64,000 nt of DNA from an uncultured Gemmatimonadaceae bacterium (lineage in GTDB: Bacteria; Gemmatimonadota; Gemmatimonadetes; Gemmatimonadales; Gemmatimonadaceae). Shown here piece after piece: positions 1 through 64,000 of this stretch (positions within the stretch are counted from its first letter, which is position 1; each line of letters begins with the position of its first letter). The stretch lies in the NCBI GenBank assembly GCA_963724885.1, contig CAVRWG010000002.1, positions 114,150-178,149 of the forward strand, in the 5' to 3' direction. A program made the translations under genes and the position numbers. The notes under the pieces are model-generated. The model was given only the letters and a program-made list of their open reading frames with translations. It did not search any database and was not told where the DNA came from.

Positions 1-1335
1 CGGTGTCTTCACGGAAGCGTCCTCCGGGAGCTCCACGATCACGCGAACGCCGTACACGATGCCGCTGCGGCCCATCGCCTCGAGTGCGCGCAGCCCGCGC
101 GCGGACTCGATCGACGCCGGCAGCCAGTCGCCGCCCGGCGTGTGCGTCTCGAGCGCGCGCCACTGCCACGCAAGCGCAAGCGTCGGCGCGCCCGCGAGCA
201 CCAGCACGAGCAGCGGCCGGTTCACGATCCAGCCGCTCCAGCGTCGCCAGATATCCGCACGGTCGCGCGCGCCGGGCCGCGCGCGTCGCAGGCGCGGGGC
301 GTCGATGCGATCGCCGAGGATCGCCAGCGCTCCGGGAAGCAGCGTCGTCGCCATCAAGACGGAGACGGTGGTCACGAGCGCGCCGCCGATCGCGATGGAG
401 CGGAGGTCGGGGAGCGGCACCAGCAGGAGCGCGAGGAAGCCGACGAGCACCGCGGCGCCGGAGAGGGCGATGCTGTGGCCGGCGCGCGACGCGGCCTCGA
501 CGGCGGCCGCTTCGACGCCACCACCCCGGCGGCGGCTCTCGCGAAACCGGCTCACGAGGAGCAGCGCGTAGTCGATGCCGAGCCCCAGGCCCAGCATCGT
601 CGCGACGTTGAGCACCAGGATGGAAACGGGGAACAACCGGGCGACCAGCGCCACGACGCCCATCGTGACCGCGATCGCGAGCGCGCCGATTGCGACCGGA
701 ATGGCGGCGGCCACGAGCGCCCCGAACGCGATCGCGAGCAGCACGAGTGTCAACGGAAGCACCCGGCGCTCGGCGCGATTGGCATCGTCGGCGCTCACGC
801 GGCGCAGGTCCACCGTCAGCGGCAACTCGCCGGTCCAGAGGAGCTCCGCCCGCGGATGCCGGGCGCGCAGCTCGGCGACGAGTGCCGCGGTCGTGGCGCG
901 CAGCGACGGGAGGACGGCGTCGACGCTCGTGCCGCTTTCCCCCTCACGAAAGCCGACCATGACGAACGTGCTTCCGTCCCGTGCCGCGAACAGCGTGTCC
1001 GGCGCGTCGAGCAGGGAGAAGGTGGCCGCCACCGCGCTGTTGGCTCGCACCCGGCCGACGATCCGCGCCAGCGTCGCGCGGCCGCTGTCCTGAAACGGGC
1101 TCGGAATGCCGCGCACCACCAGCACGGCATGACGCGCGAAAGGAGATGCGAGCCGGTCGCCCATGAGCACCGCGGCACGCGCGGACTCGCTTCCCGGGAC
1201 GCGCGTGCCCGTGTCGAGCCGCTGCTCCACGCCGCGGGCGAAGGGAATCAGCGCCGCCGCAACGAGCGCCCACGCGACGAGCACGGCACGGCGGTGCCTG
1301 ACGATGAACTCCGGAAAGCGCGCCAGGTAGCTCAT
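1..1335 (-). CDS. MMPL/RND-superfamily membrane transporter (MmpL-like), N-terminal part; 3' end lies beyond the window start
   Basis: Reverse strand from ATG (rc of 1333-1335) translates MSYLARFPEFIVRHRRAVLVAWALVAAALIPF... followed by multiple hydrophobic helices and a periplasmic domain, typical of MMPL exporters. It is absent from the ORF track because no stop codon falls inside the window. The start overlaps the stop of the upstream gene (ATGA). Confidence 0.7.
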   Translation of the reverse strand, partial: MSYLARFPEFIVRHRRAVLVAWALVAAALIPFARGVEQRLDTGTRVPGSESARAAVLMGDRLASPFARHAVLVVRGIPSPFQDSGRATLARIVGRVRANSAVAATFSLLDAPDTLFAARDGSTFVMVGFREGESGTSVDAVLPSLRATTAALVAELRARHPRAELLWTGELPLTVDLRRVSADDANRAERRVLPLTLVLLAIAFGALVAAAIPVAIGALAIAVTMGVVALVARLFPVSILVLNVATMLGLGLGIDYALLLVSRFRESRRRGGGVEAAAVEAASRAGHSIALSGAAVLVGFLALLLVPLPDLRSIAIGGALVTTVSVLMATTLLPGALAILGDRIDAPRLRRARPGARDRADIWRRWSGWIVNRPLLVLVLAGAPTLALAWQWRALETHTPGGDWLPASIESARGLRALEAMGRSGIVYGVRVIVELPEDASVKTP

Positions 1336-2504
1336 CAGACGAGTGCCGTCTCGTGGTGCAGCAGCCTGCCGGAGAACATGTCGGGATCCGCGGAGCCGCG
1401 GGCGGTCGTGACGTACGCGCCGACGGCTGTCGGCTGTGCGAGCAAGCCCCGGACGGCCGCGCACATCGGGTCGCGCGCATCCAGGCCGATGGTGATGAAC
1501 GCGTAGTTCCGGCCGCAGTAGCGGCGGTACGCCTCCAGCACGAGCGCACGCAACACGTGCGTCTCCCGGGCGCAAACATGCACCGTCGCCAGCGCCGGCA
1601 GCACGGATCCCGCCGCGGGCAGCGGCACGCTGCCCACGAGCGGGGCGACGACGTTGATCGCCCGACGCACGATTGCGAGGCGCCGTGAGTAGCCTACCAC
1701 GCGCATCTGCTTGAAGGCCGCCTGGTCCCAGACGCCGAGGAACCCCCGGACGCGACCGGCGGCGTCCGTGGCCAGGAGATAGTTCGGCACCGTCAGGCCT
1801 GGCGCGCGACGGATCCAGGCGGCGAGGTGATCAGCGTCTCCCATGCCGGCGTCCGCGAACTGCCGCGTCGGGGCATAGCGCCGCCACGCCGCCGCCATCG
1901 CGTCGAGGTCGCCGTCGGTTGCCTGGCGCACGTGAATCCCCGACACGCGTTCGCGACGCTCCCAGAGCAGCGGGATGGCCCACACGGATAGCGTTGCAAA
2001 GCGCGAGAGCACGGCCGATCCGCGCGGCCCGCGCGTGCGATTCTCCATCGCCGAATTCCCGCCGAGGATCGTGCAGACGAGCGGCGCGTCCGGCCCGCAG
2101 AGGTCGGCCGCCGCCTCGCCCGCGTAACGTGTCAAGCGGTCGGCCGCACCCGAACGACGCGCACGCGGGTGCACCTTGAGGTCGCCGACATACGTGATGG
2201 GCCGCACCACGTCGTTGACGTACGCCAGCCTCCGCGCGGCGGCCACGCAGCCGACCACGTCTCCTTCGGCGTCCGGGATCACGCCGATTCGCGAGCGATT
2301 GCCCTCCAGGCGGTTGAGCGCGAAGAAGTCCGGCGAGCGGTCCATGCGCAGCGCGACGTCGCCGTGCATGGTGCACGCGGCCGTCAGCTCGATGAGAGCC
2401 TTGTTGTCCGCCGCGACGGCCTCGCGCACCCCCAGGTCTTCGCCGGAACCGGCCGGTGCCGGAGCCCGGCTCGCGATGGCCGTCATGGGCCGCTCACCCG
2501 GCAC
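1335..2504 (-). CDS. GNAT-like acyl/acetyl-transferase
   Basis: 389-aa ORF with an acyl-CoA-binding-like motif VHPRARRSGAADRL (R-x-x-G-x-A) and the size of a two-domain GNAT. It is translationally coupled to both neighbours. Confidence 0.45.
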   Translation of the reverse strand: MPGERPMTAIASRAPAPAGSGEDLGVREAVAADNKALIELTAACTMHGDVALRMDRSPDFFALNRLEGNRSRIGVIPDAEGDVVGCVAAARRLAYVNDVVRPITYVGDLKVHPRARRSGAADRLTRYAGEAAADLCGPDAPLVCTILGGNSAMENRTRGPRGSAVLSRFATLSVWAIPLLWERRERVSGIHVRQATDGDLDAMAAAWRRYAPTRQFADAGMGDADHLAAWIRRAPGLTVPNYLLATDAAGRVRGFLGVWDQAAFKQMRVVGYSRRLAIVRRAINVVAPLVGSVPLPAAGSVLPALATVHVCARETHVLRALVLEAYRRYCGRNYAFITIGLDARDPMCAAVRGLLAQPTAVGAYVTTARGSADPDMFSGRLLHHETALV

Positions 2505-4217
2505 ACGACAACACGTGGTTGCAGGGCGCTGCGATCCTCGCGGATCAACGCAGCGCCGAGCTGGCGATCCTCCTCAAGGCGTGTGCTGCCACCGGGAAGG
2601 TCTGTCCAGCCGACGAAGTTGCGGAACACGAGGCGCGCGCCCGGGGCGGCGACGCGTTCGACCTCGCGAAACAGCGCCGGGATCTCCGCCTCACTCAGCC
2701 ACTCGCAGATGTTGGACAGCGCGAACGCGTTCACCGAGCGGTCCGGCAGCGTCCGCAGGTGGTCCGTCATGCCGCCGTCCACGAGCAACAGGCTGCCGGT
2801 GCCACCCGCGATGACCCCGCACCCGCGCGCGCCGAGGTAGGGCGGCACGCCTTCCGGCTGCTCAATCCGGATACCGCCCCAGGAGCATGTGGTGCAGGAA
2901 GTAGTTGTCGGCGATCGGGATCGCGGTGAGCGCATGGCTCGCGAGCGCGCAGGAAATGTCCGGCGAAGCTCGTCTGCCCGGCGCTGCGCGAAGAAGCGCG
3001 GGTCGAATGCGCGCGACATCGACCACCGGTTGAGCAGCACCGTGAACATCCAGCGCCACCGTCGCGTGTCCCATTCGCGCGTGAAAAGGTCCTGTTGCTC
3101 CTCGAGCGAGCGGCAGGCCAGCAGGCGCTCGACGCGCGACGGCGTCTGTACGACGTGCCGCACGAACCAGCACACGAGCCGGATGAAGCGCTCGCTGACG
3201 CCCGCATTGATTGCGCCCCGCGCCACCGAGGTCGATCGTGCGTCCCAGTACGCCCGCGCCGCGTCGGTGAGCCGGGGGCGCAGCGTCCGGTACAGTTCGA
3301 TGCGTCGCCGGCCGGGCATGTCCTGCCCGCCGAGGAAGGCGATCGCGGTCTCGCGCGCGAGGCCGCAGACGGCGGCGATCTTGAGCTCGACGAGATGGTT
3401 TTGCGCGCGATTCACGTCCACGGCGTGCACCTGCACGCGCGCCGGCGCCCAGCAGCGACAGCGCCGTGCATCCGCCCGAGCTGACCACGACGACGCGGTC
3501 GCCGGGCTGCACGTCGAGCGCGTCGATCTCGACGCGCGCGTCCTCGCGCACCTGCGCGAAGTACAGCCGGTCGTCGCGCGCGCTCGGCAACGCGACACGC
3601 TCGATGCCGAAGGCGCGCCGCTGAGGGGGCGCTGGACGGTGGGTGCGGTCACGCGCCTGCCTCCATCCCAGTTCGAGCGTAAGCGTGTCGTAGACCTCGC
3701 GGTCCACCGCCGCGTAGCGCCGCATGATGTCTTTCACTTCGGCGCCGCGCACGAGCGCCTGTTCGTCGAGCCAGTCCTTCACCCAGGACAGGTGCCCCTG
3801 TTCCTCGTCGAGCATCTGGCGCAGCGTCGCCTGCACCGCCGGATGCGTTCCGGGACGGCGCAGATGCTCGGTGAAGTGCCGGTAGACACGTCGCTCGAAG
3901 ACCTGCGTCAGCGCCAGGACGTGCAGCACGCCGACCGGGTGGCCGACGACGGCCGCGTAGCGCGTCTGGTACGTGTCGCGCACCGGCTGCACGCGTCCAC
4001 CGACCGCCAGGATGGCGTCCGTCCACACCCGCGCGTGCAACACTTCCTCGGCCGAGTGCTCGAGCAGCTTGCTGGCGAGATGGCCGTCCCGCGTGCGACG
4101 CGCGACCTGTCCGAGGATCAGCCCGCCGTGCAGCTCGGACGCGCGATAGAAGTTGAGGAAGCGCAGCTCGCCCTCGGATACCTGCGGCGCACCGCGCTTG
4201 AGTGACGTCGTCGTCAT
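2483..4217 (-). CDS. Fusion protein: N-terminal ferritin-like di-iron domain plus C-terminal BtaA-like (DUF3419) SAM:3-amino-3-carboxypropyl transferase domain; apparent -1 frameshift near 3440-3460
   Basis: From ATG at 4217 (MTTTSLKRG...) one frame carries the E..EHSAEEVLH and LDEEQGHL di-iron motifs, then the BtaA N-terminal signature FAQVREDARVEIDALDVQPGDRVVVVSSGGCTALSLL. The rest of the BtaA domain (...LVDGGMTDHLRTLPDRSVNAFALSNICEWL...) continues in the frame of track ORF 2483..3652, so the reading frame is interrupted once. Confidence 0.55.
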
Positions 4218-4939
4218 ACGGCCTCCTTGAGATGATCGACGAGCCGAACGCCGCACAGGCGCTCGATGCGTCGGGCAAAGGTGCGAATCGCGAGGGGGTC
4301 GCCGGGCAGCGCGACGGGCACTTCCTCCACGGCCCGCTCGCCGAAGTGCCTGAAGTGCGTCGCGGCATCCAGGACGCGGGGAATCACCGTCGGATCGGCC
4401 GCGATGCGCTTGGCGATCAGGTCGGACGCGCTCTGCGCGTGCCGCACCTCGTCCGCCGCGATGAGCGCGAGCAGGTGCGCCAGCACCGGCTCGCGCGTCT
4501 GTTCGCCGAGCCGGCGGAAGAAATAGGACGCGAGATGCTCGCTGAGCATGAACTCGACGAGCCGCTCGATGAGATCGTAGTGGCCCTGGTCGGCATTCCT
4601 TGCAGCCCGGCGCATCTCGACGATGTCGTCGTCCGTCAGTGCCGGCTCGTAGCCCACGGCGTCGAGATACATCCGAAGCGCATGGAAGTGCTTGAAGCCC
4701 TCGTACATCTCGAGCGAGAACACGACACCGGCGTCGACGTCGTCCCACGTCTCCGCCAGGAGTCGCTGGAGATGCACCGGGTGATACGACTCGATGAGCG
4801 CGGCAATCCGGAGCGATGCATGCAGCTCGCGCTCGGGCGCGGCGGCGCCCGGGTCGATGTCGGCCCAGCGCACGTCGCGCTCGACCGACCAGCCACCGCG
4901 GTCCGCGGCGCTCGCGTGGCGCGCGTACAGGCGTCTCAT
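4214..4939 (-). CDS. Ferritin-like di-iron oxygenase/desaturase (acyl-ACP desaturase / AurF-like fold)
   Basis: Internal start MRRLYARHAS (rc ATG at 4937-4939) overlaps the stop of the upstream ligase gene by ATGA. Carries EHLASYFF...ADEVRHAQ helix motifs (E-x-x-H pairs). The long N-terminal extension shown in the track is Arg-rich junk in a GC-rich frame. Confidence 0.5.
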   Translation of the reverse strand: MRRLYARHASAADRGGWSVERDVRWADIDPGAAAPERELHASLRIAALIESYHPVHLQRLLAETWDDVDAGVVFSLEMYEGFKHFHALRMYLDAVGYEPALTDDDIVEMRRAARNADQGHYDLIERLVEFMLSEHLASYFFRRLGEQTREPVLAHLLALIAADEVRHAQSASDLIAKRIAADPTVIPRVLDAATHFRHFGERAVEEVPVALPGDPLAIRTFARRIERLCGVRLVDHLKEAV

Positions 4940-5835
4940 CGCAAAGCCTCCTCGAGCGCCGGCGCGTCCGTGGCGACCAGCGACGCCAGGAGCCAGCGCT
5001 CGAGGCCGAACGCGACGCACGCGGTGAACGCGGGCGAGCCGTCCGCCAGGCGGATGTCGAACGCCTCGCCGAAGAAACGGTCGTGCAGGTTGAATGACGC
5101 CGCCGCCACGGTCTCCCCGTCTCCGACGGGCAGCCGCAGCTCGTGCTTCAGCTCCTTGAGCCGCTGGAGCACCGCGCGGCCACGCCCCGTCGGAGCGAAG
5201 AACGGGTCCTCGGCGGGCGCGAGCTCGTGCTCGAGCTGCAGCTGCCGGGCGAACGCGCGCGCGAACGCGATGCCGCGATCGCGAAACGCGATGCACTCGG
5301 CTTCCGTCCCGATGCACACGATCTCGCGCATCGTGAACGCCCAGCCGCGTTCGAGCGGGCTGAGACGATCGCCCTCGTGCCGCCAGCAGCAGCCCTGCGC
5401 CGTCACGGTGCGTCGCGCACCGACGATCGTATTGGCGAGCGCGGCATACACGTGGTAGCACACGGCGGGTGGCAGCGCGACGCTGGCGGGGACGCCGGCC
5501 CCGCCGGCCTCACGCGCGGGGTGATCGCTCCGCGCGATCGCCTCGAGCGCGCGGGGATCCTCGGTGAGATGCGTGGCCAGCGTGAGCCACTGGGGGAACG
5601 ACGCGAAGTAGTCGGCGCGCTCGAGCACGCCGAGCGGCACGGCGGCGGGCACGGACCACTCGTCGCGCGTCTCCGCGCGACAGCGCACGGCGAGGAGCGA
5701 GTCCAGGCGCGCGAATCGCGCGCGCGTCTCGCCCGAGAGGCCCACGAGGCCGGGCGCCGGCTCCCACAGCTCGCCTCGCGCCCTGAGCCCGGCGATGATG
5801 CCGTCACGCTGCCGCATCGGCTTTCTCCAGGACAA
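4936..5835 (-). CDS. Amino acid:[carrier protein] ligase (class II aminoacyl-tRNA synthetase catalytic-core paralog, SerRS-like, no tRNA-binding arm)
   Basis: Class II motif 2-like CWRHEGDRLSPLERGWAFTMREIVCIG and motif 3-like GSPAFTACVAFGLERWLLA. About 300 aa with no N-terminal coiled-coil. It sits immediately downstream of an approximately 80-aa carrier protein, as in the Bradyrhizobium/Agrobacterium aa:CP ligase loci. Confidence 0.6.
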   Translation of the reverse strand: MSWRKPMRQRDGIIAGLRARGELWEPAPGLVGLSGETRARFARLDSLLAVRCRAETRDEWSVPAAVPLGVLERADYFASFPQWLTLATHLTEDPRALEAIARSDHPAREAGGAGVPASVALPPAVCYHVYAALANTIVGARRTVTAQGCCWRHEGDRLSPLERGWAFTMREIVCIGTEAECIAFRDRGIAFARAFARQLQLEHELAPAEDPFFAPTGRGRAVLQRLKELKHELRLPVGDGETVAAASFNLHDRFFGEAFDIRLADGSPAFTACVAFGLERWLLASLVATDAPALEEALR

Positions 5836-6073
5836 AGACTTCGGCGATGCGCTGGACCGAATGGAAGTTGTCCAGGCGGATCTGGGCGTCGGGGATCTCG
5901 CGTCCGATCTCGCGTTCGGTCCACGCGATGAGATCGAGCACCTTGATGGAGCTCACGAGGCCCGAGGCGAACAGGGGCGTGCGCGCACCGACGACGACGC
6001 CGGGGGGCGCCAGACGCGCGGTGATCCATTGCAGCATGCGCGCGACGAAGCGCGCGCGAGTGGCGGTCATCAT
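5804..6073 (-). CDS. Small acyl/aminoacyl carrier protein (ACP-like, about 80 aa)
   Basis: MMTATRARFVARMLQWITARLAPPGVVVGARTPLFASGLVSSIKVLDLIAWTEREIG...: a four-helix-sized protein with a Ser in an xGLxSSxxxLDLI context resembling a phosphopantetheine attachment site. The start ATG overlaps the reductase stop (ATGA). Confidence 0.55.
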   Translation of the reverse strand: MMTATRARFVARMLQWITARLAPPGVVVGARTPLFASGLVSSIKVLDLIAWTEREIGREIPDAQIRLDNFHSVQRIAEVFVLEKADAAA

Positions 6074-7125
6074 GCGGCCTCCAGCACCTGTGCGGTGCCA
6101 ACGAGGTGATCTGTCATGTTCGCCCAGAAGGACGCGACTGGCGGCGCGCTCTCGCCCAGCAGCGCGTCCGCGGCCCGCGTCTCGAAGCGCTTCGGGTGCG
6201 CGAGTTGCGGAACGAAGTGGCTCAGCGACTGCAGCGCCTGGCGCACGCGCGGGCTGGCGGCATCGTGCACCGCGCGCTCGAAGAGGCGGTACGTCTCGAG
6301 GTCGGTGCGCACGGGGCGCGCGATCCCCTTGCGGCGCCAGGCCGGCGCGCGAAGAAAGGCGTCGTAGCTGACGTCGAGCAGGTCGTCGAGCGGCATGGCG
6401 CCGGCGCCCGCGCAGAAGTGGAAGCTCTGGCGCGCCACATCCGGCGCCAGCGCGACGCGCGCGATCCCGCGCGCGACGTACTCGGTGGTCACGACGTCCA
6501 CGACCGACTCGTCGGTGCCGGGGAGCATCGGGGCCAGCCCGCCGAAGTAGAGGCGCAGGGCCCGATGCACGGCGTTCATTTGCGAGATCAGGCCGCGCGA
6601 GTCGTCGCAGACGATCGTGGCGGGGCGGGCGATGGCCCAGTCGGTGCGCGCCGCGCGCACCAGGTCCTCGGCCTCGGCTTTCGACTGCTCGTAGGCGTTC
6701 GCCCAGCCCGGCGGGTCCACGCCATCGTTCTCCGCGATCGATCCCGTGCGCAGGCCGGCGACGAACGCCGTGCTCACGTACACCCAGCGCGAGACATCGG
6801 GCCAGTCCGCCGACAGTTCCAGCAGGCGGCGCGTGCCATCCCGGTTGGTCCCGCGGGCGTCGTCGAGCGACTGCGAGAAGGACGTGTTCGCGGCGAGGTG
6901 AACGACCATCGTCACTTCACGCGCGAGTTGCGCGCGCACCGCCGGGCCGAGGCCCAGTCCGTCCAGGCGCAGGTCGCCCTGCAGCGCCGGAAGTCCGCCA
7001 ACGGTTTCGGGCCGCCGAGCGAGCACATACACGCGCTCGACCTCGTGGTCGGCCAGCAGGCGACGAACGACCTCGCGTCCGATCAGGCCCGTGGCGCCCG
7101 TCACGAAGCAGCAGTGTCCCGTCAT
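6070..7125 (-). CDS. NAD(P)-dependent thioester/fatty-acyl reductase (extended SDR, terminal-reductase-domain type)
   Basis: N-terminal Rossmann motif CFVTGATGLIGREVVRRLL, an YxxxK-type region (YEQSKAEAE), and a 351-aa length typical of fatty acyl-CoA reductase or NRPS/PKS R-domains. Confidence 0.6.
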   Translation of the reverse strand: MTGHCCFVTGATGLIGREVVRRLLADHEVERVYVLARRPETVGGLPALQGDLRLDGLGLGPAVRAQLAREVTMVVHLAANTSFSQSLDDARGTNRDGTRRLLELSADWPDVSRWVYVSTAFVAGLRTGSIAENDGVDPPGWANAYEQSKAEAEDLVRAARTDWAIARPATIVCDDSRGLISQMNAVHRALRLYFGGLAPMLPGTDESVVDVVTTEYVARGIARVALAPDVARQSFHFCAGAGAMPLDDLLDVSYDAFLRAPAWRRKGIARPVRTDLETYRLFERAVHDAASPRVRQALQSLSHFVPQLAHPKRFETRAADALLGESAPPVASFWANMTDHLVGTAQVLEAA

Positions 7126-7128
7126 GGC

Positions 7129-8100
7129 TCACGCCTCGAGCGCGAGGCCGGTCCAGTGCGCGCCGTACCCGTAGGAGAACAGCAGGATCCTGTCTCCGGC
7201 GTTCACGGCGCCGCCGTCCAGCGCGTCGCGCAGGTTGATGAAGTTGTCGCCCGCGAGCGTGTGGCCGATGCGGGCGATGTTGCCGCTCCAGAGCCGCGCG
7301 TTGGGAAGCGCGGCGAGCCGGAGCAGGATCTCCCAGCTCGTGGCGCTCACGTTGTGCGGCATGATCCAGTTGACGGTGTCCGGCTGCCACCCGGCGTCGG
7401 CGACGGTGCGGCGCATCACGCGCACCGCCGTGGGGAAGTACGACGCCATCACTTCGTCGCGCATCGCCGCGCCGCCGGCCCAGTAGAAGCCCTTGGTGAC
7501 CGAGGCGCCGCCGACGATGCGATTGCGCGTGGCGTCGCGCTCCACCAGCACGGCGCAGGCGGCGTCCGAGGTGCAGTTGGTGATCGCCTCCCGCCCGGCC
7601 GCCGCCGGATAGAACTCGCTCGCGACACACAGCACGCGCTCGAGCCCCTCCGCGACGCACAGCGCGCGCGCGAGCCGCACGGCGCCGAGGATCGCGGTGC
7701 AGGCCAGCTGGTCGAGGCCGAGCACCGTCGCGTGGTCGAGGCCGAGGTCGAACTGGAGCCGCGTGCCCGGATACTCGAAGCGGCCCGTGTCGCACAACGC
7801 ACTGGCTCTCGCGGCGGCGTCCCGTGGCTTGGAGAACGCGATCACGCCGGGAGCGCCGCAGTACAGCAGCGCGTCGATCGACAGCGGATCGACGTGATGA
7901 TCGCGCAGCAGGTCGGACGCGGCCGTGAGCGCGAGGTCGTACGGCGTCTCCTCGACGGCGACACCCACGCGGTCGAATCCGAAGCGCTCGAGCAGGCCGG
8001 CGTCCGACTCCAGTGATCCCGCGGCCGCCAGCTCGCGCACCGAGCGCGACACCGCGGGCACGGCGTAGGAGATGGCCGGGATGCCGGGGCGCGCGATCAT
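7129..8100 (-). CDS. 3-oxoacyl-ACP synthase III (FabH)-like condensing enzyme, atypical
   Basis: Start MIARPGIPAISYAVPAV (rc ATG 8098-8100). Thiolase-fold pattern with a Cys in LDQLACTAILGA, IMPHN and GNIARIGHT segments in KASIII-like positions, and a C-terminal YGYGAHWTGLAL. The residues deviate from canonical FabH, so a divergent KASIII-like acyltransferase is suggested. Confidence 0.5.
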   Translation of the reverse strand: MIARPGIPAISYAVPAVSRSVRELAAAGSLESDAGLLERFGFDRVGVAVEETPYDLALTAASDLLRDHHVDPLSIDALLYCGAPGVIAFSKPRDAAARASALCDTGRFEYPGTRLQFDLGLDHATVLGLDQLACTAILGAVRLARALCVAEGLERVLCVASEFYPAAAGREAITNCTSDAACAVLVERDATRNRIVGGASVTKGFYWAGGAAMRDEVMASYFPTAVRVMRRTVADAGWQPDTVNWIMPHNVSATSWEILLRLAALPNARLWSGNIARIGHTLAGDNFINLRDALDGGAVNAGDRILLFSYGYGAHWTGLALEA

Positions 8101-8693
8101 CGGATGGACTCCAGCTGGGCCACCGCGAGCACGTAGCCGGGCCACGGAGCCGTCAGCCTGGTGGCGGCGCGGAACCGCGCGCCCAGGCAGTGAACGCCGC
8201 GGACGTCGCCATCGTCGATCTCCAGCTCGAGCTCGTGAAAACCGACGCTGGAATCCAGTTCCAGCGCCTTCCACGCCGCTTCCTTCATCGCCCACAGCAC
8301 CGCGGCCGCGATGGACCCGGCGGAGCGGCGCTCGCGGGCGGTGAGGAAGAAGCGCTCGCGGGCCGGATCGATCGCTTCCAGGTTCTCGAGATCGATGCCG
8401 ATGTGCGATCCATCGGTCGCGGCGACCGCAGCCGCGAGTCCGTCGCGATGCGTCAGCGAGAGGGCGACTCTGCGACGCGCGGAACCCTCTCCGACGAGGT
8501 GCGCCAGGGGTGCGCGGTTGGCGCGGCGCTGAACCTCGATGGTTCCGCGGTCGCCGACGAGTTTACGAATGGCGCGATGGGCCGCGATGCGCGACGCGAC
8601 GAGCTCTGCGTCGGGCCTGAGGCCATCCGCCGACGGCAACTCCGCGACGGTCGCGAGCGCGACCACTGGATGACCACTGAATTGAGCCGGCAT
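8097..8693 (-). CDS. 4'-phosphopantetheinyl transferase (Sfp/AcpT type)
   Basis: HIGIDLENLEAI and WAMKEAAWKAL motifs. Likely start MPAQFSGHPV preceded by a gaggtgg RBS-like sequence. The stop overlaps the KASIII-like start. Confidence 0.6.
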   Translation of the reverse strand: MPAQFSGHPVVALATVAELPSADGLRPDAELVASRIAAHRAIRKLVGDRGTIEVQRRANRAPLAHLVGEGSARRRVALSLTHRDGLAAAVAATDGSHIGIDLENLEAIDPARERFFLTARERRSAGSIAAAVLWAMKEAAWKALELDSSVGFHELELEIDDGDVRGVHCLGARFRAATRLTAPWPGYVLAVAQLESIR

Positions 8694-8789
8694 CGTCCCA
8701 CCTCGGTGCATTGTTCGCACGTAAGGTGGGTCGTCCCAACGGCCTCAAAAATCAGTCTGTTTACGTAGCAGGAGCGGCCGAAACTACGT

Positions 8790-9746
8790 ATGGGGGCCGG
8801 GGACGTCGCCTTTCGAGGCTTTAACGGCGCGTTGCTGACTTCTCTGCACCTCGCGGAGCACTCAGCATCAAACTGCGCAGTGTGCCGCTTTCCATTTGCT
8901 ATAGTGACGCCAACCCGATCGGAGACACCGCTGGAAGTATTGGACGCGCAGCGCATCGTCGCTGGTGGTCGCCGTGGGAGCTCCCGACCCATTCTCGTCG
9001 AGACGACGGGCGGGCGTCGCCTGGTCAAGCTGCGCGGCGCCGCTCAGGGAACCGGCCCTCTCATCGCGGAAATCATCGTCGGCACGCTGGCGCAGGCGAT
9101 CGGGCTCTCTGTTCCCGGCCGCTGCCTCGTGAGACTGCGCCCCGGCATCGAGACTGTGGACGGTGACGACGAGCTCGCGGATCTGGTCGGCGCGAGCGCC
9201 GGCATCAACCTCGGCGTCGACTATCTCGACGATGCGCAGGAGATAGTCGCGTCTGATGTCGCGAGCATCCCGCTCGCGACGCAGGCCAGGATTCTCTGGC
9301 TCGACCGGCTGGTGCTCAACTCCGATCGCACTGGCCGGAACTCGAATCTCCTGAAGTGGCGGCGGCACCTCTGGCTCATCGATCACGGCGCGTCGCTGCC
9401 GTTTCAGTACGACTGGGCATCGGTGACGGAAGATCTCCCGGGGCAGCCAGGCTGGATGCGCGAGGCACATCTGTTCGAGGCATCGGTCCCGAACGCGCTA
9501 CTGTGGGAGACGGACCTGGCGCTGGGAGCGCTCCTCTCGCGCGACGTCGTCGGGTGCGCCGCGTCGCTCGTGCCGGATGAGTTCCTGCACACGCTCGATG
9601 CGTCGCAGCGTCGCCGGCGCCGCGCGGCGTTCGCAGCGTTCCTGTGGAAGCGTCTTCGAAGTCCACGACCGTTCCTCGGCGAACGGGCGTTGCCAGTCCA
9701 TCGCCCCGGCGCCAAGCCAGCATGGGTCCGGCGGAGCCCGCCCTGA
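8790..9746 (+). CDS. HipA-like / atypical kinase-fold protein (hypothetical)
   Basis: Segment LVLNSDRTGRNSNLLKWRRHLWLIDHGASL resembles the HipA catalytic loop (D-x-x-x-x-N-x-x-LL) and an IDHG (DFG-like) element, but the canonical His and Lys are replaced. Transcribed divergently from the biosynthetic operon. Confidence 0.3.
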   Translation: MGAGDVAFRGFNGALLTSLHLAEHSASNCAVCRFPFAIVTPTRSETPLEVLDAQRIVAGGRRGSSRPILVETTGGRRLVKLRGAAQGTGPLIAEIIVGTLAQAIGLSVPGRCLVRLRPGIETVDGDDELADLVGASAGINLGVDYLDDAQEIVASDVASIPLATQARILWLDRLVLNSDRTGRNSNLLKWRRHLWLIDHGASLPFQYDWASVTEDLPGQPGWMREAHLFEASVPNALLWETDLALGALLSRDVVGCAASLVPDEFLHTLDASQRRRRRAAFAAFLWKRLRSPRPFLGERALPVHRPGAKPAWVRRSPP

Positions 9747-9752
9747 CCTCGG

Positions 9753-11177
9753 TTATTTCTTCCGCGCCAGCTGCTCCACGACGTCCCACTGGAACCGCAC
9801 GAACTTGTGCAGCTCGCTCTCCAGGATGCGTTCCTGGTCGCTGTGCGCGCCGAACCCCTTGGGCCCGTCCTCGACGTCGAACGCGGGGCCGATACCGTAA
9901 CATTGCATGCCTTTCGCGCGGAGATAGGCCATGTCGGTCGCGCCGGTGAGCATGGTCGGCAGCGTCACCGTCTGATAGTGCCGCGTGACGGCGGCCTCGA
10001 TGGCGCGGAACGCATCTGTGTCGAGTCGTGCCTGGGGCGTCTCGGGACGCACGTCGCGCCGCGCGTAGGCGACGGTGATGGCCGGGTCGTTGATGACGCC
10101 GCGCACGGTCTCGAGGAACGCGGCGGTGTCCTCGCCGGGCACCATGCGGACGTCGAGCGTCGCCTTCGCCTCCGACGGGATCACGTTCACGCGGTACCCC
10201 GCCTGGACGATGTTGGGCGAGATGGACGTGCGGATGACCGACGCGTGCGCCGGCTCGAATTCGAGGAAGTACTCGTCGGTGACGGCGACGCTCGTGCCGT
10301 CGTTGCCGGTGATCGCGCGATACCGGCCGGCGCTGTCCGCGCCGGAGATGGACGCGAGCCGCTGGAAGTAGGTGCGGGTCGTCTCGTTCAGCTTGATGGG
10401 CGTTCGATACGCGGCGATCTTCGCGACCGCCTGCGCCAGGTGCGCCACGGCGTTGCCGCGCAGCGGCACGGAACCGTGGCCCGCGGGACCGCGCGCGGTC
10501 AGCTCGATGGCGCGCGGGATCTTCTCGGTGGTCGAGACGCCGGCGAACTTGACGCGCCCGCCGACGCGCGCGACGGCGCCGCCTTCGGCGAGACAATACT
10601 CCGCTTCGATCTTCGGGAAGTGCTCGCGCGTCATGTGCTGGATGCCGACGCGCGTGGAGCCCTCCTCGCCCGCTTCCGCGAGGAAAATCACGTCGCGATC
10701 CAGCGGCACCGCGAGCCGCTTGAGTGTGAGCATGAGCATCAGGGCGGCGACCACGTTGTCCTTGTCGTCCACCGCGCCGCGGCCGTAGACGTAGCCGCCG
10801 TCGCGCGTCGCGCTGAATGGCGGGTGCGTCCACTTGGCGGGGTCCACGTTCACGACGTCCGTGTGGCCCATGATCAGCAGCGGTCTTTTCGTTCCGCTCC
10901 CCTTGAGCCGGGCCACCAGGTTGGGGCGATTCGGTTCGAGGGCGAACGTCTCGACCGGAATGCCTTCCTTCTCGAGCACCTGCTTGAGGTACTCGACGGC
11001 CGCGCGCTCCGTGCCCGGGGGATCGCTGGTGTCGAACCGCAGCAACGCCTGAAAGTGTTGCATGGTCTCGGCTTCGATGCCGGGCCAGTCGGGCTGTCGG
11101 GGACGCTGGGCCGGAGCGACTGAGAATGCGCTCAGGGCCAGCGGGAGTAGCACGTATTGTCCGAGTGAGTGACGCAT
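9753..11177 (-). CDS. M20-family metallopeptidase (secreted; dipeptidase/carboxypeptidase type)
   Basis: Signal peptide MRHSLGQYVLLPLALSAFSVAPAQ, and M20 motifs HTDVV, GAVDDK, EEGS and GGAV... across 474 aa. Confidence 0.75.
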   Translation of the reverse strand: MRHSLGQYVLLPLALSAFSVAPAQRPRQPDWPGIEAETMQHFQALLRFDTSDPPGTERAAVEYLKQVLEKEGIPVETFALEPNRPNLVARLKGSGTKRPLLIMGHTDVVNVDPAKWTHPPFSATRDGGYVYGRGAVDDKDNVVAALMLMLTLKRLAVPLDRDVIFLAEAGEEGSTRVGIQHMTREHFPKIEAEYCLAEGGAVARVGGRVKFAGVSTTEKIPRAIELTARGPAGHGSVPLRGNAVAHLAQAVAKIAAYRTPIKLNETTRTYFQRLASISGADSAGRYRAITGNDGTSVAVTDEYFLEFEPAHASVIRTSISPNIVQAGYRVNVIPSEAKATLDVRMVPGEDTAAFLETVRGVINDPAITVAYARRDVRPETPQARLDTDAFRAIEAAVTRHYQTVTLPTMLTGATDMAYLRAKGMQCYGIGPAFDVEDGPKGFGAHSDQERILESELHKFVRFQWDVVEQLARKK

Positions 11178-11368
11178 CGAAGTGGCAGGGTTGCGGGTTT
11201 CCGGGCGTTGCTCGTGCTCCGCAGAAAGCTACTGCGCCGAGCGGCGTCGGGACCATCGCGCAGAAAGGTGATCACGGTCCGTGATCAACTTCCCGCGACC
11301 AGATCGTGAACCGGCTGGGTCCGCAGCGAATCTGGCGTCCCTCGCCCGCGACGGGCATTGTTCCCGCC

Positions 11369-11824
11369 ATGCGAATCCCCCTGGCGGTGCTTCACCTGTT
11401 GGCCCTCGGCATCGGTCTCGGTGCGATCTACGTACGCGCGCGGGCGCTCAACCGCGTGGGCCAGGAGCCAGAAGCGCTGCGCCGCGCCTTTACGGCCGAT
11501 ACCTGGTGGGGAATCGCCGCCATCCTCTGGATCGCCACGGGCCTCTGGCGCTGGTTCGGGCACATGGAGAAATCCGCGTCGTACTACATGACCAATCACA
11601 TCTTCTACGCGAAGATGGGGATCCTGGCCGTCGTCATCCTCGTCGAAAGCTGGCCGGCAAGGACGTTGATGCGGTGGCGCCGGGCCAGTCAGAAAGGAGC
11701 GTTGCCCGCCGACGTCGGACCCATCGCAAAGCGGCTCGCGAGAGTCTCGGACGTCCAGACGCTGCTCGTCGTGTGCATGGTCGTCGCGGCGGTCATGATG
11801 GCGCGCGGCTACGGCGCACGCTGA
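11369..11824 (+). CDS. Small integral membrane protein (DUF-type, four predicted TM helices)
   Basis: MRIPLAVLHLLALGIGLGAIYV... with alternating hydrophobic helices and no recognisable enzymatic motif. Confidence 0.4.
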   Translation: MRIPLAVLHLLALGIGLGAIYVRARALNRVGQEPEALRRAFTADTWWGIAAILWIATGLWRWFGHMEKSASYYMTNHIFYAKMGILAVVILVESWPARTLMRWRRASQKGALPADVGPIAKRLARVSDVQTLLVVCMVVAAVMMARGYGAR

Positions 11825-11831
11825 GGCATAC

Positions 11832-13364
11832 GTGGATCCCGCCGGGACACAAAAGTCGTCCGCGCTTCCTCCAGCGCCACTAACGCCCACGAGCGCCGAG
11901 TCGCCGGAAAGCCGCTCCGGACTCGAACCGTGGGTGCGCGCCGAGCTTCCCGCGCCACCGAACCCGAAGGGCCTGCAATGGCTCGGCGTGGTGGGTCCCG
12001 GCGTGATCGTGCTCGGCATCTCCATTGGCAGCGGCGAGTTCCTGCTCGGCCCGGCGGCCTTCGTGAAGCACGGGCTCTCGCTCCTGTGGGTGACGGTCGT
12101 CGCCGTCTTCCTCCAGACGATCTTCAACCTGGAGCTGATGCGCTACACGATGGCCACGGGCGAGCCGGTGTTCACCGGCTTCATGCGGACCCGCCCGTCG
12201 GCCAAAGGCTGGGCGCTGTTCTACGCGGCGCTCTACTTCCTCCAGACGGGCTGGCCGGCGTGGGCCGCCACCGCGGCGGGCGCGGTGTTCTTTCTCTTCG
12301 AGCGGCGGCTCGCCGGCCCCACCGACGCGGCCATCGTCTACTACATCGGCTGCGCGTCGTTCCTGCTGTGCGTGTTCGCCCTGTTGTTCGGCCGCCGCAT
12401 CGAGCGCACGCTCGAGCTGCTCAACTGGGCCATGGTCTCGTGCATCCTCGCGAGCTTCCTGGTGCTCTCGGTGATCTTCGCGCCTGCCGCGACGTGGGTC
12501 GCGGCCGCGGCAGGCCTCGTAGGATTCGACGCGCCGGCCGGACGCTTCGACTTTCTTCCGGCCGGCGTGGACTTCGTCCTCCTGGCGGCGCTCGTGGGCT
12601 ACGCGGGCGGTGGCGGTGTCGCGAACATCACGCTCGCCAACTGGGCGCGCGACAAGGGCTACGGGATGAGCGAGCACGCCGGCTACATCCCGGCGGCCGT
12701 CGGAGGCCGGCGCGTGAACCTGGCGCACAGCGGGTTCAGGTTCACGCCTTCGGACGAATCGATGCGGCGGTGGCGCGGGTGGTGGCGCATCGTGAAAGCC
12801 GACCAATGGGGCGTGTTCTTCATCGGGGCGCTGCTGGGCATGGTGCTTCCAGCCCTGTTGTACGTGACGTTCCTGCCGCGCGGCACGGAGATTCGCGGGC
12901 TGGGGATCGCCGCGGCGCTGGCGTCGAGCGTCGGCGCGCAGGCCGGCCCGTTGCTCGCGGGCGCCATCGCGCTCCTGGGCGTGTGGTTGCTGCTCAAGAC
13001 GCAGCTCGACAGCGTCGAGGCCATGACTCGCGCGATCACCGATATCCTCTGGACCGGCAGCAGGCGGGTGCGGGCGTGGCGCGGCGGTGACGTCCGGGCG
13101 GTGTACTACACCGTGCTGGCGGCGGTGGCGATCTGGGGGATGATCGCGCTCCGCCTGGCGCCACCGATCGTCCTGCTCCAACTTGCCGCCAACGTCGCCG
13201 GGGCCGTGTTCATCGTCTCGTCGCTGCACCTGCTGTACATCAACACGCGACTGCTGCCGGTGGAGCTGAGGCCGTCCATGTGGCGCCGGACCGCGCTGGT
13301 GGCCATGGCGGTGTTTTATGCGTTCTTCGTGACGCTCTCCCTGAGCAGGCTTCTTGGGACCTGA
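11832..13364 (+). CDS. Nramp-family divalent metal ion transporter
   Basis: GPGVIVLGISIGSGEF signature region near the N-terminus and about 11-12 TM helices across 510 aa. Confidence 0.7.
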   Translation: MDPAGTQKSSALPPAPLTPTSAESPESRSGLEPWVRAELPAPPNPKGLQWLGVVGPGVIVLGISIGSGEFLLGPAAFVKHGLSLLWVTVVAVFLQTIFNLELMRYTMATGEPVFTGFMRTRPSAKGWALFYAALYFLQTGWPAWAATAAGAVFFLFERRLAGPTDAAIVYYIGCASFLLCVFALLFGRRIERTLELLNWAMVSCILASFLVLSVIFAPAATWVAAAAGLVGFDAPAGRFDFLPAGVDFVLLAALVGYAGGGGVANITLANWARDKGYGMSEHAGYIPAAVGGRRVNLAHSGFRFTPSDESMRRWRGWWRIVKADQWGVFFIGALLGMVLPALLYVTFLPRGTEIRGLGIAAALASSVGAQAGPLLAGAIALLGVWLLLKTQLDSVEAMTRAITDILWTGSRRVRAWRGGDVRAVYYTVLAAVAIWGMIALRLAPPIVLLQLAANVAGAVFIVSSLHLLYINTRLLPVELRPSMWRRTALVAMAVFYAFFVTLSLSRLLGT

Positions 13365-13485
13365 TCCCTCGACACCTCGCTGAACCGTCTCACCTCTTCA
13401 CCGGGGTCAGGTAACCCAAGCGCCATTCCCGGTGTCGAATTCGGGCCGACCCGTTCGACTACTCGCAACCCTGAATGGAGGACCC

Positions 13486-13845
13486 ATGCGCTACCTGGCA
13501 CTAGTCTACGAAGACGAAAAACTCTGGGAGACGATGCCCAAGGACGAAGCCGAGAAAGTGTTCGGCGAATACTTCGCCTTCACGGACGGCATCAAGAAGA
13601 CCGGACATCATCTCGGGGGCGACCCGCTCCAGCCGACCACCACGGCCACGACCGTCCGCGTTCGCAACGGCAAGATCACGACGACCGACGGCCCGTTCGC
13701 CGAGACGCGCGAGCAGCTCGGGGGCTACTATCTGCTCGAGGCCAAGGACCTCAACGACGCGATCAGCGTCGCGGCGAAGATTCCCGGCGCGAAACTCGGG
13801 AGTGTCGAGATCCGGCCGGTCATGGAAGTCATGGGTCCATCGTGA
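13486..13845 (+). CDS. YciI-like (YCII-related) small protein
   Basis: MRYLALVYEDE...GPFAETREQLGGYYLLEAKDLNDAISVAAKIP, the classic YCII fold signature. A good RBS (aatggagga) precedes it, and it sits upstream of an ECF sigma factor as is commonly seen. Confidence 0.65.
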   Translation: MRYLALVYEDEKLWETMPKDEAEKVFGEYFAFTDGIKKTGHHLGGDPLQPTTTATTVRVRNGKITTTDGPFAETREQLGGYYLLEAKDLNDAISVAAKIPGAKLGSVEIRPVMEVMGPS

Positions 13846-13979
13846 GGCCTGACGTCAACGGCGTGTTCGCTGTCATGAGGCACGACCGGTGAACGGGTCC
13901 AGAATCAGGCGGTGAGGCTCCGGTCAGCGCCGCAAGGCACCTCATCCGTTACCTGATCCGGCCTGTCGGTATCCATTAG

Positions 13980-15254
13980 GTGCTCATGACAGAGAACACG
14001 CAGTTGAGCATTCATGGCCAGGACGTTCGCGAGCGCGTCGATTCGATCTACCGCTCCGATTCCCGCCGCGTCCTGGCCACCCTCATCCGCCTGCTCGGCG
14101 ATTTCGACCTCGCCGAGGAGGCTCTGCACGACGCGTTCGTCGCGGCGGTCGAACAGTGGCCCGTCGCCGGTGTGCCCGCGAATCCGCGATCGTGGCTGGT
14201 CTCGACCGGCCGGTTCAAGGCGATCGACGCGATCCGGCGGCGCGCGAAGTTCGACGCGTCCCTCGACCACATCGCGCTCGAGCTGGAACGCGGCGGCAGC
14301 GAGCAGTCGCACCACGATCCCGATGCCGTCGAGGACGACCGCCTGCGTCTCATCTTCACGTGCTGCCATCCGGCCATCCCGGCCGACGCGCGCGTCGCAC
14401 TGACGCTGCGTGAGGTCTGCGGCCTGACGACCGAGGAGATCGCGCGCGCGTTCCTGACGAGCGCCCCCACCGTGGCGCAGCGCATTGTGCGCGCCAAGAA
14501 CAAGATTCGAGTCGCGCGCGTTCCGTATCAGGTGCCGGAACGCTCCGAGCTGTCCGAGCGGCTGGACGGCGTCTTACGCGTGATCTATCTGGTCTTCAGC
14601 GAAGGGTATGCCGCGTCGTCCGGCGGCTCGTTGACGCGGCACGATCTCTCCGCCGAGGCCATCCGCCTCGGGCGGCTGCTCGTGGAGCTGCTTCCCGAAC
14701 CGGAGGCGCAGTCCCTGCTCGCGCTCATGCTGCTGCACGAGTCGCGGCGCGCGGCGCGCACGTCGTCGTCGGGGGACGTCATGCTGCTCGACGACCAGGA
14801 CCGCTCGCTGTGGAATCGCGCGCAGATCGCGGAGGGCACGGCGCTCGTGGAGCGCGCCCTCTCGCTGCGGCGCGTTGGGCCGTTCGCCGTACAGGCCGCG
14901 ATCGCGGCGGTGCACGCCGAAGGCGCGAGTGCCGACGTCACCGACTGGGCCCAGATCGTGGGCCTGTACGACGTGCTGCTGCGCCTGGACGCGTCGCCGG
15001 TGATCGAGCTGAATCGCGCCGCGGCCGTGGCGATGCGCGACGGGCCCCGCGCGGGGCTCGCGCTCATCGATGCGATCTTCGCGCGCGGCGAGCTGACCGA
15101 ATACCACCTGGCCCACTCGGCGCGCGCGGATCTGCTGCGGCGCCTGGGCGAGCCGGGTGAAGCGCGGGCGTCGTACCAGCGGGCGCTCGGGCTCGCGCGG
15201 CTCGAGCCGGAGCGCCGGTTCCTCGAGCGCCGGCTGGGCGAGCTCACCTCCTGA
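13980..15254 (+). CDS. ECF-type RNA polymerase sigma factor with extended C-terminal domain (SigJ/ECF41-like)
   Basis: Sigma-2 region (LIRLLGDFDLAEEALHDAFVAAVEQW) and sigma-4 HTH (LTLREVCGLTTEEIARAFLTSAPTVAQRIVRAKNKI) followed by an approximately 200-aa C-terminal extension. Confidence 0.75.
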   Translation: MLMTENTQLSIHGQDVRERVDSIYRSDSRRVLATLIRLLGDFDLAEEALHDAFVAAVEQWPVAGVPANPRSWLVSTGRFKAIDAIRRRAKFDASLDHIALELERGGSEQSHHDPDAVEDDRLRLIFTCCHPAIPADARVALTLREVCGLTTEEIARAFLTSAPTVAQRIVRAKNKIRVARVPYQVPERSELSERLDGVLRVIYLVFSEGYAASSGGSLTRHDLSAEAIRLGRLLVELLPEPEAQSLLALMLLHESRRAARTSSSGDVMLLDDQDRSLWNRAQIAEGTALVERALSLRRVGPFAVQAAIAAVHAEGASADVTDWAQIVGLYDVLLRLDASPVIELNRAAAVAMRDGPRAGLALIDAIFARGELTEYHLAHSARADLLRRLGEPGEARASYQRALGLARLEPERRFLERRLGELTS

Positions 15255-15288
15255 TTGCAGCGCGGCCGGTTCCGCAGCAATTTCGGGC

Positions 15289-16293
15289 GTGCAACTCGTC
15301 ACGCTCGACGACTACGAAGAGGCCGCGGAGGTGTCGATTCCCTCCGCGGCCTGGGAGTACATCCATAGCGGCGCAGCCGACGAGCACACGCTGCGATGGA
15401 ATCGCGAGGCGTTCGCGGCGCTGCGACTGAGCCCGCGCGTCCTCAACGACGTCAGCCGGATCGACACGCGCCTTCGCCTCTTCGGTCAGGACCTCGAGCA
15501 TCCGGTCATGCTGGCGCCCATCGCTGCGCAGGGTCTGGTGCATCCCGACGCGGAAGTGGCGACCGCCATCGGGGCCCATGCCGCGAGAGCGGGGATGGTG
15601 TTGAGCAGCTACACGTCCAAGCGCGTGGAGGACGTCGCCGCCATCGGCGCGGCGCCGCTCTGGTTCCAGCTCTACCTCCAGGACAGGGAAGCGACGCGCG
15701 CGCTGATTCCGGACGTGGTCGCGGCCGGGTGCACCGCGCTGTGCGTCACCGTGGACACACCGACCAGCGGCGCCCGCGACCGGCAGGCGCGCGCCGCGTT
15801 CGAGTTTCCCGCGGACCTGCCGTATCGCACGGTGGAGCCGGGCGACAATCCCTGCACCTGGGACGACATCGTCTGGATTCGAGAGCTTGCGAAAGTGCCC
15901 GTGCTGCTCAAGGGGATCATGCACCCGGACGACGCGGACCTGGCGATCCAGGCGGGAGCGGCCGGCATCGTGGTGTCGAACCACGGCGCGCGCAACCTCG
16001 ACACTGCGGCGCCGACGATCGACGCGCTGCCGGCGATCGCCGAACGGGTGGGCGGGCGGATCCCGCTGCTGCTGGACGGCGGCATCCGGCGTGGCACCGA
16101 CGTGCTCAAGGCCCTCGCGCTCGGCGCCGACGCCGTGATGATCGGGCGCCCGTACATCTACGGGCTCGCTGTCGGCGGGTCCGCGGGCGTGAGCGCGGTC
16201 GTGGACATTCTGGTGAGGGAGCTGCAGTTGGCCATGGCGCTCGTGGGGCGGCCGAGCATCGCGCGACTGGATCGCTCGGTGATCTGGACCTAG
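15289..16293 (+). CDS. FMN-dependent alpha-hydroxy-acid dehydrogenase/oxidase (L-lactate dehydrogenase / glycolate oxidase family)
   Basis: LLDGGIRRGTDVLKALALGADAVMIGRPYIYGL and VSNHGARNLD motifs. GTG start chosen after the sigma stop; the track start at 15157 would overlap the sigma gene. Confidence 0.75.
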   Translation: MQLVTLDDYEEAAEVSIPSAAWEYIHSGAADEHTLRWNREAFAALRLSPRVLNDVSRIDTRLRLFGQDLEHPVMLAPIAAQGLVHPDAEVATAIGAHAARAGMVLSSYTSKRVEDVAAIGAAPLWFQLYLQDREATRALIPDVVAAGCTALCVTVDTPTSGARDRQARAAFEFPADLPYRTVEPGDNPCTWDDIVWIRELAKVPVLLKGIMHPDDADLAIQAGAAGIVVSNHGARNLDTAAPTIDALPAIAERVGGRIPLLLDGGIRRGTDVLKALALGADAVMIGRPYIYGLAVGGSAGVSAVVDILVRELQLAMALVGRPSIARLDRSVIWT

Positions 16294-16822
16294 CTCGTTC
16301 GGCGCGGGCGAGTTCGGCGCGGTCGGCCTCCCATCGCCCACCACTCTCGAGTCGCTGCCGAGGGTTTCGCGATCAGCCACTCGCGTGGGGTCGCCCTCGC
16401 GGACCACGCTCGAGTCGCTGCGGCGTGAGGTCCCCCCGCGCGGACCACGCTGCGCTCCTCGGTCGCTCGCTGCCGCTCCGCTTCCCTGCGGTGCTCGCTG
16501 GCTGTCGGCGTCGGCGGGTGTCCGCCTCCGCCTCCAGACGGTCCGCTCAGGGGGACCTCACTCCTTCGCTACCGCGCTAGTCTCGCCACCTTCGCAGCGA
16601 AGGCGATGGCTCTCGTGCCCCCGATCGCGGCTGTGATTCAACGCCGACAGTCTTCGCCGCGCCGCACCGCAATTCCGCGAGCATGGCAGGCGATCGTGCG
16701 CCGAGTCGTGCGTGCCCAGCTCGCGTGGACTCGTGTCAGAGCGGGACCGGAGCGTGAGTTCCCTGGCCGGACCGTTGGAGCGTGAGGGCGACCCCACGCG
16801 AGGAGCCGTTAAGTTCGATTTC
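16294..16822. repeat. About 530-bp non-coding, repeat-rich gap: degenerate direct repeats (GACCACGCTCGAGTCGCTGC-like units) plus a 19-bp inverted repeat about 390 bp apart
   Basis: cactcgcgtggggtcgccctc at about 16378-16398 versus gagggcgaccccacgcgag at about 16786-16804, and repeated accac(g/t)ctcgagtcgctgc and ggagcgtgag units. There is no plausible ORF, which is unusual in this otherwise tightly packed region. Confidence 0.5.
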
Positions 16823-17317
16823 ATGCGCGAGCGTTTCCAGCTCCGGGCGTACGAGCCGGCCGACGCCGAGGCGGTCAACGCGACCGTAGTCGCGGCGTTC
16901 GGAGAGTTCGACCCGTCGCACGGCGACTGGCCGACGGCGCTGCGCAACGCGGCCGGCTCCGCGGCGCTCGCCGACGTCGGTGAGATGATCGTCGCCACCG
17001 TCGATGGTAAGGTCGTCGGGTGCATCACGTACGTCGGGCCGGGCGTCGAGAAGCAAAGCTGGTTCGAGCGGGAGTGGCCGGTGATTCGGCGTCTCGCGGT
17101 CCGCCCCGAATTGCGCGGCCTCGGCATCGGACGCGCCCTGACCGAGGAATGCATCGCCCGGGCGCGACGCGACGGCGCGGACCTCATCGCGCTCCACACC
17201 ACGCCGATCATGGACGTCGCCGTCGGCATGTACGAACGCATCGGGTTCAGCTATTTGCGCGAGGCGCCGCCAGTGGGAGACGTTCCGTACGGGATCTGGG
17301 CGAAGCGCTTACGTTGA
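16823..17317 (+). CDS. GNAT-family N-acetyltransferase
   Basis: MRERFQLRAYEPADAEAV...RRLAVRPELRGLGIGRALTEE, the canonical GNAT motif A (R-x-x-G-x-G). Confidence 0.7.
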   Translation: MRERFQLRAYEPADAEAVNATVVAAFGEFDPSHGDWPTALRNAAGSAALADVGEMIVATVDGKVVGCITYVGPGVEKQSWFEREWPVIRRLAVRPELRGLGIGRALTEECIARARRDGADLIALHTTPIMDVAVGMYERIGFSYLREAPPVGDVPYGIWAKRLR

Positions 17318-17320
17318 CTC

Positions 17321-18874
17321 ATGCGCCCGGCCGCTTACGTCGCTCTCACGCTCTGCGCCACGCTCGCGCGGGCTCAAACACCGGCGGCGCCAGTCGCCGA
17401 CACCTCGGTGCTCGCCCGGATTCGCGACGAAGGAATGAATCGTTCACGCGTGTTCGAGACCGCGGTCACCTTGTCCGACATCTTTGGTCCGCGTCTCGCC
17501 GGATCGCCGCACTACCGCGAGGCGGCCGAGTGGGCCGTGAAGGAGCTGACGTCCTACGGGCTCACGGGCGCGGCGCTCGAGCCGTGGGGGACACGCAGCG
17601 GTCGGTCCTGGACCGTGACGCGTCACTCCATCGAGATGACGGCGCCGCGCTATCAGCGCATCGTCGCGTTTCCGCGCGCGTGGAGCCCGCCGACGCCCGG
17701 TGTCGTGCGCGGGCGTCCCATCATCACGGCCATCCGCGGCGATTCCGACATCGCGAAGTATCGCGGCCGCCTCAAGGGAGCGATCATCCTCAACGCTCCC
17801 GCGCAGGTGGACGTGAACCGGTTCCGTCCCATCGCTGAGCGCTTCACGGCCGAGCAGCTCGATTCGCTCGAGCGTCTCACCGTTCCCGGCGAGCCGCGCA
17901 CGTACTGGGAGGATTCCGGCGACTACGCCGAGAACGTCCGGAAGCGACAGCACCTCCAGCAGCTCATGCGCGATGAAGGCGTCGCTGTCCTGCTCCAGCC
18001 CAGTAGCGTCACCAGCGCCGTCGCCGTGTCGAGCTACGCCGCGTACGACAGCGACGTCTCGCGCCTGGTGCCCGCGTTCGTCGTGGATCGCGGCGACTAC
18101 GACAGGCTGGTGCGACTCGTCGAGCGGGGCACGCCGCCGACGCTCGAGATCAACCTGGAGGTGCAGAGCGCGGCGCCGCGCACGCGCGTGGACTCCACCG
18201 GATACAACGTGGTCGCCGAGCTGCGCGGCACCGACCTCGCGGACCAGGTGGTCATGGTCGGCGGCCACTTCGACTCCTGGACCGCGGCGACTGGCGCGAC
18301 GGACAACGCCGCCGGGTCCGCGGTGGCCATGGAAGCGCTGCGTATCCTGCAGGCGGTCGGGGCACCGATGCGCCGCACCATTCGCATCGGCCTCTGGGAT
18401 GGCGAGGAGCACGAGGACTATTTCGGCTCGATGGGCTACGTGCGAAAGCACCTCGGCAACCCCGAGTCGATGCGACTCCTGCCGGATCACGCCAGGGTGT
18501 CGGCGTACTTCAACATCGACAACGGCACGGGGCGCATCCGCGGCCTCTACCTCCAAGGCAACACGCGCGCGCGGGCGACGTTCGCGTCCATCTTCGCGCC
18601 CCTGTCGGACCTCGGCGCGAACACGCTCACCGTGAAGAACGTGGGCAGCACCGACCACATGCCCTTCGTGTCGGTCGGGATCCCCGCCTTCACCTTTATT
18701 CAGGACCCCATCGACTACGAGACGCGCACGCACCACACGGACAAGGACGACGCGTCCTACCTGCTGCCCGACGACCTCCAGCAGGCGGCCGTCGTGGTGG
18801 CGACGGTCCTGTACCAGGTGGCAAATCTGCCCGGGCTGATCCCGCGGATGCAGCTGCCGGGTCCGAGGCGCTGA
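17321..18874 (+). CDS. M28-family aminopeptidase with PA domain (secreted)
   Basis: Signal peptide; HFDSW, DNAAGSAVAMEALR and GLWDGEEHEDYFGS motifs, the M28 zinc ligand pattern. Confidence 0.7.
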   Translation: MRPAAYVALTLCATLARAQTPAAPVADTSVLARIRDEGMNRSRVFETAVTLSDIFGPRLAGSPHYREAAEWAVKELTSYGLTGAALEPWGTRSGRSWTVTRHSIEMTAPRYQRIVAFPRAWSPPTPGVVRGRPIITAIRGDSDIAKYRGRLKGAIILNAPAQVDVNRFRPIAERFTAEQLDSLERLTVPGEPRTYWEDSGDYAENVRKRQHLQQLMRDEGVAVLLQPSSVTSAVAVSSYAAYDSDVSRLVPAFVVDRGDYDRLVRLVERGTPPTLEINLEVQSAAPRTRVDSTGYNVVAELRGTDLADQVVMVGGHFDSWTAATGATDNAAGSAVAMEALRILQAVGAPMRRTIRIGLWDGEEHEDYFGSMGYVRKHLGNPESMRLLPDHARVSAYFNIDNGTGRIRGLYLQGNTRARATFASIFAPLSDLGANTLTVKNVGSTDHMPFVSVGIPAFTFIQDPIDYETRTHHTDKDDASYLLPDDLQQAAVVVATVLYQVANLPGLIPRMQLPGPRR

Positions 18875-18915
18875 CGCGCGCGCCAGACTAGAACCGTTTT
18901 CGAAGCAGCGCTCGC

Positions 18916-19509
18916 CTAGTCCCTATACGGCGAGTCGTCCTCTTCCTCTTCCTCTTCCTCTTCCTCCTTCCGCATACCTTCGGGCGCGAGCGAGCGCGCC
19001 AGGTCGAGCAGTCCCTCGCTCAGGTGCGCGCCGAATCGCAGCAAGTTCGCGGCGCGGCTGCGCAGGCCGAGGAGGAACGCGAGCGGCGCGAGGTCGCGCT
19101 TCTTGATGTTGCAGTCGCGACAAGCCAGCACCAGGTTGTCCCGCCGGTCGTAGGCGGTCTGTCCCCGGCGCGGCGCGACGTGGTCGAGCGTGATGAGCTT
19201 CGCGGAGTAGTGGATGCCGCAGTAGGCGCAGATCGGTCCGTGCAGCCCCAGCAGCCATTCGCGAGTCGCCACGAACGCGTTGCGCGACGTGGGATGCGAC
19301 GTGAGCCCTTCGTCGGCCTTGTACGGCCCACCGCCCGCGCCCCTGCCACGTCCACCTCGACGGCGCCGCGACGTCTTCTTGCCGGTCTTCGCATGCGCGC
19401 GGGCTCCGTGCCCGGCGTGCGCTCCCGCGGCATGCTTGGCGTGCGGCGTTCCGCGCTTCTTCTTCGCGGTCTTGGATGCGGACCGCCCCCTCCCGCCCCG
19501 TCGCGCCAT
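18916..19509 (-). CDS. HNH endonuclease with Lys/Arg/His-rich N-terminus and poly-Glu C-terminal tail
   Basis: CAYCG...LTLDHV...NLVLACRDCN HNH motif. Starts MARRGGRGRS..., ends EEEEEEEEEDDSPYRD. The start overlaps the S9 peptidase stop (TGATG). Confidence 0.65.
   Translation of the reverse strand: MARRGGRGRSASKTAKKKRGTPHAKHAAGAHAGHGARAHAKTGKKTSRRRRGGRGRGAGGGPYKADEGLTSHPTSRNAFVATREWLLGLHGPICAYCGIHYSAKLITLDHVAPRRGQTAYDRRDNLVLACRDCNIKKRDLAPLAFLLGLRSRAANLLRFGAHLSEGLLDLARSLAPEGMRKEEEEEEEEEDDSPYRD
18937..18975 (-). repeat. (GAGGAA)n-type simple repeat encoding the poly-Glu tail
   Basis: The plus strand reads ctcttcctcttcctcttcctcttcctcc. Confidence 0.6.
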
Positions 19510-21605
19510 CAGACGCGACCGGGTTTGAGGAACCGGTTCAGCCAGCGCAGCTCGTTCTGCATGCGATGCACCAGGTTCCACGATCCGGTGATGCCGTGCG
19601 CCATCCCGGCGTACTGGATCATCTTCGTCTCGACGCCGTTCTTCTTGAGCGCCACGAACATCTGCTCGGCCTCCGAATACGGTACGCGCTGGTCCACCTC
19701 GCCGTGCATGAACAACGTCGGCGCCTTGACGCGGTTCGCGTACGTCAGCGGCGACTGCCGGATCATGATCTCGCGGGCCCGCTCATCCCACGGCGTGCCG
19801 AAGAACTCCGTCTCCTTGGTGCGCGCGATGTCCGCCGTGCCGTAGTCGCTCACCCAATTCACGATCCCGGCGCCAGGGATGGCCGCGGCAAACCGGTCGG
19901 GATACTGCGTGATCAGCCAGTTGGTCATGAAGCCGCCGTACGAATGGCCGATCGTCGCCACGCGGCTGCGATCGATGGGGAACCGCGAGATGGCGTAGTC
20001 GATGCCGGCAATCACATCCTCGCCGTCGCGATTGCCCCAGCCGCCCCACGTGCCCCAGAGGAACTTCTCGCCGTAGCCGGTGGAGCTGCGGAAGTTCACT
20101 TCGAGCACGAAATAGCCGTTGGCCGCGAACAGCTGGTTCTTGAAATCAAACGCGTAGCCGTCCGCCGCGTGCGGCCCGCCGTGATTGCTCACCACCAGCG
20201 GGTAGGGCCCGGCAGTCGGACGGTATCCGTGCGGCAGCATCAGCCAGCCTTCGACCTGCGTGCCGTCCTTGCTCCTGAACAGCAGCCGCTCCGCACGGCT
20301 CAGCGCCACGTCCCGCGTGAACTCGTCGTGGACGCCGGTGAGTTTCCGCTCGCCCGAGCCGTCGATGTTGGCGACGTACACCTCGGCCGGTGCCTCGAAG
20401 AGCCCCACCGTGTACGCGACGCGCCTGAACGACGAGTCGACGCTGATGGACGAGACGCGGCGTTCGCCGCGGGTGACCTGTTCCACCGCGCCGCCGGCCA
20501 CGGGGACGCGGAACAAGTGCGTCGTGCCGCCGATGCCGCCCGAGAAGTAGACGTACCTCCCGTCCGGACTCCACTGCGCGTTCGACGGCAGATAGTCCCA
20601 GTCCGCAGTCAGCAGTCGCTCGGCGCCGCCGGCTGCCGGCATGATCGCGAGATCGGTCGGTCCGCCGTGGTCGAGCCGCTTCGTGATCACCGCATCGGTA
20701 GACAGCTGCCTGGTGTAGAAAATCCAGCGCCCGTCCGGCGAGAACGAGGCGTTGGTATAGTGGTAGTCGTTGTCGGACGTCAGCCGCCGCACGTCCCCAT
20801 CACGATGCGCTACGTAGATCTCGCCGCTGCCGTAGCGCCGCTCGTCGCGGTAGCCCGAGTCGGCGGTGAACAGCAGCGTGCGCCCGTCGGGGCTCCACTC
20901 GACGCCGTTCGGACGCAGCCCGAGGCGCGTCACCTGCCGCGCGGTGCTGTCGGCCGTGCCATTCGCCGAAACAAACAGCTCCTGCGCCGGATTGACCCGT
21001 GGGTCGATGCGGTTCGGAACCGGAAACGGCTGGCCGTCGCGCTGGAAGTCGAGCCAGTCGAACTGCACGCCGCGGAACCGCTCCTCGTGACGCCGCTCGA
21101 ACTCGCTCGCGTAGGCGCGGTCCTGCCGCGGAACGATGACGTCGCGCAGCGTCGCGACGGAGCCGCCGTCGCGGCTCGGAATCGCTCGCGCGGTGCGGGC
21201 GCTTTGTGACACGCCCGGCAATTCGGCCGGCGCATCCGGCGCGGCCGGATTCACCGACCAGCGCCGGCCAGCCGCGGTGAAGGTCAGCCTGCCGTCGCGC
21301 CAGACCGGGGCCGTCGCATGCGTGCCCGCGGCGCTCACGCGTTTGTTGGTCGACGCCGCTCCTCCTGCGCTCGCCGCGACCCACACTTCGCTGCTGTCTG
21401 CGTTCGTCTCCTCGATACGACGGCTCACGGTGTACGCCACCCAGCGTCCGTCCGGCGAGATCTGTGGCGCTCCGACAGTTCGCAGACGATAGAAGTCTTC
21501 GATCGCCAGCGCGCGCGCCCCCGGCCCGCCGCCCTGCGCGAGCGCGAGTTGTGGCACGGCGCCGAGCACGAGCGCCAGATGGCGAATGGCTGGTCCACGC
21601 AGCAT
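19509..21605 (-). CDS. S9-family serine peptidase (prolyl oligopeptidase / acylaminoacyl-peptidase type with N-terminal beta-propeller)
   Basis: Signal peptide, repeated W-SPDG propeller motifs, and the catalytic GHSYGG nucleophile elbow with C-terminal Asp/His regions, across 698 aa. Confidence 0.8.
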   Translation of the reverse strand: MLRGPAIRHLALVLGAVPQLALAQGGGPGARALAIEDFYRLRTVGAPQISPDGRWVAYTVSRRIEETNADSSEVWVAASAGGAASTNKRVSAAGTHATAPVWRDGRLTFTAAGRRWSVNPAAPDAPAELPGVSQSARTARAIPSRDGGSVATLRDVIVPRQDRAYASEFERRHEERFRGVQFDWLDFQRDGQPFPVPNRIDPRVNPAQELFVSANGTADSTARQVTRLGLRPNGVEWSPDGRTLLFTADSGYRDERRYGSGEIYVAHRDGDVRRLTSDNDYHYTNASFSPDGRWIFYTRQLSTDAVITKRLDHGGPTDLAIMPAAGGAERLLTADWDYLPSNAQWSPDGRYVYFSGGIGGTTHLFRVPVAGGAVEQVTRGERRVSSISVDSSFRRVAYTVGLFEAPAEVYVANIDGSGERKLTGVHDEFTRDVALSRAERLLFRSKDGTQVEGWLMLPHGYRPTAGPYPLVVSNHGGPHAADGYAFDFKNQLFAANGYFVLEVNFRSSTGYGEKFLWGTWGGWGNRDGEDVIAGIDYAISRFPIDRSRVATIGHSYGGFMTNWLITQYPDRFAAAIPGAGIVNWVSDYGTADIARTKETEFFGTPWDERAREIMIRQSPLTYANRVKAPTLFMHGEVDQRVPYSEAEQMFVALKKNGVETKMIQYAGMAHGITGSWNLVHRMQNELRWLNRFLKPGRV

Positions 21606-21683
21606 GGTTGGGTCTCCGGTGAAGCATTAGCATATCACCCCGTACGGCATCCCTGTAGTGATGACCCGGAGAGGAGCGCGTTG

Positions 21684-23555
21684 ATGAGAGGGTGTCTGAT
21701 TGCACTGATCGTCGTCGCGGGCACCGCGTCGGCGCAGGCGGCTCGACCGGCTATTGAAGTTCACGAGGCCACCATCCCCGTTCTTCAGGCCGCGATGGCC
21801 GAAGGGAAAACGACATCGGCGCAGCTCGTGGACGCGTATCTCGCGCGCATCGCTGCCTACGACCAGCACGGCCCCGAGCTGAACACGATCATCCGACTCA
21901 ATCCGCATGCGCGCGCCGTCGCCGCGGCGCTGGACAGTGAGCGGCGGGCGGGGAAAGTCCGCGGCCCGCTGCATGGCATCCCGATCCTGATCAAGGACAA
22001 TTTCGACACCGGCGATCTCCCGACGAGCGGCGGCCTGCTTGCGCTGGCATCGATGCAACCGGCGGCCGACGCGTTTGTCGTAAAGCGGCTGCGCGACGCC
22101 GGCGCCGTTATCCTGGGCAAGACCAACCTGCACGAGCTCGCGCACGGCATCACGAGCGTCAGCTCGCTGGGCGGCCAGACGCGAAACCCGTACGACCCGG
22201 CCCGCAATCCCGGCGGCTCGAGCGGTGGCACCGGCGCCGCCATTGCGGCGAGCCTGGCCGTCGTGGGCTGGGGCTCCGACACGTGCGGCTCGATCCGCAT
22301 TCCGTGCGCCTTCAATAGTCTCGTCGGCCTCCGGCCGACGCTCGGGCTCGTGAGCCGCACGGGCATCATGCCCCTGTCGCACACGCAGGACACCGGCGGC
22401 CCGCTCGCGCGCACGGTGACCGACCTCGCCATCGCGCTGGACGCGTCGGTCGCTCCGGACACGACCGATCCCGCGACACGCGCCGTGAATGGGCGTACCG
22501 TCAGGGGGTTCGTGGACTCGCTGTCGCCGCGAGCGCTGATCGGCGCCCGCATCGGGCTGTTCAGGCCCCTGTTCGCCGACACCGACGACGAAATCGCGGA
22601 CACCATTCACCTGGCGCTTCGCGCGATGCAGGGCTTGGGTGCCGAGTTGGTCGATGTGCGGCTGGCTGAATTCGACAGCTTGATGGCGGGAACCAGTGTC
22701 ATCCCACTGGAGATGAAGTTCGACCTCAACGACTATCTCGCGCGGCAGGCAGGTGCCCCGGTCGCATCGCTCACTGCGGTGCTCGAGGCCGGGGTGTATC
22801 ACGAGGCTCTCGAGCCACGATATCGGTTGCGTGACACGATGAAGGTGCGCGACAGCGAGCCGTATAGACGCGCGCTCGCAAAACAGGCCGCGCTGCGCGC
22901 GCGGCTCGTGGCGCTCATGGACAGCCTGCATCTCGACGCGCTGGTGTACCCCACCATGCGGCAGCCACCCATGCTCATCGGCGATGCGCAGCCCGGCGGC
23001 ACCTGTCAGCTGGCCGCGAACAGCGGCTTGCCGGCCATCAGCATGCCCGCCGGCCTCACGCCGGCCGGTCTGCCCGTGGGCATCGAGCTTCTCGGTCGCC
23101 CGTTCAGTGACGTCCGCCTCGTTGCGATGGCATACGCCTTCGAGCTGGCGGGCCCGCAGCGTCGCGCGCCGATGACCACGCCTCCGCTGACCGCGGGGCG
23201 CGCGCCGGCGCCGGTCGATTTTGTCACCACCGCGCGAGCCGGCTCGGCGAGCGCGCGGGCACGGTTTACGTACGATCGCACCCGCAGTCGCCTCACGTAC
23301 GACGTCGCGATCGCAGGAGTAGCGCCCGAGCGCATCCACGCTGTCGTCCTGACGCGCGCGGATGCGGCCGGCTCGCGCGTGATTCATCGCCTCACCGGCC
23401 CGGGAACCACCGGCGGACGCGGCGTGCTGTCGCTCACCGCGACCGACAGCAAGGCGGTGATGGACGGCCGCGTCCGGCTCGCCCTGCACACACAAGACCG
23501 GACTTCCAGCGCTGGCGATGCCGCGCTGCGCCTCGCCGGAGGAAACAGGAAATGA
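21684..23555 (+). CDS. Amidase-signature family amidase (secreted) with C-terminal CHRD-like domain
   Basis: Signal peptide MRGCLIALIVVAGTASAQA, and the GGSSGGTGAAIAA amidase signature with a Ser-cisSer-Lys context (KDNFDT). The C-terminal 120 aa are CHRD-like. Confidence 0.75.
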   Translation: MRGCLIALIVVAGTASAQAARPAIEVHEATIPVLQAAMAEGKTTSAQLVDAYLARIAAYDQHGPELNTIIRLNPHARAVAAALDSERRAGKVRGPLHGIPILIKDNFDTGDLPTSGGLLALASMQPAADAFVVKRLRDAGAVILGKTNLHELAHGITSVSSLGGQTRNPYDPARNPGGSSGGTGAAIAASLAVVGWGSDTCGSIRIPCAFNSLVGLRPTLGLVSRTGIMPLSHTQDTGGPLARTVTDLAIALDASVAPDTTDPATRAVNGRTVRGFVDSLSPRALIGARIGLFRPLFADTDDEIADTIHLALRAMQGLGAELVDVRLAEFDSLMAGTSVIPLEMKFDLNDYLARQAGAPVASLTAVLEAGVYHEALEPRYRLRDTMKVRDSEPYRRALAKQAALRARLVALMDSLHLDALVYPTMRQPPMLIGDAQPGGTCQLAANSGLPAISMPAGLTPAGLPVGIELLGRPFSDVRLVAMAYAFELAGPQRRAPMTTPPLTAGRAPAPVDFVTTARAGSASARARFTYDRTRSRLTYDVAIAGVAPERIHAVVLTRADAAGSRVIHRLTGPGTTGGRGVLSLTATDSKAVMDGRVRLALHTQDRTSSAGDAALRLAGGNRK

Positions 23556-26282
23556 GAATACCTCGCGTCGCCGTCGTGCTTCTGTCCATCACGCTCGCCA
23601 CCAGCGTCGCCGCGCAGTCCGCCCGGATCACATCCCCAAGGGAAGAGTTCGGACACAACTTCGGCGACGACTACTTCCTGGCCAACTACAAGCAGATCGC
23701 GGCCTACTGGCAGAAGCTCGATCGTGAGTCCGATCGCATGGTGCTGCAGGAGATCGGCAAGACCGCGGAGGGGCGGCCGCACTACATGGCGATCGTGACG
23801 TCGCCGGAGAATCACCGGCGCCTGGCGCGTTTCAAGGAGATCTCGCGCCGCCTCGCGCTCGCTGAAGGCCTCTCGGAGGCCGAGGCGCGCGCGCTCGCGA
23901 AAGAAGGGAAGGCCGTCGTCTGGATCGACGGAGGGCTGCACGCCACCGAGACGCTCGGCGCGCAGCAGCTCGGCGAGATGGTCTACCAGATGGTGAGCCG
24001 CGACGACGACGAGACGCTGCGCCTGCTGGACGACGTCGTCATGCTGTTCGTGCACGCCAACCCGGACGGCAACGATCTCGTCGCCGACTGGTACATGCGG
24101 CGCGCGGTGCCGGAGCAGCGCAGTCTCACCGGCGTGCCGAGGCTGTACCAGAAGTACATCGGCCACGACAACAACCGCGACTTCTTCGCGTCCACGCAGG
24201 CCGAGACCGAGAACATCAATCGTGTGCTGTACCACGAGTGGTTCCCGCAGATCCTCTACAACCACCACCAGAGCGGGCCTGCCGGCACGGTGTTCTGGTC
24301 GCCGCCGCTGCGTGACCCGTACAACTACAATCTCGACCCGCTGCTCGTGCTGGGCTTCCAGTCGCTGGGGGCGGCCATGCACTCGCGTCTCGCTGTCGAG
24401 GACAAACCCGGCGCCACGATGCGCTCCGGCGGCCCGTACGACGGCTGGTGGAACGGCGGCATTCGCAATACAGCGGCGTTCCACAACACCATCGCCCTGC
24501 TCACGGAAATGGTCGGGAGCCCGACGCCGATGCGCATTCCGCTGGTGATGCAGCGGCAGCTGCCGTCGGCGGATCTCGCGTATCCCATCGCGCCGCAGGA
24601 GTGGCGCTTCCGGCAGTCGGTGGATTACTCCATCTCGCTGAACCGCGCGGTGCTCGACTACGCGTCGCGCATGCGGGAAAACGTCCTGTTCAACATCTAC
24701 ACGATGGGGCGTCGCTCGATCACGCGCGGCAGCACCGACAGCTGGACCGCGAATCCCAAGCGCTACGCGGAGGTCGCGGCGCGGCTCGGCGGCGGCGCCG
24801 CGCAGGCGGGTGGTGGCGGCGGGGGAGGCGCTGCGTCGGACGACGCGCGACGCGCGGCCGAGGCGGGGGCATGGAGCGAGCTTCGCAAGCCCGAGCTGCG
24901 CGACCCGCGCGCGTACGTCATTCCCGCCAACCAGCGCGACTTTCGCCACCGCGACAAAGTTCGTGAACGCGCTGCGCGAGACCGGGATCGCGATTCATCG
25001 GGCAACGCGCGAGTTCGCGGCGCAGGGCAGGACCTATCCAGCCGGCTCGTTCGTCGTGTGGACTGCGCAATCGTTCCGCCCGCACGTTCTGGACATGTTC
25101 GAGCCGCAGGTGCATCCGGACGTCTTTCCGTATCCCGGCTCGCCGCCGACGCCGCCGTACGACAATGCCGGCTGGACGCTGGCGTTCCAGATGGGCGTCG
25201 AGTTCGATCGCATTCTCGATCCCGTCACGATCGCGGGGCTCGAGCCCGTAAGCGTATGGAATCTGCCGATGCCACCGGGCAGCATCGCCGGCACCGGCCC
25301 GGGTGGCTACGTCATGCAGCGACGCGAGAACAACGCGTACATCGCCGCCAACCGCCTGCTGAAGGCGGGGCAGATCGTGCGCGCCATGCCCGGCGGCGCG
25401 CTGTTCGTGCGCGGGTCACCGGCCAATCGCCAGGTGGTCGAGCGCCTCGCCTCGGAACTTGGTGTCAACTTCGAGCGCACGAACACCGTCGTACCGGGCA
25501 ACGCGCCGGGCCTGCGTCCGGCCAGGATCGGTCTCTGGGACCAGTACGGCGGCTCGATGGACGCCGGCTGGGCGCGCTGGATCCTGGAGCAGTTCGAGTT
25601 CCCCTTCCAGCGGGTGTTCGCGCCGGAGCTGGACGCGGGCAATCTCAACGCAAAGTTCGACGTGCTCGTGTTCGTGGGCGGCGGAATTCCCGCACCGTCC
25701 CCGCGTCGCGGCGGCGGAGCCCAGCAACAGCCGATTCCGGACATCCCCGCGGAGTATCAGTCGCACGTCGGCCGCGTGACCGCCGAGCAGACGTTGCCGC
25801 GCCTGAAGGAGTTCATCGAGGCTGGCGGGACGGTGGTCGCGATCGGCGAGTCCGCGCCGCCCCTCGCGGCATTCCTGGGACTGCCCATCGAGAACCATCT
25901 CGTCGAGAACGGCGCTCCGCTGCCGCGCACGAAGTTGTACGTCCCGGGCTCGCTGCTCACCGCGCGCGTGGACACGACGCGTCCGCTGGCCGCCGGCATG
26001 CGACCGACCAGCGATTTCTTCTTCGACGACAGCCCCGTGTTCCGTCTGCATCCGAACTCGGCATCACTCGGCGTCACTCCGATTGCGTGGCTCGACAGCG
26101 CCACGCCGCTACGCAGCGGGTGGGCGTGGGGTCAGCAGTATCTGAAGGACGGGGTGATCGCGGCCGAGGCGAAGATCGGGAAGGGGAGGGCTATTCTCTA
26201 CGCGCCGGAGATCCTCAAGCGCGCGCAGCCACACGGAACATTCAAACTGCTGTTCAACGCGCTCTATCTGGGAGGCTTGTGA
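23552..26282 (+). CDS. M14-family zinc carboxypeptidase, large secreted type; apparent +1 frameshift near 24941 in a T-run
   Basis: The N-terminal frame (23552..) reads HANPDGN and other M14 motifs up to ...YVIPANQRDF. The protein then continues in track ORF 24810..26282 (ATATKFVNALRETG...). The reading frame is lost at gactttcgcc. Confidence 0.65.
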
Positions 26283-26675
26283 CACACCGCTTCGATGTTG
26301 TAGCCGTCCGGATCGAGAACGAACGCACCGTAGTAGTTGGCGTGGTAGTTGGGGCGCAGGGCCGGCGCGCCATTGTCCCGGGCACCGGCGGCCAGCGCGG
26401 CCGCATGGAACGCGTCAACCGAGCTGCGATCGTCGCATTGAAAGGCGACGTGGACTGAAGGGCCACCACAGCCCGACCCCGCCGTCGTCGACGCCCGGAT
26501 GCTGCCTGCCTCACCCTGCTTGATCCAGAAGTCGGGGATGAAACCCTGTCCGGAAACCGGCGCCGGAATCGGCGGTCTCCATGGCAAGCGTGTAGCCCAG
26601 GGGCGCCAACGCCCCAACGTAGAACCGCTTGCTTTGGTCGTAGTCCGCAACGCGGAGGCTGATGTGATCGAGCAC
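26264..26675 (-). CDS. VOC (glyoxalase/bleomycin-resistance fold) family protein; apparent frameshift near 26530
   Basis: The N-terminal half (VLDHISLRVADYDQSKRFYVGALAPLGY) is in one frame, and the C-terminal half (FIPDFWIKQGEAG...YGAFVLDPDGYNIEAV) is in the frame of track ORF 26264..26650. Confidence 0.45.
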
Positions 26676-26679
26676 TATG

Positions 26680-27090
26680 CTAGTCGCTCCCCAACGGATC
26701 CGAGCCAAACCGCAGAACATGCCCGTCCGGATCGCCGACCTTCATCTCGAGCGCCCAGGGAAACTTCTCCGGGGCGCGCAGGATGATCGCGCCTTTCTCC
26801 GTGTATTCCCGATGCAGCACTTCGACGTCCGAGACCCCGATCCAGGCCCATGTTCCAGAGTGACCCTGACCGCCCTCTGACAGGTAGATCGACGCGCCGT
26901 CCCGGCTCACGCACGTGAAGTCGTCACCGCCCCATTCGGCATTGGTGAAGCCGAGCACCCCGACGTAGTAGCGGAGGCTGCGCTGCAGGTCCGTGACGCT
27001 GAGTATCGGGTTCGCGTGCTCGAATGTCGCGCGTGCGATGCTTGCCTGTTCCATACGATCCAGCGGTGGAATGTTGCGTCCAGCATTCAT
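26680..27090 (-). CDS. VOC (glyoxalase fold) family protein
   Basis: ATFEHANPILSVTDLQRSLRYYVGVLGF...DPDGHVLRF across 136 aa, tandem to the preceding VOC gene. Confidence 0.65.
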   Translation of the reverse strand: MNAGRNIPPLDRMEQASIARATFEHANPILSVTDLQRSLRYYVGVLGFTNAEWGGDDFTCVSRDGASIYLSEGGQGHSGTWAWIGVSDVEVLHREYTEKGAIILRAPEKFPWALEMKVGDPDGHVLRFGSDPLGSD

Positions 27091-27333
27091 TAATCAACCC
27101 GACGACGCCGGCCGCAACAACAGGGCCGTCGTGTCGACTCCTCGACGATCAGTCCACGGCGCGTCTGATCGGGTGGGTGGCATCTGCCGCGCCGGCGAGT
27201 AACATCTGCGAAGGGCAAACTTCCCTTGTCATTCCGCGCGCGGCGAAGACCATGCGGTTCGTTGCCCCCCTTGTGGGTCTCCTCTCCGCCACCGCCACCT
27301 GCTGTTCAACGCACTCTACCAGGGAGAGGTGAG

Positions 27334-27801
27334 ATGAGACGCATCGCACTGCTGTTCGCAGCGACGGCGCTGGCCGCCTGCGCCAAGTCGGATCAACCCG
27401 CCGCCGACACCGCGGCTGCGGCACCCACGCCACCGCCAGCGCCGCCGCCGATCACGCTTGCCGACGTCGCCGGGAAATGGAACGTGAAGGGCATGAACGC
27501 CGCGGGCGACAGCACGCTGGTCACCTACGAGTTCAATGCGACGGCGGATACCAACGGTTGGAACCTCACGTTCCCGAACCGCCCGCCGGTTCCGGTTCGC
27601 GTCGTGGCGGTGGCGGGCGACAGCGTCACCATCGAGGCGGGCCCGTACGCGAGCGTGCTGCGTAGAGGCGTACAGGTTCGGACGCAAGGCGCGTTGCGGC
27701 TCGTGGACGGCAAGCTGGTCGGGATGACGACGGCGCGCTACAACGTGAAGACCGCCGATTCCGTCCGAGTCGTGCGCACGGAAGGCACCCGGGCGCCGTA
27801 G
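27334..27801 (+). CDS. Lipoprotein, function unknown
   Basis: Lipobox LAACAKS after MRRIALLFAATA, a Pro/Ala-rich linker, then a small beta-rich domain. Confidence 0.5.
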   Translation: MRRIALLFAATALAACAKSDQPAADTAAAAPTPPPAPPPITLADVAGKWNVKGMNAAGDSTLVTYEFNATADTNGWNLTFPNRPPVPVRVVAVAGDSVTIEAGPYASVLRRGVQVRTQGALRLVDGKLVGMTTARYNVKTADSVRVVRTEGTRAP

Positions 27802-29346
27802 ATGCGACGCTCGATCGCCGTCAGCCTCACCCTGGTCGCGTGCGCCGCACAGGCGCACGCGCAACGCCCCCGCATCGCCGTCACGACGAACGCGCGCTAC
27901 GACGCGTCTACCATCCAGGCGTATCGCGGCGCCCACGCCGACGTCTACGCCCACATCGACGCCAACCAGGCGGCGCACCTCGCCAACCTCCAGCGCTGGG
28001 TGAAGCAGCCCAGCGTGAGCGCCGAGAACAAGGGCATCGCGGAGATGGCCGCGATGCTGCGCGACGACCTCGCGAAGATCGGCTTCAAGGAAACGGAGCT
28101 GGTTCCCACGAAGGGTCATCCCGGCGTCTTCGGCTTCTACGACGCCGGCGCTCCGAAAACGCTGGTCATCTACATGATGTACGACGTGCAGCCGGTCGAG
28201 CCGCAGGGCTGGCGCGTGAGCGCATTCGACGGCGCCATCGTCGATCACCAGCTTGGCAAGGTGCTCATGGCGCGCGGCGCCACCAACCAGAAAGGACCGG
28301 AGCGCGCGTTCCTCAACGCGCTCGAGTCCATCATCGCGGTCCGGGGCAAACCGCCGGTGAATCTCCTCGTCGTCGCCGAAGGCGAGGAGGAGCTCGGGTC
28401 GATCAACTACCCCGAGGTCATCGCCAAGTACGCCGACCGCCTGCGCCGCGCCAACGGCGTCTTCTTCCCGTTCAACAGCCAGGGACCCGACGGACGCGCC
28501 ACGATGTCGCTGGGCGTGAAGGGCATCGTCTACTTCGAGCTGGAAGCGCGCGGCGACTCCGCGCGTGGCCCGCGCGTGGCGGAGATCCACGGCTCGTTCA
28601 AGGCCATCGTGGACGCTCCGGCCTGGCGCCTGACGCAGGCGCTCGCGTCGCTCGTGTCCAAGGACGGCAACACCATTCTCGTGCCCGGCTACTACGACGC
28701 CATCCGGCCGCCGAACGACGAGGAGCAGCGGCTCCTCAACGGCATGCTCGTCGACTTCGGGCGCGGCGAGGCGGGGCTGCGCAATGCCATCGGCGTCAAT
28801 CGCCTGATCGACGGCTGGACCGGCGCGGACGCGCTCACCCAGTACCTGTTCAACACGACGCTCAACATCGACGGCATGTGGTCGGGTTACAGCGGTCCGG
28901 GGATGAAGACGATCCTGCCGCACGTCGCGACGGCGAAGCTCGACTCGCGCCTCGTGCCCAACCAGACGCCGGACGAGGCGCTGCGCCTGATTCGCGCGCA
29001 CCTCGACGCGCAGGGCTTCAAGGACATCATCCTGCGCAAGATGAGCGGCTACCCGCCGGCGCAGACGTCGGTGAACACGCCGCTCGTGCAAGCCGCGATC
29101 GGCGTCTACAACAAGTACGGCATGACGCCGAGCATGTCGCCACGGCTCGCGGGCAGCGCGCCGTACTATGTCTTCACCGAGACGCTGCGGCTCCCGCTCA
29201 TCGCGGGCGGCATCGGCTACGGCTCGGGCGCGCACGCGCCGAACGAGTTCATGGTCGTGGAGCCGGCCGCCGGCTCGCGCATCGGGGGCCTGGCCCAGAT
29301 CGAGAAGTTCTACGTCGATCTGCTCTATGCGCTTGCTGAGAAATAG
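27802..29346 (+). CDS. M20-family dipeptidase/peptidase (secreted)
   Basis: Signal peptide, and M20 motifs (MMYDVQPVEP, GATNQKGP, EGEEELGS) across 514 aa. Confidence 0.8.
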   Translation: MRRSIAVSLTLVACAAQAHAQRPRIAVTTNARYDASTIQAYRGAHADVYAHIDANQAAHLANLQRWVKQPSVSAENKGIAEMAAMLRDDLAKIGFKETELVPTKGHPGVFGFYDAGAPKTLVIYMMYDVQPVEPQGWRVSAFDGAIVDHQLGKVLMARGATNQKGPERAFLNALESIIAVRGKPPVNLLVVAEGEEELGSINYPEVIAKYADRLRRANGVFFPFNSQGPDGRATMSLGVKGIVYFELEARGDSARGPRVAEIHGSFKAIVDAPAWRLTQALASLVSKDGNTILVPGYYDAIRPPNDEEQRLLNGMLVDFGRGEAGLRNAIGVNRLIDGWTGADALTQYLFNTTLNIDGMWSGYSGPGMKTILPHVATAKLDSRLVPNQTPDEALRLIRAHLDAQGFKDIILRKMSGYPPAQTSVNTPLVQAAIGVYNKYGMTPSMSPRLAGSAPYYVFTETLRLPLIAGGIGYGSGAHAPNEFMVVEPAAGSRIGGLAQIEKFYVDLLYALAEK

Positions 29347-29349
29347 TTA

Positions 29350-29525
29350 GCTCGTTCTCGGCGCCGCGCGTGTCCTGCAAGAGACGCGCGGCGGTATGTT
29401 CTCGGCGCGCCTTCGGCGCGGTTGGAAGCTGCCATGCGCGAAGGAAAGCTGCTACCGGCGCGGAGCGCCGCCGAGAACGTACCGCCGGCCGTGTCTTAAC
29501 GTCACGGCCGGCGCTGAGAACGCCT
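29350..29525. repeat. Intergenic inverted-repeat array built from GTTCTCGGCG / CGCCGAGAAC units
   Basis: cgttctcggcgcc and atgttctcggcgcgcc are followed by gccgccgagaacgtaccgccggc, ccggcgctgagaacgcc and cggccgccgagaacatcgccggc, at least five copies in both orientations between convergent genes. Confidence 0.5.
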
Positions 29526-29899
29526 TACGTCTCGCGGCCGCCGAGAACATCGCCGGCTTGGTCGCCGCCAGCGAGCGTCTCGCGAATGCGTTGCCAGCGC
29601 ACCTCGCCGTCGCGCTGATTGCGCTCCTGAAGGCGAACAGTGATCCAGGTCTGGAGCGCCGCGAGCCCGAGCATGACCGGGAAGAACCACAGCGTCCGGA
29701 CGGTCAGGACCTTGTCGGGCTTGGCCAGAATGCCGCCGATGGTGAAGACGAGAAACATCGGTAGCCCCTGCCGCAGGATCACTCTGCGCACGAGATCGCG
29801 GCGCTTCACGCGCCACCACTGCTTCTCCTCGTCCGTGATCGGCGGGTCGAGCGGGAACTCCTTGCCCGAGGGATGGACAAACTCTACCTCCGGTCTCAC
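29525..29899 (-). CDS. Small membrane protein (two TM helices), hypothetical
   Basis: LPMFLVFTIGGILA and WFFPVMLGLAALQTWITV helices. Translationally coupled to the upstream gene. Confidence 0.35.
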   Translation of the reverse strand: MRPEVEFVHPSGKEFPLDPPITDEEKQWWRVKRRDLVRRVILRQGLPMFLVFTIGGILAKPDKVLTVRTLWFFPVMLGLAALQTWITVRLQERNQRDGEVRWQRIRETLAGGDQAGDVLGGRET

Positions 29900-30894
29900 G
29901 ATGCCTCCCCGGATTTGAGCCGCGCCAGCTGCTGCATCACCGTGGCTGGCAGGAACATCTCGTCAGCGATGCGGGCGACTTCTTCGGCCAAATGCCATTC
30001 GTCAGCCAGCGCGGTCAGTTCGCCCTCGAGCGCCGCGCGCTCGGCTTCCTCGTGCAGCGCCATCTCGAGCGCCAGCCGCACCTCGGGGGGCAGGAGCCCG
30101 AGGTTGCCCGCGCCGTGCGTCTTCCCGGCCTCCGCCACCCGCGCCAGAAAACGTCCGGGATCGCGCTGAGTGCCGAGCAGCGTGGTCGCTTCCGCGATTT
30201 GCGCCCTGCGTGCGCCAAAGAAGTTGAGCGCGGTCAACACGCCGCGGAGCCCGTGCGTCGCCGCGATACCCCTGGCGAGTGAGGAATCACCCTCATGCGT
30301 GACCTTGAGCGACCATCCGTGTTCGGCGTCCGGCTCCAGCTGCACGTCCTTGCCGCTGCTGTGGCGCACTGTCGCGACGCGACCACCCGGAAGCATCACT
30401 TTCACCCGCGAGCGATACCGCTCGGTCAGCACCGCCGCCCCAGTCATGGCCGCGATGAGCCCTACACTGGTTGGGCCGCCGAGGACCTGGGCCTGCATGA
30501 GCAGCTGGATGCCGTAGCCGCTGACCGCCAAGGTGCCCAATGGAATGGCCCGCGTCTGCCAGCGCTTGTGCAGCGACGCGCCGTACCGCCAGGCGGCGAA
30601 TTCGGGCAGCCGCGGCGCGCCGACGCGCACGAGGTCGAGACCCTCGGGCACTCGCGCTAGCGCGATGTTCTCGCTGGACGCGCGCATCCGCGTTCGCGAG
30701 AAGGCGCGCTCGCACTCCTCGATCGCCTCCCAGCGCTCTTCCAGCGGCGTGAGATTCCAGCGGCGGCACTTGTCGCACACCACCCACAGGCGGCCCTTGG
30801 CCGAATCGAACGCGAGCCGGCGGCCGACGGGGAAGTGCTCGACTACCTCGTTCGCGCCGAGCGCCGTGTGGCAGTGGAGGCAGGTGGTGAACAT
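29896..30894 (-). CDS. Hypothetical protein with N-terminal zinc-ribbon (CxxH..CxxC)
   Basis: Internal start MFTTCLHCHTALGANEVVEHFPVGRRLAFDSAKGRLWVVCDKCRRWNL, with no other recognisable domain. Confidence 0.4.
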   Translation of the reverse strand: MFTTCLHCHTALGANEVVEHFPVGRRLAFDSAKGRLWVVCDKCRRWNLTPLEERWEAIEECERAFSRTRMRASSENIALARVPEGLDLVRVGAPRLPEFAAWRYGASLHKRWQTRAIPLGTLAVSGYGIQLLMQAQVLGGPTSVGLIAAMTGAAVLTERYRSRVKVMLPGGRVATVRHSSGKDVQLEPDAEHGWSLKVTHEGDSSLARGIAATHGLRGVLTALNFFGARRAQIAEATTLLGTQRDPGRFLARVAEAGKTHGAGNLGLLPPEVRLALEMALHEEAERAALEGELTALADEWHLAEEVARIADEMFLPATVMQQLARLKSGEAS

Positions 30895-30898
30895 GCCG

Positions 30899-31489
30899 CT
30901 AGCGGGTGCCCGACGCTCGCCCGGCGCGCTCCGTGAGCGCCGCGCGGAGTCGTTCGGCGCGTGCGGCCGCTGGTCCCGGCGACTTTGGCCCGGGGCGTCC
31001 CGGCACCGGCACGACGTCGAGCCACACGAGCGTCGGGCCCTCGACGTCCAGTACCCTGGCGACATTGGCGGACCAGTCGTGGGCGCTCTCGAAGTGATGC
31101 ACCGAGGCGAAGCCGCTGGCGCGCGCCAGGCCCGCGAAGTCCGCCCGTCCGGGCACGGGCTGCGCTCCGGTCACCTCGTACACGCCGTTGTCGAGCACGA
31201 TGACGCACAGGTTCTTCGGCGCCGCCGCCGCGATCGTCACCAGCGAGCCGAGGTTCATGAGCATCGAACCGTCGCCGTTGCACACGATGACGCGGCGATC
31301 CGGCTGCGCCAGCGCGATGCCGAGCCCGAAGGACGTCGCGTGCCCCATGCAGGACGGCACGAACACGAGGTCGAGCGCGTGAGTGCCCATTTCCATCCAC
31401 GCGCGTGCCGCGGCCATCGTCGTGATGACCACGTCGTCGTCGCGGCGGATCGCGCGAATCGGAGCCAGGGCGTCGGCGAGCTCGATCAC
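30899..31489 (-). CDS. TPP-dependent decarboxylase, beta (TPP/PP-binding) subunit: sulfopyruvate/phosphonopyruvate decarboxylase-like
   Basis: GDGSMLMNLGSLVT...NLCVIVLDNGVYEVTG thiamine diphosphate-binding motif across about 196 aa. The GTG start overlaps the alpha-subunit stop. Confidence 0.6.
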   Translation of the reverse strand: MIELADALAPIRAIRRDDDVVITTMAAARAWMEMGTHALDLVFVPSCMGHATSFGLGIALAQPDRRVIVCNGDGSMLMNLGSLVTIAAAAPKNLCVIVLDNGVYEVTGAQPVPGRADFAGLARASGFASVHHFESAHDWSANVARVLDVEGPTLVWLDVVPVPGRPGPKSPGPAAARAERLRAALTERAGRASGTR

Positions 31490-31971
31490 GCTTTCCCCTC
31501 GCCGATGAGCGCGACGCCCGCGCGCCCGGCCGCGCGACATTCCCGATAGTGCTCGTCGATGATGCCCAGTTGCGACGCATCCGTGATCAGCCGGACGTCC
31601 AGCTTCCAGGCCGCGAGGATCGGTTCGGTGAAGACGAGGCTCGTGTCGCCCGGCAGCGTGTCCTGGTTCAGGTAGCTGCGATAGCCGATGACGCTGTAGA
31701 CCGGCAGCCGCCACTCGTGGATCACGTTGCGCAGCGCGTCGCCCGACTCGAACAATCCGGTGCACTGGATCATGACGAGGGGCGAGGCGCCGCCGAGATG
31801 GAGCCCTCCGGCGACGGTCCACGCCTCGCCTTCGCGGCAGACCCGCACGAGCGTGATGCCCGTCGCCTCGATGTCCCGCTCCCATCGCCCGATGGTGCTG
31901 TCCGGCACCGTCACGACGTGCGTCACGCCGAGCGACGCGAAAAGGGACGCGATCTGTGCGCCGGAGAACAT
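31486..31971 (-). CDS. TPP-dependent decarboxylase, alpha (PYR-domain) subunit: sulfopyruvate/phosphonopyruvate decarboxylase-like
   Basis: MFSGAQIASLFASLGVTHVVTVPDS...EGEAWTVAGGLHLGG..LVMIQCTGL, matching the split ComD/ComE architecture. Confidence 0.6.
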   Translation of the reverse strand: MFSGAQIASLFASLGVTHVVTVPDSTIGRWERDIEATGITLVRVCREGEAWTVAGGLHLGGASPLVMIQCTGLFESGDALRNVIHEWRLPVYSVIGYRSYLNQDTLPGDTSLVFTEPILAAWKLDVRLITDASQLGIIDEHYRECRAAGRAGVALIGEGKA

Positions 31972-32083
31972 TGTGGTGGCGTCTCGGGAGAGTCTCTTTA
32001 CTGTGCGTCGGGAGCGGCGCATAGTTGATGGCGCCCGCCTACACTGGCGTGGACAAGATAGGCCATCACCACTGGAGACGTCG

Positions 32084-32353
32084 ATGTTGATCGTTCTGGG
32101 TGTCGCGCTGGCAGTTCTGATCCTGTTTGCGGTCCAGCGGAGCCTCGCCGGCCATGTGACGTCCCGACGCTCGGATTCGAACGGCTCGACGCCGATGTAC
32201 TATGTCGCGGTCAGCAGTGGCCATGACAGGGAATCCCGTGACGATCCGGGGAACGACTCCCACGGCCACGGCGACGGGGTCGGTAGCGACGGCGGCGACA
32301 GTGGTGGTGGCGGTGGTGACGGCGGTGGGGGGGACGGCGGCGGCGGCGAATGA
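32084..32353 (+). CDS. Small protein: one TM helix plus a Gly/Asp-rich C-terminal tail (hypothetical)
   Basis: MLIVLGVALAVLILFAV... then ...DSHGHGDGVGSDGGDSGGGGGDGGGGDGGGGE. The DNA is a (GGN)n simple repeat. May not be expressed. Confidence 0.25.
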   Translation: MLIVLGVALAVLILFAVQRSLAGHVTSRRSDSNGSTPMYYVAVSSGHDRESRDDPGNDSHGHGDGVGSDGGDSGGGGGDGGGGDGGGGE

Positions 32354-32390
32354 CGTCGCAGCCGGCTCCCGCTGACGTTCCCGCACGGAC

Positions 32391-33206
32391 GTGAAGTTTT
32401 CTCCGGTCAGGTCCCGCAAGCAGATCCGCCTCTCCGACGCAGACGCCGTCCCCGGCGATGTGGCGAAGGAGGGCAAGGAGCTCGAGCGCGCGATCAAGGG
32501 CCAGGTGAGTCGTGTAGCCGAGCTGCAGCGCCTCCTGTACGCCGACGGGCGCTACGCCCTCCTGTGCGTCTTCCAGGGTCGGGACGCGTCGGGCAAGGAC
32601 GGCACCATCAAGAAGGTCTTTCGCGACGTGACTCCCCAGGGCCTGGTCGTGACCGGGTTCAAGGCGCCGTCCGCCGAAGAGCGGCGTCACGACTTTCTCT
32701 GGCGGGTCCACGCGCGCGTGCCGCCACATGGCACGATTGGGCTGTTCAGCCGGTCGCACTACGAGGACGTGCTCGTGCCGCACGTGCACCGCCTCCTGCC
32801 GCGCACGACGCTGCGCGCGCGCTACCGCCACATCAACGACTTCGAGCGCATGCTCGTCGAGAACCAGGTCGTCGTCCTCAAGTTCCTGCTGCATATGTCG
32901 CGCGACGAGCAGCGCCGCCAGCTCCTCGAGCGCCTGGAGGATCCCGCGAAAAACTGGAAGTTCCGCGAAGACGATCTCGACGATCGTGACAAATGGGACC
33001 GGTTCACCGCGGCGTTCCGGGACATGATCGCAACCACGAGCACGCGGTGGGCTCCCTGGTACATCGTGCCCGCCGACGACAAGGACGCGCGCGACTACCT
33101 CGTCGCGCGTACGGTGGCGGCGACCCTGATGAGGCTCGACCTGCGCTGCCCGCCGGCAGACCCCGCGCTCATCAAACGGGCGGTGCAGCGGTTGACGTCG
33201 CGCTAA
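32391..33206 (+). CDS. ppk2: Polyphosphate kinase 2 (PPK2) family
   Basis: Walker A-like FQGRDASGKDGTIKKV, lid motif HYEDVLVPHVH, and a 271-aa length. Confidence 0.8.
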   Translation: MKFSPVRSRKQIRLSDADAVPGDVAKEGKELERAIKGQVSRVAELQRLLYADGRYALLCVFQGRDASGKDGTIKKVFRDVTPQGLVVTGFKAPSAEERRHDFLWRVHARVPPHGTIGLFSRSHYEDVLVPHVHRLLPRTTLRARYRHINDFERMLVENQVVVLKFLLHMSRDEQRRQLLERLEDPAKNWKFREDDLDDRDKWDRFTAAFRDMIATTSTRWAPWYIVPADDKDARDYLVARTVAATLMRLDLRCPPADPALIKRAVQRLTSR

Positions 33207-33326
33207 CGGCCATCCTGTCCGGACGCTACTTTGTCCCCCCGATGAATCAAAATGGCCGTGTCGCACGTATTGCGCAGAAGTTCGATCACTTTCGATTCGT
33301 TCCGTAGCGCGCGTTCGCGCTCAGAA

Positions 33327-33911
33327 ATGTTCGCGTTCTATCTCTTCGCGGTAGTCGTTGGTGGCGCGTTGCTGCTGTTCTCCCTCGTCGGAGGACACGA
33401 CAGTCACGGCGGGGACATCGGGCACGTTGGTCATCACGACGTGCACCACCACGGTGCTGGCGAATGGCTCTCCGTCCGGACGCTGACCTATTTTCTCTTC
33501 GTGTTCGGCGGCGTGGGTGCCGTGCTCACGAAGACGATGCCCTCGGCGCTCGCGCCGCTCGTGGCGCTGGTTGCGGCGCTCGCCGGGATCCTCGTCGGCG
33601 GCCTGGTGGCGGCGGCGTTCAAGTATCTCCGCCGATCGGACTCGGGCCTCCGCGATACCGACGACAGTTTCATAGGCCTCACCGGGACCATCACGCTGCC
33701 GATCGGCGTCAGCGGAAAGGGCAAGGTGCTGGTACAGCGCGCCGATCGCACGTACGAGCTGCTGGCGAGCCCCCTCGACGCCAGCGCACAGGGATCATCG
33801 ACATGGAAGGCCGTGATCGTCGTGGAGATGCGCAAGGGAATCGCGATCGTGGCGCCGCTCGACGACCCGGCAGTTCGTGAAATCTCATCTTTGACGCATT
33901 CGCAGGAGTGA
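33327..33911 (+). CDS. NfeD-like membrane protein (partner of SPFH/flotillin)
   Basis: N-terminal TM helices and a C-terminal OB-fold-like segment GKGKVLVQRADRTYELLASP... Sits immediately upstream of, and overlapping, the flotillin gene. Confidence 0.55.
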   Translation: MFAFYLFAVVVGGALLLFSLVGGHDSHGGDIGHVGHHDVHHHGAGEWLSVRTLTYFLFVFGGVGAVLTKTMPSALAPLVALVAALAGILVGGLVAAAFKYLRRSDSGLRDTDDSFIGLTGTITLPIGVSGKGKVLVQRADRTYELLASPLDASAQGSSTWKAVIVVEMRKGIAIVAPLDDPAVREISSLTHSQE

Positions 33912-35257
33912 TGGAAATGGAAGCAATCATGGGGACCCTGATCGCCGCCGGCGTCGTCGTCGCCGCGCTCATCGCGCTGCTGATCACGATCAAGTCGTTG
34001 ATCGTGATCGTGCCGCCGAACAGCGCCGCCGTCATCACCGGACGCAGTCGCCAGCTCGCCGACGGGAAGGGGGTCGGCTATCGCACGGTCATCGGCGGCC
34101 GCACGCTCCGCATCCCCATCATCGAAGAGGTCGCGTGGATGCCGCTCGCGACGATCCCGATCGAGCTGAACGTCCAGAACGCCTTCTCCAAGGGCGGCAT
34201 TCCGCTTTCCGTGCAGGCGGTCGGCAACATCAAAGTGGCGTCCGAGCCGGAATCGACGTTCAATAACGGCGTCGAGCGTCTCCTCGGCAAGAACGTGGAC
34301 GAGATCGAGGCGCTCGCCAAGGAAACGCTTTCCGCCAACCTCCGCGGCGTGCTCGCGAGCATGACGCCGGAGGAAGTGAACGAAGACCGGCTCAAGTTCG
34401 CCGCCCAGCTGCTCGAGGAGGCCGATCAGGATCTCCAGAAGCTCGGGTTGCAGCTCGACACCTTGAAGATCCAGAACGTTACCGACGAAGTGGGCTACCT
34501 CGCCGCCGTGGGCCGCGCCAAGACGGCGCAAGTGCTCAAGGAGGCGCAGATCGCCGAAGCGAAGAACCAGGCGGAGACGAAACAGCGACAGGCAGAAGCG
34601 ATGCAGGTTGCCGAGGTCTCCAAGGCTCAGGCTGACATCGCCGTCGCCGCCGCGCGCAATGAGCTTCGCGTCCGCCAGGCGGAACTCGATCGAAAGGCCG
34701 ACACCGCCGAGCGCGTGGCGAAAGTTGAGGCGCAGCGCGCCGAGGTCGAAGCCCAGCAGAACCTCGAGAGCCAGCGCGTCGAGCTGCAAAAGCGCAGACT
34801 GCTCGCCGACGTCGTCGAACCGGCCGAAGCCCAGCGCAAGGCAGCCGAGCTTCGCGCGCGCGCCGACGCCGCGCCGATCCTCGAGAACGGGAAGGCGCAG
34901 GTAGAAGTCCTCAAGCTCCTCTACTCCCAGATCGGCAGCGCAGGCGAGCAGGGCTTCGCGATCTTCATGGCAGAAAAGCTTCCGAACCTGCTCCACACCG
35001 CCGTCGACGCAGTGAAGGGAATCGAGATCGACCGCCTGGTGGTGATGGACGGCAGCGGAGGCGAAGGAGTGGCGAACGCCGCCAACCAGCGCGTCACCGC
35101 GGCGTTCAAGACACTCGAGGGGATTGGCTCCGCGTTCGGCATCGACATACAGCAGGTGCTTCAGGCGGCCGCCAAGCGGGTCGATCGCGCGCCGATCCCG
35201 GCCGCAATTGCGGCCTACCCGGAAAACGAGGGCCGGACCAGCTCCAAGAAATCGTAG
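33908..35257 (+). CDS. Flotillin-like SPFH/band-7 protein
   Basis: N-terminal TM, an SPFH domain, then a long Ala/Glu-rich coiled coil (EAQIAEAKNQAETKQRQAEAMQVAEV...). Confidence 0.75.
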   Translation: MMEMEAIMGTLIAAGVVVAALIALLITIKSLIVIVPPNSAAVITGRSRQLADGKGVGYRTVIGGRTLRIPIIEEVAWMPLATIPIELNVQNAFSKGGIPLSVQAVGNIKVASEPESTFNNGVERLLGKNVDEIEALAKETLSANLRGVLASMTPEEVNEDRLKFAAQLLEEADQDLQKLGLQLDTLKIQNVTDEVGYLAAVGRAKTAQVLKEAQIAEAKNQAETKQRQAEAMQVAEVSKAQADIAVAAARNELRVRQAELDRKADTAERVAKVEAQRAEVEAQQNLESQRVELQKRRLLADVVEPAEAQRKAAELRARADAAPILENGKAQVEVLKLLYSQIGSAGEQGFAIFMAEKLPNLLHTAVDAVKGIEIDRLVVMDGSGGEGVANAANQRVTAAFKTLEGIGSAFGIDIQQVLQAAAKRVDRAPIPAAIAAYPENEGRTSSKKS

Positions 35258-35405
35258 CGCGATCATCCTGTCATCGCCACCCGCGTCGAGTGAGCCGCAC
35301 AGACCGAAGAACTGCCTGAGCGCGGATGATGTGATCCCTCCGAGGCCGGCTGTCACGATTCCTGCGACGGTCTGTGAATGAACCGCGGAAAGGCAGGGTC
35401 TTGTC

Positions 35406-35804
35406 ATGAATCGTTACAGCGCAGCCATGCTCATCGGGCTCGGGCTGCTTGCGGCTTCAGCGCGCTTCGCCGCAGCCCAGGGCCCCGGGGCGTTGGTGCT
35501 CGCGCCCGGTGACACCGTTCAGGTGGTGGGCCATCGCGTGCACGAAGGCGGCCCTGCCATGAGTGTTCCCGGCCGGCGACTCGATGTGTTGTACATCACG
35601 CGGATCGCGGCAAGCAATGTCTCCGAGCGTCGTGCCCAGGCGGACCGGGCCGCGCATCTGTTCGGGCCGCGCGCCGTCGAGATCGGCGCGCGCAGGCTGT
35701 CGATCGGCATCTGCGACTCGCGTGAGTGCGCCGAGCGCAAGCATCCGCCGGCCGAGTGGTACCTCTACGAACGCACTGATGATGGATGGCGGCGGGTAAG
35801 GTAG
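35406..35804 (+). CDS. Secreted hypothetical protein
   Basis: Signal peptide MNRYSAAMLIGLGLLAASARFAAAQ, and a 132-aa length. Confidence 0.4.
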   Translation: MNRYSAAMLIGLGLLAASARFAAAQGPGALVLAPGDTVQVVGHRVHEGGPAMSVPGRRLDVLYITRIAASNVSERRAQADRAAHLFGPRAVEIGARRLSIGICDSRECAERKHPPAEWYLYERTDDGWRRVR

Positions 35805-35814
35805 TTTCCACCTC

Positions 35815-38016
35815 GTGACCGACCACGAGAACGACGACATCTCGGGCGTTGCGATCGACTCCGTGATCAATCGCGCGGGGAGCGTACCCGCCGCGGCGTC
35901 GGTCGCGCCTCCGGTCACACGCGAGTCGTCCGCGTCGGGAGTCGAGCCCGACGCCGAGTCGGGGGTGCTCCAGCCGGACAACCCGTTGCTGCGGGCGTGG
36001 GAAGGTCCCTACGGAGGGGTCCCCCCATTCGACAGGATCCGCGTGGCGCACTTCGTTCCGGCGATCGAGGCCGGCATGCGGGAGAACCTCGCCGAGATCG
36101 ATCGCATCGCGGCCGATCCCGCGCCGCCCACGTTCGAGAACACGATCGCGCCGCAGGAACGGTCCGGCCGCGGCATCACGCGTGTGCTGGCCGCGTACGG
36201 CGTGTGGAGCGGCAACCTGAGTACGCCGGAGTTCCAGGCGGTGGAGCGCATGATGGCGCCGAAGCTCGCCGCGTTCTCCGACCGGATCACGCAGAACGCC
36301 GCGCTCTTCCGCCGCATCGACGCCGTCTTCAACTCGCCGGACAAGGCGCGTCTGAGCCCCGAACAGCAACGCCTGGTCTGGCTGTACCACACGACCTTCG
36401 TGCGGGCCGGGGCGCGCCTGGATGACGCCGCGCGAAAACGTGTGGCGGACATCAACGAGCGCCTGGCCACGCTCTTCACGGTATTCAGCCAGAACGTGCT
36501 CGCCGACGAGGCGAGTCGCTACCTGGTGCTCGAGAGCGACGCGGACCTGTCGGGGCTGCCGCGCTTCGTGCGCGACGCGGCCGCGGCGGCGGCCGCCTCC
36601 CGCGAATTGACAGGCAAGTGGGTCATCGCCAACGCGCGGTCCGCGATGGAGCCGTTCCTGTCATTCTCCAGCCGGCGCGATCTGCGTCAACGGGCATGGC
36701 GGCTGTTCGTGAGAAGGGGCGACAACGGCGATGCGCACGACAACAACCGGGCCATCGCCGAGATCCTCGCGCTCCGCGCCGAGCGCGCGAAGCTCCTCGG
36801 CTACGCGAGCCACGCCCACTGGCGCGTCGAGAACACCATGGCCGGGACGCCCGAGCGCGCGCTCGAGCTGATGCTCGCGGTCTGGCGTCCCGCCGTCGCG
36901 CGCGTGCGCGAGGAAGTGGCCGACATGCAGGCCATCGCGGACGCGGAAGGCGCCGGGATCACCATCGAGCCGTGGGACTACCGCTTCTACGCCGAGAAGG
37001 TGCGCAAGGCGAAGTACGACCTCGACGAGAACGAGATCAAGCCGTACCTCCAGCTGGAGCGGTTGCGCGACGCCATGTTCTGGGTGGCGGGCGAGTTGTT
37101 CGGATACCGGTTCTCGCAAGTCATGAACGTTCCGGTGTTCCACGCGGACGTGACCGTCTGGGAGGTGACGCACCCCGAGTCGGGCCGACACGTCGGCGTG
37201 TGGTACTTCGATCCCTACGCGCGGGCGGGCAAGCGCTCCGGCGCCTGGATGGACGCGTACCGCTCGCAGGAGCGCTTCGACGAGGCCGTCGCGACCATCG
37301 TCTCCAACAACTCGAACTTCCAGAAGGGCAGGCCCGGCGAGCCGGTGCTCGTGTCGTGGGACGACGCCATCACGCTCTTCCACGAATTCGGGCACGCGGT
37401 GCACGGTCTCGCGTCGAACGTCAACTATCCGTCCGTCTCCGGCACGGCGGTGCCGCGCGACTACGTGGAGTTTCCTTCACAGCTCCTGGAGCACTGGCTC
37501 CCGACGCCGGAAGTCCTGCGCCGCTTCGCGCTGCACCACGAGACGGGGGAACCGCTCCCCGAAGCGCTCGCGGAACGCATTGCCCGCGCCGCAACGTTCA
37601 ACGAGGGCTTTGCGACGGTGGAGTACCTCTCCGCCGCGCTCGTGGACATCAAGCTCCACCTCGCCGGCGAGTCGCTCGGCGACCCCGCGGCGTTCGAGCG
37701 CGAAACGCTCGCGGAGCTGGGCATGCCGCGCGAGATCGTCATGCGGCACCGCACGCCGCACTTCCTCCACGTCTTCTCGAGCGACAGCTATTCGGCGGGC
37801 TACTACAGCTACCTGTGGAGCGATGTGATCACCGCGGATGCGTTTGGCGCGTTCACGGACGCGGGCGGGCCGTACGATCCCGAGGTCGCGCGCCGCCTCG
37901 AGCACCTGTTGTCGCTCGGCAACACCGTCGATCCTGCCGAGGCGTATCGCGAGTTTCGTGGACGGGACCCGAGGGTCGAGGCCCTCATGCGGAAGCGCGG
38001 GTTTACGGCGAAATAG
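35815..38016 (+). CDS. dcp: M3-family peptidyl-dipeptidase Dcp / oligopeptidase
   Basis: HEFGHAVH zinc-binding motif and full-length M3 architecture (about 733 aa). Confidence 0.85.
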   Translation: MTDHENDDISGVAIDSVINRAGSVPAAASVAPPVTRESSASGVEPDAESGVLQPDNPLLRAWEGPYGGVPPFDRIRVAHFVPAIEAGMRENLAEIDRIAADPAPPTFENTIAPQERSGRGITRVLAAYGVWSGNLSTPEFQAVERMMAPKLAAFSDRITQNAALFRRIDAVFNSPDKARLSPEQQRLVWLYHTTFVRAGARLDDAARKRVADINERLATLFTVFSQNVLADEASRYLVLESDADLSGLPRFVRDAAAAAAASRELTGKWVIANARSAMEPFLSFSSRRDLRQRAWRLFVRRGDNGDAHDNNRAIAEILALRAERAKLLGYASHAHWRVENTMAGTPERALELMLAVWRPAVARVREEVADMQAIADAEGAGITIEPWDYRFYAEKVRKAKYDLDENEIKPYLQLERLRDAMFWVAGELFGYRFSQVMNVPVFHADVTVWEVTHPESGRHVGVWYFDPYARAGKRSGAWMDAYRSQERFDEAVATIVSNNSNFQKGRPGEPVLVSWDDAITLFHEFGHAVHGLASNVNYPSVSGTAVPRDYVEFPSQLLEHWLPTPEVLRRFALHHETGEPLPEALAERIARAATFNEGFATVEYLSAALVDIKLHLAGESLGDPAAFERETLAELGMPREIVMRHRTPHFLHVFSSDSYSAGYYSYLWSDVITADAFGAFTDAGGPYDPEVARRLEHLLSLGNTVDPAEAYREFRGRDPRVEALMRKRGFTAK

Positions 38017-38019
38017 GGC

Positions 38020-38066
38020 TCGGTGCTTGGGGCTTGGCGCCAAGCTCAAAGCCCCAAGCCCCAAGC
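38020..38066. terminator. Bidirectional hairpin terminator (13-bp perfect stem) between convergent genes
   Basis: gcttggggcttgg - 16-nt loop - ccaagccccaagc lies immediately after the dcp stop and the stop of the minus-strand gene. A GC-rich stem with no U-tract fits a high-GC genome. Confidence 0.5.
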
Positions 38067-38070
38067 TGCC

Positions 38071-38331
38071 TTACTTCCAGCTTCCAGCCTCGCGCAGCTG
38101 CTCCACTGACTCCGGCTGGACGGAAATCATGTGGTCGCACCGCGGGCACACGTCCACCAGCACGTGAGGCACCACCAGGCGCGTGCGCGCCAGCTCCACC
38201 GATCTGCGCATGAGCTTCGCGCGGACTATGCTCTTGCAGCGCGGACAGGCGCTCGTGACGAACTCACCAGCTTCCGGACTTGCGATCATGGCCCTCTCCT
38301 TCGGGTAGAAGACGCCGACTCGCGTCATCAC
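38071..38331 (-). CDS. Small zinc-ribbon protein (two CPRC motifs), hypothetical
   Basis: ACPRCKSIV...VCPRCDHMISV across 86 aa. Confidence 0.4.
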   Translation of the reverse strand: MMTRVGVFYPKERAMIASPEAGEFVTSACPRCKSIVRAKLMRRSVELARTRLVVPHVLVDVCPRCDHMISVQPESVEQLREAGSWK

Positions 38332-38496
38332 GTCCCGACCTACGGCGCGGCGAACTTAAAGATTCAGCGAACCGTCGAAACACGCGGTTATGACGGTCCC
38401 CTCACCATTCGCGCGCGCGGCTCAGTCAGGGCGGAGCGACGGCACAAATCACGCACTGCGCACCCTGCGGCCCCCTTGGCCCACGGAGTGGCAGGA

Positions 38497-40428
38497 ATGA
38501 AATCGCAGCACGACACGCTGAGCCTGGATGCCCTCACCGAGCGCTACGAGGTCATGGGCGAGCTCGCCGGCAGGGACGACGCGCGGACATTCATCGGACG
38601 ACGCCGCGACGACGGCGTCGACGTGCTCATCGCGGTTTCGCGAACGCCCGAAGGCGACGAGGGCAACGCGCTCAGCCACGTGGCGTCGGACGCGCAGTTG
38701 CTGGCGGCACAACCCCATCCGAACGTCGTTCCCGTCCTCGATGGCCAATGGGTGGGAACGGATGCGTTCGCCGTCGTCAGCGAACGATCGGGCGCTCCAT
38801 CCGTGAAGGACATCCTGGCGCGTCGCGACGAGGAGTTCCCCTTTCCCCGCATCGCCGCGATTCTCCAATCAGTCAATCATGCGCTCGAGTGGGCTCGCGA
38901 GCGCAAGATCGTGCATCGCGGCGTCGCGCTGGACACGTTGTTCATCGAGCCCGGCAGCGACCACGTACGTGTGACGTTCGCCGTGCAGGCGCTGCCGCGC
39001 TCGGGCATGCCGGGCGCCGAGACCGACGCGCGAACGATCGCCGGCCTCGCGCGGGCGATGATGACGCGCAGCGCCGCCGATCCGGAGCGTGACAACCGTC
39101 CGCTGGTGGAGGTCCGTCCCGGGCTGCCCGCGGCGTTGATCGCGCAGACGGAGGCGCTGCTCGGGAAGTCACGCTCCGGCCAGGCACCGCCGGACGTGTC
39201 GGGATACATCGCCTCGCTCGCGATGGCCGACGCGCTCAAGTCGGGCGAGACCCACCTTGAGAAGACGCGCCACATCATCGAGGAGCAGCGGCGCCTGCAT
39301 CGCGAGCATCTGGAGAAGGAGCGGCGGCAGCACGACGAGCATCTGGCGGCCGAGCGGGCCGCGCATCAGGAGGAAGTCGCCGAACAGGCAAGGCGTTTCG
39401 AGAAGGAGCGCGACGACTTCGCGATCGCTCTCGGGAAGGAGCGCACGAGCCTCGAGCGGGAGCGCCAGAGCGTGGCGAAGGAACGCTCCGCGCACGCCCG
39501 CGACTGCGCGACGCTCAAGCGCGAGCGGGAAGCGCACGAGCGCGACGTGGCCGCGATGCGGGAGAAGCTGGAGTGGGAGAGCGCCGCGTTGAAGACGCAG
39601 GCCGAACGCTTTGCCGGAAAAGGCGAGCCGGAGACGGACCTGGTGCTGTCGGATCTGGATCGCGAGCTGGACCGGGAGCTGGACCGCGAGCTGGACCGGG
39701 AGCCGGACCGCGAGCCGGACCGCGAGCCGGACCGCGAGCCGGGCCGCGAACGGGACCGTCCACGCCGCGCCGCACCTGTCCCGACCCCAAGGCCCGTGTC
39801 GCCGGAACCGGTGTTGCTGAACCCGGCCGCGCCCACGTGGATGACATCGAAGCGCCCATCGTCGCGAAAGACAAAGACCGGCCCGTCGCTCTGGACGCGC
39901 GCGACCGCGCTCGTGCCGCGGTGGAAGCGGTCCTGGACGGTCCCGGCGGTCGCGGGCGGTGTGCTTCTGGTCGTGGCTGGAGCCGCGATCGGCCTCAGGC
40001 GCGAGGCAACCGTTGCAACGAAGCCGCCGGGCCGCGTCGTGGATTCGGTTGCCGGCGCCGTGCGGGTCGAGACGCTCCGGGTAGCCCCGCGGCCCGATAC
40101 GTCGGGTGTTGCGGGCGTGCCAACCGACCTCATGACCGGTGTTGCGGGCCGGGCCGACTCGGCGCCAACCAGCGAACCGTCCGACGCCCCCTCGTCCCAG
40201 CCGACCACGCCCACCGAGCAACCGGTCGACGTCGAACCGGCGCCACGGCGGGAGGAACGCGCCTACGATACGGCCGCCCAACGTCCTACGCGGGGATCCG
40301 GGAATACCATGTACATCCCGTCAGTGGGTGAAGTCCGCGTGGACAGCGTGCGGCGCGGCGGCGTCATGTACCGGCCCGGCGAGCCCGCTGGTGGCGACTC
40401 ACTGATCCCACGGATTCCACCGCGTTAA
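38497..40428 (+). CDS. Ser/Thr protein kinase-like (probably pseudokinase) membrane protein with ER/K-rich coiled coil, DREL/DREP tandem repeat and single TM
   Basis: The kinase-like N-domain (YEVMGELAGRDDARTFIG...KIVHRGVALDTLFI) has HRG in place of HRD. It is followed by a long charged helix, (DREL)3(DREP)4, the TM WTVPAVAGGVLLVVAGAAIGL, and a Pro/Ser/Thr-rich extracellular tail. Confidence 0.55.
   Translation: MKSQHDTLSLDALTERYEVMGELAGRDDARTFIGRRRDDGVDVLIAVSRTPEGDEGNALSHVASDAQLLAAQPHPNVVPVLDGQWVGTDAFAVVSERSGAPSVKDILARRDEEFPFPRIAAILQSVNHALEWARERKIVHRGVALDTLFIEPGSDHVRVTFAVQALPRSGMPGAETDARTIAGLARAMMTRSAADPERDNRPLVEVRPGLPAALIAQTEALLGKSRSGQAPPDVSGYIASLAMADALKSGETHLEKTRHIIEEQRRLHREHLEKERRQHDEHLAAERAAHQEEVAEQARRFEKERDDFAIALGKERTSLERERQSVAKERSAHARDCATLKREREAHERDVAAMREKLEWESAALKTQAERFAGKGEPETDLVLSDLDRELDRELDRELDREPDREPDREPDREPGRERDRPRRAAPVPTPRPVSPEPVLLNPAAPTWMTSKRPSSRKTKTGPSLWTRATALVPRWKRSWTVPAVAGGVLLVVAGAAIGLRREATVATKPPGRVVDSVAGAVRVETLRVAPRPDTSGVAGVPTDLMTGVAGRADSAPTSEPSDAPSSQPTTPTEQPVDVEPAPRREERAYDTAAQRPTRGSGNTMYIPSVGEVRVDSVRRGGVMYRPGEPAGGDSLIPRIPPR
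39658..39750 (+). repeat. Tandem 12-bp repeat (GACCG[CG]GAGC[TC]G) x about 8 within the coding sequence
   Basis: gatcgcgagctggaccgggagctggaccgcgagctggaccgggagccggaccgcgagccggaccgcgagccggaccgcgagccgggccgcgaa. Confidence 0.7.
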
Positions 40429-40548
40429 CCCGCCAATTCCGGCGTTGAAGCGCGGGGGTGGAGAAACGAGTCTCGTTTCCACGCCCGCGCTTCTGTCGTC
40501 TTCTGCCGTCACCTCCCATTCCGAGATTACGCCCTCACAACGGCGCTC

Positions 40549-42291
40549 GTGACGAAGCAGAAAAGTGTGTCCGCGGTCACGCAGGTAACGCAGTTCCTGA
40601 GGGTGCCGCGCTTCGACAGCATCAAGAGCCGGATCCTCGTGCTCGCTGTCGTCGGCGCGCTGCTTCCGGCTGGCACCATGCTCGGCGTCGCCTACCGCCA
40701 GACGCGCAACGCACTCGAGGACAGGATCACCGACGACCTCGTGACCGAGAGCAGCCAGACGGCGCGCGGTGTCAACGTCTGGCTCAAGGAACGCCTTTAC
40801 GATCTGCGGATCTTCGCCGCCTCGGAGGAGGTGGTGAGCAACCTCGGGCGTTCGTCCCGCCAGGGCGAGGGCAGCACCCGGTTGCGCGACTATCTGCGCT
40901 CGCTCCACGCGCGCATCCCGGACTTCGAGCAGTTCTACGTTCTCGACGCGAAGGGACGCGTGCTCGCTTCGAGCGGCGCCGAGTCGCGCGGCGTGAAGCT
41001 GCCCGGGGACTGGCAGCGGGCGTTCCGTACCGCGGGTCAGGCGGTGGGCGACGCCTACTGGGACACCCGCGCGGCGAAGGGCAAGATGATCGTCGCGGTT
41101 CCCGTGCAGCTGGCGGGCGGCCAGGTGGCCGGCGCGTTCGCGGCCGAGCTGAGTCTGGCGCCGCTGCAGGCGACCATCCGCGAATTCGCGCGCGATACCT
41201 CGGTCAACGGCGTCTACCTCGCCAGCGACAGCGGCCACGTGCTCGCCAGGACTGGCGAAGTCTCCAGGCGTCTGCTGAACATCCGGCTCAATCCGGTGAC
41301 GATGCAACGGCTGGCGCGGCGGGAGAACGTCGCGACCACGTATGTGAACTTCGAGGGCCGCGAAGTGCTCGGCACGCTCGAGCGGGTGCCCCAGACGCAG
41401 TGGAGCGTGATCGCGGAAGTCCCGATCGACGTCACGTTCGCCGAGGTGCGCAACTTCCGCAACTTCGGGCTGCTCGTTGGCGCGTTTGTGCTCCTCATCG
41501 TGGCGTGGACGGCCTACCGGCTCGGCATCCTCATCGTGCGGCCGCTGGAGCGTCTCGCGGCCGGCGCGTCCGAAGTGGCTCGCGGCGATCTCGATGTGGA
41601 TCTCCCCGATGCCGGCGGCGCCGGTGAAGTGGGCGTGCTCACGACGGTCTTCAACGGCATGGTGCAGCGCCTGCGCGGCGGGCGGCAGCAGCTGGCGAGC
41701 GCCAACGAAACGTTGCGCAACAAGAACGAAGAGCTGGAGCGCCTGTCGGTGACCGACGGCCTCACGGGGCTGGCGAACCACCGCGCGCTGATGCAGCGCC
41801 TCACCGAGGAAGGCACGCGGTCAATACGGAACAAGCGCGGCTTCGCGGTGATCATGTGCGACGTGGATCACTTCAAGCAGTTCAACGACGAGTTCGGGCA
41901 CCCGGCCGGCGACGAAGTACTGAAGCTGGTGGCCGGCCTCGTGCGCGACTCGACGCGCACGGTGGATTGCGCCGCCCGGTACGGCGGGGAAGAGTTCGCG
42001 CTGCTTCTCCCGGAGACCGATCTCGCCGGGGCGCTGGAGGTGGCGGAGCGCATCCGGTCGCGCGTGGAGCGTCGCGACTTCCCCGGACGCAAGATTACCG
42101 TGAGCCTTGGCGTGGCGGAGTACCCGAAGCACGCCAGAACGCCGCAGGAGGTCGTCGCGGAGGCGGACGCGGCGCTCTACGAGGCCAAGCGGGCCGGCCG
42201 CAACCAGGTGAAGTGGGCGAAGACGAGCCGCACGCCAAGGGTCCCTACGGCGCGGCAGCCGCGGTCCGTCGCCGTCCGAAAGAAGGGCTGA
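40549..42291 (+). CDS. Diguanylate cyclase (GGDEF) with N-terminal periplasmic Cache-like sensor and HAMP
   Basis: RYGGEEF active-site motif, two TM helices flanking an approximately 270-aa periplasmic domain, and a HAMP-like linker (VARGDLDVDLPDAGGAGEVGVLTTVFNGMV). Confidence 0.8.
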   Translation: MTKQKSVSAVTQVTQFLRVPRFDSIKSRILVLAVVGALLPAGTMLGVAYRQTRNALEDRITDDLVTESSQTARGVNVWLKERLYDLRIFAASEEVVSNLGRSSRQGEGSTRLRDYLRSLHARIPDFEQFYVLDAKGRVLASSGAESRGVKLPGDWQRAFRTAGQAVGDAYWDTRAAKGKMIVAVPVQLAGGQVAGAFAAELSLAPLQATIREFARDTSVNGVYLASDSGHVLARTGEVSRRLLNIRLNPVTMQRLARRENVATTYVNFEGREVLGTLERVPQTQWSVIAEVPIDVTFAEVRNFRNFGLLVGAFVLLIVAWTAYRLGILIVRPLERLAAGASEVARGDLDVDLPDAGGAGEVGVLTTVFNGMVQRLRGGRQQLASANETLRNKNEELERLSVTDGLTGLANHRALMQRLTEEGTRSIRNKRGFAVIMCDVDHFKQFNDEFGHPAGDEVLKLVAGLVRDSTRTVDCAARYGGEEFALLLPETDLAGALEVAERIRSRVERRDFPGRKITVSLGVAEYPKHARTPQEVVAEADAALYEAKRAGRNQVKWAKTSRTPRVPTARQPRSVAVRKKG

Positions 42292-42292
42292 G

Positions 42293-42997
42293 CTACGGGC
42301 GCGTGATCAGCGTGCGGTAGATCCAGCCGCTGCGCCCGCCGTCGTCGATTACGCGCACCCACTCGTCCGTATACGCGAAGCCGGTGAGGGCGTTGCCGCC
42401 TTCCACCGCGAACGCCACGTCGAAGTTGGTGCCCGGGCCTTCGCGCACGTTGCCGCGGTTCGCCACCTTGAGGCGGATGGGCAGCGCGAACGGCGTCTCG
42501 CCCGGCCGTGCCGCGCCGCGCTGCCCACTGGACAGCCGCGCGCGTCCCGCTGTCGCGGCGCTCTTCGCCTCGGCCGCGAGATACAGCGCGCCGCCGTAGT
42601 TCTGCTTGTTGAACTCGGCCGTGCTGTGCTGCACCAGCCGCTGCGTGCGGGCCAGTTCCGGGAGTTGGCGCGCGCCATCGCTGTTGCGCAGCGACTGCAA
42701 CGCCACCTCCGCCTCCGCCATCGCGGACGCGGCCTCGGCGCGGCTCGCCAGCGTCTCGAGCTTCGCCATCGTCCGCACTACTTCCTCGCGCGCGTCGCTC
42801 AGCCGCGTCTCCAGTTCGTCCACCTGCGCTTCCTTCTCGAGCAAACGCAACTCGAGCCGCGCCGCGCGCCGCTCCAGGTCCCGTACGGTCACGGTCTCGC
42901 GCGGGCCCCGCGATCGCGAAGTCCCTGAAGGATTCGTCGAAGCGCACGCGGACAGGGCCGCGGCGGCCAGGAACAGGACAGCAGCGCGCAAGGGCAT
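42293..42997 (-). CDS. Lipoprotein with coiled coil and C-terminal bacterial SH3 domain
   Basis: MPLRAAVLFLAAAALSACAS lipobox, a heptad-rich middle region, and a C-terminal SH3b-like segment VANRGNVREGPGTNFDVAFAVEGGNALTGFAYTDEWVRV. Confidence 0.5.
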   Translation of the reverse strand: MPLRAAVLFLAAAALSACASTNPSGTSRSRGPRETVTVRDLERRAARLELRLLEKEAQVDELETRLSDAREEVVRTMAKLETLASRAEAASAMAEAEVALQSLRNSDGARQLPELARTQRLVQHSTAEFNKQNYGGALYLAAEAKSAATAGRARLSSGQRGAARPGETPFALPIRLKVANRGNVREGPGTNFDVAFAVEGGNALTGFAYTDEWVRVIDDGGRSGWIYRTLITRP

Positions 42998-43149
42998 ACC
43001 GGACAGCGGCAGGAATGAACCTTCGGGAGTGATGGTCGTCGCACTCGGACAACCAGAATCCAGACGATCCGGGCTCATTGCCGCCACGCCCGGGACTCCC
43101 CCAGGGAGGGAGCCGCGCGATGGGAAGCCCCCAGATCTCCTTCCGACTG

Positions 43150-43330
43150 GCGTAAGGCTATCGCGGACCACGCGGAACACGCGGACAACTGACGCGGACC
43201 TTCAACAGCCGGTCCTTGCCTTGCGCGACTGACTCTCCCGCAAAAACCAACAGAAGCAGTTGCAGGTCCGCGTGTTTTTTCCGCGTCGTCCGCGTAGTCC
43301 GCGTTAACCGTACGCCACCGGGAGCTCTGA
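43150..43330. repeat. Intergenic palindromic repeat element, copy A (ACGCGGA x3-4 ... GCAGGTCCGCG ... TCCGCGT x3)
   Basis: ctatcgcggaccacgcggaacacgcggacaactgacgcggacc ... gcagttgcaggtccgcgtgttttttccgcgtcgtccgcgtagtccgcg. Shares architecture and motifs with copy B at 49160-49330. Confidence 0.55.
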
Positions 43331-43425
43331 AGAACGACCTTGAACCGCCGGCTCGCGATATCCGGTGGCAGAGCAGTATCATCAGGGGCCCTCCTTCACA
43401 CTTTCACACTCGGACAGGTGCAATC

Positions 43426-44886
43426 ATGGCAGCTGCTCGCGGCTCGGCGCTCGTCATCCCCTTCGTGCTCGTCCTGGCAACAACGGCGGCACGGCAGCTC
43501 GCGGCGCAGCGTCAAACCGGATACGCGTCCGGGTCGCTCACGGCGCACCAGCAGCTCACGCGCGACATCTACAAGCAGCTCGTCGAGATCAAGAGCACCG
43601 TGTACACCGGGAACATCACGCACGCGGCGGTCGCGATGGCGCAGCGGTTCCGCGAGGCGGGGATTCCCGAGGCGGACATCTTCGTCGGCGGCCCCAGGCC
43701 CGAGAAGCACAACGTGGTCGCCCGCGTGCGCGGCAGGCCGGGCTCCGCGCGCAAGCCGATCCTGCTGCTCGCGCACCTCGACGTCGTGGAGGCGCTCAAG
43801 GAGGACTGGTCGCCCGACCTCGACCCGTTCGTGTTCGTGGAGCGCGACGGCTACTACTACGGCCGCGGCACGTCGGACGACAAGGCGATGGCCGCGATCT
43901 TCGTCGCCAACGTCTACCGGATGAAGCAGGAGGGCTTCGTCCCCGATCGCGACATCATCATCGCGCTCACGGCGGACGAGGAGGGCGGCCCCGCGAACGG
44001 CGTGGACTGGCTGCTGAAGAACCACGCCGACAAGATGGATGCGGCCATCGTGCTCAACGAGGGCGGCGGCGGCACGCACAAGAGCGGCAAGCCGATGTAC
44101 AACTCGGTGCAGGCGACGGAGAAAGTGTTCGCCAACGTGGTGCTGCGCGCCACCAACCGCGGCGGACATTCGTCGGTGCCGCGTGCCGACAACGCGATCA
44201 CCGCGCTCTCCGAGGCGCTTGTGAAAGTCGGACGCCACAGCTTTCCGGTGCAGTTCAACGAAGTGACGCGCGAGTTCTTCAGCAAGACAGCGCTCATCGA
44301 GGCGCCGGCAATGGGTCGCGCGATGCGCGCGCTGGTCGCCAACCCGAACGACGCCGCCGCGCTCGCCGTCGTCGCCGCGGACCCGCGCTACAACTCGATG
44401 CTGCGCACCACGTGCGTCGCGACGCTGCTCAGGGGCGGCCACGCCGAGAACGCGCTGCCGCAGCTGGCGGAGGCCAACGTGAACTGCCGCATGTACCCCG
44501 GCGCCACGGCGGAGCAGACGCGCGCCGCGCTCGAGCGCGTCGTGAACGACACCAGCATCGCGGTCACCGCCTCGTTCGAGAGCCGGCCGCCGGAGCCGCC
44601 CACGCGGCTGCTGCCCGAGGTCATGGAGCCCATCGCGCGCATCACACGCGAGATGTTCGGCGACATTCCCGTCATCCCGACAATGTCCACCGGCGCCACG
44701 GACTCGCGCTACTTCAGGCAGCGCGGCATCCCGGCGTTCGGCGTTTCCGGACTGTTCAGCGATCCGGCGGTGGACGCGAGGGCGCACGGCCGCGACGAGC
44801 GCATGCGGGTCCAGTCGCTCTTCGAGGGACAGGAGTTTCTCTATCGACTGACCAGGGCACTGACGACCTCCAGCGTGACCCCATAG
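43426..44886 (+). CDS. M20-family peptidase (secreted), third paralog in the window
   Basis: Signal peptide, and LAHLDVV, GTSDDK, ADEEGG and NEGGGG motifs. Confidence 0.8.
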   Translation: MAAARGSALVIPFVLVLATTAARQLAAQRQTGYASGSLTAHQQLTRDIYKQLVEIKSTVYTGNITHAAVAMAQRFREAGIPEADIFVGGPRPEKHNVVARVRGRPGSARKPILLLAHLDVVEALKEDWSPDLDPFVFVERDGYYYGRGTSDDKAMAAIFVANVYRMKQEGFVPDRDIIIALTADEEGGPANGVDWLLKNHADKMDAAIVLNEGGGGTHKSGKPMYNSVQATEKVFANVVLRATNRGGHSSVPRADNAITALSEALVKVGRHSFPVQFNEVTREFFSKTALIEAPAMGRAMRALVANPNDAAALAVVAADPRYNSMLRTTCVATLLRGGHAENALPQLAEANVNCRMYPGATAEQTRAALERVVNDTSIAVTASFESRPPEPPTRLLPEVMEPIARITREMFGDIPVIPTMSTGATDSRYFRQRGIPAFGVSGLFSDPAVDARAHGRDERMRVQSLFEGQEFLYRLTRALTTSSVTP

Positions 44887-45092
44887 CCGAATGGCTCCAC
44901 GTCCGACGGGAATGGCTTCACAGTCCGAAGGGTTGATGCGGATTCAGGCCGATTCTGACCGATCACGCCGATAGAGAAGGACAAACGTGCCGGCCTTCAG
45001 CTCGCATGGGCTCCATCGGCGAGAATCGGCTCGATTCGGCGTCAATCCGCGTGGCCCTTCGGGCTGTGGGGCCTTTCGCTAACATTCAGAGC

Positions 45093-45749
45093 ATGAGGAA
45101 GCGAGATCGCCACGCTGAATCCGATCCCCGTCCCCCAGCGCCCGAAGCTCAGGGCGACGGCGAGCCGGTGTCCGACGTGCCTGATGCCGACGCGTCGAGC
45201 GCTCATGCGGCGTCAGACGACGAGACCAACGAGGCCGAGATGGACGCGAGCCCTCAGACGCGCGGCGGGGCACGTGTGGCGAACGCGGAGCCGATGCATG
45301 ACGAGCTGACGCGGCAGCTCAACGACCAGCGCGACCGGTACCTGCGGCTCGCCGCCGAGTACGACAACTATCGCAAGCGCACCATGAAGGAGCGCTCCGA
45401 GGCCGGCGCCCGCGGGCAGGCGGACCTCGTCACCAGGATGCTCGAAGCGATCGACGACCTCGCGCGGTTCGCCCATATCGATCCCGCGAGCACGGACGCG
45501 ATGACGCTGCACAAGGGCATCGAGATGGTCGAGCAGAAGATGCTCAAGTTGCTCGGAGGGGCGGGGCTCGAGGTCATCAACCCGATCGACCAGACGTTCG
45601 ATCCCACCGTGCACGAAGCCGTCACGACCGAGCCGGCGCTCTCTCCCGAAGACGACGACACCGTCGCGAGGGTCTTCCTGCCCGGGTACCGCTTCAACGG
45701 CCAGCTCCTGCGTCCGGCGCGCGTGGTCGTGAAGCAGTGGCAAGGCTGA
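45093..45749 (+). CDS. grpE: Nucleotide exchange factor GrpE
   Basis: LRLAAEYDNYRKRTMKE, the conserved GrpE core, with an acidic N-terminal tail. Confidence 0.85.
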   Translation: MRKRDRHAESDPRPPAPEAQGDGEPVSDVPDADASSAHAASDDETNEAEMDASPQTRGGARVANAEPMHDELTRQLNDQRDRYLRLAAEYDNYRKRTMKERSEAGARGQADLVTRMLEAIDDLARFAHIDPASTDAMTLHKGIEMVEQKMLKLLGGAGLEVINPIDQTFDPTVHEAVTTEPALSPEDDDTVARVFLPGYRFNGQLLRPARVVVKQWQG

Positions 45750-45764
45750 GCACGTACTGACTCT

Positions 45765-46889
45765 ATGGCGCAGAACAAGGACTACTACGCAGTCCTCGGC
45801 GTCTCCGCGTCCGCGTCCCAGGACGAGATCAAGAAGCAGTATCGCAGGCTCGCCGCGAAGCACCATCCCGACAAGAACCAGAACGACGCCAAGGCCGCGG
45901 AGCGCTTCAAAGAGATCTCCGAGGCGTACACCGTCGTCGGCGATCCGGAGAAGCGGAAGCAGTACGACGAGATGCGCCGCCTGGGCGCGTTCGGCGGGTT
46001 CGGTGGGGCGCCCCGGGGCACTCGTCAGCCGGGCGCGGGTGCGCCTCCCGGAGGCTTCGGCGGGGGCGGGTTCCGTTTCGAGGAGGTGGACCTCGGCGGG
46101 CTTGGAGGGCTCGGCGACATCTTCAGCTCGATGTTCGGCACCGGCGGGCGCAAGACCGCCCAGCCGGAGCGCGGCCAGGACGTGGAGGTCACGCTCGAAG
46201 TCCCGTTCCGAACCGCGATCCAGGGCGGCAAGGTCAACATCGATCTCGAGGTCAACGAGGAGTGCCCCGTCTGCAAGGGAAGCGGGGGCGCGCCGGGAGC
46301 CAAGATGCAGACGTGCCCGGAGTGCGGCGGGCGCGGCTCGATCTCGTTCGGCCAGGGCGGGTTCGCGGTGCAACGCCCATGTCCCCAGTGCCTGGGACGC
46401 GGGCAGATACCGTCGGAGCGCTGCAAGAACTGCGGCGGGGCTGGCGAGGTTCGCGCGCGCCGCAAGATCGCCGTCACCGTTCCTGAAGGCACGGACACGG
46501 GCACGAAGATCCGGCTGCGCGGGCAGGGCGGGCACGGCTCCCGCAGCGGCCCCCCTGGCGACCTGCTCATCAACTTCGTGGTGCAGCCGGACCGCTTCTA
46601 CAAGCGCGAGGGCCTCGACCTGGTCGCGACCGTTCCGATCAACATCGCGCAGGCCACGCTGGGCTCCAAGGTCAACGTGAAGACGATCGACGGCAAGAAG
46701 GTGTCGATCCGGATTCCGGCGGGAACCCCATCAGGCAAGCGCTTTCGCGTGCGCGGGCAGGGCGTGAAGAAGGGCGAGCAGCGCGGCGATCTCATCGTCG
46801 AAGTGGAGATCGTCGTTCCCGAGAAGCTCACCGAAGAGCAGGAAAAGATGATGCGGGAGTTCGCCGAGGCCGGGGGTCTCAAGTACTAG
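45765..46889 (+). CDS. dnaJ: Chaperone DnaJ (type I: J-domain, G/F region, CxxCxGxG zinc finger x4)
   Basis: KDYYAVLGV...HPDKN J-domain, and four CxxCxGxG repeats (CPVCKGSG, CPECGGRG, CPQCLGRG, CKNCGGAG). Confidence 0.85.
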   Translation: MAQNKDYYAVLGVSASASQDEIKKQYRRLAAKHHPDKNQNDAKAAERFKEISEAYTVVGDPEKRKQYDEMRRLGAFGGFGGAPRGTRQPGAGAPPGGFGGGGFRFEEVDLGGLGGLGDIFSSMFGTGGRKTAQPERGQDVEVTLEVPFRTAIQGGKVNIDLEVNEECPVCKGSGGAPGAKMQTCPECGGRGSISFGQGGFAVQRPCPQCLGRGQIPSERCKNCGGAGEVRARRKIAVTVPEGTDTGTKIRLRGQGGHGSRSGPPGDLLINFVVQPDRFYKREGLDLVATVPINIAQATLGSKVNVKTIDGKKVSIRIPAGTPSGKRFRVRGQGVKKGEQRGDLIVEVEIVVPEKLTEEQEKMMREFAEAGGLKY

Positions 46890-46908
46890 CTGCCCACGCC
46901 GGCGACGC

Positions 46909-47460
46909 TCAGGGCTGCAACTGAACCTTCAAGGTTGTCAGCAGCTGCTGCTCGAGTGCGCTCTTGGACGTGCACGGGCGGTATTCTCCCGCGAAGGCCA
47001 CTGGCTTGGCCAAGGCGCTGACCCGCGTGGCAATGGTGGTCTTGGTCGTGTCCGATCTGGATCGCTGGAGCGTCGTCAGCACGGAAAGCCGGACTTCGTA
47101 CGAGTCCGCGTTCGGCCCGATCTGCGTGGTACCGCAGTCGATCAGACGCATGAGCGGCGTCTTGCCCAGTCTGCGATAGAGCTTCAGGTCTTCGTTGCCG
47201 ATCGCGTTCTGCTCGGCATCGAAGGTGCCGATGGGGATCTCGAGGAGGCCGTACACGGCAGGGAGTGCCTTCCAGACACGGTCGATCGGGACCCACAGCG
47301 TGTCCACCTTTGCTCCGCCGGACGACGACATCCTCAACCCGCTCGCGGAATTTCCCTGGCCGATGGTCACGCTCTGGGGCTCGGGGCTCCCGGCACGGGC
47401 CCCGCCCTGACTGCCGCAGGCCGTGAGAACGACTACCGCGACCGCCAAGCTTCGTTGCAT
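46909..47460 (-). CDS. Lipoprotein, hypothetical
   Basis: MQRSLAVAVVVLTACGS lipobox. Confidence 0.4.
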   Translation of the reverse strand: MQRSLAVAVVVLTACGSQGGARAGSPEPQSVTIGQGNSASGLRMSSSGGAKVDTLWVPIDRVWKALPAVYGLLEIPIGTFDAEQNAIGNEDLKLYRRLGKTPLMRLIDCGTTQIGPNADSYEVRLSVLTTLQRSRSDTTKTTIATRVSALAKPVAFAGEYRPCTSKSALEQQLLTTLKVQLQP

Positions 47461-47544
47461 CGCCGATCCCTCCGCCATGACCCTTGGTCCGTTGTGGTGA
47501 CACCGCGAACGCGACATGACAATGCCTCACGGCCCTGCGGCCGG

Positions 47545-48048
47545 CTAGGGTTGGGGTGCCGTTCGCGCTTGCCGCAGGACTGCCTGGATGAACGGACCCT
47601 TGTCCGCGAGGTACCGCTTGCGGTCATTCGCGTGCGCGATGGCGAGCTGCCGCTTGAGGATCTCGTACTCCAGCATCACGGTCGCGTTGGTGCGAAGGTA
47701 GTCGCGAAAGAGCAGGTGGTCGCGCCAGAGGGCGCCCGACCAGCTCACCAAGTGGACGTGATGCGACCGGGGGTTTCCCCGGCGAAAGTAGTCGCGGCCG
47801 CGTATCCCGTTCGAGCCCAAATGCTCGTAGCCGATTTCCTTGAGCGCCTGGATGTACGCGTCGCGCCTCGCGCGCGGTGGCACGCCTGCGAGGATGTCGA
47901 TGACAGGTTTTGCGGACAGGCCGGGCACGGCGGTGCTTCCGACATGCTCCACGCGTATTTCGAGGTCGTCGCAGACGCTCCGGATGCGATCCGCCTCGAC
48001 ACGGAACTCCTCCGGCCACAGCGGGTCGTACGCGGCAAGATAGACCAT
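47545..48048 (-). CDS. GrpB-family protein (UPF0157, nucleotidyltransferase-like)
   Basis: YDPLWPEEF...VEHVGSTAVPGLSAKPVIDIL, the GrpB signature. Confidence 0.7.
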   Translation of the reverse strand: MVYLAAYDPLWPEEFRVEADRIRSVCDDLEIRVEHVGSTAVPGLSAKPVIDILAGVPPRARRDAYIQALKEIGYEHLGSNGIRGRDYFRRGNPRSHHVHLVSWSGALWRDHLLFRDYLRTNATVMLEYEILKRQLAIAHANDRKRYLADKGPFIQAVLRQARTAPQP

Positions 48049-48066
48049 GGCTTAGAATACTGACGC

Positions 48067-49146
48067 ATGCATCCTGCCTTCACAGCCCGGCTCGTAACGT
48101 TCGCGGCCGCCGCGACGCTCGTGGCATGCGCCTCCAGAGGCGCAGGCGCGCCCCAGGGCGGGCCGACGTGGCCGCAGCAGCTGGCCTTCGAGTTCGCACG
48201 CATGCCCGACACAGTCCCCACGCGCTGGGGCGGCCTGATCGGCGAATACGGTCAGGATACGACACGCCGCTGGTACGTGCTCGAGCGCGAGCGGCGCCTC
48301 TGGGTTCTGGACCACCGCGGCAACTACGTGCCGCTCGCCGAGCGATCGGACTCCGTATTCGACGCCCCGTTGTCCACGGCCGCGGTGTCGGGGGAGCTGC
48401 GCTTCCGCCGCGACGGGACAGGCCGGGCCGTCGTGATCCAGGCCGGCGATGTCACGATGCCGCGGCGGAACATCGAGCCGCCACCGGGAGCCACACAGCT
48501 TCGTATTACGCCAGTCAGGGCGATCGAGGACTTGAGACGGGAGGCGCTGGCGGCCACACCGCCGGCCGAGACCGGATCCTTCAAGCAGCCGGACCTTGTG
48601 GAAATCCGCGCGCTGGACAGCACGATCCGTTTGGACATCCGGTACGCGACCGAGAACAATTTTCTCGGTACGCGCCTCTACGAGCAGCCGCGGGCGTTCC
48701 TGCAGCGTCCCGCCGCTGAAGCGCTGGTCCGGGCGCATCGCGCGCTGTCCCGGCTCGGCTACGGGCTGCTGGTCCACGACACCTACCGGCCCTGGTACGT
48801 GACCAGGGTGTTCTGGGATGCGACGCCCGACAGCCTGCGCTGGCTCGTGGCGAATCCGGCGCAGGGATCGAAGCACAATCGGGGCGCGGCCGTGGACCTC
48901 ACGCTCTTCGATGTCGAAAGCGGCAAGGTCGTGGAGATGACGAGCACGTACGACGAGAGCACCGGCCGCGCCAACGCGACGTATCCGGGCGGTTCAGCGC
49001 TGCAACGCTGGCATCGCGGCATGCTGCGCCGGGCGCTCGAGCACGAGGGATTCGCGGTGACTCCGCTCGAGTGGTGGCACTTCGACTACAAGGACTGGAA
49101 GAGCTACCCGATCGGCAACCAGCCCTTCGATCGGCTGACGCCCTGA
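48067..49146 (+). CDS. D-alanyl-D-alanine dipeptidase (M15D, VanX/DdpX-like) lipoprotein with N-terminal extension
   Basis: HNRGAAVDLTL...EWWHF zinc-ligand pattern of VanX-family enzymes, and a lipobox LVACAS. Confidence 0.75.
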   Translation: MHPAFTARLVTFAAAATLVACASRGAGAPQGGPTWPQQLAFEFARMPDTVPTRWGGLIGEYGQDTTRRWYVLERERRLWVLDHRGNYVPLAERSDSVFDAPLSTAAVSGELRFRRDGTGRAVVIQAGDVTMPRRNIEPPPGATQLRITPVRAIEDLRREALAATPPAETGSFKQPDLVEIRALDSTIRLDIRYATENNFLGTRLYEQPRAFLQRPAAEALVRAHRALSRLGYGLLVHDTYRPWYVTRVFWDATPDSLRWLVANPAQGSKHNRGAAVDLTLFDVESGKVVEMTSTYDESTGRANATYPGGSALQRWHRGMLRRALEHEGFAVTPLEWWHFDYKDWKSYPIGNQPFDRLTP

Positions 49147-49159
49147 GCCTCAAAGGCCC

Positions 49160-49330
49160 CTAACCGCCGAAGTCTATCGCGGATGACGCGGAGCACGCGG
49201 AAACAACACGCGGACCAGCCACTGCTGCTATTGGTTCTTGGCGAGCGAGCCCAGTCGCGCGAGTGAACTAGCAAGTTTTTGCAGGTCCGCGGCAGCTGTC
49301 CGCGTGCTCCGTGTCGTCCGCGATCAGAGT
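49160..49330. repeat. Intergenic palindromic repeat element, copy B (ACGCGGA x3 ... GCAGGTCCGCG ... TCCGCGT-like x3)
   Basis: ctatcgcggatgacgcggagcacgcggaaacaacacgcggacc ... tttttgcaggtccgcggcagctgtccgcgtgctccgtgtcgtccgcg, lying between convergent genes. Confidence 0.55.
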
Positions 49331-49349
49331 CAGCGCGAGAAAGCCAGGT

Positions 49350-50489
49350 TCAGGCCGCGAGGACCGGAAGGAGCGAACGCTGCCCGCGAGCGGATTCGAT
49401 GACGCCGCCGCCCAGTACGCGCTCGCCGTCGTAGAACACGACGCTCTGGCCGGGCGTAATCGCCGCCACGGGCTCGTCGAGCGCCAGCTCGACCTCGCAA
49501 TCGTCGGCTCGAATGATCTCCGCCGCAACCGCGGGGGCACGGTGCCGGACCTGGACCTGCACGTGACGTCCTACGTCTGACGTTTCACGTCCCACGTTCG
49601 ACGTTGGAGGTCCTCCGTCGGATGCCAGCCAGTTGACCTCGCGAGCCACGAGCCCGCGCCCCAGCAGCTCCTCGCGCGGCCCGATCACGACGGCCCGGTC
49701 CGAGGGACGAATCGCGACGACGAACATCGGCTCGCGGAAGCCGCCGGGCACGCCGCGGCGCTGCCCGATCGTGAACCGCGCATATCCGTCGTGCTCACCG
49801 ATCACCCTGCCGCTCGACAGCACGAATGGTCCGGCGCTGAGCGCCGGCGCGTCGGGGCCCAGCTTCTTGCGGATGATCTTCGTGTGGTCGCCGTCGGGCA
49901 CGAAGCAGATGTCCTGGCTCTCGACCTTCTCGGCCACGACCTCGAGCCCGAGTCGGTGCGCCACCGCTCGCGTCTCGGCCTTCGTCTGAGCCCCGACCGG
50001 GAGCAGCATGCGCGACAGCACCGCCCGATCGATGCCCCACAGGAAATACGACTGGTCCTTGGAGCGGTCCACGCCGCGATGCAACTCGCTCGCGATCACG
50101 CGGGCGTAGTGGCCGGTGGCGATGAACCGCGCGTCGATGGAATCCGCCTTCTTCACCAGGTCGCGGAACTTGGTGAACGTGTTGCACCGCACACAGGGGA
50201 TCGGTGTGCGGCCGCGCGAGTATTCGTCCACGAAGTTGTCCACCACGTCGTGGCCGAACGCGCTCTCGAGATTGAGTACGTAGTGCGGCACGCCGAGCTG
50301 CTGGCACACGCGCCGCGCGTCGTTGATCGAGTCGAGCGAGCAGCACGGACGGTCGGGCACGTCCTCTCCGTAACAAAAGAGCTTCATCGTTGCGCCCACG
50401 ACGTCGTAGCCCTGCTCGACGAGCAGCGCCGCGGCGACGGACGAATCCACGCCACCGGACATCGCGACGAGAACGCGATCCTTAGTCAT
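49350..50489 (-). CDS. mnmA: tRNA-specific 2-thiouridylase MnmA
   Basis: VLVAMSGGVDSSV PP-loop and the catalytic cysteines in CCS.. and C..C contexts, across 379 aa. Confidence 0.85.
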   Translation of the reverse strand: MTKDRVLVAMSGGVDSSVAAALLVEQGYDVVGATMKLFCYGEDVPDRPCCSLDSINDARRVCQQLGVPHYVLNLESAFGHDVVDNFVDEYSRGRTPIPCVRCNTFTKFRDLVKKADSIDARFIATGHYARVIASELHRGVDRSKDQSYFLWGIDRAVLSRMLLPVGAQTKAETRAVAHRLGLEVVAEKVESQDICFVPDGDHTKIIRKKLGPDAPALSAGPFVLSSGRVIGEHDGYARFTIGQRRGVPGGFREPMFVVAIRPSDRAVVIGPREELLGRGLVAREVNWLASDGGPPTSNVGRETSDVGRHVQVQVRHRAPAVAAEIIRADDCEVELALDEPVAAITPGQSVVFYDGERVLGGGVIESARGQRSLLPVLAA

Positions 50490-50522
50490 GCTGAGCGAAG
50501 CGAAGCATTTGCAGTTTCGACC

Positions 50523-51689
50523 TCAGGACGGCACCGTGGCCATCCGGCGCGCCTTGTTCACGAGCTTCGCGAACACATCCACGACGCGGTCCACGGATTC
50601 CGCGTCGCTCATGGAACCGAGGCTCATGCGGATCGCGGCGCTGGTCAGATCGCGGGTAACGCCGATCGCCGACAGCACATGCGAGGGGCTCGAGCTTCCG
50701 CTCTGGCACGCCGATCCGCCGGAGCAGGCGACGCCCTGAAGGTCGAGGGCCATCAGCATGGATTCCGTGTCCGTGCCGGGGGCCGAGACGTTGACGATGT
50801 GGGGCGCCCGGTGCCTTGCGCCGGCGCCGTGAATCACCGCGTCCGGCACACGCTCGCGGATCCCGCGCTCGAGACGCTCCCGCAGCGAGCGCAGCCGCTC
50901 GCCCTCTGTCTCTCGCTCGGCCGTTGCCAGCTCCGCGGCCCGCGCCAGTCCGACCGCGGCCGCGACGTTCTCGGTGCCGGGCCGCTTGCCGCGCTCCTGC
51001 GATCCGCCGAAGAAGAGCGACTCGAGCACGGTGCCGCGCCGCACGAACATCGCCCCGCACCCCTTGGGCGCGCCGATCTTGTGGCCGCTGATCGCGAGCG
51101 CGTCGAACGGCACCCTCCGGGCATCGATCTCCAGCTTCCCGAATGCCTGGACCGCGTCCGTGTGAAAGAGCGCGCCCCGCGACTTCGCCACCGCCGCCAA
51201 CTCGCCGACCGGCTGGATGGTGCCGATCTCGTTGTTCAACCACATCACCGACACCACCGCAACGTCCGGGCGCGTCAGGGTCTCGAAGGAGGCCAGATCG
51301 ACCACGCCGTTGGCATCGACGCGACAAAGACGCTCCTCGGCGCCCTCGCGCACGGCCTGATGCACCGCGCCAAGAACCGCCTTGTGCTCGATGGGCGTCG
51401 AGACCACCGCGTTGCGGCCTTCGCCGCGGCGGGCGCGCCAGGCGCCCAGGATGGCGATATTGTCGGCCTCGGTACCGCCCGACGTGAAGCACACCTCGTC
51501 CGGCCGGGCGCCGAGGCAATTGGCCAGCTTCTCCCGGGCCTCATCCAGCGCCGTGCGCGCTTCGCGCCCCCAGCGGTGCAGGCTAGAGGGGTTCCCGAAA
51601 CGGGGTCCGTAGAACGGCGCCATGGCCTCCACGACCTCGGGTCGCACCGGGGTCGTGGCTGCGTGGTCCATGTAGATAGGCTCAGGCAT
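50523..51689 (-). CDS. iscS: Cysteine desulfurase (NifS/IscS class V PLP enzyme)
   Basis: YMDHAATTP, SGHKIGAPKG (PLP lysine), and the catalytic SACQSGS loop near the C-terminus. Confidence 0.8.
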   Translation of the reverse strand: MPEPIYMDHAATTPVRPEVVEAMAPFYGPRFGNPSSLHRWGREARTALDEAREKLANCLGARPDEVCFTSGGTEADNIAILGAWRARRGEGRNAVVSTPIEHKAVLGAVHQAVREGAEERLCRVDANGVVDLASFETLTRPDVAVVSVMWLNNEIGTIQPVGELAAVAKSRGALFHTDAVQAFGKLEIDARRVPFDALAISGHKIGAPKGCGAMFVRRGTVLESLFFGGSQERGKRPGTENVAAAVGLARAAELATAERETEGERLRSLRERLERGIRERVPDAVIHGAGARHRAPHIVNVSAPGTDTESMLMALDLQGVACSGGSACQSGSSSPSHVLSAIGVTRDLTSAAIRMSLGSMSDAESVDRVVDVFAKLVNKARRMATVPS

Positions 51690-51876
51690 GGCAACAATAT
51701 ACGACGTTTTGGGGCTGCTCTGGTAATACCGATTTGGGCGGAAGAGGCACTCGAGACGCCTGCCGTCGGACGTCTGACGACGGGAGCCGATCAGGGAACT
51801 TTCGACCGGCCGCGCTCGTCATTAGCGTAGGTCCAGCCGCAGTTCCTTCCCCATAGACCGACGTCCGACGACCAGA

Positions 51877-52627
51877 GTGCTCATCCTACGAAGCGCGCTA
51901 TTACTAGCGTTCCTTTCCTCGTCGGCGGCGGCCCAGATCTTCGGCTCCCGGCCCAACAAGGCGTCAGACCAGTGGATTCTCAACCTGTCCGCTCTGGCCG
52001 GCATCCCCGTCGGGGACTTCCGCAAGGACGAGAAGCTCGGCGGCGGGCTGGAAATCGCGGTCGGGTACCAGCCATTCCGACGCCAGCCGCTCGTCCTCCG
52101 CGGCAGCCTGGGCGGGCTGATGTATGAGCGGTACAACAACGACTACCATGGCGTCGAGGTGTGCGACTTCTTCGGCTTCAACTGCACGGAGGAGATCCTG
52201 TTCTACGACTCGCAGAATCACTACATGTCGTTTGTCCAGGCGGGACCGGAGATCATGGCGACCGACGGCACGTGGCGCCCGTACGCGTACGCCCTGACCG
52301 GCTTCACCTTCTTCAACAGCACGGTGGCGTTCGGTGATGCGCGGGTCGTCCTCGTCCAGTACCAGAAGTCTCTTTTCGTCGCGCAACTTCTCGACCAGCT
52401 ACGCTCTCGGGGTGCGCCGGGTGACCTCGAACTTCGGGCGCGAAGGGGGAGTGGACATTTCCGTCCGCTTCACGCGCAACGCCAAGGCGCGGTACCTCAC
52501 GGAAAAGGGCGTCTACCGCGACGACAACGGCAGCTACGCCATCTCGCCGCGCGCCGGTGCTGCCAACATGGTCTTCATCCAGATCGGCTTCACCGGCGGT
52601 CCATTCGTCAACTGGAACGAGCGCTAG
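51877..52627 (+). CDS. Outer-membrane beta-barrel-like protein; apparent frameshift near 52350 at a T-run
   Basis: A signal peptide and alternating-hydrophobic beta strands in frame 1 (51877..) continue in the frame of track ORF 52334..52627. The frame is lost around ctcttttcg. Confidence 0.35.
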
Positions 52628-52673
52628 TCGCCATGACCCGAGCGCTCTTCGTGATCCCGAGCGCTCGTCGCCG

Positions 52674-53966
52674 TCATCCCGAGCGCAGCGAGGGATCCGC
52701 CGTTGTGACGTACTTCCTGACCGCGGTCACGACCCGGTCCATCTCGTCCATCGTGTTGTAGAAGTGCGGCGATAGGCGCACGCCGGGACGCGCCGTTCCG
52801 CCGGACGCGGCGCAGGCGATCCGGTCCTTCTCGTACAGGGTGGCGGCGAGCTTCCGCGGGTCCAGCGCCCCGGGCTTGAAGACAATGATGGCCGCCGAAC
52901 GCGCGGCGTCCGGGTTCGTCCAGAGCGTCACTCCGTCGATGCGCTGGAGCTGCGTGGCGAGGTGCGTCGCCAGTTGCCGCGCGCGTTTCTCGATGGCCGC
53001 GCGGCCGATTTCGTCCTGGAGCTTCAGCGCCGCGCCCAGCGTGGCGAGCGCCGCCTCGTCGCGCTGGCCGAACGCTTCGTGCGTGCGGGAGATCCCGACC
53101 GCGCCGCCGTAGAGGCTCACGATGCTGGGCGCGATGCGGTCGTGCACTTCGCGGTCCACGTACAGGACGCCGATCTCCTTCGGAGCGCAGGGCCATTTGT
53201 GCGCCGAGCCAGAATAGAAGTGCGGCCGCATCTGGGTCAGGTTGACGTCGAGGACGCCGAACGATTGCGCGCCGTCCACCAGCGCGAACACGCCACGCTC
53301 GCGCGCCACGCGGCAGAGGTCCGCGACAGGCAGCATGTCGCCCATCGTGTTGGTGACGTGGGTGACCGCGAGCACGCGGGTTCTCGGCGTGATCGCTCGC
53401 GTGAATGCCTCGACGTAGGCGGCCGGCCCGGGATGCGGGTTCGTCACCGCGACCTCGACGACCGTGAACCCGAACCGCTTCGCCTTCTCGCGCCAGGCGT
53501 TCAGGTTGCTCGGGTGGTTGTCGGCGAAGATCACCACTTCGTCGCCCGGCGAGAGCTGGAGCCCGCTCGAGACGAGGTTGTTCGCCTCGCTGGTGTTGCG
53601 CGTGATGATGATCTCTTCCGGCGTGACCTGAAGTGCGCGGGCCACGAGGCGGCGGGCCTCCTCGCGTCCCTCGGTCAGCTTCGCCCGGCTCGCCGAAGAC
53701 GGGTTGCCGTCGAGGAAGCGCGTGTTGCGCTCCAGCGCCTCGATGACCGGGAGGGACGTGGGGCAGAGATTGGCCGCGTTCACGAACGCGAAGTCCGGCG
53801 GCATCAGGAACCGGGCGCGAACCTCCTTCCAGAACTTCTCGTCGGGCTCCGTGGGCGTCGGCGGCAGCGGCGTTCCGATGAGGCGCATCGGAAGGCCCGG
53901 CAGGAAAGCCGCCGAGCCGGTGAGCGCGAGAAGCCGGGTAAAGTCGCGTCGCGAAACAGCGGTCAT
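52674..53966 (-). CDS. Class V aminotransferase-fold PLP-dependent enzyme with Tat (twin-arginine) signal
   Basis: Internal start MTAVSRRDFTRLLALTGSAAFLPG (the RRDF Tat motif) and SGSAHKWPCAPKEIGVLYV (PLP-lysine region). Its start overlaps the stop of the TDO-like frame by ATGA. Confidence 0.6.
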   Translation of the reverse strand: MTAVSRRDFTRLLALTGSAAFLPGLPMRLIGTPLPPTPTEPDEKFWKEVRARFLMPPDFAFVNAANLCPTSLPVIEALERNTRFLDGNPSSASRAKLTEGREEARRLVARALQVTPEEIIITRNTSEANNLVSSGLQLSPGDEVVIFADNHPSNLNAWREKAKRFGFTVVEVAVTNPHPGPAAYVEAFTRAITPRTRVLAVTHVTNTMGDMLPVADLCRVARERGVFALVDGAQSFGVLDVNLTQMRPHFYSGSAHKWPCAPKEIGVLYVDREVHDRIAPSIVSLYGGAVGISRTHEAFGQRDEAALATLGAALKLQDEIGRAAIEKRARQLATHLATQLQRIDGVTLWTNPDAARSAAIIVFKPGALDPRKLAATLYEKDRIACAASGGTARPGVRLSPHFYNTMDEMDRVVTAVRKYVTTADPSLRSG

Positions 53967-54728
53967 GCAGCGTCGACTCGCAGGCGTAGCGTCGTTGAAG
54001 AACTTCGCCCGCACTTCGGCGAGCTTCGGGAAGTAGCGAATGCTCGTGGTGCGATGCAGGAAGCTTGCGCCCTTGGAGCCACCCGTACCAGTGGTGCCCG
54101 GGCCCAGCATGCGCTCCACGAGCTGGGCGTGCTGAAAACGCCACTGTCCGAACTCCATCTCGTACTCCAGCAGCGCTTCGGCGATGAAGAAGTGCAGCTT
54201 CGGGCCCGGGCCGAGGTACAGCTGGTCGAGCGACGTGCCCTCCTGTCTGCAGAAACTCGAGGAACATGTCCTGCAGGGACGGACGGTCGAGCCACCGCTT
54301 GATGCTCGGCCGGGATCGCGCCCTGCTCCTCGAGCAGCTCGACGAACCACGGCTCGCGCAGTCCCGACGCCGCTTCGATGGCGCGGAACTGCATGCTCTG
54401 CGATCCGCTGGACGTGCCGAGGTTGGCGCGGAACGCCGCGAAGTGCTGCGGCGGCAGCAGCGCGAGCGACGCCAGCTGCGCCGACACGATGCGCATGATG
54501 CCGTTCACGCGCTGGAGCTGCCAGAGCGCGAGCCCGGCGTCGCGCCTCGTGAACGCGCCGGCGAGCGTGTCGAGGTCGCGCAGCAGCACCTTGAACCACA
54601 GCTCGCTCGACTGGTGCACGACGATGAAGAGCAGCTCGTCCGGGTGCTCCGGGGCTGGAGCGCGGGCGCTGGAGCGTCAGCAGCTCGTCGAGCGCCAGGT
54701 AGCTGGGGTAGGTGACTTCGTCGGTCAA
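53963..54728 (-). pseudogene. kynA: Tryptophan 2,3-dioxygenase (kynA-like) interrupted by at least two frame changes
   Basis: TDO signatures sit in three different frames: YLALDELLTLQ (N-terminus, frame of 54728), HQSSELWFKVLLRDL...SGSQSMQFRAIE (frame of track ORF 53963..54619), and LYLGPGPKLHFFIAEALLEYEMEFGQWRF (back in the first frame). A tandem duplication-like sequence at about 54640 (ggagcgcgggcgctggagcg) and an odd segment at 54245-54300 coincide with the breaks. Confidence 0.55.
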
Positions 54729-55462
54729 AAGGTCGAGACCTCGAGCGCGGCGATGTCGTCCACGCGCATCGTTTCCGTGGTGAAGAACGGCTCGCCGTAC
54801 CGCGCGCGGATCATCGAGCCGTAGTAGGCCGAGTAGTGCCGAATCGCGTCGTACAGCGGCTCGCCGTTGGGGTACACCTCTCCCGCCTGCGTCGCGCCCC
54901 CGAACTGCGTCTCGAAGCAGCGGATCGCCGCGATCTTCTCGTCGAACTCGTCGGAGATGTCCACGACGAACGTCGGCTTCTCGAAGTCCTGCCGGAAGCT
55001 GACGCAGTGGACGACCTTGTGCGGCCGGTGCTTGGGGACGTCTGGCGCGACCTTCGCGAGCCCCGCGATGAAGCAGGCGTCGCGCACCAGCTCGGCGGTG
55101 ACGCGATGGTCCGGATGCCGTCCCTGACGCGCCGGCGCGATCACGACGCGCGGCTTGAACCGCCGGATCGCCCGCGCCACGAGCTCGCGCGTGGCGGGTC
55201 GTTGACGATACCGGCGTCCGGCAGGCCGAGATTCTCGCGCGCCGAGAGCTTCATGATGGTTGCGGCTTTCGCCGCTTCCTCGCGCGCGACTCTTCGCGTC
55301 GCCCTTCGTGCCCATCTCGCCGGCGGTGAGATCGATGACCGCCGTCTTGCGCCCCTGCTTGGCCGCCTTGATCAGCGTCCCGGCGCAGGTGAGCTCGACG
55401 TCGTCTCGATGCGCGGCGATGGCGAGGAGATCGATCATGCAGAGAGAGAAGGCGGAAGGCAA
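54725..55462 (-). CDS. PIG-L/LmbE-family N-acetylglucosaminyl deacetylase (BshB1-like); two compensating frameshifts at about 55190-55275
   Basis: MIDLLAIAAHRDDVELTCAGTLIKAA is the family signature. An internal stretch reads correctly (EEAAKAATIMKLSARENLGLPDAGIVNDP) only in a shifted frame, and the original frame then resumes. Confidence 0.55.
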   Translation of the reverse strand: MPSAFSLCMIDLLAIAAHRDDVELTCAGTLIKAAKQGRKTAVIDLTAGEMGTKGDAKSRARGSGESRNHHEALGARESRPAGRRYRQRPATRELVARAIRRFKPRVVIAPARQGRHPDHRVTAELVRDACFIAGLAKVAPDVPKHRPHKVVHCVSFRQDFEKPTFVVDISDEFDEKIAAIRCFETQFGGATQAGEVYPNGEPLYDAIRHYSAYYGSMIRARYGEPFFTTETMRVDDIAALEVSTF

Positions 55463-55500
55463 AAAGGCGGAAGGCAGAGGGAATGCAGAATTGAGAATGC
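55441..55500. repeat. Left inverted repeat flanking four-helix-bundle cassette 1 (AGAAGGCGGAAGGCA-type purine-rich units)
   Basis: cagagagagaaggcggaaggcaaaaaggcggaaggcagagggaatgcagaattgagaatg is the imperfect reverse complement of 55937-55994. Confidence 0.6.
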
Positions 55501-55567
55501 GGTTGCGCTCGAATGATGATGTGAGGTGCCTCCAGCGCGTGCAGAGTGATAGCTAGGGAGGAGGCAT

Positions 55568-55936
55568 TTGGTGTCAACGGGAAGCTATCAGGATCTGATC
55601 GTGTGGCAGAAAAGCGTGCGCCTGGCCGAGGTCATTTACAATCTCACTGCGCGCTTTCCCGCCGAAGAACGATATGGCCTCGTGTCCCAACTCCGACGCG
55701 CATCCGTGTCCATTTCCGCGAACATCGCGGAGGGCTGGGGTAGGGGTACCAGGCCGGAGCTTCGCAATCGCCTGATGATTTCCCGCGGATCGGTCGACGA
55801 AACGGAATCGGATCTCGTGCTTGCCGAGAAGCTCGGCTTTGCCAGGAGCGGCGAGTTACAGGAAGCCAGAGCCTTGATCATCGAGATCCGCCGAATGCTG
55901 GTAGCGCTCCGCCGAAGCCTGTTGCGACAGTCGTAG
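55568..55936 (+). CDS. Four-helix-bundle protein (TIGR02436 / 23S rRNA intervening-sequence protein family)
   Basis: YQDLIVWQKSVRLAEVIYNLTARFPAEERYGLVSQLRRASVSISANIAEG, the canonical family signature. A strong RBS (gggaggagg) precedes it, and inverted repeats flank it. Confidence 0.75.
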   Translation: MVSTGSYQDLIVWQKSVRLAEVIYNLTARFPAEERYGLVSQLRRASVSISANIAEGWGRGTRPELRNRLMISRGSVDETESDLVLAEKLGFARSGELQEARALIIEIRRMLVALRRSLLRQS

Positions 55937-55994
55937 CAGGCGCATTCTGCATTCTGCTTTCGCTCTGCCTTCTGCCTTCTGCCTTCCGCCTTCT
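55937..55994. repeat. Right inverted repeat flanking four-helix-bundle cassette 1
   Basis: caggcgcattctgcattctgctttcgctctgccttctgccttctgccttccgccttctcta abuts the stop of the downstream permease gene. Confidence 0.6.
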
Positions 55995-57249
55995 CTACTC
56001 GTACCGCAGCGCCTCGATGGGGTCGAGACGCGCCGCGCGCCGCGCCGGAAGCAGACCGAACACGATGCCGATACCGACGGAGACGAACACCGCGAGAATC
56101 GTGAGATCGAGCGGCGGCACCGAGTCGATGTTCATCGCCACGTTCGCCAGGCGCCCGAGCATGAGCCCCGTCCCGATGCCAGCGATGCCGCCGATCCCCG
56201 TGAGCGTCGCCGCCTCGATCAGGAACTGCTGCAGGATGTCGCGGCGCGTCGCGCCCACCGCCTTGCGGATGCCGATCTCGCGCGTGCGCTCCGTGACGGA
56301 GATCATCATCACCGCCATCACGCCGATGCCGCCGACGAGCAGCCCGACGGCGCTCAGCGCCATCATCACGAGGAAGAACGCGCCGGTGATCTTGTTGAAC
56401 AGGTCGAGGATCTGGTCCTGGGTGATCAGGTCGAACGTGTTGCGGATCGGCGGGTCGCAGGTGCCGCAGCTCGCGCAGCGCGACGGTCACGGCGTTCTGC
56501 GCATCGCTCGACGCGTCGACGCCCGGCGCGCGGCTTCACCGAGATGAACAGCGCGTTCGTCTTGTCGATCGTGAACTGATGGTCCAGCATCTGGAACGGG
56601 ACGATCGCGCGAACTGCTCCTGCCCCGGCGGCTCGAAGATGTTCGCCGCTGCCTGGTAGATACCGATGACCTTCGCGGGCCGCCCGCCGATCGCGGATGC
56701 GTCTTGTCGATCGGCTGGATGCTGCCGAACAGCTTGATGGCCACGTCGCTCTCGAGCACGACGACGGCCGCGCCGCTCGCCATCTCGGACCTGGTGAACC
56801 AGCGGCCGGCGGACAAGTTCGCCGCCGTAGATCTCGGGGTAGCCGTCGTCGGCGCCCGTGATCAGCCGCCAGTCCCGTACGCGTGCCGCCGTACTCGAGC
56901 CGGTTGAGGATCTGCCCCCAGAGCGACGCGTACTGGATTTCCGGCAGCGCCGCGATGCGCTCGCCCTCCGGCCGCGGACAGCACCGGGCGGATGCGCACC
57001 CACTTGGGCAGGTTCTCCGGATTGAGCGGCGTCTGCGAGAAGACCTTCATCACGTAGAACGTCGTCGGCCCGGCGATCTCGATCGTGCGCACGATCTGGT
57101 CGCTGGATGCCGTGCACGATCGACGCCATCGCCATCACGTACGAGACGCCGATGACGACGCCGAGGATCGTGAGCGCCGAGCGCATCTTGCTGTGCGCGA
57201 GCGTCGAACGCGACCGCAACGTTCTCCTGAACGTATCGATGAGGTTCAT
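55995..57249 (-). CDS. ABC-transporter permease, FtsX/MacB-like family, paralog 1; internal frameshifts
   Basis: An intact C-terminal FtsX domain (55995..56369; ...[16 protein letters not shown]) and an N-terminal TM at about 57249 (MNLIDTFRRTLRSRSTLAHSKMRSALTILGVVIGV). The middle lies in other frames. Confidence 0.6.
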
Positions 57250-57298
57250 CGGACATCGGATGGTCGGATGACGGACGCGGATGGCAGAGACGCGCATC

Positions 57299-58550
57299 TC
57301 ATTCGGCCCGCAACGCGTTGATGGGATCGAGCCGCGCCGCCCGCGTGCGCCGGATACACGCCGAACAGGACGCCGACGCCCGCGCCGAAGTCCCAGCGCG
57401 AGCAGCGACCGACCAGATGGTGACCCGCGCCGGCAGCGGCGACACCGCCGCGATCAGGCGTGGCGAACAGCACCCGCCCCACGGCACGCCGATCGCGCCG
57501 CCGAGCGTCGCCAGCAGCGTCGCCTCGGCGAGGAACTGCCGACCGATGTCCCGGTGCGTGGCTCCCACCGACTTGCGCAGGCCGATCTCGTGCGTCCGCT
57601 CCTTCACGGACATCAGCATGATGTTCATGATCACGATGCCGCCGACGACGATGCCGATGGCGACCATCGCCGGCACGACCGCGAACAGCACGCTCGTGAG
57701 CTGCTTCCAGAAGCTCACCAGCGCGTCCGCCGTCTCGATCGAGAAGTCCGGCTCCTCGGTCGGGCGCAGCCGGTGCGCGACGCGCATCGCCTCCTCGGCG
57801 CGCGTCATCGCCGTCGCCACCTCGAGCGGCCGTGCGGCATCTTCACCGAGATCGTCGTCGTCTGGCGCCGGCCGTAGATCGACTCGAACGTCGTGATCGG
57901 CATCATCACGAATCCGTCGAACGACTGTCCCAGCACGCGCCCCTTCGCGCGCCACGACGCCGACGATCGTGAACAGCTCGCCGCGAATGCGGACCTGACG
58001 GCCCACCGGATCGACTTCCTCGAACAGTTTCTTGGCGACGTCGGCGCCGATCGACCAGCGACGTGCGACGCTGGCGCACGTCGATCTCGGTGAGCGGCTG
58101 CCCGCTGGAGAAGCGGTAGTCCTGCACCACCTGATGCTCGGGGCTCACGCCGAAGATCAGCACGTCGCCGAGCGTCCGGTTGCGCCACACGACGTCCGAT
58201 TGCGGCGTCGGCCAACCCGACGTGATGCTGATCGCCTCGGCGTCCGGCAGCGCGTGCCGCACGACCTCGGCGTCGGCGTGCGTGATCTTCGGGCGACGCT
58301 GCATGCGCCGCCACTCCTCGTCGTCGATGAGGCCGAAGTTGATCGGCGTGCGGCGGACCTGGAACGAGTTGGAGCCGATCATCGCGTCGGCGACGTTCTC
58401 CTTCACGTACGCGTTCATCCCCTGGATGATCGCGATCACGGCGACGAGGAACGCCACGCTGACGATGATGCCGAGCAGCGTGAAGAAGGACCGCAGCTTG
58501 TTGGCGCGGATCTGCGTCAGGGCGGTGAGGAGGACGTCGGCAAAGCGCAT
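57299..58550 (-). CDS. ABC-transporter permease, FtsX/MacB-like family, paralog 2; internal frameshifts
   Basis: N-terminus MRFADVLLTALTQIRANKLRSFFTLLGIIVSV plus the periplasmic domain (track ORF 57906..58655 frame), and the C-terminal FtsX domain in track ORF 57299..58006 (...RLDPINALRAE*). There is a frame break near the end and another mid-gene. Confidence 0.6.
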
Positions 58551-58551
58551 G

Positions 58552-58830
58552 GAACCGCCGGCGCTTCGCGCCGGATAGCTGCCGGCCCGTTTGCGGCCGG
58601 AGAACTGCCCCTGCGGGCCGGACGACTGCCGGCGCTTCGCGCCGGAGAACTGCACTTCGATTTACACGAGTGCGTGCCGGCGGAGCCGCGTGTCTCAGCA
58701 TGCCAACGCTGCGGTCGTCTGCGGCGATAGCCGCAGCGTTGTCCGCACCGAAGGCGCGGCAGTTGTCCGGCGTAGCCGGCGATTCCCGCCGCGAAGCGGC
58801 GGCCGTTGTCCGCGGCTACGCCGCGGCCGT
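58552..58830. repeat. Intergenic cluster of GC-rich palindromes/hairpins (REP-like)
   Basis: The palindrome gccggcgcttcgcgccgg occurs twice about 75 bp apart. There is an 11-bp perfect stem caacgctgcgg...ccgcagcgttg and a repeated gttgtccg motif. Confidence 0.5.
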
Positions 58831-60106
58831 TCACTCGTATCGCAGCGCCGCCACCGGATCCAGCCGCGCCGCACGCATCGCGGGCAGCAGTCCGAACAGA
58901 ATCCCCGTGAACGCCGACACGCCCAGCGCTGCGACGACCGAACCCACGGGCGTCGAAGCGGGAATCGCGGGCCACATCGTGCGCACGCCGACCGCCACCA
59001 GAATCCCCAGAATCAGCCCCACCGACGCACCGATGCCGGTGAGCGTCACCGCCTCGACCAGGAACTGCCACAGGATCGTTCCCCTCGTCGCGCCCAGCGC
59101 CTTGCGTACGCCGATCTCGCGCGTGCGCTCGGTGACCGAGATCATCATGATCGCGATCACGCCCACGCCGCCCACCAGCAAGCCCACCGACGACAGCGCC
59201 AGCCCGACCACGAAGAAGGTGCCGAAGAGCTGGTTGTAGATGCCCATCAACCGGTCCTGCGTGATGATGGCGAAGTTGTCGGGCTGTGACGGACGCAGCC
59301 CGCGCATCGCGCGCAGCAGCGCGGTCACCTCGTCCGTGGCCTGCTCGACCGACACGCCCTTACGCGGCTTCACGATCAGGTTGTTGCCGCGCATCCAGAA
59401 GTCCAGATGCCGGCGAGCGGTTTCCCAGGGCACGATGGCCTTGGGCGAGTCGCCGCCGCCCGCGGACGTCGGCGTGCCCATCGGGCTCGCCGTGTAGTGA
59501 TAGATGCCGATCACCCGAAGCCGCACGCCGCTGCTGACCTCGACTTCCTTGTCGATCGGGTCCGAGTCGCCGAACAGCTTCTCCGCCAGCTTTTCGTTCA
59601 GGATCACGACGCGCGCGGCATTCTCGTTCTCGGCGTCGGTGAAGCTGCGTCCGGGATAGATGTCGCCACCGTCCACCGCAGTCCAGTTGGCCGTGTAGCC
59701 TTCGACGCCGGCGCCGAGCTCGCGGTCCTTGTAGCGGAACCGCAAGCCGTTGGCCACATGCGATGTGACCGCGAGGATGCTGGGCAGGCGCTGGATCGCG
59801 TCCGCTTCGCTCATGCGGATCATCGGGTTGCGGCGCTCGGGACAGGTTTCGTCGGTGCCGTCGCACACCTGGAAGCCGCCGATGTTGCGGCGGTAGATGA
59901 AGAACGACGTCGGCCCGGCGGCCTCCACGTCGCGAGCGAAGCTCTCGTTGATGCCGCGCACCACCGACGACAGCGCGACGACGACGAAGACGCCGACGGC
60001 GACGCCCATGATCGTGAGACCCGCGCGCACCTTGTTGGCGCGCATCGCGTCCAGCGCGATGCCGACGCCTTCGAGCGCGTGCGAAGACCTTCGTGCCGAT
60101 GCTCAT
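58831..60106 (-). CDS. ABC-transporter permease, FtsX/MacB-like family, paralog 3 (essentially intact; possible frameshift near 60080 at the extreme N-terminus)
   Basis: The 404-aa track ORF carries the N-terminal TM ([22 protein letters not shown]), a periplasmic MacB-like domain and the FtsX domain ending [12 protein letters not shown] conserved ...[11 protein letters not shown]... leader appears only after a frame change upstream of 60045. Confidence 0.75.
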
Positions 60107-60123
60107 CGCATCTATCTCCTGCC

Positions 60124-61354
60124 TCAGCGCTTCGATGGGGTCGAGCCGCGACGCCCGCGTCGCGGGATACACGCCGGACACGATGCCGACGACGGTGCCC
60201 GAGCAGCGTGGCCGCGACCAGCGACCACGGCGCCACGGCGGCGGGCAGCGGCGTCTGCGCTTCGACGATCTTGGCGCCGCAGCAATCCCAGCGCGATGCC
60301 GATGATCGCGCCGAGGGTGCTGAGCGTCGCCGCTCTCGACCAGGAACTGGCTGCAGGATGTCGCGGCGCCGCGCGCCGAGCGACTTGCGGATGCCGATCT
60401 CGCGCGTGCGCTCGGCGACCGCGACGAGCATGATGTTCATGATCACCATGCCGCCGACGATGAGGCCGATGGCGGGGAGCGCGGTGCCGGCGATGGTCAT
60501 GACGTCCATCGTCTTGTTGAAGCACCACGAGCGCGGACGCCGACGTCTCCATGACGAAGTTGTCGGGCTGCGACGGACGCAGCCGACGGTGCCCGCGCAG
60601 GATCTCCCGCGTGAGCTCCATCATCTCGTCCATCATCAGCGGCGAGCTGGCGACTTCACCATCATGCCGTCGATGTCGCCGCGCGGGTTGGTGAGGCGGT
60701 GCAGCGGCGAGTTGAACGGCGCGATCGCCAGCTTGTCCATCGAGAGGCCGAAGAGCGATCCCTGTTTCTCGATGACGCCGATGACGGTGTAGGGAACGCC
60801 GCCGATGCGCAGCTCGCGTCCGAGGGGGTCGAGACCCGGATAGAAGTACGTCGCGACCTCGGCGCCGATCACGACGACGTTGCTGCCGAGGTCCATCTCC
60901 TGCTGCGTGAACGCGCGCCCGGCCGTCAGGTCGTACTGCTTGATGGTGAAGTAGTCGCCCTCGACGGCGTGGGCGTCCACCTGGCGGGGACGCGCCCACT
61001 GGGTCTGGGCCCACGCCTGGTTCTCGCTCTCCACCGCCCAGCGGATGTCGGACGGGAGCGCGCCGGCTACGATCCGAACGTCCTTCTGGTAGAAGCGTGG
61101 CCGCCGGACCCATTCGCGCCAGTCCGCATCGGTGCCTTCGGCGAACCAGGGGAAGCGCCGCACGTGAACGTGTTGGCGCCGAGCATGCGGCCGATGAAGT
61201 CCCGCTCGACGTAGCGGCTCATCCCTTCCACGATCGAGACGACGGCGATGAGGAACATGACGCCGATCGTGACGCCGAGCAGCGTGAAGAAGCTCTTGAG
61301 CTTCTGGACCCGGATCTGGGCCAGTGCCAGGCGGACGGCTTCGAAGATGGGCAA
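60124..61354 (-). CDS. ABC-transporter permease, FtsX/MacB-like family, paralog 4; multiple frameshifts
   Basis: The N-terminus [39 protein letters not shown] (61354), the periplasmic domain in track ORF 60636..61163, and the C-terminus ...[12 protein letters not shown] (about 60124) are spread over three frames. Confidence 0.55.
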
Positions 61355-61396
61355 GAGAGGGAGGAGGGAGGAGGGAGGAGGAGGAGGGAGGAGGGG
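61350..61396. repeat. Left inverted repeat flanking four-helix-bundle cassette 2 ((GGGAGGA)n purine tract)
   Basis: gggcaagagagggaggagggaggagggaggaggaggagggaggagggg is the reverse complement of the (CCCTCCT)n tract at 61829-61871. Confidence 0.6.
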
Positions 61397-61468
61397 TTAG
61401 GGGCGCGATCGTTTGATGACGGTTTTAGGGGATTCTCGGCGATTGTTGGGCAACTTTACCAACGCCGC

Positions 61469-61828
61469 GTGACACACAACGGATATCGCGAGCTAAAAGT
61501 TTGGCACAAGGCAGTCCGACTTGTGGTCAATGTCTATCAGGCGACCCGGAGGTTTCCGCCGGACGAGCGCTACGGATTAACGACCCAGATTCGACGTGCA
61601 GCGGTATCGATCGTGGCAAACATCGCTGAGGGTCATGGCCGAACGACGAGAGGCGAATACCGTCAGCACTTGTCATTCGCCCGCGGTTCGCTGAAGGAAG
61701 TAGAAGCCCTCTGCGAGGTCTCGCGCGAGCTGTCCATCATGGATCACTCGACCTACGATTCCCTCCAGGAGCCCTGCGTGGAAATCAGCAAAATGCTCAC
61801 GGCTCTGAAGCGCTCCCTGGCACCCTAG
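61469..61828 (+). CDS. Four-helix-bundle protein (TIGR02436 / 23S rRNA IVS protein family), second copy
   Basis: YRELKVWHKAVRLVVNVYQATRRFPPDERYGLTTQIRRAAVSIVANIAEG, collinear with the copy at 55568 and with about 45% identity by eye. GTG start assumed. Confidence 0.7.
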   Translation: MTHNGYRELKVWHKAVRLVVNVYQATRRFPPDERYGLTTQIRRAAVSIVANIAEGHGRTTRGEYRQHLSFARGSLKEVEALCEVSRELSIMDHSTYDSLQEPCVEISKMLTALKRSLAP

Positions 61829-61871
61829 GTCCCTCCTCCCTCCTCCCTCCTCCCTCCTCCCTCCTCCCTCC
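61829..61871. repeat. Right inverted repeat flanking four-helix-bundle cassette 2 ((CCCTCCT)n)
   Basis: ccctcctccctcctccctcctccctcctccctcctccctccc abuts the stop codon (cta at 61872-61874) of permease paralog 5. Confidence 0.6.
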
Positions 61872-63122
61872 CTATTCGTATCTCAAAGCCTCTACCGGGT
61901 CGAGTCGCGATGCCTTGAGGGCCGGGAGCATCCCGAAGACGATTCCCGCAAAGGCGCTCGTCGCGAGCGCCATCGCGATGGCCAGCGGCGGTGTGGCGGC
62001 CTCGATCGGCGTCGTGCTGCGGATCAGGAGGGTCAACGCGCCGCCGACGATCAGGCCGACGATCGCGCCCACGAGGGTGAGCGTCGCGGCCTCGACCAGG
62101 AACTGCCAGAGAATAGTCCCTCGCGTGGCGCCCAGCGCCTTGCGGACTCCGATCTCGCGCGTGCGCTCCGTGACCGAGATCATCATGATCGCGATGACGC
62201 CGACGCCGCCGACCAGCAGGCCGATCGCCGAGAGCACCATCATGACCAGGAAGAAGACGCCGACGATGCGGTCGTACAGCTGCATCAGCCGCTCGGGTGT
62301 GGACACGAAGAAGTCGTTGATCTGGGCGGGCCGGAGATGCCGGGTGATTCGCAGGGTCGCGACCACCTCGTCCATCACCGCGTCGCGATTGACGCCGTCG
62401 CGCGGCTTCACGGTGATGTCCATCCAGTCGACCCACGTGTTCAGGCGCCGCTGCGCGGTATTGAACGGAACGATCACCTTGCCGCGATTACCGCTGTCGA
62501 AGACGTTCGCGATCGGCTTGTAGACGCCGATGACGGAGAAGAGCTTGCCCCCGAGCCGCACTTCCTTGCCGACGGCCTCTTCGCCGAGGGACAGCTTCTC
62601 GATGACCTTTTCGTTGACGAGCAGCACGTGCGCGGCGGTCTCGTTCTCGAGCGCCGTGAAGTTGCGGCCGGCGATGATGTCGCCGCCGGTGACGTCGAAC
62701 CACGCGGGTGTGTAGGCGTCCACCGTGACGCCGGGAAGCTCCCGGTCGGCGAACTTGATCGGCGCGCTCGTGCCGATGTGCCCGGTGACGCCTTTGATGT
62801 CCGGGACGCGCTCGATCTCGCGCACCGTCTCGAGGGAGAGCGGCGAGTTCCTCCGCCACGGACAGCTGTCCGCCGAGCCGTTGCACGAGGTGATCTCGGC
62901 GGGCCAGCGCGTGATGAAGAACGTCGTGGGCCCTGCCGCGGCCATGCTCTTGGAGACGCCCGCGTTGATGCCGTGCACCGCCGCGGACATGACCGTCACG
63001 ACGAACACGCCAACGGCGATCCCGAGGATCGTGAGTCCCGCCCGCACCTTGTTGGAGCGGATGGCGTCCAGGGCGATGAGCACACCCTCGAAGATGCTGC
63101 TGAGACGCGTCGGCAGGTTCAT
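61872..63122 (-). CDS. ABC-transporter permease, FtsX/MacB-like family, paralog 5 (intact)
   Basis: The 416-aa ORF carries the N-terminal TM ([22 protein letters not shown]), a periplasmic domain, and an FtsX four-TM domain ending RLDPVEALRYE*. Confidence 0.8.
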   Translation of the reverse strand: MNLPTRLSSIFEGVLIALDAIRSNKVRAGLTILGIAVGVFVVTVMSAAVHGINAGVSKSMAAAGPTTFFITRWPAEITSCNGSADSCPWRRNSPLSLETVREIERVPDIKGVTGHIGTSAPIKFADRELPGVTVDAYTPAWFDVTGGDIIAGRNFTALENETAAHVLLVNEKVIEKLSLGEEAVGKEVRLGGKLFSVIGVYKPIANVFDSGNRGKVIVPFNTAQRRLNTWVDWMDITVKPRDGVNRDAVMDEVVATLRITRHLRPAQINDFFVSTPERLMQLYDRIVGVFFLVMMVLSAIGLLVGGVGVIAIMMISVTERTREIGVRKALGATRGTILWQFLVEAATLTLVGAIVGLIVGGALTLLIRSTTPIEAATPPLAIAMALATSAFAGIVFGMLPALKASRLDPVEALRYE

Positions 63123-63124
63123 GG

Positions 63125-64000
63125 CTACTCCTGCCGCATGGCGTAGATGGGGTCCAGCCGCGCTGCGCGGCTCGCGGGGTACGCTCCCGCGATGATCCCG
63201 ACGCCGGCGCCGATGATCACGGCCATCACCACGGACCAGGGCGCGACAGTGGCAGGGAGCGGGGAGAGAGCGGCCACACCCTGCGACAGGCCGACCCCGA
63301 GCGCGACGCCGAGCCCCGCGCCAACGACGCTGAGCGTCGCGGCCTCGACCAGGAACTGCGCCAGGATGTCACGCCGCTTGGCCCCGATGGACTTGCGAAT
63401 GCCGATCTCGCGCGTGCGCTCCGCCACCGCGACCAGCATGATGTTCATGATCACGATCGCGCCCACGACCAGTCCGATGGCCGGGAGCACCATGCCGGCG
63501 AGAATCAGGAAGCGCCGGATGCCGTTCCACGACGTCAATGCCGACTCGGAGGACTCGAAGACGAAGTCGTCCGCCTCGGCGGGGCGCAGCTTGTGCCGGC
63601 GGCGCATGACCTCGCGGACGATCTCCTTGGTGTTCTCGATCGCCGCGGTATTCGGCGCCTGGATCACGACACCGTACAGGTTGAGCCGCGCGCGCGTGAT
63701 GGTGGACATGTGCGAGTTGAACGGCGCGATCACCTGGCGGTCGAGATTCAGCCCGAACACCGACCCCTGCTTCTCCAGCACCCCGATGATCCTGAACGGA
63801 AAGCGCTGGATCTTCAGCTCGCGCCCGATCGGATCGAGGTTCGGGAAGTAGTGCTCGGCGATCTCGGATCCGACGACGACGACCGGCGACCCGAGCTGCT
63901 CGTCGAGATCGCCGTGCGCCCGGCCCTTGGTGACGACGAGGTCCTTGATGCTGAAATAGTCGGGCGTCACCGCCTGCGCGATGACCTGCGCGCCGCCGTT
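63125..64000 (-). CDS. ABC-transporter permease, FtsX/MacB-like family, paralog 6 (5' end beyond window)
   Basis: Periplasmic domain and FtsX domain ending RAARLDPIYAMRQE*. The stop TAG is 2 nt upstream of the paralog-5 start. Confidence 0.75.
   Translation of the reverse strand, partial: NGGAQVIAQAVTPDYFSIKDLVVTKGRAHGDLDEQLGSPVVVVGSEIAEHYFPNLDPIGRELKIQRFPFRIIGVLEKQGSVFGLNLDRQVIAPFNSHMSTITRARLNLYGVVIQAPNTAAIENTKEIVREVMRRRHKLRPAEADDFVFESSESALTSWNGIRRFLILAGMVLPAIGLVVGAIVIMNIMLVAVAERTREIGIRKSIGAKRRDILAQFLVEAATLSVVGAGLGVALGVGLSQGVAALSPLPATVAPWSVVMAVIIGAGVGIIAGAYPASRAARLDPIYAMRQE

Follow-up and report, generated by a model that had tools for sequence, protein, structure and literature searches.

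The best overall explanation of our data, and a probable one, is that the gene studied here encodes a receptor-like, single-pass membrane pseudokinase that acts as a non-catalytic scaffold and carries in its linker a recent, probably near-neutral VNTR. The protein consists of a kinase-like head, a long helical stalk, a disordered linker with a 12-bp repeat, one transmembrane (TM) helix, and a disordered tail. The features are listed in Table 1, with positions counted in the window, the whole stretch of 64,000 nucleotides that was analysed.

Table 1. Features of the pseudokinase gene and of its divergent neighbour, in window coordinates
Feature	Positions	Strand	Evidence
Whole gene, 643-aa predicted single-pass membrane pseudokinase	38497..40428, stop codon included	+	Intact ORF and translation; 103 full-length homologues
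Kinase-like (pseudokinase) domain, residues 10-243	38524..39225	+	
Degenerate acidic Gly-rich loop GELAGRDDAR, residues 21-30	38557..38586	+	Aligned with PknB GEILGFGGMS and Stk1 LGGGGMS
Ala46 replacing the ATP-binding beta3 Lys (PknB K40)	38632..38634	+	hhalign
Signature PxGDEGNALSH(L/V)AxD, residues 51-65, beta3-alphaC loop and N-terminal part of alphaC	38647..38691	+	Column statistics
HRG replacing HRD, residues 140-142	38914..38922	+	Aligned with HRD of ZAP-70, MST, Stk1 and PknB
TFA replacing DFG, residues 160-162	38974..38982	+	hhalign; DSSP of the model; family column S/A/T/M
Long charged helical stalk, residues 244-365, ~18 nm if straight	39226..39591	+	AF2 helix; Leu/His seam runs on to residue 372
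33-bp tandem duplication within the stalk, 11-aa units QRRLHREHLEK and ERRQHDEHLAA	39280..39357	+	TRF: period 33, 2.0-2.2 copies, 79-82% match
Seven in-frame 12-bp units, (DREL)3(DREP)4, residues 388-415	39658..39741	+	TRF and unit table
Two decayed units, GRER and DRPR, residues 416-423	39742..39765	+	Unit table
Rest of disordered linker, Pro/Arg/Ser/Thr-rich, to the conserved juxtamembrane motif GPSLW...RWKRSW	39766..39936	+	Block-mean pLDDT ~44-58
Single TM helix VPAVAGGVLLVVAGAAIGL, residues 482-500	39940..39996	+	Kyte-Doolittle mean 2.25 over 19 residues; AF2 helix 484-498; family-conserved
Predicted extracytoplasmic disordered tail, residues 501-643	39997..40425	+	Block-mean pLDDT ~36-58, mostly <50
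Divergent neighbour, 72-aa CxxC...CxxC zinc-ribbon ORF (context only)	38071..38289	-	62-75% identity in 10 related loci

The ATG at 38497 is preceded by a GGAG at 38485-38488, 8 nt 5' of it, and homologues begin at MK(S/T)Q, matching this start. Because of these N-termini, the GTG at 38131 is not a real start; the longer ORF from it, which would overlap the divergent 72-aa gene, was ruled out. Two ORFs on the opposite strand (39169-40281 and 39366-40214) were rejected as shadow ORFs of high-GC DNA, the homology and fold evidence lying entirely in the + frame. An exact-protein look-up found no identical record of the window protein, and a promoter and terminator scan gave no signal above background.

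The kinase-like domain

The N-terminal 243 residues can be assigned with confidence to the Hanks-type kinase fold, with PknB and Stk1 nearest. The fold is bilobal, with a five-stranded N-lobe that includes alphaC and a helical C-lobe that includes alphaE and alphaF. PF07714 scores above its cut-off (25.7 versus 23.1 bits), yet covers residues 39-152 only, and PF00069 stays below its own (14.9 versus 31.7 bits). Matches to the NCBIfam MADS6 kinase and PASTA kinase models fall far under their cut-offs and reflect generic kinase similarity only.

The structural skeleton of this fold, His140-Arg141 and the alphaF Asp177, is kept while the catalytic residues are lost. Profile and hhalign alignments to PknB give the equivalences A46=K40, D65=E59, G142=D138, T147=N143, and T160=D156. 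Thr147 (38935-38937) thus stands where the catalytic-loop Asn belongs, and Asp65 occupies the position of the alphaC Glu. Residue columns were tallied over 231 family members, every one of them from a Gemmatimonadota metagenome, with the commonest residues listed. The beta3 Lys column holds T/S/A/V with minor E/R/M/L, and Lys is not among the listed residues. Column 142 holds G/A/H/S/T/N/R/V, again with Asp absent from the listed residues, and such free variation is expected for a site without a role. Asn is found in the catalytic-loop Asn column in only 17 of the 231 members, and no Asp appears among the commonest residues listed for the DFG column. H140, R141, D65, and D177, in contrast to these lost residues, are almost invariant. 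In the model, the activation segment is short, with ~12 residues between F161 and the alphaF helix.

The sequence-only reading had called the protein a pseudokinase from HRG in place of HRD in the catalytic loop. This substitution is real, as the alignment with the HRD of four kinases demonstrates, and the case is stronger than first claimed, since the loss extends to the beta3 Lys, catalytic Asn, and DFG Asp, and to the whole family. When the domain is aligned to Hanks-type kinases, the sole register backed by profiles and the structure model is one in which the catalytic residues are missing. By sequence, a pseudokinase is a kinase-like protein without at least one of the VAIK-Lys, HRD-Asp, and DFG-Asp (PMC12599244; bioRxiv 10.1101/2025.01.12.632604); the window protein has none of the three, nor do they occur among the listed family residues. 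We infer that the window protein would be unable to phosphorylate, and it most likely does not bind ATP.

Stalk, linker and membrane anchor

The long helix expected from the letters alone is predicted by AF2 as one helix at residues 244-365. Conserved hydrophobic or His residues line it at positions 247, 254, 261, 272, 279, 283, 290, 294, 301, 308, 312, 319, 326, 333, 340, 347, 354, 358, 365, and 372. This seam has a spacing of 7 or 11 residues. With a single strongly hydrophobic core position per heptad and Arg at the other, it makes a weak case for a coiled coil of the classical type. The repeat follows the helix, as had been proposed, but does not continue it directly: 22 residues, 366-387 (KTQAERFAGKGEPETDLVLSDL), Gly and Pro included, intervene.

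Seven near-identical 12-bp units do encode (DREL)3(DREP)4. From 39658 on, the three DREL units are GATCGCGAGCTG, GACCGGGAGCTG, and GACCGCGAGCTG, followed by the DREP units GACCGGGAGCCG and three copies of GACCGCGAGCCG. These last three form a perfect repeat of 36 bp, the other four units differ by 1-2 nt, and the near-perfect tandem repeat spans 84 bp. TRF places the 12-bp array at 39657-39758 (8.5 copies, 88% matches) and scores it at 141, higher than any other repeat in the 64-kb window. Block-mean pLDDT over the repeat is ~47-58, and AF2 gives a segment below 50 from residue 403. Pro makes up 17% of residues 385-470, and the linker contains TSKRPSSRKTKT, with Ser/Thr residues. At its membrane end, the family consensus of the juxtamembrane motif is WxRxWxVPA.

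The linker varies widely within the family. It measures anything between 1 and 213 aa, and that of the window protein is ~50% identical to the nearest homologues, with 33-46 gapped positions. The distance from ETDLVL to GPSxW is 77 aa in the window protein, 47 in P0002, and 31 in P0001, an excess due mostly to the repeat array. The (DREL/DREP) array is absent from the two closest orthologues, and other family members carry different short repeats in the same place (PPKPPKPPKP, PAVPAVPAV). A degenerate DNA pattern for (DRE[LP])4 hit 44 loci in metagenomes, all non-homologous and many without an open frame. The array is a lineage-specific in-frame expansion in a linker that is disordered and evolves fast. 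It gives no indication of being a tuned rigid spacer and is best read as a recent VNTR. Judging from the variability across the family, its length is probably near-neutral.

The hydrophobic segment at 482-500 upholds the view of a membrane protein. The window protein lacks a signal peptide, and the N-terminal side of its TM helix carries more positive charges than the C-terminal side. With this arrangement, the N-terminal domain would be cytoplasmic and the tail would lie outside the cytoplasmic membrane. The tail bears the motifs VVDSVAGAV (40036-40062) and VDSVRRGGV (40339-40365), and its family consensus consists of DSxAGxV and R-D-S/T motifs. In at least 14 clusters of a sister subfamily, an LprI/DUF1311 domain follows the TM helix. 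Its place at the position of the tail points to the cell envelope.

Alternative readings of stalk, repeat and head

That the stalk is a true single alpha-helix (SAH) is unlikely in our view; as a stiff monomer ~18 nm long, it would serve as a ruler keeping the pseudokinase head off the membrane. The AF2 helix is indeed single and uninterrupted, 47% of the residues are charged, Pro is absent, and the heptads have one strongly hydrophobic position and mostly Arg at the other core position. In being long, Pro-free, highly charged, and predicted as one continuous helix, the stalk resembles the ER/K SAHs of myosin VI/X and caldesmon. However, it has an E+R+K content of 42% overall, below that of characterised ER/K SAHs, reaching no more than 54% over any stretch of 28 aa, and opposite-charge pairs at i,i+4 are sparse (density 0.14). 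Its hydrophobic/His seam, a further difference from those helices, is kept in >75% of members at ~16 positions, with a periodicity of 3.6 residues (p=0.0005). In addition, the stalk is conserved at the sequence level like a globular domain (69% identical to P0001, the same value as for the kinase-like domain), whereas SAHs chiefly conserve composition, and the AF2 prediction, being that of a monomer, cannot tell an SAH from a coiled coil. The low E+R+K, the sparse pairs, the conserved seam, and the domain-level conservation point to helix-helix packing, which these features suggest for the stalk. The ER/K-rich single alpha-helix of the sequence-only reading therefore finds no support in that form. 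The rigid spacer that it also proposed fares no better. According to that proposal, the repeat is a slippage-prone contingency element, and differences in copy number between cells or strains set the length of a rigid spacer from the cytoplasmic domain to the membrane. Slippage at such repeats is plausible from what is generally known of VNTRs, and in-frame VNTRs with units of 9-20 bp vary among bacterial strains. The perfect and near-perfect stretches, the top TRF score, and the identical units adjoining wobble-diverged ones, indicating recent expansion, also speak for it. The segment, however, is predicted to be disordered rather than rigid, and its X-X-X-Pro units, just four in number, differ from the runs of X-Pro dipeptides in TonB. 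It lies where the protein is least constrained, with length and sequence diverging widely and the closest orthologues repeat-free. As the 12-bp unit is a multiple of 3, the linker can change in length, while on/off switching of the gene is impossible. Close relatives were missing from every collection searched. A contingency element is quite doubtful. Like bacterial in-frame VNTRs and the (Glu-Pro)n(Lys-Pro)n spacer of TonB, the repeat provides a charged, Pro-containing, low-complexity spacer beside a membrane anchor, encoded by a short tandem DNA repeat. The TonB spacer, however, is periplasmic and made of X-Pro dipeptides, whereas the window repeat would be cytoplasmic and disordered, with Pro only every fourth residue in its four units.

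For the head, an atypical active kinase or nucleotide-dependent switch using non-canonical residues seems highly improbable. WNK kinases use a beta2 Lys, and candidates for comparable roles in the window protein would be Arg30, Arg36 or Arg37, together with Asp65, Asp155 or Glu151. H140 and R141 are kept, charged residues are near-invariant at R36, D65, E112, R118, R134, E151, D155, and D177, and basic residues are grouped near the beta2-beta3 turn. Moreover, there are pseudokinases that bind nucleotide although the VAIK Lys is missing (bioRxiv 10.1101/2025.01.12.632604). Against this, the catalytic-base and metal-binding positions have no conserved acidic residue, and the catalytic-base column varies freely. 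Asp27 and Asp28 in the Gly-rich loop would repel phosphates, the activation and substrate-binding segment has shrunk to the short stretch described above, and PF00069 remains far from its cut-off. A catalytically dead head is the reading that we retain.

The family, its nearest parallels and its proposed role

At E<1e-30, the family comprises at least 196 clusters (50% identity), and the named sources are all Gemmatimonadaceae or Gemmatimonadales MAGs. Searches of 5.8 billion proteins, GTDB genomes, and JGI metagenomes gave nothing above ~60% identity. Single-protein scans of the last two found no relatives; loci came only from a motif scan derived from the alignment, which gave 24, all below ~57% identity. 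In the window, the gene has as neighbours an M3 peptidase, the zinc-ribbon ORF, a dCache-HAMP-GGDEF protein, and an SH3b protein, and neighbours of these four kinds are limited to the closer clade. The zinc-ribbon ORF is syntenic in closer relatives only, and its Pfam zinc-ribbon matches are all sub-threshold. Another clade has an amidohydrolase or esterase upstream and an ORF of 89-92 aa downstream, without window counterpart, and a third has sortilin/BNR and cyclophilin neighbours. All-against-all clustering of the ORFs of 33 loci revealed no conserved operon partner common to the family; only the gene itself is shared.

Compared with PknB/Stk1 (PrkC) of Mycobacterium tuberculosis and Staphylococcus aureus, the window protein has no catalytic residues and a shortened activation segment, possesses an extra conserved helical stalk of ~120 residues before the linker, and has a disordered R/D/S/T/P-rich tail as its outside part instead of PASTA domains. 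PknB Leu33, at the centre of the dimer that the N-lobes form back to back, corresponds to a near-invariant Asp39 in the window family, as in L33D mutants, and the canonical PknB dimer would therefore be unlikely. A further parallel is EssB/YukC of the T7SSb of Firmicutes, a bitopic component with a structural and regulatory, non-catalytic role, whose pseudokinase is N-terminal and cytoplasmic and is degraded in the three catalytic motifs, the Gly-rich loop, and the activation loop (PMC12599244). The window protein shares the bitopic layout, the position of the pseudokinase, and the degradation of motifs, Gly-rich loop, and activation loop. EssB, however, belongs to a different phylum and has a folded extracellular domain and no long stalk, whereas the window protein has a stalk and a disordered tail. 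No T7SSb genes lie near the window gene, and EssB is absent from the top sequence and fold matches of the window protein. ActPs3 (MviN/MurJ Rv3910) is an actinobacterial, polytopic flippase fusion with the motifs VALT, LSIDHPSR, and Y-- (PMC12599244); the window family, in contrast, keeps the His-Arg of HRD, shows V-L-I-(T/S/A/V) and (S/A/T)-F-(A/V), and spans the membrane with one TM helix.

Current catalogues hold seven bacterial pseudokinase families and EssB/YukC, none of them from Gemmatimonadota (PMC12599244; bioRxiv 10.1101/2025.01.12.632604). The described families ActPs1-3, GLW, CP1, DYD, and DLHK come from Actinobacteria, Proteobacteria, and Cyanobacteria, and are marked, for instance, by GLW replacing HRD, by COG3899 in CP1, or by helicase domains in DLHK (PMC12599244; bioRxiv 10.1101/2025.01.12.632604). 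By these published descriptions, the window family matches none of the seven, since H-R is kept, the fused domains are absent, and members occur in Gemmatimonadota only. It thus appears to be an undescribed family confined to that phylum.

EssB/YukC and MviN are bacterial membrane pseudokinases acting as non-catalytic scaffolds (PMC12599244). With clade-specific neighbours and none family-wide, a scaffold role for the window protein is argued by analogy to them. In such a scaffold, the pseudokinase head would be a non-catalytic docking or allosteric module, and the stalk of ~120 residues may pair with another helix via its Leu/His seam, the simplest arrangement being a homodimeric coiled coil. 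The head would be tethered to the membrane by a flexible linker of ~115 residues that evolves fast and to which the (DREL)3(DREP)4 array adds ~30 zwitterionic residues, and the TM helix would join it to the disordered tail outside. A more elaborate version is very unlikely. There, the Leu/His seam would be a pH- or metal-sensitive dimerisation switch linking an envelope-facing tail to a partner-recruiting dead kinase head, and linker repeats would retune the reach of the head by lineage. The envelope-facing part would then be the LprI domain in the sister clade and the R-D-S/T repeats in the window protein.

The repeat matters less than the protein that carries it. It is an example of how juxtamembrane disordered linkers grow by microsatellite-like expansion, and could be a strain-typing marker if the organism were sampled repeatedly. 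Bacterial pseudokinases have barely been explored. With its family-wide catalytic loss, a new near-invariant beta3-alphaC motif, a Leu/His-seamed stalk, and a modular outside part, this family is a clean candidate in which to study the conversion of a PknB-type receptor kinase to non-catalytic signalling or scaffolding in a poorly studied soil phylum.

A PknB-type kinase fold whose active site is lost throughout the family

The kinase-like domain is barely recognised by Pfam. PF07714 lies narrowly above its cut-off (25.7 vs 23.1 bits) over residues 39-152 only, and PF00069 falls below its own (14.9 vs 31.7 bits). A single-sequence search of PDB sequences matches ZAP-70, MST and PAK kinases, whose HRD lines up with HRG, and a profile from 19 family members matches S. 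aureus Stk1/PknB (4eqm, E=9.5e-9) and M. tuberculosis PknB. The residue correspondences in the table come from hhalign of the family profile against a PknB sequence whose numbering is consistent with K40, E59, D138 and D156. The Gly-rich loop reads GELAGRDDAR, whereas PknB has GEILGFGGMS. In the AF2 model αF starts only ~12 residues after Phe161. PknB has a DFG-to-αF stretch about three times as long, and most of the activation/P+1 segment is therefore missing. The sequence-only reading had called the protein a pseudokinase from its HRG; the call holds, and more thoroughly than from that motif alone, because the β3 Lys, HRD Asp, catalytic-loop Asn and DFG Asp are all replaced. Alignment to kinases gives no alternative register restoring the catalytic residues. 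In addition, a near-invariant Asp39 occupies the position of PknB Leu33, the residue mutated to Asp in L33D PknB crystal forms, which suggests that the family may not use the canonical back-to-back N-lobe dimer of PknB.

A word-indexed protein search returns 103 homologues (E ~5e-46 or better, 31-63% identity), whose named sources are all Gemmatimonadaceae, Gemmatimonadetes or unclassified-bacterium MAGs. Searched exhaustively with an HMM of the N-terminal domain, 1.84 billion cluster representatives give 196 clusters at E<1e-30 and 623 at E<1e-10; weaker hits grade into ordinary kinases. By motif scan, GTDB species genomes yield 24 loci; the taxonomically labelled ones are all Gemmatimonadota, and a few are just 'bacterium'. 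Among 231 members scanned, the β3 Lys column is T/S/A/V, the catalytic-loop Asn column mostly T/S and the DFG-Asp column S/A/T/M; the HRD-Asp column is unconserved (G/A/H/S/T/N/R/V), with Asp not among the listed residues. H140, R141, D65 and D177 (αF) are nearly invariant in the same members, as are G56, W85, R97, E112, R118, W132, R134, D155, F161 and M188, and PxGDEGNALSHLAxD (residues 51-65) is almost invariant across the family. Since these skeleton residues and this motif are kept while the catalytic residues are not, selection acts on the fold and not on the active site, and a new conserved surface has arisen at the β3-αC region. Two recent surveys cover seven bacterial pseudokinase families (ActPs1-3, GLW, CP1, DYD, DLHK) plus EssB/YukC, none of them from Gemmatimonadota (PMC12599244; bioRxiv 10.1101/2025.01.12.632604). 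Judged by their published descriptions, they lack the motif set and architecture seen here. The gene belongs to an uncharacterised Gemmatimonadota pseudokinase family.

The reading frame is intact (ORF call and translation). GGAG precedes its ATG and all homologues begin at an equivalent MK(S/T)Q; therefore, a longer GTG ORF from 38131, which would overlap a divergent 72-aa ORF, was rejected.

Features of the pseudokinase gene and of the window (nucleotide positions in the window; residues of the protein)
Feature	Position	Strand	Sequence or counterpart	Basis
Pseudokinase ORF, 643 codons	38497-40428	+		ORF call
GGAG	38485-38488
Ala46			PknB K40, ATP-anchoring β3 Lys	hhalign
Asp65			PknB E59, αC Glu	hhalign
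His140-Arg141-Gly142			PknB H136-R137-D138, HRD motif	hhalign
Thr147			PknB N143, catalytic-loop Asn	hhalign
Thr160-Phe161-Ala162			PknB D156-F157-G158, DFG motif	hhalign
Stalk helix	residues 244-365			AF2 model
Stalk with His/Leu seam	39226-39612 (residues 244-372)
33-bp duplication	39280-39357			TRF
12-bp array	39657-39758			TRF
DREL units x3	in frame from 39658	+	GATCGCGAGCTG, GACCGGGAGCTG, GACCGCGAGCTG
DREP units x4	after DREL units	+	GACCGGGAGCCG, then GACCGCGAGCCG x3
Decayed units x2	after DREP units	+	GGCCGCGAACGG (GRER), GACCGTCCACGC (DRPR)
TM helix	residues 482-500		VPAVAGGVLLVVAGAAIGL
Single tail copy	40339-40365 (residues 615-623)		VDSVRRGGV
Zinc-ribbon ORF, 72 aa	38071-38289	-	CxxC...CxxC
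22-bp repeat x3.3	52618-52686
21-bp repeat x2.0	44889-44932
Two 24-bp arrays	58552-58831
Region with lower-GC island, ORF and heptamer arrays	61357-61871
Heptamer array	61357-61395		(GAGGGAG)x5.7
23S_rRNA_IVP ORF, 122 aa	~61460-61828	+		Pfam
Heptamer array	61830-61871		(TCCCTCC)x6

Stalk, linker and the 12-bp repeat

The stalk is one helix in the AF2 monomer model, and its 122 residues include E 24, A 19, R 19, L 10, H 9 and K 8. A single α-helix rich in ER/K had been proposed here, but E+R+K amount to 42% (maximum 54% in any 28-residue window), the i,i+4 opposite-charge pair density is 0.14, and a hydrophobic seam is conserved in the family alignment at 247, 254, 261, 272, 283, 294, 301, 308, 312, 319, 326, 340, 354, 358, 365 and 372. 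At most of these positions 75-100% of members have a hydrophobic residue; the hydrophobic periodicity peaks at 3.6 residues (p=0.0005 vs shuffles), and stalk and globular domain are equally conserved (69% identity each to P0001, one of the two closest orthologues). Such features do not support the proposal and would be those expected where helices pack against each other, not in a lone ER/K helix. The core is, however, sparse and has Arg at its second position. A 33-bp tandem duplication inside the stalk shows that it also grew by duplication, and other members carry 14-residue ALAKERAAHxxDxx repeats within it. His is unusually abundant in the stalk (9/122 residues), alternating with Leu along the seam, and His at 279, 290, 333 and 347 is conserved in 55-79% of members. 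The conserved hydrophobic and His positions are spaced by 7 or 11 residues; the seam could form a pH- or metal-sensitive interface.

The 12-bp array (8.5 copies, 88% matches) has the top Tandem Repeats Finder (TRF) score, 141, across the whole window. Together with the in-frame reading of its units, this bears out the description of seven near-identical units encoding (DREL)3(DREP)4. The first units differ at wobble positions and the last three are identical, which indicates stepwise, recent expansion; the L to P switch is one CTG to CCG change. The array had also been proposed to vary the length of a rigid spacer. Residues 366-387, including Gly and Pro, stand between helix and array, and the array (388-423) and the remaining linker to the TM helix have no assigned secondary structure in the AF2 model, with 10-residue block-mean pLDDT of ~44-58 (below 50 at 372-387, 403-427, 429-431, 440-442 and 448-459). 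The array is thus predicted to be disordered, and its rigidity finds no support.

P0001 and P0002, the closest orthologues, occupy the same syntenic locus and have the anchors ETDLVL and GPS(V/L)W in common with the window protein; the repeat is absent from both. Between the anchors lie 77 aa in the window protein, compared with 47 in P0002 and 31 in P0001, and the ~36-aa array accounts for most of the excess. Identity to the two is ~69% over domain and stalk vs ~50% over the linker, which has 33-46 gapped positions. Linker length spans 1-213 aa (median 59) among 192 full-length members; a few members have different short repeats at this position (e.g. PPKPPKPPKP, PAVPAVPAV). The absence from both orthologues and the variable, low-identity linker mark the repeat as a lineage-specific expansion in the least constrained segment of the protein.

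Slippage at a 12-bp array is plausible on general grounds, but on/off switching is impossible because the unit is a multiple of three, and nothing points to a length optimum. An exact-protein look-up has no entry for the window protein, the protein collection has no relative above about 60% identity for comparing copy number, and single-protein scans of genomes and metagenomes return no relatives. A (DRE[LP])4 DNA pattern finds 44 metagenome loci, all unrelated to the gene. In these contigs (L033-L076) a 12-bp microsatellite encodes DREP/DREL in one frame, reaches ~12 or more units (e.g. L043, L044) and often lies beside stop codons, which makes a coding role there unlikely. The repeat in the window is an ordinary in-frame VNTR-like expansion; it would extend the tether by ~30 residues, and its length is probably close to neutral.

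Membrane anchor, tail and neighbourhood

The TM helix (Kyte-Doolittle mean 2.25) is conserved in the family and preceded by a conserved WxRxWxVPA motif. The protein sequence has no signal peptide and Arg/Lys are commoner on the N-terminal TM flank, so an N-in, C-out topology is expected. The tail (501-643), predicted disordered in the AF2 model, has a conserved (V/I)xDSxAGxV just past the TM helix, plus R-D-S/T motifs. Several homologues (e.g. P0009, P0012, P0110, P0148) end in tandem (I/V)RRD(S/T) pentapeptides, whereas the window protein has a single VDSVRRGGV. A sister subfamily (P0202-P0230), with at least 14 clusters, shares the dead kinase head, the stalk and the TM helix but ends in an LprI/DUF1311 (lysozyme-inhibitor-like) domain (Pfam E=1.8e-13 to 3e-7). 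This lends support to the C-out topology and hints that the role has to do with the envelope.

In the window and closer relatives the gene order is M3 peptidase, divergent zinc-ribbon ORF, pseudokinase, dCache-HAMP-GGDEF and SH3b protein. At the syntenic locus L003 the genes on either side are far better conserved than the pseudokinase: identities are 80% for the M3 peptidase, 77% for SH3, 75% for the zinc-ribbon ORF, 69% for GGDEF and 56% for the pseudokinase. In another clade an amidohydrolase or esterase lies upstream of the gene, whose stop codon is overlapped by an 89-92-aa ORF, and more distant clades have yet other neighbourhoods. Among loci compared across clades no neighbour is common to the whole family, and therefore no partner can be deduced from synteny. 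The zinc-ribbon ORF matches no Pfam family above threshold; 10 related loci of Gemmatimonadaceae have it at 62-75% identity, either adjacent or ~3 kb off.

Elsewhere in the window, an ORF matches Pfam 23S_rRNA_IVP (E=2e-36), the '23S rRNA intervening sequence protein' family of four-helix bundles. Inverted heptamer arrays flank the ORF, and GC around it falls to 0.575, against 0.683 for the window. This lower-GC island lies between two MacB/FtsX-type permease genes and looks like an inserted cassette. Where two minus-strand MacB/FtsX-like permease paralogues adjoin, two imperfect 24-bp arrays (4.3 and 4.7 copies, 64-68% match) occupy or border the junction, and two further short tandem repeats are listed in the table.

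A probable non-catalytic membrane module

The protein joins a PknB-type fold, with its dead active site and shortened activation segment, to a conserved amphipathic stalk, a hypervariable, predicted disordered linker holding the repeat, and a single TM helix. EssB/YukC and the MviN pseudokinase domain are precedents for a non-catalytic role (PMC12599244). More speculatively, active kinases could phosphorylate the linker, which is rich in Ser and Thr, as happens in MviN. We infer that the protein works without catalysis, as a docking or allosteric module tethered to the membrane that probably dimerises through its stalk; it would link the tail, facing the envelope, with partners in the cytoplasm.

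Follow-up and report, generated by a model that had tools for sequence, protein, structure and literature searches.

Two intergenic array hairpins of a Gemmatimonadaceae bacterium as probable ORF-less members of a cassette family that carries GxxExxY nuclease genes

Introduction

The 64-kb stretch of DNA analysed here, referred to below as the window, comes from an uncultured Gemmatimonadaceae bacterium and contains two palindromic elements, c1 and c2, which bracket a 5.8-kb block containing grpE and dnaJ. Their presence raises the question of what such elements are: binding sites for the neighbouring genes, structural modules, or members of a mobile family. A sequence-only reading of the window had described two palindromes of one layout, built from ACGCGGA and TCCGCGT arrays, and had preferred a dispersed REP/MITE-like element to a gene-specific operator.

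Results

Two array palindromes with long hairpin potential

The features of the two copies are as follows.

43148..43317, minus strand: copy c1, the whole inverted-repeat element, oriented by the centre that it has in common with c2 and other gene-less members
43158..43200, plus strand: c1 left arm, with CTAT, CGCGGA cores at 43162, 43171, 43180 and 43193, then CC
43199..43266, minus strand: c1 centre, 68 bp, conserved in part with the centres of c2 and of loci L241, L134b and L237
43265..43307, plus strand: c1 right arm, with GG, TCCGCG cores at 43267, 43280, 43289 and 43298, then TTAA
49147..49349, plus strand: copy c2 with its outer flanks, the entire intergenic gap between the stop codons of the M15 dipeptidase gene and mnmA, missing in relatives
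49174..49216, plus strand: c2 left arm, with CTAT, CGCGGA cores at 49178, 49187, 49196 and 49209, then CC
49215..49285, plus strand: c2 centre, 71 bp, with TTTTGCAGG as its 3' end
49284..49326, plus strand: c2 right arm, with TCCGCG at 49286, TCCGCG at 49299, TCCGTG at 49308 and TCCGCG at 49317, then AT

Both palindromes are real and have the layout that had been described, with four CGCGGA cores in one arm and a mirror-image array in the other. In c1, CTATCGCGGA lies at 43158-43167 and ACGCGGA recurs at 43170, 43179 and 43192; across the centre, GCAGGTCCGCG spans 43263-43273, with TCCGCGT units beginning at 43267, 43280, 43289 and 43298. The same CTATCGCGGA is found in c2 at 49174-49183, with ACGCGGA at 49186, 49195 and 49208, and GCAGGTCCGCG at 49282-49292 is followed by TCCGCGT (49299), TCCGTGT (49308) and TCCGCGA (49317). 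Each arm thus holds four units, at intervals of 9, 9 and 13 bp in left arms and of 13, 9 and 9 bp in right arms, around a centre of 65-70 bp. The sequence-only reading had placed the copies at 43150-43330 and 49160-49330, which is the right location, with the elements extending slightly beyond (49165-49335 for c2 without its full flanks). It was also correct that the copies have one layout; their orientation, however, is opposite, as c2 on the plus strand matches c1 on the minus strand over arm and centre (66 nt, 83%).

The c1 and c2 palindromes are not due to chance. When the window was scanned for the three-unit pattern CGCGGANNACGCGGANNACGCGGA with up to 3 mismatches allowed, all 5 occurrences fell within c1 and c2, where shuffles expect 0.11 in the 64 kb. 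The inverted arms of c1 (62 nt, 81%; 43148-43209 and 43256-43317) and of c2 (44 nt, 80%; 49176-49219 and 49281-49324) are the two longest local inverted repeats of the window. Structure prediction bore out the long imperfect hairpin proposed for each copy: DNA folding gave -52.9 kcal/mol for c1 (z -7.1) and a z of -6.7 for c2, and RNA folding of c2 with its flanks (49147..49349) gave -109.3 kcal/mol (z -8.2), none of which was equalled by any shuffle. Spacers agreed between arm and arm at 4.34 of 6 positions, compared with 2.64 ± 0.19 for shuffled partners (0/2000 shuffles reached the observed value). The arms co-vary, so the hairpin is kept. A U-tract terminator was looked for at the stems and none was found, and neither the window nor any of 18 related loci had an Rfam 15 match at gathering score, except for one 5S rRNA elsewhere.

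Gene context and gain of c2

As had been noted, one copy lies between divergent and the other between convergent genes. c1 is flanked by a gene for an SH3-domain lipoprotein (minus strand, start about 42994) and an M20 peptidase gene (ATG 43426), and c2 by the M15 dipeptidase gene, which ends at 49146, and mnmA, which ends at 49350. c2 sits exactly between these two convergent stop codons and fills nearly all of the 203-bp gap (49147-49349). No rRNA gene occurs in the window, and both copies lie between protein-coding genes.

At the same M15 dipeptidase/mnmA junction, four Gemmatimonadaceae relatives (DNA identity 84% or less) have a 21-bp overlap or a distance of 12, 0 or 1 bp. Since the two convergent genes abut or overlap in all four, comparison of the junctions indicates that c2 is an insertion gained in this lineage. 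No such arrays were found in 71 kb of syntenic relatives; copy number here is low (2 in the 64-kb window, 0 in the 71 kb). Altogether, two and probably three lineage-specific hairpin insertions surround the grpE-dnaJ block. At neither copy was a bordering direct repeat visible that would represent a target-site duplication. In the relatives, the empty sites are too diverged for exact ends to be fixed.

GxxExxY genes between arms of the same layout

In other contigs, arms matching those of the window flank members of the GxxExxY family (TIGR04256/PF13366, PDDEXK_3), whereas the window copies are without the gene and the 64 kb contains no GxxExxY ORF. GxxExxY proteins are PD-(D/E)XK nucleases of roughly 130 aa with a predicted Cas4-like fold; one search returned >5,000 homologues, and they are classed under 'function unknown' (PMC3424549). 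The centre of L134 encodes a 135-aa ORF with matches to TIGR04256 (1.9e-36) and PF13366 (9.8e-37). A GxxExxY ORF lies exactly between plus-strand and minus-strand arrays in L134, L128, L082 and L161, and in L168, whose 5' end is cut off, the 3' arm is present. All array pairs that enclose a centre of 388-432 bp with one intact ORF encode GxxExxY (L082, L128, L134, L161, L250, L256/L257 and L258); three others in the same size range (L009, L108 and L216) have short or low-complexity ORFs only. Among about 250 loci, no transposase was found between such arms, GxxExxY being the sole ORF found there.

The L256/L257 cassette has the same TATCGCGGA ends as c1 and c2, the same 9/9/13 spacing and the same TTGCAG ahead of the 3' arm. 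L256 is a metagenome contig from the sample set that also yielded the closest syntenic relatives. Between its arms and those of the window, identity is 77-88%, as high as among the window's own arms, and the left arm of c1 matches the L256 arms at 86-88% over 43 nt. The c2 centre end TTTTGCAGG resembles the TAG-TTGCAGTG that precedes the 3' arm of the L256 cassette; this TTGCAG stretch is the sole inner sequence common to the window copies and the cassette. When L256 RNA was folded, the arms paired around the ORF. Arms of the same layout type surround a GxxExxY gene in three more contigs (L134, L253 and L258). The L253 and L258 cassettes occupy the same locus, which points to long vertical persistence over frequent movement.

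An independent sample, chosen without reference to arrays, comprised 12 GxxExxY genes: eight plasmid-borne, three close homologues and one from a viral contig. Short flanking repeats were present in 12/12, and inverted arrays or single inverted units in 7/12. The repeats that flank some GxxExxY genes (Persicobacter, Fusobacteria, Prevotella) are direct, not inverted. In Gemmatirosa the gene adjoins a compact hairpin and is not inside it, and one Gemmatirosa plasmid has three GxxExxY-matching places. We found no account in the literature of nonamer arrays flanking GxxExxY, or of a hairpin cassette of the c1/c2 type.

Gene-less hairpins in other bacteria

In pattern scans, CGCGGA nonamer arrays turned up across many phyla, most of them forming hairpins without a gene, and hairpins of this kind adjoin unrelated genes in many phyla. 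Among array-selected loci, gene-less hairpins numbered 70 versus about 6 that bear a gene. Alignment revealed a common centre in c1 (minus strand), c2 (plus strand), L241, L134b and L237, and the gene-less form with this centre occurs in at least five different genomic contexts. This gene-less form is a lineage of its own. To see whether the c1 and c2 centres could descend from the ORF by internal deletion, they were aligned locally with four GxxExxY genes: they resembled the coding sequence neither significantly nor consistently, with positions that disagreed and z mostly below 3. Sharing with the cassettes is limited to the arms and the immediate inner flank.

Discussion

We define a full cassette as a GxxExxY ORF between two inverted arms, each of 2-4 tandem ~9-bp units with a C-R-C-R-G-A core. 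c1 and c2 have such arms; as their centres hold no GxxExxY ORF, they are filed as ORF-less derivatives or relatives and not as full cassettes. On balance we favour the view that c1 and c2 probably belong, as members lacking the ORF, to a hairpin-cassette family whose full form carries a GxxExxY gene between the same inverted CGCGGA-type arrays. The gene-less copies would then be non-autonomous and moved, now or formerly, in trans by the GxxExxY nuclease, which would recognise the repeated CGCGGA units, whether as duplex DNA or extruded as a hairpin or cruciform. A DNA-binding protein that recognises ACGCGGA arrays had been offered earlier as an alternative; it is plausible, and the nuclease that the same arms bracket elsewhere is its natural candidate. 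Once transcribed, the interrupted stem of 30-45 bp may act like a 23S rRNA intervening sequence (IVS), providing an RNase III-type processing site or a transcript boundary, and in the gene-bearing form it would sequester the purine-rich, Shine-Dalgarno-like 5' arm. In the window, c2 would then delimit two convergent genes at their 3' ends, and c1 would lie within the upstream region common to two divergent genes. Counting against this view are the low copy number, the absence of a GxxExxY gene from the 64 kb, the failure to find a target-site duplication, the dissimilarity of the c1 and c2 centres to GxxExxY coding sequence, the direct repeats beside some GxxExxY genes, the Gemmatirosa gene that lies outside its hairpin, and the persistence at one locus in L253 and L258.

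By analogy, the closest published architecture is that of the Coxiella 23S IVS, in which a stem-loop contains a small ORF preceded by tandem GACAGAT heptamers and is excised by RNase III (PMC4990558). IVSs, long suspected to be relics of mobile elements (PMC4990558), are known from Coxiella burnetii, Leptospira and Salmonella and are, like c1 and c2, small insertions whose complementary ends form a long stem. Their loop either is empty or holds a small ORF whose product, S23p, is a four-helix bundle of unknown function, and the cassettes are similar in this respect; the cassette family also resembles the 5' part of the Coxiella IVS in its tandem short repeats and its purine-rich, Shine-Dalgarno-like stretch. 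The two differ in that IVSs are located in defined 23S rRNA helices (9, 25 or 45) whereas c1 and c2 are intergenic, in that the IVS ORF is S23p and the full-length relatives of c1 and c2 carry the PD-(D/E)XK protein GxxExxY, and in that IVSs are demonstrated RNase III substrates, cleavage of c1 and c2 being putative.

This parallel also lends some weight to an unlikely alternative, that the elements are host-serving structural modules of RNA or DNA (serving, for instance, as RNase III sites, insulators, transcript boundaries or 3'-end stabilisers) selected as hairpins, with GxxExxY hitch-hiking or carried now and then as cargo, and not acting as the enzyme that moves them. In its favour are the high stability of the stems, the co-variation of their spacers between arms, the position of c2 exactly between the stop codons of two convergent genes, the large excess of gene-less over gene-bearing hairpins among array-selected loci, and the cleavage by RNase III of rRNA intervening sequences built in the same way (PMC4990558). 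However, four relatives manage without c2, the stems have neither a U-tract terminator nor an Rfam family match, and the spread of near-identical arm layouts to new sites and many phyla is left unexplained. Since a structural module would still require a transfer mechanism, this account complements membership of the cassette family more than it replaces it. The dispersal implied by a REP/MITE-like element was upheld by our data, although neither of the classes named fits. A classical MITE, derived by deletion from a DDE-type insertion sequence (IS), with terminal inverted repeats made of sub-repeats and moved by a conventional transposase encoded elsewhere, is improbable. Like IS-derived MITEs, c1 and c2 are small, intergenic and ORF-less, have terminal inverted repeats and show insertion polymorphism, and the centre of the gene-less lineage is distinct from the coding part of the full-length form and unrelated to it. 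No target-site duplication is visible at either copy, though, no parent IS was found, and the parent-like element encodes a Cas4-like nuclease and no recognised transposase.

A REP/REPIN mobilised by a RAYT, a Y1 HUH transposase, is very improbable. The two inverted halves with a spacer and the intergenic, dispersed placement are REPIN-like (PMC3116915, PMC3337134), and the cassettes share with the REPIN/RAYT system a protein gene flanked by inverted repeat copies, many scattered gene-less intergenic doublets and the capacity to form hairpins. The assignment is nevertheless contradicted on three counts. The GTAG/CGTC terminal tag that defines REP superfamilies, according to PMC3733652, is missing from the c1 and c2 ends, which read CTATCGCGGA, TCCGCGTTAA and TCCGCGAT; each half consists of four arrayed nonamers and not of a single palindrome of 20-40 bp; and the gene between the same arms encodes a PD-(D/E)XK enzyme in place of RAYT. 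The system further differs from REPIN/RAYT in that GxxExxY genes can be multicopy per replicon, as on the Gemmatirosa plasmid, and from REPINs in its low copy number in the window. There is just as little to recommend transcription-factor operators for neighbouring genes such as the grpE-dnaJ heat-shock cluster. A 7-bp motif does recur at fixed spacing on either side of the 5.8-kb block, and c1 does lie in a divergent promoter region, yet c2 lies between two 3' ends and is missing at the orthologous junction in four relatives, and the same arrays stand beside unrelated genes in many phyla. Gene order is the same in the syntenic relatives (71 kb) with no arrays anywhere in the block; the sites are thus not conserved upstream of orthologous genes, which contradicts an operator array and agrees with the earlier preference against one.

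Beyond the ORF-less membership of c1 and c2, we tentatively suggest, as somewhat less than an even prospect, that GxxExxY and its inverted nonamer arrays constitute an undescribed class of selfish hairpin cassette across many phyla, in which a minimal Cas4-like nuclease recognises tandem 9-bp units and spreads not only itself but also, in far greater numbers, ORF-less hairpins such as c1 and c2, with an architecture akin to rRNA intervening sequences. The practical yield for this window alone is modest. We found no explanation in the literature for the 'CGCGGA', 'CACGGA' and 'CACAGAGGA' intergenic nonamer palindromes that are common in many phyla; if true, the proposal would explain a common intergenic repeat of Gemmatimonadota, Acidobacteriota, Bacteroidota, Verrucomicrobiota, Planctomycetota, Poribacteria and other groups. 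If the model holds, it would account for operon structures that differ locally among close relatives, and annotation would improve because many spurious ORFs are called across arrays. The model, a small Cas4-like nuclease with cis-acting arms and a cloud of gene-less derivatives, is testable and parallels both RAYT/REPIN and rRNA intervening sequences. It would give a function to the very large GxxExxY/PDDEXK_3 family and may provide a compact sequence- or structure-specific nuclease.

Architecture and folding of c1 and c2

Reading both stretches confirmed the layout that the sequence-only reading had described for c1 (43148-43317) and c2 (49165-49335), the two palindromic intergenic elements of the window. 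Each opens with CTATCGCGGA followed by three ACGCGGA units, continues into a centre, 68 bp long in c1 and 71 bp in c2, whose last bases are GCAGG, and carries four TCCGCG(T)-type units to the right of that centre. Successive CGCGGA cores lie 9, 9 and 13 bp apart on the left and 13, 9 and 9 bp apart on the right, identically in both copies. The single 7-mer ACGCGGA was not enriched in the window (36 occurrences versus 29.5 expected), and a window scan for the three-unit array found five occurrences, all within c1 and c2, versus 0.11 expected. The two elements are oppositely oriented, with c2 on the plus strand matching c1 on the minus strand at 83% across 66 nt of arm and adjoining centre.

The inverted arms span 62 nt at 81% in c1 (43148-43209 / 43256-43317) and 44 nt at 80% in c2 (49176-49219 / 49281-49324), and no other local inverted repeat in the 64 kb is as long. 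The claim that each copy can form a long imperfect hairpin was borne out by single-strand folding, which gave z-scores of -7.1 and -6.7 for DNA and -8.2 for RNA; the RNA fold of c2 reached -109 kcal/mol. The third longest inverted repeat in the window, at 29379-29497 (44-nt arms, 75% complementary, 31 nt between), is not made up of CGCGGA units.

Searches of Rfam found nothing relevant, either at the gathering score across the whole window and 18 related loci or at an E-value threshold across 43050-49450. A tRNA/tmRNA scan gave no match, a promoter/terminator scan placed no site inside c1 or c2, and blastn of c2 against plasmids found no match. A weak Hammerhead_II match within the M20 peptidase gene (44493-44540, minus strand; 23.1 bits, gathering score 37, E 0.3) is almost certainly due to chance.

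Synteny supports insertion of c1 and c2 in this lineage

The gene map agrees with the earlier placement of c1 between divergent genes and c2 between convergent genes. The window is ~68% G+C, and the named homologues of its M20 peptidase (73-80% identity) all carry the label Gemmatimonadaceae.

Gene order around c1 and c2
GGDEF protein gene, first in the order
Likely start ~42994, minus strand, SH3-domain lipoprotein gene, between the GGDEF gene and c1
43148-43317, c1
ATG 43426, end 44886, M20 peptidase gene, right of c1
grpE and dnaJ, after the M20 peptidase gene
Minus strand, genes for a 202-aa protein with no named function and for GrpB, after dnaJ
End 49146, M15 D-Ala-D-Ala dipeptidase gene, just before c2
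49165-49335, c2
End 49350, minus strand, mnmA, after c2
Class-V aminotransferase gene, beyond mnmA

We compared the syntenic region in four relatives with M20 orthologues of 80-91% protein identity. The gap between the M15 dipeptidase gene and mnmA, 203 bp in the window and filled by c2, corresponds to a 21-bp overlap in L120, 0 bp in L123, 1 bp in L124 and a 12 bp gap in the P0003 contig; by blastn, the homology of L120 to the window breaks off at 49133 and restarts at 49352. The interval between the SH3 lipoprotein and M20 peptidase genes (42995-43425), 431 bp with c1, is a variable spot among the relatives. In L124 this interval is array-free and 147 bp long; in L122 it contains two M16 peptidase genes, and in L123 ~9 kb of genes, among them those for a TonB receptor, a Cu/Zn SOD and an S10 peptidase.

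No arrays of the c1/c2 kind were found in 71 kb of the syntenic relatives' sequence. This insertion polymorphism supports the view that c1 and c2 are insertions gained in this lineage rather than conserved regulatory sites, and, as the arrays are absent from the relatives, rules out an operator for the grpE-dnaJ block. A composite transposon, or an inversion between c1 and c2, was rejected, since relatives that have no elements show the same order and orientation of the intervening genes.

A third long hairpin insertion, built of ~10-bp CCGAT units, lies at 44914-45073 (RNA fold -103.5 kcal/mol, z -6.9), between the M20 stop (44886) and the true grpE ATG at 45094, the start being set by comparison with L120. 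Since the M20/grpE gap is just 26-34 bp in L120, L121 and L122, the 247-aa grpE ORF predicted from 45006 is an over-extension into this insertion.

Array hairpins occur across phyla

Scanning a representative genome collection with the pattern CGCGGANNACGCGGANNACGCGGA returned at least 119 loci. Among the matches listed were Gemmatimonadaceae, Acidobacteriota, Verrucomicrobiota, Planctomycetota, Poribacteria, Anaerolineae, Xanthomonas, Burkholderiales, Calditrichia and others, together with Chitinophagales and Saprospiraceae (36-49% G+C), Phocaeicola and Bacteroides. Many matches follow a common plan: three to four units, then a centre whose length varies (15-170 bp), then mirror-image units. 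Some are probably unrelated coding tandem repeats; the candidates, the Streptomyces matches and L035 (30 units on a single strand), were left out of use. The 3-nt spacers vary among elements (gaa, ata, gga, tta, tga) and are complementary within one element. Spacer agreement between the arms averaged 4.34 of 6 across 35 non-identical elements versus 2.64 ± 0.19 for shuffled partners, a value that none of 2000 shuffles equalled. The arms thus co-vary, indicating that the hairpin, or concerted evolution of its arms, is maintained.

A metagenome scan that demanded the inner ...ACGCGGACC gave no matches, and a relaxed pattern recovered the window-type layout (a TATCGCGGA start and 9/9/13 spacing) in L241, which is complete and gene-less, in L237, of which only the left half was seen, and in L134.

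Other array forms were also encountered. Six metagenome contigs (L130, L143, L146, L153, L154 and L233) carry long one-strand arrays of a 31-bp super-unit consisting of three CGCGGA cores spaced 9+9+13, as in the c1/c2 arms; in L130, L143 and L233 the array is followed by a conserved G+C-rich hairpin (ccccggggttgctg..cagcc.cggggttt). Seven orthologous contigs (L127, L133, L137, L148, L225, L231 and L236) have in common a solo array, CGCGGAtgaCGCGGAttaaaaaCGCGGA, at the same position beside a conserved gene start and without an inverted partner. At L091 (3944-4367), a CGCGGAT-type palindrome is nested within CACGGAT-type arrays, which gives the impression of one array hairpin inserted into another.

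Arms of the c1/c2 layout flank GxxExxY genes

The arms of L134 are 415 bp apart, and a single ORF occupies the interval: its ATG overlaps the last unit (CGCGGATGA...), and its stop codon is 7 bp ahead of the first TCCGCG. Its 135-aa product matches TIGR04256, "GxxExxY protein" (1.9e-36), and PF13366, PDDEXK_3 (9.8e-37). A profile search of all six-frame ORFs found seven GxxExxY genes in the fetched loci and none in the 64-kb window. A plus-strand and a minus-strand array enclose the gene exactly in L134, L128, L082 and L161, and in L168, which is cut at its 5' end, the 3' arm is visible. All array pairs with a 388-432 bp centre and one intact ORF inside encode GxxExxY; L009, L108 and L216, in the same size range, contain short or low-complexity ORFs only, and wider pairs are two separate elements flanking a host gene.

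We then looked up the closest homologues of the L134 protein regardless of repeats. Among them, the L256/L257 cassette has the 5' arm TATCGCGGA-caa-CGCGGA-aca-CACGGA-caaagga-CGCGGA and the 3' end TAG-TTGCAGTG-TCCGCG-tcggttt-TCCGCG-tgg-TCCGCG-tag-TCCGCGATA, which is the c1/c2 layout, including the TTGCAG ahead of the 3' arm. The arms of c1 and c2 are 77-88% identical to those of L256 over 43 nt, versus 72-88% to each other, so that these arms are common to the window's elements and to GxxExxY cassettes. The metagenome samples that yielded L256 belong to the set from which the closest syntenic relatives also come. In the RNA fold of the L256 cassette the arms close around the ORF; the 5' arm of the gene-bearing cassettes is purine-rich, and its Shine-Dalgarno-like GGAGGA strings adjoin the ATG.

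On its outer side the 3' arm is directly adjoined by tandem 21-22 bp repeats (GGCGCTGAG.GCCCCATC and relatives) in L256 (1715-1805), L257 (559-650) and L134 (8270-8340). A related motif, CTCAG(C/T)GGC, is located 7-10 bp outward from the first unit in L134, L237, L241 and L253. At one shared locus, flanked by genes for an acetyltransferase and a DEAD-box helicase, the diverged genomes of L253 (6001-6402) and L258 (6001-6423) each have a GxxExxY cassette, which suggests long vertical persistence; L258 has intact arms and L253 decayed ones.

In an alignment of 59 homologues, G31, E34, Y37 and D73 are invariant and E83 and K85 nearly so, and by sequence these residues form a complete PD-(D/E)XK nuclease active site. 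The AlphaFold model is confident (pLDDT 91.8, pTM 0.85), and no solved structure matching GxxExxY by sequence was found. PADLOC returned weak or marginal Cas4 and Cas4b matches (2e-4 and 1e-3), and PHROGs a single family of unknown function. PDDEXK_3 was listed as "Unknown" in a 2012 survey of the PD-(D/E)XK superfamily, which placed it in prokaryotes and viruses with multiple transfers (PMC3424549). A full-text search, of incomplete coverage so that an earlier description is possible, found no description of the flanking nonamer arrays, the gene-less derivatives or a function.

Gene-less hairpins form a lineage of their own

Five sequences can be aligned through the centre: c1 (minus strand), c2 (plus strand), L241, L134b (another element of the L134 contig, 8112-8295) and the L237 left half. 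They have blocks in common such as CTGCAA...TTG(G/T)TT.T...AG..C..TCGCGC. These five members of the gene-less lineage sit in five different genomic contexts. Among array-selected loci, gene-less hairpins number 70 versus ~6 that bear the gene.

We considered the centre as a remnant of the GxxExxY ORF, given a likeness in a MAFFT alignment to the GLLLNFG-coding region, and rejected it when this failed shuffle-controlled local alignment. Such alignments of the centre to GxxExxY genes gave inconsistent positions and mostly non-significant scores, so no claim of descent by internal deletion is made. What the gene-less and gene-bearing forms demonstrably have in common is limited to the arms and the TTGCAG flank.

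Repeats flank GxxExxY genes sampled without regard to repeats

A repeat-blind sample comprised eight plasmid or chromid GxxExxY genes, found by tblastn, and one gene from a viral contig. Short flanking repeats were present at all nine.

Flanking repeats in the repeat-blind sample
Bacteroides finegoldii: inverted arrays of CACAGAGGA
Bernardetia: inverted arrays of CACAGAGA
L259 (fetched locus): inverted arrays of the CGCGAAAAG type
Treponema: a single CACGGA unit on each side of the gene, inverted
Persicobacter, Fusobacteria, Prevotella: direct, not inverted, repeats on two sides
Gemmatirosa kalamazoonensis plasmid 1 (L260 20001-20475): compact 3+3 CGCGGA hairpin (69 bp), 25 bp downstream
Sphingomonas parapaucimobilis plasmid (L249, 482837-483265): CGCGAAGG-type repeats, upstream only

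Because every sampled gene has repeats, in differing arrangements, the association of GxxExxY with ~9-bp tandem flanking repeats is general and its arrangement is not uniform. In the cultured Gemmatimonadaceae species G. kalamazoonensis the hairpin is not around the GxxExxY gene and is the sole array in 40 kb; plasmid 1 has three GxxExxY matches. The L249 gene lies between fabD and fabG on the same strand, and the neighbours overlapping the fetched stretch in the other annotated plasmid loci that show one (L247, L248, L250, L251 and L252) are likewise on the strand of the GxxExxY gene.

Proposed working and alternative explanations

The sequence-only reading had favoured a dispersed REP/MITE-like element over a gene-specific operator. 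Its second half stands, as an operator array is contradicted by relatives that lack the sites. The likeness to the named element classes found less support: a REP/RAYT origin fails on the terminal tag, the arm structure and the associated gene, and a MITE derived from a DDE transposon is made unlikely by the lack of a visible target-site duplication and of a parent IS. A purely host-serving structural hairpin is possible, but it would still require a route to new sites.

We instead propose that the CGCGGA units are the cassette's cis-acting sites, which the GxxExxY nuclease would read, and that ORF-less copies such as c1 and c2 may be non-autonomous passengers. The relation of REPIN to RAYT, and of MITE to parent IS, offers a model for that of the ORF-less copies to the GxxExxY cassette. 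At the RNA level the arms may pair, and because the GGAGGA strings lie in the 5' arm beside the ATG, such pairing would mask these Shine-Dalgarno-like sequences. The two proposals are mutually compatible.

The nearest published architecture to the GxxExxY hairpin cassette is the 23S rRNA intervening sequence. That of Coxiella is a stem-loop in which a small ORF is preceded by a purine-rich stretch and by GACAGAT heptamers, three in tandem; it is cut by RNase III and has long been suspected to be a mobile-element relic (PMC4990558). By analogy, c1 or c2, if transcribed, could act as an RNase III-type site or a transcript boundary.

On this reading c1 and c2 would be non-autonomous hairpin repeats linked to the gene of a small enzyme, which is a known kind of element. 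The protein family is already catalogued; the system taken together stands a fair chance of being a new class of mobile element.
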